Shown: in pieces, positions 1 to 64,000 of the stretch
Position numbering within the stretch: the stretch's first letter is position 1
Layout of the letters: every line of letters begins with the position of its first letter
NCBI GenBank assembly: GCA_965637545.1
Contig: OZ281495.1
Location: 12,214,001 to 12,278,000 of the forward strand
From: Phallusia mammillata
Taxonomy: Eukaryota
Length of the DNA stretch: 64,000 nt
Direction of reading: 5' to 3'
Notes under the pieces: model-generated
Told to the model about the DNA's origin: nothing
Seen by the model: only the letters and a program-made list of their open reading frames with translations
Databases searched by the model: none
Made by a program: the position numbers and the translations under genes

Positions 1-231
1 TATTTGACAATGCACAATCTAGCACGCTTCTGTGTAATAATGTTCTTTTCGGAATGTAGCCCACATGTAATGATAAACAGTCAGTCTATTGTTAATACGT
101 GATAGAATGCATTGTTTTATCATCTGGTCAAACAACTGCAAGATGGGGAATGCATGTGCAGCATCAAAGAGCAGCAATCAAAGGCTCAATGAGCCGCATG
201 CGGCTCGGGAGCCGCAGTTTGGCCACCCCTG
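1..231. mobile_element. Right end of a hAT-type MITE (left end lies before the window)
   Basis: Ends in GTTTGGCCACCCCTG (217-231), the reverse complement of CAGGGGTGGCCAAAC, a typical hAT terminus, preceded by GAGCCGCATGCGGCTC subterminal repeats. The right flank TCCTATAG has the central TA seen in other TSDs in this window. Confidence 0.6.
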
Positions 232-869
232 TCCTATAGCGTGCGTTAAGTCAACACACTGAAACCACGCAGAACGGTGGAACATTGCTATTAGCTTACT
301 TTAGTTTTGAAAAATGCTGGAAAAGAGTTCTGAACTACAAAACAAAGTTTTCTTCTTTTCATACGGAACGAGGACGCGACATTAAAAATAAAGTAAGGTA
401 TCTGTGCCAATGCAACTAGACTAGTGTGAACGGGGCATTGTCATGCAAGGAATTCACACAGTCAACTGCAAACAGCACAGCAAATATACCTGCTTCTTTT
501 TAACGAATTCGGCCAAGTCTTCGGAATGCTTAATAATTTCGTCCAAATCTATATCACTGGCTTTTACTGCATCCATCTTAAACAATCCCCACAACTAACA
601 ATGAAACTTTATCACTTCCGAAACGAAACTCAACATTTTGGGGAATCTCCCCAAAAATATTCACGCCGATTCAAGAATATTGTTTGAAAAAAAGCAACCT
701 GTAAGTGTAAAGCGTGAAGCCTCCAAACACCAACAGTCAGCCCAGAAAGAAATGCAGCTTGGATTTCCCTGGCATTTTAAGTTGAGATGATTGCCCTGTT
801 GGACTTTTTCTACGACCAGAAAAACGCCAGGCCTTCATTTTCTGGTGGGACTTCATGACCTAATACTAG

Positions 870-875
870 TTTATT
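870..875 (-). terminator. Candidate polyadenylation signal of COPS2
   Basis: AATAAA on the minus strand about 350 nt downstream of the COPS2 stop codon. Confidence 0.5.
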
Positions 876-1224
876 ATGTTTGACTTGTGCACACTGCAGA
901 GTCGACATTTGAAAAACCAAACATTGAAAATGGCGAAATGCTTGCCTCTAGACCCAATTCTGAATACGGGTCTGATTTGCACAAGAATTTATTCGCCAAG
1001 CTCCGTAGGCAAAAAAAACGTAAAATAACCACACATAACAAACATCCTGGCCAGATCATCTGTAAGTGCAACAGAACCAGAAATGTCTTGATCCTGTGTC
1101 AGCATTGCAATAACAATACCCAAATCGGCTTTTGTCGTTGGTTCAACGTGTCCCAAAGACACATGGGATCGCTGAACCAGCGTACGAATTAATAGGTGTG
1201 GTTTGAAAGAATCGAAAGAGACGT

Positions 1225-5633
<4,409 letters not shown>

Positions 5634-7018
5634 ATTTGATGCTAAATTATGTATAAATTTACACAAAAATAAACGCCATTGCAGTGCCTAGCCTAAATTT
5701 ATCAAAATGCAATTTTAGCTTCGATTTTAATTTTCCATGCAAATTTGCACAGCACTACCAACATAGAGATCATTCATACTTTTTGATGTCTATGGCAATG
5801 GTGTTAACCGCGCCGCGCAAATTGTTTCGGTTATTTTGACCGTGCAACCACGGTCTTAAATGCTTTTAACAACATGTCGATGCCATACACTGCGCTAATT
5901 ATGTAATTTACTTTTGCTATTAACAAACTATCGACAGTATGTACACAGGCTTGTTACGTATTTGTGTCATGAGTAAGCACAACGATTGTGAAATAACAAG
6001 GACTTTTGGGTAGGCCCCCTGTTTTGTAGTGTTAGTGAAAGTTCGTTGCATGTAAACTTGCAATTTGCAGTATATTTTCTTTCAACACCTTGTTCATCTG
6101 CATTTTCAGAAAGGGTGTTTTTATGTACGACTTAACTACTAGGATATGTGAAGTAGTGAAGAAAGGATCAGCTGCTCTCAGATTTCATTATTGCAATGTT
6201 TTTAAGTGTTTCTTGATAGAGTGAGTGCTGTATTTTGTTGATTTGTGTTGTATTGTTCAAGTTTGCTTGGAACTTATTATATGTGATACTATTGCTGTTT
6301 GATCATTTAATCATTAAATTAAATTTGAATGCAAACTAGTGACTTTTCAGGGTAAACATTAAAGTGTGTTGCATGTTTTGAAGATTTAAGAACTGATGTA
6401 GAGGTTTATGGTAAAATGTCATGTGCGGTGCAGTTGTCAACTAAACTGTTGCCAAAATTTGCAGAATTGTTGTGTTCGAACTGCGAACAAAGATCCGAAA
6501 ATTTCTGATCATAGTCTATGACACAGTAGTTTGACCGTTAAGTAGCGTGGTTGTGGTTTTAAAAAATACCCAATGGGCTAAATTTATGTTCGCCGAAACC
6601 AAGTATTCGGCAGTTTTAGCAATTAAATTTGGCCTTTATCAAGCGAAAAAAATAATTATATCGGTATCCCGAATATTCGAGATACATCACAAGTTTTTTA
6701 TGTAGATCTTTCCCATTGTTGTCAACTTTACCAGGGAAAGAGTGTTTTGCTTTGTTTGCAAAAAATGGCCAAGTACAGGCCAAAGTTTCAACATTGCACA
6801 ATTGTAACTTCAGTTTCTTCTCACGCATTTGCATGTGTGTATTTATCTATTGCGCACAGCTGTAAATCTTTGTGTAGGCCTATGCGTCAAATAGGTTCAA
6901 TCGGTACACCGAAATTCGGGGCCTTTGCAAAGTATAAGGGCTCATCACAACAGAAAGGTTACAGAATCCCTGTTTTGTAATAATGTGGTATATCGGAAAA
7001 CGACATTAGCGTATAGGT

Positions 7019-7522
7019 CAGGGATGGCGAACCACTGACCCGCGGGTCAAAAAGTGACCCACCACATAAATTCCAGTGACCCACTTGTAGTTTCAAAAAT
7101 TTATACTGATTACTATAGGTAGGGTTACCAGATTTCCAAGATTAAAAACCAACGCAACAGTTAACTTTAAGTCCTTTGCCAGATTGCCTATTTTCTCAAT
7201 ATACAGATTGTTGAGTCAATTGTGAGGCAACAGATATGTTTATTTAAACGTAGAACTTGAAACGATTTGTTGTACCTTTGTTGACGCTGTTCGGTTCCAC
7301 ACATGAATTTCATAAAATCAAGTGCCAGGAATCGTCTCAGCTCAGATATGACTGCTGCGTGTATTAAACTGAAAACTACCTAGGATTACAAGACTTGCAG
7401 AAAAGATGCAGCAACAAGCATCTTGACATTGACATGTAAAAAAATATGTGACCCACTTCGTTTTCTTTTCGAATTTTGATATCATGTTTGACCCATTCAA
7501 CTAACAAGGTTCGCCATCCCTG
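7019..7522. mobile_element. Non-autonomous hAT (Buster/SPIN-type) element with a transposase C-terminal remnant
   Basis: 15-bp perfect TIR CAGGGATGGCGAACC / GGTTCGCCATCCCTG and perfect 8-bp TSD GTATAGGT (7011-7018, 7523-7530). Internal plus-strand fragments translate, across frameshifts, to LLTLFGSTH, FIKSSARNRLSSDMTAACIKLKTT and LAEKMQQQAS*, like the C-terminus of Buster/SPIN-type hAT transposases. Confidence 0.85.
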
Positions 7523-8625
7523 GTATAGGTCATACATTTGATGGTGCTGAAAAGTTTGGCTTGGTTTGTAATCGGCTGAAAGGACTTTGAAGGAGCTAGT
7601 CCCTGGTCGGAAAACATTCTTTTGACAACATAAACAACATCAGCATCGTATGCTAGACGCTTGTTTATTGCTGATACGGGCAACGTACGACAATCACTAC
7701 AATGCACTAGACGCAGTACCTATATGTATCTTAGATTTCGATAATTCGGTCATATTCCATAGCAGACAAATCATGACACGACAGAGTGACGTTTATCACG
7801 TGGGAGCGGCCTGAAGATTTGTGGAACGAAAAAAATCGAACGAAGAGAACAAAATGAACAGCGAACATGGAAAAAGTAAGTTATTTACAGAGTTGTAACG
7901 TTATTGGCAGAGCTGAAGACTTCGGTTCAGTCAAAACAGCCAAGTCAAAAATCAGTACTTACAGATTAATCCATCTACTTTGTAGTGGGTAATCTGTAAT
8001 AAGTTATATTTGCCCAGAAAAGAAATATGTCAAAAATATGTTTTATGGCCGCAGCAATAAAAAACTCTTAACCGAGTGAAGAAGACACCAAATCATTGCA
8101 AAAATGGAACACCTTAAAAATAAGCATTCCAAAACTACACCATTGAAGCAACACACGTATACTGTATGACGACAGATAACCGCGAAGTGTTTGGAACTGT
8201 ATCGAGTAACGTAAAATTCGACGAAAATGTCTGTAAAAGCATCCGCATGAACACATAAGAGCACAGAAGATGCATGCTCAAGAGAACTCCGCAAGATCGC
8301 AGTGTTACAACGAATGCATGCTTTTAATTTTATAGCGAGCAACGCTCGGCACAGTAGAGATACATTTTTTTGTCAGGGTGAAGTGACAAACGCAAATTGT
8401 CCGCAAATGACCTTTAACCCTGGACATAATCGGGAGTGCAAATTACGCGCAAAAATTACCGTTAAATCGCATAAGGAAAGACTTTCTCGGTCAAAATATG
8501 AGCTACGTGAGTCGACTGAAATCCATTGCAAACATGTACAGGTGAGCAAAGTGATTCGGTTGGTGTAAGGCAATCACGATGTGCGGTGACCCGTAACGGT
8601 GATCACGTGAGCTGTGACGTTGGGA

Positions 8626-40880
<32,255 letters not shown>

Positions 40881-43800
40881 GTTCGGTATCTTGTCCGATG
40901 GCACTTTTATGGTTAAATCCTTTTCCAGTTAATGAGAAAAGTAATATCAAGCGCACCAAACGGGTGGGCACACATGTATTACAAAATTCTAAAAGCAACC
41001 TGAAAATCAAAGGCACATGACAAGAAAGTACAGGTCAATTATACAGTCTTGTCCACAAGCACCTAGGTCGTTTCATCTGCCCAACAAGCTGTAATTTGCG
41101 GCAATCGCCTTCCTATGTACCGAAATAACGTTTGGTGGTTAAATATTGCTTAACAATTGCGCAAACAATTGCTTCCCCCTGCGCGATTTCGCTCAATATT
41201 TACTCAAAAGCGACTAGGCCAGTTCCTGCATTTGCGCCTAATGCACTGGTTTATGTTGCAATCGAGAACGGTACTTGGCATTTTTGAGGACAATTAACAG
41301 CTACAACATAGCTCTCGCATCGAGATGCACTTTACGGTGCTAACCGATAAACTCATGACAAATTCTGACGTAATAGGTAATGTGCCTCATCAAAACTACA
41401 TTATTTTGATATCTTATGTTGCCAAAAACAACAACCACAGTATCACCTGGCTAGGCTGACGGTATAAAATTTAAAAAAAATGTGGCTACATTAGACTAAT
41501 AACAATGTTCAACAAATGTGGATAGATTATACAAAACTATAAATCATGTTGAAAACGATAGCGCAGTGTAATACATTCGGCCATGCTATCAAACCAACAT
41601 GATAATAGTGCTTTTATAATCACGTTATGACACTAGTCATGCCTCGAGTAAAGTCCTTAGTGCTAACTGAGCAAATCTTTCTAGCTGACCCAATACGCGA
41701 AGTTAAAATCACAAGCCGCATTATTCCCTTAACATCACAAGCAAAAAGACCCACACAGGCCCAAACACACTTCACGGCCATTCTTTCAACTGACTGCCAT
41801 TGAATAGAGTACCTCAAGTACCATTCAGGGTGCTCTCCAAATCCAACTTAGCAGTGTCTCAACCAAGGCAACAACGCAAAAGGAACTGGGAGTGTCAGTA
41901 CAAACAAGCCCTCAACTGAACCAGCACAAGAAATCAGTTACATTTACACGGTTACCTCTTACACTAACCACAAGCACAGTCAGTCTTTCAAATACCGATA
42001 TATTCCTATAGTATCTGGGCGTAAATCAAAGCTTTGCATGATTGCTAATTTACTTCAGCTTTCTAATCCTGTTCAAAAACACGTCAACAAGAAAACGACA
42101 ACGCTGTCTTGAAGAGACAAGAGAATGCGGGTACTGTTGAAAACACAAACCCATTCATTATTCATAATGTCCCAGCATTTTGACCTAAATAGAGTTTAAG
42201 TCATACGAAACAATGGCGTGTGTAGCATCGATGATAAACCAGTTTCAATGTGAGTTTTTATTCCACCCAAGGTCTTCAGTCAAGTCTTATGTTACAAATT
42301 CCAAGCCAAACATCTCCTCACCTATGACACTACAACTCATGAAACGGTGGAAAAACTAGCTGAATTACAAGAAGCTGTTCTTAACTTATTTCTGAGCTCG
42401 TATTGCTTTGTAACAATCATTTTCTCGTTCAGTAAAGCTGCTGAAAAATGTCACCACTTACTACTAATATGTCACAGTACTGTATTACAAGCTCAGCAAC
42501 ATGCCAACGAAGTGTGTAGCACAGGAGTTCAGGTCTTTCCTACTGCTAAAGCTAGTGGGTCTATGCTAACAGGATGTGCCTCTGCATATACAAGCCGTGT
42601 TGTCTGCCGACACAGGAGATGAAACGCAAACGAACCGCAAACGGCGGCGTCTGAACCAAGATTGCCCCCCTTTTTCACACTTCGTGCTTTATGACAATGA
42701 TACTTTTGCAAATGACCGTAACTAACACAGTTGGTGGCCGCACGACATAACAGACAATAATGTGGTCACCCACTTATGTCAGCACAAGCTGGCTTTCACT
42801 GCGGAAACAAAAGGGAAAAGGGAGAACCCTGAAGAACGCTTCGTTGACAAATTGACGGACTCCACGTGGCGTCGAAAACTAAACCAATAGTCGATGCTTT
42901 ACGTACGTCAATCCATCCAACGTGGAGTCTCAGACATGCGAATGTATTGACAGCGTTACAGGACAGTATGATAAGTGTTGATTGTCGGTAGTCCTATTTA
43001 GTTCTTGGAATTTGGAAACTGCCATTATTATTTGCTTCATTATACTATATTTTTAATTTCAATGCAGTCGAACTAAATTAATCGTTCGGAGAGAGCCGGT
43101 ATTTGAAAGCCCATTTCCTCTAATGTTATATTCCTGTTGGTAATAAGATTATACCGGATAAGTTGTCATTACAAATATGTGAGTGATCTAATGAATTATA
43201 ATTTTAAAACTGCAGATTTATGTAAAGTTAAAATAGAGGAATAAAATACTTTTTCGGGATATTTTTGATGGCTTTAGTACATTTTTTGGTGGTTTTATAC
43301 TTGTTTTATGTGTTTTTTTACGTTTGCGATCTTACTTACTTGCGGTCACCATGGTTCTTGTGGACTAACGATTTTGCGTTATCATTAAATCATAATATGG
43401 AACATCAACTATGTTTATGTTCCGTCAAAATATCTTGTGTACAAAAACCACAAATACCTACAGTGAATGTTGCCGTGTTTATTTACTGAATTCGGCTGGT
43501 CGATTATTTGTAATGTGCAGCGATTTGGTTGCGTTAAAACATTTCAGATCTACCACACAAAACGTTGCGCGGTTTGGTTTAAAAATCAAATTAACATATC
43601 TTCGAAAATCAAACCTGAATAGTTTTCTACTATTGGAAGAAACCTAAGAGTGATAAAATTGTTAAATTTATACAGAAACCAAAAGCATAGAACTGCCAAA
43701 AAAATTCCGACTTTCGACTTTATTAACAATTTAACAAAGTTACCCGTTTTTTATTTCGTCGAAACAAAGCAAAAATTACAGCCTACCACATAAAATGAAC

Positions 43801-44562
43801 CAAAGTCTATCATAGATACTTTTCTTAAGTGTCCATCATTTAGCCTACGTGACCAAAAAATCATCAAAACACACTTGACAGTGGAATGAAGCAATTTGTT
43901 GTCTAATGTGTTTAAATATATGACACATGAACAAGACGTTAGTTGAGATTAGTATTCAACCGTAACCTACATCCATTTGCGACTGACTGGTGCTTCAGTG
44001 TTTCCTTTGCTCTCTAGCAGCACCTTGTGATAATATAATCTGGAGTGTGCCATACCGAATGTATCAAGTCTACATTTGAATCAATCGGATTTGGTCAAAA
44101 TATCAAAGGTGCTTTTGACAGAATTAAAATTTTGCTTATCTTATTTGTTTAAAAGTTGTCGTTAGCTTCAAACGCTATCAAAGGGGGAAAAGTAGACAAA
44201 TAACTAATATTACTTAATTGTGATAGAAACCCTACAGACTATATCAAAACTTACCGTATGCCATTACTGTCCCCTCTTTCGCCGCATCCCCCAAAAGGTT
44301 TCTCATTTTTTAACAACCCATTTTCGTAAAAATCAGCCATCTTTTTTTGCGTCCTGTTTGACTTTAGTGCGGTGCATTGTGGGTTTCGTTTATATTTCTT
44401 GCGAAGTTGCTTTTTGATTAGTTCATGCCATAGACAGCTTATTACAAGTGAACATCCTTTTAATTTTAAATCAAAATTCATTTCGATTTTAAGTCGTGGG
44501 TTTTTATACCTTGTTGTTGTGGGGTAGGCTTTGATATCTGTTACATGCGGCAAATGAGACAT

Positions 44563-44657
44563 TGCGCATGCGCGTGTACGCCACGCGGTCCCTGTCTGTT
44601 TACTCGACGTTGATTGGTTCGAAGAGAAACCAGTGGTGCGTAACAAGTCGCGATTGG
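44563..44657. promoter_or_regulatory. Candidate CpG-rich promoter between the divergent Groucho and THAP genes
   Basis: NRF1-type TGCGCATGCGCG (44563-44574) and two inverted CCAAT boxes (ATTGG at 44613 and 44653, 40 bp apart) in a CpG-rich patch between head-to-head genes. Confidence 0.5.
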
Positions 44658-47349
44658 CCGAAGGAGATCATGCGGGGCGCATTTTGTTCGGAAACGTCCA
44701 TTTTCGTCTGTGCTGTGAACTGCATAGTTGCTGGTTTAATGTAGTTGTTTGTGTATACATTTTTTAATAGGTCGGCACTGGTTTGGGTTAAGGAGAGTGA
44801 TAGCATTTTCTGTTATGGATGTACTGCAAAAATTAGGTTTTAATCGAGGCAAAAAAGTCATGTGCAATGAGAACAACTGTAAAACGTGAGTCTAACAAAG
44901 AACATTTAGTGTTTTTTTTAATAAGTAATAAACCGATCAGTTAATTTTACAGTATGGTACGTTTTGATATTTTAACATTAATACTGGTATGTGTGGTTAT
45001 CGACGTTGTTTGTTTACGAAGTGGCGCACGCGCAGCAACCTTGCTACTTGCTAGGCTGCTGCTGGTTGTGGTCTGTGGCGAAAAGTCACGTGATGTGTAA
45101 AATTTGGTGCCTGATTTTTTTCTGCTTGCTTAACTGTGTTAATTCAGCTTGCAGTGTTGGTAAGCAAGTATTAAAGGTATTTTGCTGTTTTTTGGCTGTG
45201 ACGATTATAATTGTTGGTATAAGGGTTACATAATAATAAAGATATCTTTGTTTTGTTAAAAATGCTTTGTTTGATAAAAGTGAATTGTAATGGTGAACAC
45301 CAGATTTAGGTTTGAGAATAGAAGTGTACATAAAATGAGCTGCTGAATTACAAGCATGAAGTGTTACTTCTAAAAATAAAAGCTCTGAAGGAAATTGCAC
45401 GAAAACAATTTTCTAGTGAAACTAATTTTAATTTGTACATGTATTTAGGTAGGTGGTTTTCTTGTCAAACAGTATTGATATCGTGTGACAAACTTAAGTT
45501 TTTATTTGATTGGTTTAAATACAAAAACGTCCATCTCAATTGATCCTTTTTACCATCTCAATTTGAGTTAAAAAATAGAAGACTAGAAAAAGCGTAGTCT
45601 TGTTTTTTAAGGAATAAATAACAATTTCTTGCTAGAGATTATGTCATGTATCATAGACAAAAAGTAAATGAGACACCTCTTAATATTTGTATTTTTCGTT
45701 TCAACTCGCTCCAAGAGCGCACTGGGCACATTACTTTGTTCCTTTGCTTTCAAAGTAGCGATTTTTAACTTGTGTTACCAATAAATTTCACCTTTTCCAT
45801 GCAGTAGTCAATTTTGGTTGTGTTATATCTATAAAAAGACCCACAGTCACTTCGTTTTTTGCCAGTTTGGTAAAAATCACTACTAGTGGTCGGTGCTACA
45901 GGCAAAAAGGATATGTTTTTCGAGAAATAAAAAAGTCAAGAAATATGAGAACCCTAGTAATGCTGCTTGGTGAATAATGTAGTGCAACTGTGCTGCTATA
46001 TTGTGTTTCACCAGGTGAAATCACCTCAAATTGTAAAGGGCTCTGCACACCAGACGCGGTTGACGGTTGCAGCTAGCGATGTTGGCGGATTTTTCGTGTA
46101 ACGTTTGGCGCGACGTTGGCCCTTCACACCTGCAGTGCGGTTGACGTCAATGACTTTTGTTGCTAAGACAACTGGGTCAATGTGTTTGACATATTGAGTG
46201 TTTCTACTTATTTAAGAAACTTGCTACAAAATTCTGTTGAGTTTATGTTGTGACAAAATATAACAGTGATCGTCATCCCACTGTAAAATGTTTCCAAAAA
46301 CAATTGCAACAGCAATATTGGATTTAGTTTATTTCTGTCATTGCTGTTGAAACACACGTTCCTGTTTTACAGACACTTCATGTTTTAAAGTTGGCAATAT
46401 AATAGCAATAACATAAATGAACACAATTTTAAAAACACAAGATTGCAGAAATGCAAAAAAAACACAATCATATGACAACATATATACAAAAAAGCTTAAA
46501 TGTAAAAAGGTGCATGTTCATTTTAATTTCATCACAAACTTGCACATTGTTGCACAATCACAATGATGCTAGATGTTGTGAAATGCAAGAAAAAGCTTGT
46601 GGCATTTTTTTCTGAAGTTTGTAACTTCATCATTTTGCTGTGCGATGTTGGATGAGGTTTTCATTGGAAAATTGCTTTCTATAGTCTGACAAACATGTCA
46701 CAAATTCATGTCTTGAATTCTGGAAACATATGGAACAGTTGATCAGCAGAAACTACATTTTTATTCAAGTATACTAACCTGGAAATCCATTTATACACAC
46801 ATTTTTGTTTCTTGCCATGAAGTTACAGTTCTGCAACAAATCATAGTTGTTAAAGGAACAATACATTTAGAATTTATACCAAAATTCACCTACACCTAGG
46901 CTCATATGAATAGTGTGTTTAGAATTAAATGTTTTATAATGCTCTACGGGGGTATATATATATATATACTGTTTTATGTACATGATTGTTGCCATTGTTC
47001 TATTGGTCTGCTGGTGTGTGGAGCATATATATATAAGTGTTTTATATTGACAGGAGCAATTTATAATTCAGTCTGTTTTGAGTTCAAATCCCAAGCACAA
47101 ATGACAAACTTCCTTTCTATATGTTTGAACCAACCCTGTGTACTGAGGTGATTGAATACTGTAGCACTTATTACATGTGCACGGTTAAAAAATCAATCTT
47201 GTATAAGAGCAAGATTCTTTGTCAACATTCCTATTTGTCTAATAACCTCTGTTTTGTTTATAAAATCGCACTGTGGTGATAAAATGTCCCAACAGTTGTT
47301 TAGTACCCTGTATTTTTATTTTTGTAGTACCAACAAACTATTTTTAATC

Positions 47350-47780
47350 GGTGCATCTAAAATATACAGGATCGCTTGGTGCACCTTGATATTACTTGGT
47401 GCATCTTAATATAGCATGGTGCACATTTATATCGCTTGGTTCACCCTCATATAGCATGGTGCACCTTTATTTTGGACGGTGCAACTGTATGTCGCTTGGT
47501 GCAACTTTGTTTTGCTTGGTGCACCTGTATAATGCTACGCGCACCTTTACCTAGCGATATAAAGGTATGCCAAGTGGGATGAAGGTGAACCAAGTGATAT
47601 AAATGTGTACCAAGCGATATAAACGTTCACCAAGCGATAAAAGGTCGAACCAAGCAATATAAACGCGCACCAAGCGATATAAATGTGAACCAAGCGATAT
47701 AAACGTGCACCAAGTGTTATGAAGTTGTGCCAAGCTGTGTTAAAAATGCACCATGATCCTGTATATTTTAGATGCACCAC
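47350..47780. mobile_element. Foldback-type element: two inverted arrays of a 20-bp unit
   Basis: Perfect 24-bp TIR GGTGCATCTAAAATATACAGGATC (47350-47373; reverse complement 47755-47778). About 9 units of GCTTGGTGCACCTTTATATC face about 10 reverse-complement units. Flanks TTTTTAATC / TTTTTAATT form an 8-9 bp TSD. Confidence 0.8.
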
Positions 47781-47955
47781 TTTTTAATTGCTTTGTTATG
47801 ATTCATTTACACTTTGTAACCTCTGTATGGAGCACTTCTTGTACATATATGTACCTTTGTCTGACCTATTAGTTGCAACTAATTTAAATGTGTATATTCT
47901 GTCAACAGGTTTACTCTAAAGAAATGTTTAAGTAGTTTTGATTTTTGGTGTAAAC

Positions 47956-50900
47956 ATGCCTGTGTGTGCGGGTTATAATTGTCACAAGCGGATTCAGAAG
48001 GGGACTTCCCTGTTTAAGTTTCCTAAACATACTGGTCTATGCAAGAAGTGGCTTGAATGTCTTGGAAGAAAGGATTTGTTTGACTTTTCTTATGAGGATT
48101 TGAAAAATGGTGGATTTAGAGTGTGTCAAAAACATTTTCATGTATCAGATGTCTACAAAAAAGTGAGCACATAAAATATTTCAATATTTTTGGTTATGTG
48201 TATTGTGAATCACGGTTGCAGGGTCAGAATCCAATATCTTGGGTCCTTCTTAAAGCAGTAAAACTTTGACTCTTCGCTTATGGTGAGAAAAAAGTCTGTG
48301 GAGTTTTTCGGCATGCACAGCTGTTGTTAATTTTACCCTTCAAACCTGACTCATAGGTTTAAGGAATCTGAATTGGACTCAGTCAGCATCCTAGCATTCA
48401 TAGTAGTCAGAGTCTAACCTTATACTTTCTGACCCTGTAACCCTGGTAGGAATGTGTATGTAATTATAGTACTGTACCTAGATATTGCAATTTAGATGTT
48501 TTAAAGGAGTCCCAAATTTCAGTATTTTCGCTCATGTTTATTAAGTACAAAAGTGTACATATATAATTAACAGTATTAAAAAATTATATACAGTGTTATT
48601 TGTAAGCGTTTGTTTCACGAAAAACATTTGACTTTTTTATGCCTTTATAAGTGATATATATATATATATATATATAGATACATACATATGATGCATGTTA
48701 TGCAATATATATTTGAAGGGTTCAAAAACATTTTTGAAGAAGTCGGCTCTGCCCACAGTGCAGCAGTATTGCAGTCCAAATGATATTCTAAAAGAGTCGC
48801 CATTCAGTTATTTTACTGAAGAAGGTAAAAATAAAATGTTTTTGAGAACCTGCAATTTTTTTACAACACCTTACTTTTATTGGTTTGTGCTCATATGTGT
48901 GACATGTATGCCACTGTTTGCCTCAATTACAGGAGACAAACCAATCATTGAACCACGGAAAAAGAAACTACAGTGCAATGTTCCATTGGTGCTTAATGTA
49001 AAGGACATTCCTACAGATTCCATTCAGGTATATGACAGCTGCTTAATGGCAAAATAATCAAAAAGGCACTATTTAATGTTCATGTCAGAATAACTTGTGT
49101 GTTTACTGTATTACTTTTCGCATACTTTTGATTTTCTGCAACAAATATGTGTGTACAAAACATAGTTTTATGCAGGGAATCCAGATGTGCTTCTAAACAT
49201 CAAAATTTTAGCAAAGTTGAAAACAGTGTTTTCTCCCCCATGTGTAAGGGTGAAGAGCTAGCTGAATCATAGTCCAGTTTTGTCATCTGTGTTGTCTCTT
49301 TGCAGGTAGATGACTCTCCATTAGAGGACATTACTGTGATTTATTACTGTAGCATTCCTATGTGTAGTAACAATTCCCAGCAACAACCACACTTGAAATT
49401 TCACACCCTTCCAGCATACAAAAGCACAAGCAACATTCCCCCAGGGGTAAACCCCCTCGTGGTTGTGTGGAAAAAGTTTCTCAATACCATTCTTTCCTTA
49501 TGGGGCATGCAGGACCAAATGCTGAGGGTATATATGTGTAATTTTTTTTATCAAAACTCTAACATGTGTCTCTTGATTTCTAATTTACTACACTACCTGC
49601 GATGAGGTATTGATGTTATTTCCTTGTTACTTGTGTTGCCAAAACATACTAATGATGTTTGGTCCAGATACAAACTCATTTTACATGTGATACAGACAAC
49701 TGAATCTACTATGACTATATTTGCATCTTTTAAACCAATTGAAATCACTAACTACAAATTATCTTGTTTCACCCCAAATCGATAAAAACATCATCAGTTT
49801 TATCTGTGTAAATGTTGGTTGGATTAAGCTGTAGCGGATGAAATCAATAATTTGTAAATTTGACAGCTGTAAGTGTTACAAAGGTACTGTGCAAAATATT
49901 GAACCTCATACTGTGAGTTTTCACAGAACAAACAACTGCAATAATCTCCTGTAGAACAAACTTGTTTTAAAACAAGTAGCACTATCTAAATAACGAAAAT
50001 ACAGAAATATTTTGCTTAGTTTTGTCAACATGAATAATAGGCAGTGGCTTGAAGTACCAAAATCCATAGGGCAAATTGGGTGAAAGAATTTTGGTTTTAT
50101 ATATGTGATGAATTGGTTATATAAGTTTAAGGTACCACTGAAATAAGATCAGGGCTTTTGTATAATTTTGATTTTATTTGTGCCATACCTTGTTATTCTG
50201 TGCAAGCAACTGTACATGACTATTAAAAAAATTTGTGACTAATTGTTTTATTTTTCTTTAAATTTTCCATTTTTTTTTCAGTAGTCCAAGTTTCCATTAT
50301 TTTGTCATGTGTAAGTGTCAATGTGACCTGGGCATACAAAGTGTTTCTTGCTTTGGGAAACTCAATTTATTTATCCTAGTTTTAACAAACCTTCGACAAA
50401 TGTTGATGTGTTGAAGAGTTTATAGACAAAATGTTGGTTATTTTGCTTTACAGAATCAGACATGCTTAAGAATTTGCTCCATCCATTTTAAAGCAGAGGA
50501 TTTTATAATTCCCCCTACCAAGGGTGTTTCTGGAACAAAAGTTATTCTTAAAGCAACATCATTTCCATCCGTAGATCCTCTTTTTGAAAGCTACCTGACT
50601 GCTCAAAAAAAGTAAGCGGCAATGTTTGGTTTGGCAAACATTTGTTACATCCTGCTTGAGACTGATACACTACATTAGTGGTTTTGAGGGATGTGCTTTG
50701 TTATTTTTATCAAAATTTATGGTGAACTGTAGGGATGAGCCAAAACTGGAAATGTTCTATTCGGTTGAACGCTGAGCAGCCCACTTTTAATGCTCAGTGT
50801 AGGGTAATTATACAAACACTCTCAATTCAACGATAGTTTTGTAGCTTTCAAAGGTCCTTACATCACCAGAAGTGTTTTAAGCAGTACAGATCCCTGAATA

Positions 50901-53248
50901 CATGTTTTTCGACCATCTTTTAAAAAAATGTATTTTTTTGTTCTTGGATACCCAATCGGGGCATGAATATGCAAGTTGAATGCTCGTGTCAGTTTGTACA
51001 ACTGCTCGGCCGAGCACCGAGCATTAAAAACAGCGACACCCAGTACAAGTACTTGGGTTCTGTATCGGCTTGGCCCTTCTCGTAAACTATTTATATGCAA
51101 GTTATCTATAAAATTATTTATTATTGCTGGTGGTGTTTTTGTGTCAAAATTTATGATAAATTGTTTCAAAATTAATAACTAAAGTTGCCTATGCATTCCT
51201 AGATTCCACACTAAATCATTATTTTGTTTTTAAACAACAGGTTGCAAGAGGATGAGCCCGATACAACACTATCTGACCCAACCAAAATACAAAAATTTAA
51301 TGGTGGAACCACTAGCACCAACACAATAGTTTTGAATAGCTCTCAAAAACCAGCATTAGTAAGTTTTAAGCTAACTTTTGTATGTAAAACATTTGTTTTT
51401 TTGATTTGTATTTTCTACACAATGTTTAGTGTACAAAGTTAGTTATAATGTTGCAAACAACATTTTTTCATTGAATTTTTGTAAGAAACTGAGTTAATTA
51501 CTTACATTTTATCTTATTCACTGCAGGTAACAACAATCAACACACCCTCGATTAGTAGTGAAAAATCTACTCCAATTATCAACCTTTCACCCTCAACTGC
51601 AATTCAACAGCCTATTGCGTTAGGCACTGCCTTACAGTGTGCTGATGGCTCTCTCAAAATGCCCATCAGTCGTCTGCCCAATCAGAAACCACCCAAGACA
51701 TCTTACTACCTCCTACCAGTCATTTGTACAAAGCAGGAGACCACACAAAAAATGCTGCTTATCCCAACAGCAAACTCCGGTACATCAGGAAGTACACAGC
51801 CTATTTCAAGTATCAAAGTAGGAGAAAAACAGGTAGTGAGGAAAAAACCTGCCATCATTAGAAGTGGAGGAACAACTGCTGGTAAAAAAACAACTAAGCA
51901 GACATTGAAAACAATAAAAATTTTGAAACCCATGAACCAAAACAAAAAAAGTATTGTAAAGACAGCTGGTACAGCAAGTTTGGCAGTTGCCACAAACCCC
52001 AGAAAGCTAAACCATACCGCTAAGCCTGTTACCACATCAGCAGCCCCTACAGCATCCTCAAAACTAGTTGGCAACCAATCAAACAAACCTAGCCTGAGAC
52101 CTATTTTAGCCAAACCCAAGCTAGCTCCCAAAACAGGTACTTTTCTAAACCTGAATGACTTTGCCTCGTCAAACAGTCTCTCCAACATCAATCTCAAAAT
52201 TCATGGATCTACGATAAACATAAACCCATCTACAACAAAGCAAGACCAGACAACCAAGCAACCAACTGCGAGTACTCAGTTAATTGTGTCATCAGGCGCA
52301 AATCCCACAGTAACACTATCCAATGTTCAAAGCGACCCTTTTCCTTCTATACACGCTGCTGAAATTGGACCACTTTCAGTGTTGGAGAAACAGATCAAAA
52401 TCGAGGAGAATATAGTCGACCCTGCTTTGCAGCCGTTCTTGCTTTCCACATCTAGAAATGAGACAGAGAAACAAGACACGTTTGTTGCAAACTTCCTGAC
52501 CGATGGAGTGAAAAGACCGTCTGTGACTGATGCAGCAGATTTGCCTGTAAAGCGAATCAAAATGGAAGTAGAACAAGACGATGTATTACTTGATGTGACC
52601 ACAATTCCAAAAGAATCAAATTTAGATACTAAAACAGAAGATCTTAATGAAGATAAAGAAAACGCACTGTTGGTAACAGACAACGGGCCTTATGCGATGA
52701 CCGACGGACAACCAAGATGCGGGCGCAAGCCACCTATGGATCATCCCTGGGATGACTCCCTACTGGAACATGTCACTTACGGTTTAAGCAAAGGACAACC
52801 AAAACTAACAGATGCAATTTCTGAAGAAGATCTTCCCCTTGACAACGGTGCAGTGCCACAAAGTCGTTTTTGTCAGTACTGTAGCGCCGATGTGTTCCAA
52901 ACAAAATCGTCGGGGGGATTTACAAACCACGAGGCCGGGCACACTCCTACTACTACATACTATTGTAATATTTGTTCGGATTCGTTTCCTTCTGCTCTAC
53001 AACTCCATGCCCACACGGGCACTCACTCAGCCGATGGTCGTATTATGTGCCTGCACTGCGACTCCACCTTTGATGATTTTGTTGAACTCGTGGAACACAG
53101 TGATAATCACATTGATGACCTGCCTTTGCAATGTCCGTTATGTTATAGCAGTTTTTACAACAAGTCTGGTGTAGAATGTCATCTTCGACAACACATCGAA
53201 AAATCTTTTATGCCATCAGTGGCTGTTGTTAACGTGGAAATTAGCTAG
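47956..53248 (+). CDS. Two THAP domains plus four C-terminal C2H2 zinc fingers, 7 coding exons, 875 aa
   Basis: Exons 47956-48162, 48719-48824, 48933-49027, 49306-49527, 50454-50611, 51241-51358, 51527-53248; GT-AG and phase-consistent, 2628 nt. THAP1: MPVCAGYNC...FKFP...KKWL...VCQKHF...ALPT. THAP2: YCSIPMCS...FHTLP...VWKK...ICSIHF...FPSV. Long S/T/K/P-rich linker, then CQYC..H..H, CNIC..H..H, CLHC..H..H, CPLC..H..H. Upstream acceptor at 47908 implies a non-coding 5' exon. Confidence 0.85.
48654..48676. repeat. (AT)n microsatellite
   Basis: Uninterrupted AT dinucleotide run in intron 1 of the THAP gene CDS. Confidence 0.9.
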
Positions 53249-53570
53249 TCCTTGGAGTATGTGGCGTAGTGTTTGAATAATTGTGCCTGGTTGTGACAAG
53301 TGTATTTGAGTGTTGCCGTTCTTTTACAGTGAACATTTCTTCTTTGCTTTTGTGCCTTTTTCGTAAATTTGTTGACAAACGGGGCCAGGCAGCTGTTCTT
53401 GACGTCCACCCACCGTCAGACTCGGAAAAAAGGATGCAAGGTTCAACTGTATTACCATGAAAGCCTTTTTAGCCTCGCACTGTACGATCATTACAGGGCC
53501 TTAATACAGCGTTTTGCAAACTCCAAAGCGCTATAGACCTGGTGTAGCTATTCGTTAATTTGCGCCCTTC

Positions 53571-53576
53571 AATAAA
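53571..53576 (+). terminator. Candidate polyadenylation signal of the THAP/C2H2 gene
   Basis: AATAAA about 320 nt after the stop codon. Confidence 0.5.
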
Positions 53577-54968
53577 AGAGTGACGGTTCGGTGCATGAAA
53601 ATATATTACTACTCATCAGGCACGTGAATATGTTTTGCGGCGACATGTGGTTGTTTGCATGGTTGTAAAGTCGGAAAGTAAAAGGTCCGACTATTTAACT
53701 CTTTTTTCCCGTTTAGTCTATAACGTTGTTCTGGTTAAGTTCAGTGGATCTTAACCTTTTGCAGTAGTTTCCCACTAAAGTCGATCACCAAGTTTAAATT
53801 TACCTCTCAGTCATCTTACGATTTTTTGTGCTGTGCGTACCCCTAACGACCTTTTCTATCAAAAATATTAAACTTTGTGATTAAATAGTCAGATTCATTA
53901 CCTAACCTTGGCCTTTATGTACCTAATTGCCCACTGGTTCATAAGGTTAAAATACACTATTTACAAGCGAGAACGTTACACTAAAATTGTTTATGAAAGA
54001 AAAAAAAGTCTAAACCAGAGTGACGTCCTTACCATAATTAGTCGCTTTTAAAATTTTCGGGTATGCAACCCTTGTTGTATTGCCACAGTTGCGGCCAGTT
54101 GGTATGGCGGAGGTCAGTGACAACGGCATTGTGGTTTTTGTCCAACTTATGTACTGTTGCTGCTCGGTCTGGTTGCAAATAACTTGCAGAACAGCACTAT
54201 GTTGAGGTGCGGTATTTGCCCAATTCTCCTCTTGTTGTACCCATTACTGCCATAAAATCACTGAAAAAAGTGGTTAAGGTTACCTACAATGATTTGCGTT
54301 GTCAATAGATTATCCCGATAAGTCGGTGTTAAATTTATGGCAACTGGATTCGCGTTCCCTTTGAACCGGTACAGTTTTGGGACATATATTGGATTTTGTT
54401 GACGCATTTCTTTTCAACATTATTTATGTAATGCCATTTCGTGCTTAGCCCACAAAAATTAATTTCAAAGTAAATGATAAAATAGTATGCAAAAACAACC
54501 AGGTTAATGAAATTTACAGCATTGAATTTTTTTCAACAAGGTCACATCGTCTTGAATAGTGTAGGGTAGTAATAGTATGGTTACTGATGTTTTTAGGCAT
54601 CTTTATCTTTTAAATGTGTAACTTATAAAACACGTAGTTAGGGTGCGGTCGTAAAATGTTTTGTGTTCTTTTTGACTTCCTAAAGTGTGTGCGGGAATTA
54701 AACAGGTGCACCAGCAACATGTCAACATATACTACATCATCCCATTGCTAGAAACGTTTTTTGGTCCTCATACTTTACATAAGATAAGTCCACACATCTG
54801 GGTGTATCCAAACGAAAATCGAAGAGTTTTCGGAGCTTGGGATTTGAATCAAAACCTCAACTTTTTGGTTGGACACGCTACTGTATTATGGTTCCTTGGT
54901 AAATCAAAACCCGGCCCCAGCAGAAAAGCTCATACGTGACTGTTTTCAAAATATTGTGTACTGTAGGC

Positions 54969-55183
54969 CAGGGTTCGGCAACCTTTTTTGCACCGCGGAC
55001 CATTTTTGAAAGTGAAATTTTATCGCGGACCGGTCTTCAAAAAACTAAATGTTTAGCAATAAAAACGCTTAAATTAGTTTATTATCCCTGGGATACATGG
55101 GCAAAATGTTTTATATCAATTAACCTGAAAAATTATACGGCCCGGTAAAGAACTCCTCGCGGACCGGCGGTTGCCGACCACTG
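54969..55183. mobile_element. hAT MITE (element A of an abutting pair)
   Basis: TIR CAGGGTTCGGCAACC / GGTTGCCGACCACTG, CGCGGACC subterminal repeats; TSD CTGTAGGC / CTGTATGC (7/8). Confidence 0.8.
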
Positions 55184-55190
55184 CTGTATG

Positions 55191-55452
55191 CATGGGCGCC
55201 GCCACGTAGGGGCAAGAGGGGGCACTTGCCCCCCACCCTTGGAATTTCAGTGTACCTCAATTTAACATATTTAGCAGCAAACCTCATCAAAGTGGCAGCG
55301 CGGGGATTTGTGACATCGTTCAATGCTTTAACTTTTAGGCAACTCAATTGTGAAGTATACGATTTATGGCTTGATATGTAACAAATTCTTGATGCGGTAA
55401 AGTATCAGCTAAAATTTGCCGCCTCTTGCAAAATTTTCTGTCGGCGCCCATG
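55191..55452. mobile_element. hAT-type MITE (element B of an abutting pair)
   Basis: TIR CATGGGCGCCG / CGGCGCCCATG; TSD GCTGTATG / GCTGTAGG (7/8). Confidence 0.8.
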
Positions 55453-56014
55453 GCTGTAGGCTATCTGACAAAACGACCTTGCAATTGTTTACAATCTTCC
55501 CTTGTGTGTTAGAAGCAAATGTAAATTTAATTCAAAATTCGTTTACCATGCAACTGATTGAGGCTAGTACACAGACCTTCTCATTGGCCCTCCAGAGACA
55601 TGTGTTTACAGTTTTGTCTCATTGCAATCAAGTATTTGCATGAAATAGACATACTAGAAACGATTCACCTGTTGCATGCAAAAACTGATGCTGTATATAA
55701 GTTAACAATGCTGACATTAGTTTTGTAAACTTTGGTTTGTTTTGACAAGTCGAAATATTATAGGCCTTAGAAATCAATGATGAGAAAATCACTACCGTTT
55801 CCGATTGGACTGCTCGGAGCGTTTCTACTCGCTGATGGAATTTTAGGTTTGCTTGTTTAAGAAAACTTTGATTTGAGCGCATTGTTATGTACAAAATACC
55901 TGAAGCAATTATCGTGACAAAACTTAAAATCGTCTGGGCTTGTGTGTTTTTTGATTGGCCGTAAACAATAACATTTTTGCAAATTTATCCGATTATATCT
56001 GCTATTTTTTAGGG

Positions 56015-58441
56015 ATGAGGTTGGACTCTTCTCCTGAACGTCACAAAATAGTTAAAAGGATTGTGGGTGAGCAAACAAACCTTTTTGATTACATGCCAAC
56101 TGTCCATTTAACATAATGCCACCTTTGCGACCTGTAGCAGTACCAAACGGTTTACTTATCCTCCAAATACAAACCGCACAACCGTTGAATCTGGTTGACT
56201 ACCCAGTTATGGGCTAAGCTAACTTTACAATCAAAAAAATGCCTTCGGACGAACTTCTTAGGTGTTTATGCCCATACCTTTGCGTTATAAATGTACTATT
56301 TGTTTGCTGCTGTTTGACAGGTGGTAATGAGACTACGCCGGGAAAATGGCCTTGGATTGCATTTATTTACTACGACGCAAACCCAGCAGTAAACACAAGT
56401 TATGGTATTTGTGGAGGAAGCCTTTTAACACGTCAGTGGGTGCTTTCTGCATCTCATTGTTTTTTGTAAGTTATCTGTATAACTTACCTTTATACTTTAG
56501 ATTTAGAATGTCTAAAAATCGCACCTTTTTTACGCTACAGGCAACGAACTCCGGCAAGTTACACAGTTGTTTTGGGATTGTTTGATCGTTCAAACCTTAC
56601 TGGACGAGAGCAATTTTTCAACATTTCAAGGGTGGTTGTGCATCCAAACTTTCAAAATGAGACTTACAACTATGACGTTGTTCTGCTGAAGGTTGTCACC
56701 TCAAAAGAATTCAAATGTCCTTTTTAAACCGGTTATTTTTAGCATGGCCTCCTTAAAAGTTTGTCAGGCTAATTTGTTTTGCATAATAGGCTATGTAAGT
56801 TATAGCCCAATGCCTTTTTCATTTTTAAATATCAAGGAACGTTTTAATATGTTTTTGGCTAAGATCGTTATTGCATTAAATTTGAATTTTAAATTTAGCT
56901 CGACCGCCCAGCTGTGCTAAGCCCTGAGGTGACAACAATTAATATGGTTCCACCCGGAACAACCACTGACGTGTTTGGGTCACCTGACGATTTTTCCGGA
57001 ACAGACAAAGAATGCTACACAGCGGGCTGGGGTCAAACTTGTAAGATAGCCCTTATTATTTTAAACATTTAAAGATACGACGCTGTACTTTGAGATAAAG
57101 TTAAGTCATGCCGGGTTTGGGATTAGGTCTCATAAAAAGACGTACTTGATTCGGGCCTGAATTTACAGTCTGTGTCAGTATTTTTTTCAAATAAATTTAA
57201 CCAGCTAAGTGGCCAGTTGCTGGACCTGACCTACATACAGCCCTAAAACGCCTTGTTTAAGACCAATGGTCAATTATTGTCTATTGTGTTTGTTGTGTTG
57301 GTCTTTCCTAAGGGTTCAATGTATAGGGCTGTCAAAACATTCAGGCCTAAACGGGCTTCTCAAAAATGATTCGGGTTCGAGCCGGATTCGGGCTTTCGGA
57401 CATGGGAGGGATTCGAGCTGTAGTTTTCGGCCCGCTTACAAACCTGCTTTGTGAAATACTTGTTAGAGTATGTGAACGTCCAAATTCGTTTTTTTTTGTT
57501 TTGCCAAAGTAAAAAAAAACAGCAATGCTTTTGAACAGCAAACAATTATTCTGTTATTAGTAGTTATGTGTAAATGTTGTCTTCGTCGCTCTACGCACAG
57601 TTCATATCTTTTACAAAAAGACTAAAATCTTATTTTCTAGGCTAATGTGCAAAAGCCAACCTTAATTACCAACGTTTTTGCAGCTAGTCCTATGGGTCCA
57701 ACCGCGGACCGAGTTAAAGAACTGAAACTGAATATTTTCCCCCGTACATACTGCACAATTATAAGTTTGCAATATGGAAGTGGAATTCTGAAAGTTGAAG
57801 ACTCTCAACCGAAGTTTTGTGCCGGTCGTGTTGGACAAGACACTTGCGACGTATGTATACGATATAATTGATTTTCACAAATGTTCGACATGAATGTTTA
57901 TTCGTCTCCTATATTGTAAAATGAATGCGCGATGACTTTAATTTGCAGTGATTTTTTTTTTATCACAGGGAGATAGCGGTGGTCCTGTAATTTGCAAACA
58001 TAAAGACTCAAGGTTTTATCTCCACGGAGTGACTTCGTACGGACCCACCGAATGTGCACGTGGATATCCAGGAGTATATGTAAAGGTATCTGTCCTAATA
58101 AGTTGCTATAGTTACATTTTGCGTAGTTTATATAGTTTGGTTAGCGGAAGTTTTTCGCGGCAAATACACCGACACAAACAGATGTAAAAAACACATAACG
58201 TTTACTCTCCAACGTTGCGGTGAAATTCTGATGTTTTGTCACCAGTAGTTCTTTTTTAGCAAAGTTATGTCACCTTTTCTGCTCTCGGACATTAGCAAAT
58301 GCCCTTAACCTATAGTAACCGTAATTAGCAGTGTTACCAGAAAAACTGCATTTTGTCGTGTAATTGACATTTGATTGTATTGTGTTTTTTAAACAGGTTG
58401 GCGGCGTGGCAAGTTGGATCAATCAACAACTTTACTGCTGA
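56015..58441 (+). CDS. Trypsin-like serine protease (peptidase S1A); 5' signal-peptide exon not located
   Basis: Exons 56013-56066 ([18 protein letters not shown]), 56321-56465, 56541-56691, 56899-57040, 57684-57850, 57969-58085, 58397-58441; phase-consistent. KR-IVGG activation site; catalytic His (LSASHC), Asp (YNYDVVLLK), Ser (GDSGGP); Asp189 (QDTC), Gly216 and Gly226 predict trypsin-like specificity. Confidence 0.9.
57105..57446. mobile_element. Degenerate relative of the 60202-60644 hAT element, in protease intron 4
   Basis: 57240-57446 aligns by eye with 60420-60644 (CTAAAACG...ATTGTGTTTGTTG...GGCCTAAACGGGCTTC...TTCGGGTTCG...GCCCGCTT(A/G)CAA). Left boundary is uncertain. Confidence 0.6.
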
Positions 58442-58532
58442 AGTCTACATATGTAAGGAATGGCATCACTTCCATCGAGATATGCTCGCACCTATTTAAA
58501 TGGCGTAGCTGAAATATTGTTATTCAGAAATT

Positions 58533-58538
58533 AATAAA
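58533..58538 (+). terminator. Candidate polyadenylation signal of the protease gene
   Basis: AATAAA about 90 nt after the stop codon. Confidence 0.55.
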
Positions 58539-59297
58539 CTGTATTGCTTACGTGAATTTCTGATCTGTGGTATTTACAATTGTTATGGAGATTTTTTGCA
58601 AGTTTGTTTGTAATATCTCGATTTTTACCCAACCCAGACACCGAGAGATTTTGGTTTATCAAAGCAAATTCGCGTGTTATAGTTTAAACTTAATTTCGTG
58701 TACGCACTCCTCCCTACACAAAAAAACTCAGTAGAGCCAAGTTTAATATGCACCACACCGCACAATATTTGGCGTCACATTGCAATGTTATGTTGCAATT
58801 TAAACCGGACTTTATAGACATCTGTTTATGTTTCATATACACAAGCTTCCCTAAGAAGGTCATTTGCATGTTGGTTTAGGAATGACAACAATGTTTTTAT
58901 CTTAATGGTGTCCTACGCGCAGTACATTATACTTGGTCGTGCAGCCGGAAAGACTCAACTACAAAAATTCGCCCATTGACAGACACTTTGATCTAAGCGG
59001 GCTAATTCTAACCTAACTAACCCTAACCCAGTCTCACTGTTATTTTAAATATCTGCGCTCTTTGCATCAGTTATGAGTATTTATCTTTTTTTACTGTGAG
59101 TTCTTACGTTAGTAGCTCTTATAAAAAAACGCATAATATACATTATTATGAACCATATGAAGTGGTTCAAGGCAAACATTATAAACAGACTATTATTTCC
59201 TGGTGCTTGACCGACAAACTATGCACAAAACAAAAACAAACGTATTCATTCCTCGCCAATACGTATAAGTTATATTTGCTTGATAATTACGGGAAAC

Positions 59298-59791
59298 TAG
59301 AGATGTACCGAATATTCGGTTTGCCGAATTTATTCGACCGAATCGGCCACTTTTGCCAAGATTCGGTTTCGGCCGAATAATTTGTTGCGATTCGGCCGAA
59401 ACCGAATCTTTTATGAACACACATTTGAAGCGTTAAGCGTGTCTTTCCTGCTTAGTACCAACGAAAATCCTGTCAGTTATTATATTTTTTACCACATTAT
59501 CGTTTTCCCCACTGCAGACAACTAAATAGTAATTCATTGCCGGGTTGAAAAGTTTGCTTAAGGCAATATTAAACCCCACAGAACTGAAATAAGGACGAAA
59601 CACAACCATTCTGCACTAATTGCCTGGTAGATAAACTTATGTTTTCATGTCAAACGCGTACCGTACGACTTCGCGTGACGTCATAAATGATTCGGTTGAT
59701 TCGGCCGAAAAATTCGGTTGATTCGGCCGGCAAAACCGCCGAATATTCGGTTTCGGCCGAATCGAAATTTCGCCGATTCGGTACATCACTA
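59298..59791. mobile_element. hAT-like MITE with palindromic TTCGGCCGAA subterminal repeats
   Basis: TIR TAGAGATGTACCGAAT / ATTCGGTACATCACTA; clusters of TTCGGCCGAA/TTCGG at both ends. No TSD could be recognised. Confidence 0.7.
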
Positions 59792-59894
59792 GTTATAACA
59801 AATGTAGAAAAGCCTTTCGTACCATGAGAGAAAAATATTAGGCCAAAAACTTGTTTCAATACTTTACTTGAAAACAAATAAGGTTTTAGGTGAT

Positions 59895-62800
59895 CTATTT
59901 GTATTCGTTTGCCACCGGTAATTCGTATATTTCGCTTTCCATTGGATGATTTGGCTTTACGTTCATGTATCGGCTGCTGTTGTCTGTATGCATCCCCGGC
60001 CTTTGAGAAGGTCCTGTTTGGTTTGGTCTACAATGATGCTAATGTGTTAGTCAGTCCCTCCACAATGTACATGAATGGGCTATTATTAAAGTTTACCTTG
60101 ATCCCGCGGAGACAGAAACTGATGCCTTCTCGTTTGGAGCAACACGGTAACAGGCAGATAAATGTTCTTTCTTATCTAAAACAGAAAAATGTTATTACGC
60201 CCAGAGTTGCAAGTCGGGCCGGGCTTTTCGGGCCGGGTTCGGGTTCGGGCCGGGTTCGGGCCGGGTTCGGGCCGGGTTCGGGCCGGGTTCGGGCTTAGGT
60301 ATTTGTGAGAAAACGGGCTTAAAACAGGCCTGACTTTACGTTCCGTGTCCGCCATTTAACAAACAAAATAAAATCACTCGGCTAAGAAACTCTGGCTTTG
60401 ACCTAATGCCCACTCTACTCTAAAACGTATTGTTTACCCCATGGTCTACTATTGATCATTGTGTTTGTTGTCTATCTCTTTTTTCTTTCTCATGCTGTCA
60501 ATCAAAATTTCGGGCCTAAACGGGCTTCGCAAAAACGTTTCGGGTTCGGGCCGGGCTTCGGGCTCATACTTTCGGGTTCGGGCCGGGTTCGGGCCGGGTT
60601 CGGGCCGGGTTCGGGCTCAGATTTCGGGCCCGCTTGCAACTCTGATTACGCCTATTAAATATTCTCAAAAACTGAAGTGTTGCATCATGTAACTAGAAAC
60701 TAATTAAAGCCACTAAGAAATATGGACTTCATGTTTGTTGCAAATTTAGAAATTGTTAAAGTCTCAAGTTATATGTTTCCTATGTGTATATTTTGAAAGC
60801 AATTATCACCCCAAAAGCCTAAACCAGTATGTAAAACGTAAGTATCTAAGTAAATGCCATACCTTGGTCTTTGCTTTTATTTCTGATCCAGTCTTTTGCA
60901 ATCTTGAGACTCAAAAGCAGTGCAACCACAATAACACAACACAAGACTGCGATTAATACAATGAAGGTGGAAGATTCATAAGCAGCATTTTGACCATCAG
61001 TACCAGTTTCTGTGTTATCAGTAACGATAAATTTGACTTCGTGGGTTGTGGCAAAAACTTTTGGAGACTTTATCACGATCAGATATTCGCCCAAGTCCAT
61101 TTTGGTAATCTGTAATAGTTCGGTTTTATTACGTATTGATGAAGTTTTAGATTCTCATGTAACATTTGAGGTAAATTACTTACTTTTGTAAAGTGAAGAA
61201 TCACCTTGTTTTCAGTTTGCATGGTGACATAATAGATGTTGCTAACTTCTTTGTCTACAGAAGTAATATTGTGCTATTAGTAATACGATTACGAATTGCA
61301 ATGTATCTCGCCTACTTAACACCCCGTGCATGCCCTTCTGTATTTAGCTCACGTCAGATGTTACCGGATTTCCGTGTTGTTTGCATTGTGCTAATCGCTT
61401 TACAGTGAATTACGCGAACAATTGCATAGTTCGGTCCTTGTATGTCAGTTTTTCGGTGAACTTGCTAATTATTTTTATTTATCGCGATCATTTGACCTCT
61501 CACGATGTTGGGTAGGCTTCCTCCACTATCCAACCGGCTGGTATCCACCCATGTTGCCACACCCAGTTGCGTTGCCCTTCGCGTCGCTCGCTTCTCCAGC
61601 GAGATCCCTAACTTCTCTGTCACGTGTAATTTGTAAACCTAATCTTAAGGGTGCGGCTGCTGAGTCTTTTAACATTACATCTCATAAATGTACCTATGTT
61701 TCAATTGGCGCATTTTCAAACGCAAAGTTTTTGCTACCGTTTCCTGATTCTGTGGCACTAATGTGTTTTTTACCCATGTACCATTATTATATGTCCGGTA
61801 TTAAAATTAATACATAACAAAAATGTCATTACCTTGTTTAAATGCTGTAACTGCACTGTGGCCTAATAAGGTCGGATTGGATTTAAACTTGAACTCCACA
61901 TATCCAGGTTGATGCAAAGTCACACTTGAACGTACAGTGGTGTTTGGTGATATAAGAGGTGGAACTGTAAAGGTTACAAAAATCGTGGCGTTTTCAAAGT
62001 TGTTTGTTGATTGTTTTGTCCTCGTGCATTTTTTCAATGCTGTGGTACGTGTAGATATACCATTTGTAACCATCTTTTACTATTCACACTTTATTTATAT
62101 ATAACTTGCCACCTACTTACATTGCACGTTAAGTTTTACAGCTCTGCTCTCTGATCGATGATGATCATGTGACCTTTGATGGCACGTCACTAGTCTGTTG
62201 TTATCAAGTGGCGTAAGTATCAGTTGTACCCACACAAACTGAGCGAATAGTAAAACAAAACAAAACATTTCATATTGCACCATAACAAACATATCTTTTT
62301 TTTCGGATAACTTGATCCGTATTTTACCTGTTTTCCAATGTATGATTTGTTTCCAAATACAACACTGATATTATCTACATTTGCATCAAACTGATCGCAG
62401 AATAGCAGTACGCTGTCATTATGCTTGAACGTCTGTTCTTTGCCGGCATTGTTCAAATCCAACACTTTACCTGTGTCAGTTTACATACACTTCAGACAAA
62501 ATAAAATCCGTTTGTAAAGCTTTCGATATTGTCGGCGATTTTTACCTTTGTAACATTTTGGTGTTGGACCTTCCCATTGAGCAAACTTGTTACAAGTTAC
62601 AGTGGCTTGACGTCCTATGATAGTTGAATTTTCGATCAACACTGTGTTGTTGCATTGTAAAATTGCCTTGCGTCCATAAACCATGTCTTGTTCATTAAAT
62701 GGTTTGGAAATGATATCATGTTTCAATTTTGGACAATCTATGGACGTTCAACTGATTTGTTATATCCTCTACTATAGTCTATAGCCTATGTTACCAAAAA

Positions 62801-63363
62801 ATCCATATTATCAATAAAAAAAGATTAACTCAGAAATATAGAAATATAGAGTTAACTTACATTTTATTGAGATTTTCGGGGTGACATAATTCATTCTTCT
62901 ACTACAACAGCAGAAAAAAATCCAGTCTTGCAACTGGATTGAACTTTCATTGAACAAGTTTGGTTTTAGTATAGTTATGCGAAAAATACTTCTGTTTGAA
63001 GATTTTCGTTCCTCTTCAATATTAATTAGTGATTGATTGAATACGCTGATGCGGTTGAACCAGCTGGCTATTTGATATGTTTTGTTTTTATACCAGTTAA
63101 AATTTAAGTAATGACTGCCGGGTCTGTACGTAAAGTCAATGTTAATTGTGATGTTTGAAACACCGACAGCCCATTGAAATGACTGATTGTTAAGTCCGTT
63201 CGTCGATGCAACCGACGCGTTCCAACATTCACCTAAAAGTAACACAGTAAATAGTACTTTCTATTTTTGTTGTTAAGTGTATCAACTCACCTCCATATGT
63301 GCCCGTGATCATTACAAAACATAACAAGCTGGTAAAATTCCACTGAATGAGACAAGAATACAT
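59895..63363 (-). CDS. Type I membrane protein: signal peptide - Ig-like - CCP/sushi - Ig-like - Ig-like - TM - tyrosine-motif tail, 10 exons, 519 aa
   Basis: Exons in transcript order: 63291-63363 (MYSCLIQWNFTSLLCFVMITGTYG), 62861-63232 (Ig-like, FNWYK), 62546-62737 (CCP, four Cys plus QWEGPTPKC), 62328-62470 and 62121-62238 (Ig, LLFC...LILTPLDNNRLVTC...LNVQ), 61833-61964, 61184-61254, 60863-61109 (Cys-less Ig, LHFTKITKMDLGEY; TM FIVLIAVLCCVIVVALLLSL), 60097-60175, 59895-60027 (tail ...SRYMNV...EIYELP...EYK*). Phases consistent, 1560 nt, phase-1 domain boundaries. The start Met is inferred; the frame is open up to the acceptor at 63419, so an upstream coding exon cannot be excluded. Confidence 0.75.
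60202..60644. mobile_element. hAT (Ac-type) MITE with GC-rich TTCGGGCCGGG subterminal arrays
   Basis: Perfect 12-bp TIR CAGAGTTGCAAG / CTTGCAACTCTG; perfect 8-bp TSD ATTACGCC (60194-60201, 60645-60652); tandem 11-bp repeats near both ends. Confidence 0.9.
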
Positions 63364-64000
63364 TTTGCAAAGTAAAAGCTCTAAGTAGGCGAACGTTCGA
63401 CAGCTGTCTGATACATTTCTACACACAAAGTTTGGATTGCAACTAGCTCACACAAAAGGTTTCGTGTGAGTGTGTGGTGCGGTGTTTCGTGTGAACGCCT
63501 ACACATGATATGCACCTCCTGTTCTTACGCCTTAAATAACCGTTAGTCAAAGTAAGTTCTTGCTTTAAAGCGTTAGTATAAGTGACATCACAAACTTTTG
63601 ACAGTCATTTTTTGGTGTGTCAGAATTGGAAGATACCGTCAATTGAAGTAGTTGTAGTTGATACTGCAGGGTCATTCTGCTTGAAACAAACCAGCATTGA
63701 GTCACGTTTTGCACCCTACCCTTGTAACAGTCACATGCCACCAATCTGTGGGGCTTCAAAATCTTTATTGCTTAGGCCTAGATCATCTTGAGGTGAAATT
63801 GTGTCCAGACTATTGTGATATTAAGGGTAACAACAGGGCTCGGACACTGACTGTTTGTAATGTAAGCTAAACGATCAACTGCTACGATCCAAAAATAATT
63901 TTCGCAAAACATTTAAGCGAGATTAATACCTTCACGCCTTTTTTATGTTGCACTTTTTATTCCAAGAAATAACCCACTTGTTTTTTATTCAACGTTAAGG

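Follow-up and report, generated by a model that had tools for sequence, protein, structure and literature searches.

The closest described systems are the fester co-receptors (FcoR) and the fester family (FF) of the colonial ascidian Botryllus schlosseri, in which FcoR are implicated in self/non-self discrimination. FcoR proteins consist of a signal sequence, an N-terminal Ig domain, a Sushi domain, two more Ig domains, one transmembrane (TM) segment and a tail with tyrosine motifs; they are 520–610 aa long and their genes are found in clusters (PMC12582321, PMC12065747). The N-terminal Ig-like domain is often of the V type, members share little sequence, and this first domain is encoded either by one exon or by three (PMC11507803, PMC12582321). 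In Botryllus FcoR33, exon 8 spans the stalk and the TM segment together with the last part of the third Ig domain (PMC11507803, PMC12582321). Tails longer than 60 aa carry two or more motifs among ITIM, hemITAM, core-1 (YxxI/L/V) and core-2, the ITIM being defined by the authors as I/L/V-x-Y-x-x-I/L/V (PMC12582321); they find no YxNM motif in any FcoR (PMC11507803, PMC12582321). FcoR genes are often paired with an FF gene, and one Botryllus cluster is composed of FcoR genes only, without FF (PMC12582321). FF proteins (fester, uncle fester) contain an N-terminal Ig-like domain followed by one Sushi domain and three TM segments, with neither further Ig domains nor tyrosine motifs; FF and FcoR are regarded as related by their authors (PMC12582321).

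The window analyzed here is a 64,000-nt stretch of Phallusia mammillata contig OZ281495.1. Its minus strand includes, between positions 63363 and 59895, a probably real and apparently intact gene with the layout of FcoR, predicted to encode a type I membrane glycoprotein. When rebuilt from the sequence, the model comprised 10 minus-strand exons and 1560 nt including the stop codon, i.e., 519 aa, the length given in the initial annotation. All nine introns have a GT donor and an AG acceptor with consistent phases, and the 519 codons are all open. The introns located at domain boundaries are in phase 1, the larger exons are stop-free solely in the frame used, and AT-rich introns of 58–156 nt account for seven of the nine.

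Exon 1 (63291–63363) provides the start codon and a 24-aa signal peptide; its donor leaves phase 1, and intron 1 is 58 nt long. The entire membrane-distal domain 1 (residues 25–148) is encoded by exon 2 (62861–63232, phase 1-1), and the single sushi/CCP module (residues 149–212) by exon 3 (62546–62737, phase 1-1). On a reading of residue patterns, Ig-like domain 3 is distributed over exon 4 (62328–62470), with the first half and the putative B-strand Cys237, and exon 5 (62121–62238), with the second half and the putative F-strand Cys279. In the gene model, the cysteine-free Ig-like domain 4 starts in exon 6 (61833–61964) and continues in exon 7 (61184–61254), which contains the middle of the domain and, at its end, LHFTK, the first half of the Ig E–F hallmark. 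Exon 8 (60863–61109) encodes ITKMDLGEYLI, the G strand, a Thr/Asp/Gly-rich stalk, the TM helix and a basic juxtamembrane stretch. The tail is completed by exon 9 (60097–60175, residues 450–476) and exon 10 (59895–60027), the latter including SRYMNV, EIYELP, the C-terminal NEYK and the stop codon. Exon 9 is the least certain exon because a second frame is likewise stop-free. The pyrimidine tract at the exon 10 acceptor is weak, and a search for AATAAA within 395 nt of the stop found none. Intron 8 harbors, outside the protein, a 443-bp MITE (60202–60644, no strand assigned). Its terminal inverted repeats measure 20 nt, and it is flanked by an 8-bp target duplication, ATTACGCC, at 60194–60201 and 60645–60652.

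The distal domain appears to be only weakly V-like, and a V-type fold is suggested by the following landmarks and models. It contains W71, D127-x-x-x-F-x-C133 and a CCC triplet at 132–134, without a B-strand cysteine; its cysteines are C27 and C132–C134, and W71 and C133 of the D-x-x-x-F-x-C motif are spaced by 62 residues. AF2 modelling from the single sequence, without alignment, gave an all-beta structure of about 10 strands with a pLDDT of only 49. When this low-confidence model was compared by VIA-align, the best match was a bacterial beta-sandwich (Z 7.5, all Z values being below 8); V-set domains were matched at Z 4.4–5.7 (NKp44 5.7, TLT-1 5.5, TCR V 5.4, TREM-1/2, CD300), which is below the level that rules out a generic beta-sandwich. 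A Foldseek search with the same model (pLDDT 49) gave no meaningful match. At the sequence level, phmmer against 1.84 billion representative proteins yielded no match to domain 1 at E ≤ 0.001, a word search among proteins of 68–215 aa showed no relative, and comparison with PDB sequences gave nothing meaningful.

Exon 3 is better characterized. It follows the CCP pattern in its four cysteines, its conserved Trp and its P-x-C motif, and phmmer against PDB sequences aligned it with the CCP modules of the complement-control proteins Crry (E = 2.6e-5, the best match), CD46, CR2 and DAF, the E-values ranging from 2.6e-5 to 0.4. The Pfam Sushi score was 16 bits, under the cut-off of 20.7, and the AF2 model obtained without alignment had a pLDDT of 41. 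Exon 3 is the only ORF with a sushi pattern in the window. By its sequence, the predicted sushi/CCP module in second position is confirmed. In domain 3, Cys237 and Cys279 are 42 residues apart and are accompanied by flanking patterns. Domain 4 contains no cysteine; its E–F hallmark, L-x-F-x-x-I-x-x-x-D-x-G-x-Y-x-I, is complete only after exons 7 and 8 are joined, and was produced in 2 of 200,000 shuffles. Pfam, applied exon by exon, returned no Ig match and Sushi only below threshold, the Ig exons being short or split; exon 4 alone had zero matches in Pfam or PDB sequences, and exons 6 and 8, each taken singly, gave nothing meaningful against PDB sequences. The initial annotation had described a sushi domain between Ig-like folds with atypical cysteines. 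The sushi domain (E = 2.6e-5) holds, as do the cysteines (CCC at 132–134 in domain 1, zero in domain 4); domain 4 carries the Ig hallmark, and domain 1 appears only weakly V-like.

The ectodomain includes 13 N-x-S/T sequons, seven of them in domain 1, a recount that agrees with the counts given previously. This represents an enrichment over shuffles of the same residues both for the ectodomain (P = 0.0014) and for domain 1 (P = 0.005). One hydrophobic span without any charged residue, at residues 416–435 (60906–60965), corresponds to the single TM segment claimed earlier. A signal peptide (residues 1–24), a single TM segment and a tail, here of 84 aa, give the type I topology of FcoR. Read from its N-terminus, the protein would have, behind the signal peptide, a V-like distal domain rich in N-glycans and then a single sushi/CCP module. 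Two Ig domains would follow, the first C2-like and bearing the usual disulfide, the second I/C2-like and devoid of cysteines, before a short stalk leads to the uncharged TM helix and the tail.

When compared by published description, FcoR and the Phallusia gene have the same type I topology and, as predicted for the latter, the same domain order, and the size of 519 aa lies next to the FcoR range of 520–610 aa. Domain 1 is confined to exon 2, which corresponds to one of the two arrangements reported for FcoR, and exon 8 is situated at the junction of the third Ig domain, stalk and TM segment as described for FcoR33, published exon descriptions and not maps being compared. Because this predicted layout equals that published for FcoR, the earlier statement that fester co-receptors combine Ig domains, CCP and tyrosine motifs was right (PMC12582321, PMC12065747), and the Phallusia gene is a further receptor of known FcoR-type layout and not a new receptor type. 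Differences exist as well. Some FcoR members have at least 15 exons, whereas the Phallusia gene has 10. The Phallusia tail carries one core-1/broad-ITIM motif and a YxxP motif, and lacks the canonical I/L/V ITIM, the hemITAM and the paired core-2 motifs of FcoR; it also includes a Y-x-N, whereas YxNM is absent from all FcoR according to their authors. Neither an FF gene nor a HECT E3 ligase gene is adjacent to it in the window, which contains no FF-like (Ig-Sushi-3TM) partner gene and no second sushi domain; on the low-coordinate side of the gene, a stretch of 59.9 kb contained neither a paralogue nor an FF-like gene. The host differs too, Phallusia belonging to another ascidian order than Botryllus and being reported as solitary. 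The suggestion of a position beyond the known locus does not apply, as the known loci lie in another species.

Layout and exon structure suggest common descent with Botryllus FcoR, a likeness that could also be convergent. An unrelated IgSF-CCP surface protein, such as an adhesion molecule or a tissue-specific receptor, would share only the domain order with FcoR; its tyrosines would mediate endocytosis (YxxV) or bind adaptors in a generic way, and it would play no self/non-self role. We consider this unlikely. It is in line with the absence of any sequence link of domain 1 to a family among the 1.84 billion representatives, in the word search and in PDB sequences; with the ease with which Ig and CCP modules on phase-1 exons shuffle; with the FF partner missing from the window; with a host reported as a solitary ascidian, which does not undergo colony fusion; and with YMNV fitting the YxxPhi sorting consensus. 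The resemblance to FcoR exceeds domain order, however, extending to size, a single-exon first domain, the content of exon 8 and a tail with tyrosine motifs. A densely glycosylated distal domain without detectable relatives is, moreover, typical of fast-evolving recognition receptors; conserved adhesion molecules normally have recognizable orthologues. That the gene is silent or decaying, or that exons 9 and 10 are not its true tail exons, is very unlikely in our view. In the latter case the product may be tail-less, ending, for instance, eight codons into intron 8. The contigs of four probable RNA runs covered none of the exons, the MITE in intron 8 being the sole covered part; two frames are stop-free in the short exon 9, the pyrimidine tract before exon 10 is weak, AATAAA is lacking within 395 nt of the stop, and a MITE has been inserted in intron 8. 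Against this, the 519 codons are open, all junctions are GT-AG and consistent in phase, and the splice between exons 7 and 8 restores the Ig hallmark exactly. The four RNA runs are small contig sets, with type guessed and tissue and stage unrecorded, and absence from their contigs proves nothing.

Returning to an intact receptor of FcoR-type layout, its tail contains two motifs of interest on the minus strand: SRYMNV (residues 494–499, 59958–59975), around Tyr496, and EIYELP (residues 508–513, 59916–59933), around Tyr510, the latter including the YELP (YxxP) noted previously. In FcoR terms, only YMNV is of the core-1 type; YRVA, YELP and the C-terminal YK fit no motif listed for FcoR. SRYMNV had been taken for both an ITIM and a YxN motif. 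It matches the broad ITIM consensus (I/V/L/S-x-Y-x-x-L/V/I) only through the Ser at −2, and a broad-consensus ITIM was obtained in 10% of shuffled tails, so that the match is not above chance; the stricter I/L/V-x-Y-x-x-I/L/V form is absent from the tail. The YxN reading stands, SRYMNV fitting equally the Grb2 (pYxN) and the endocytic YxxV sorting motifs. Grb2 SH2 sites are of the form pY-x-N, as in Shc YVNV, and Y-x-x-V is an AP-2 sorting signal.

It had also been proposed that the receptor is inhibitory, in which case phosphorylated SRYMNV would be a working ITIM recruiting SHP-type or SHIP phosphatases and damping an activating signal. The motif does fit the broad S/I/V/L-x-Y-x-x-I/V/L consensus, and a long tail together with a TM segment without charge is the usual build of the inhibitory members of paired receptors (KIR/LILR). 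ITIMs occur in some Botryllus FcoR, and homologues of SHP-1 and SHIP are expressed there (PMC12582321). By the FcoR authors' definition, however, SRYMNV is core-1 and not an ITIM (PMC12582321). A tail in which 10% of shuffles yield the broad ITIM and which has none of the I/L/V type, a textbook Grb2 SH2 site created by the Asn at +2, a Y-x-x-V that doubles as AP-2 sorting signal and a single motif, as against the two carried by many inhibitory receptors, likewise argue against inhibition. The label "inhibitory" is not upheld, and we regard such a function as decidedly improbable.

We infer that the protein may bind a ligand, be phosphorylated and serve an immune or allorecognition role. The ligand would be bound by the distal domain, perhaps jointly with the sushi module. 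Given an uncharged TM segment and a long tail, signalling would be autonomous and not mediated by an adaptor. Src-type kinases could phosphorylate Tyr510 (in the context ESEIYELP) and Tyr496 (in SRYMNV), and SH2 proteins would then dock on both phosphotyrosines. For pTyr496, Grb2 (pY-x-N) would be no worse a fit than SHP/SHIP (broad ITIM), and pTyr510 would suit SH2 domains of the Crk/Nck type (pY-x-x-P). Botryllus expresses homologues of SHP-1, SHIP, Grb2, Crk, Src and Syk (PMC12582321).

It is conceivable, and we put it forward tentatively, that this gene is a true FcoR homologue in a solitary phlebobranch, FcoR-type receptors then predating both colonial allorecognition and the split between phlebobranchs and stolidobranchs. 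The FF and FcoR authors state that invertebrate allorecognition genes appear abruptly and that homologues are absent outside closely related species, and our literature search found no report of FcoR outside the botryllids. If the homology is true, FcoR-type receptors would have served an older self/non-self or immune task before their recruitment to the fuhc system, candidates being a contact reaction of haemocytes, gamete self-incompatibility and microbe sensing. Phallusia would then possess an FcoR-type receptor without an FF partner and with a Grb2-type Y-x-N unreported in Botryllus. One could then trace how a chordate family of histocompatibility receptors arose, and ask about the role of its members in an animal that never fuses. 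The contribution of this single gene is a clean exon map, together with the caution that its "ITIM" is weak evidence for inhibition.

Among other known systems, FF shares with the Phallusia protein the N-terminal Ig-like domain followed by one Sushi domain; membership of FF was rejected, as the Phallusia protein has one TM segment and not three, two extra Ig-like domains and tail tyrosines. The complement-control proteins Crry, CD46, CR2 and DAF consist of CCP modules in series, lack Ig domains and share the module only; a complement regulator was rejected, as the Phallusia protein has a single CCP module amid Ig-like domains. The clustered Ig receptors of vertebrates (KIR/LILR, TIGIT, CD226) have an Ig ectodomain, a single TM segment, phosphotyrosine docking in the tail and genes in tandem clusters. 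The tail of TIGIT carries a Y-x-N-V motif and an ITIM, and the Y-x-N of TIGIT and CD226 is termed "ITT-like". These vertebrate receptors have no sushi domain and we found no sequence similarity to them, so that the relation is one of analogy; the FcoR authors likewise argue for an analogy with vertebrate Ig-type immune receptors (PMC12582321).

The receptor gene, encoding a predicted surface protein of Ig-CCP-Ig-Ig type, was rebuilt on the minus strand by sequence reading and splice-site anchoring. It comprises 10 exons, located at 63363-63291, 63232-62861, 62737-62546, 62470-62328, 62238-62121, 61964-61833, 61254-61184, 61109-60863, 60175-60097 and 60027-59895. All nine introns are bounded by GT...AG, and seven of them are AT-rich and 58-156 nt long; in the larger exons the frame used is the sole open frame. 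The coding sequence spans 1560 nt including the stop codon and reproduces the 519-aa product of the initial annotation. Phase 1, the usual phase around Ig-superfamily and CCP modules, is shared by all introns that divide the signal peptide, domain 1, the sushi module, domain 3 and domain 4. Database searches and folds were run exon by exon, and the joined protein was analyzed by scripts.

The second module is established by sequence as a sushi/CCP module. It contains four cysteines, and a sequence search with its exon matched CCP modules of Crry (E=2.6e-5), CD46, CR2 and DAF; the Pfam Sushi score was 16 bits, below the 20.7-bit cut-off, and the single-sequence structure model was poor (pLDDT 41.5). 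This exon is the single ORF in the window showing the CCP cysteine-tryptophan pattern. Domain 3 has two cysteines, Cys237 and Cys279, with a spacing of 42 and, as read by eye, the usual hydrophobic flanks. Domain 4 is cysteine-free and shows the E-F strand hallmark of Ig domains, L-x-F-x-x-I-x-x-x-D-x-G-x-Y-x-I, in which Ile replaces the F-strand cysteine; 2 of 200,000 ectodomain shuffles produced this hallmark. As it is created only by joining exons 7 and 8, it supports that junction. The exons of domain 3 and of domain 4 gave no matches when searched singly, Pfam included.

The distal domain 1 carries 7 of the 13 N-glycan sequons of the ectodomain, an enrichment over shuffled sequences both there (P=0.005) and in the ectodomain as a whole (P=0.0014). 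Its cysteines are C27 and a CCC at 132-134. Both sequon counts, as well as the atypical cysteines (CCC in domain 1, none in domain 4), had been described in the initial annotation and were found again. V-set landmarks are present, namely W-Y-K at W71 and D127-x-x-x-F-x-C133 62 residues on; the B-strand cysteine is absent. An AlphaFold model obtained without an alignment is all-beta, with about 10 strands (pLDDT 49), and Foldseek with this model returned noise only. The top VIA-align match was the beta-sandwich domain of clostridial Csp proteases (Z 7.5), followed by many single V domains, such as NKp44 (Z 5.7, rmsd 3.0, 87 residues aligned), TLT-1 (5.5), TCR V (5.4), TREM-1/2, CD300 and CD8 alpha. 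Because the fold is of low confidence and all Z scores lie below 8, a range that by the calibration of the method may mean merely a common arrangement, domain 1 is graded as probably V-like. No sequence relatives of domain 1 were found by a word search (which sees 68-215-aa proteins only), among PDB sequences, or in a set of 1.84 billion representative proteins (E<=0.001), and no paralogue of the receptor was found in the other 59.9 kb of the window.

A single hydrophobic span (residues 416-435) without charged residues is followed by a predicted cytoplasmic tail of 84 aa. Because the tail is long and the span uncharged, the receptor would signal by itself, not via an adaptor. The one membrane span and both tail motifs initially proposed are present: SRYMNV at residues 494-499 (59958-59975, minus strand) and YELP, within EIYELP, at residues 508-513 (59916-59933, minus strand), both placed on the translated exon chain. 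The proposed ITIM holds in the broad S/I/V/L form, which SRYMNV meets solely via Ser at -2; an ITIM of the strict I/L/V type was sought in the tail and is absent. Broad ITIMs arose in 10% of shuffled tails, and Y-x-N and Y-x-x-P in 29% each; being this common by chance, the three motifs carry little weight by themselves. pY-x-N is a Grb2 SH2 site, pY-x-x-P a Crk/Nck-type SH2 site, E-x-E-I-Y resembles the Src-kinase substrate optimum, and Y-x-x-V doubles as an AP-2 sorting signal. The signal may inhibit or activate.

No run recorded as RNA contains the locus; transcription was checked against contigs of four small runs from four studies, of guessed RNA type and unrecorded tissue and stage. None of the receptor exons is covered by these probable RNA contigs, an absence that proves nothing. 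Over the locus the contigs cover 60199-60644 and, as a trace in intron 6, one bin (61530-61649, run X4). The former corresponds to a 443-bp MITE in intron 8 (60194-60652 including the target duplication). Its terminal inverted repeats are 20 nt long (CAGAGTTGCAAG...), its 8-bp target duplication (ATTACGCC) is perfect and hAT-like, and its interior has tandem repeats of the 11-bp GGGTTCGGGCC; at its ends the contigs diverge into unrelated sequence. Numerous transcript-like contigs from this species contain copies of the MITE, with a depth of up to ~1000 in run X4. A second, partial copy (57263-57385, 77-86% identity to 60438-60554) is apparently intronic in the neighbouring trypsin-like gene.

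That gene, the downstream neighbour, is a multi-exon serine protease gene (56239-58187, plus strand) in tail-to-tail orientation to the receptor gene; its SASHC and GDSGGP boxes are canonical, and two of its exons match Pfam Trypsin (E=1.9e-10 and 4e-11). Just past the receptor stop codon, the 3' flank contains a 26-nt inverted repeat pair (59385-59410 / 59742-59767, 92% complementary) with TTCGGCCGAA-type palindromes, which may be another small inverted-repeat element. Farther away, two minus-strand ORFs (10060-10554 and 22495-22992) comprise a WD40 exon (E=8.5e-7 to Pfam WD40), by eye a candidate for Groucho/TLE, and an ORF rich in Ala/Pro/Ser, which may share one long gene with it; this candidate Groucho/TLE-type gene would serve as a conserved "framework" locus close to the receptor. 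A single plus-strand ORF (51659-53248, 529 aa) has C-terminal C2H2 zinc fingers, with weak Pfam zf-C2H2 matches at or under the curated cut-offs.

Two protein groups of Botryllus allorecognition, the fester family (FF) and the fester co-receptors (FcoR), were considered for comparison. FF proteins cross the membrane with three TM domains and lack tyrosine motifs, whereas the receptor has one TM and tail tyrosine motifs; FF membership was therefore rejected. The make-up of FcoR given in the initial annotation agrees with the literature (PMC12582321, PMC12065747): FcoR proteins have 520-610 aa and Ig domains termed V, C2 and C2 (PMC12065747), and average ~32% identity among members, encoded by 56 loci clustered on three chromosomes, one cluster being without FF partners (PMC12582321). 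In FcoR33, exon 8 sits between its last (third) Ig domain and the TM. On each of these points that could be compared, the receptor gene agrees with FcoR. Differences concern the tail, where FcoR are reported with two or more listed motifs and, according to their authors, no YxNM, whereas the receptor has a single motif of core-1 type (YxxI/L/V) and a Y-x-N, and the surroundings, where the receptor gene has neither an FF nor a HECT-ligase neighbour. The literature searched contains no report of FcoR outside botryllids, and the authors of the FF/FcoR work describe such genes as lacking homologues beyond close relatives. The interpretation initially offered, that of a related, fast-evolving inhibitory receptor, is supported in part: by its layout and exon structure the gene is FcoR-like and a candidate homologue, whose fast evolution and inhibitory signalling are putative. 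The broader point would be the possible occurrence of FcoR-type arrays in a solitary ascidian.
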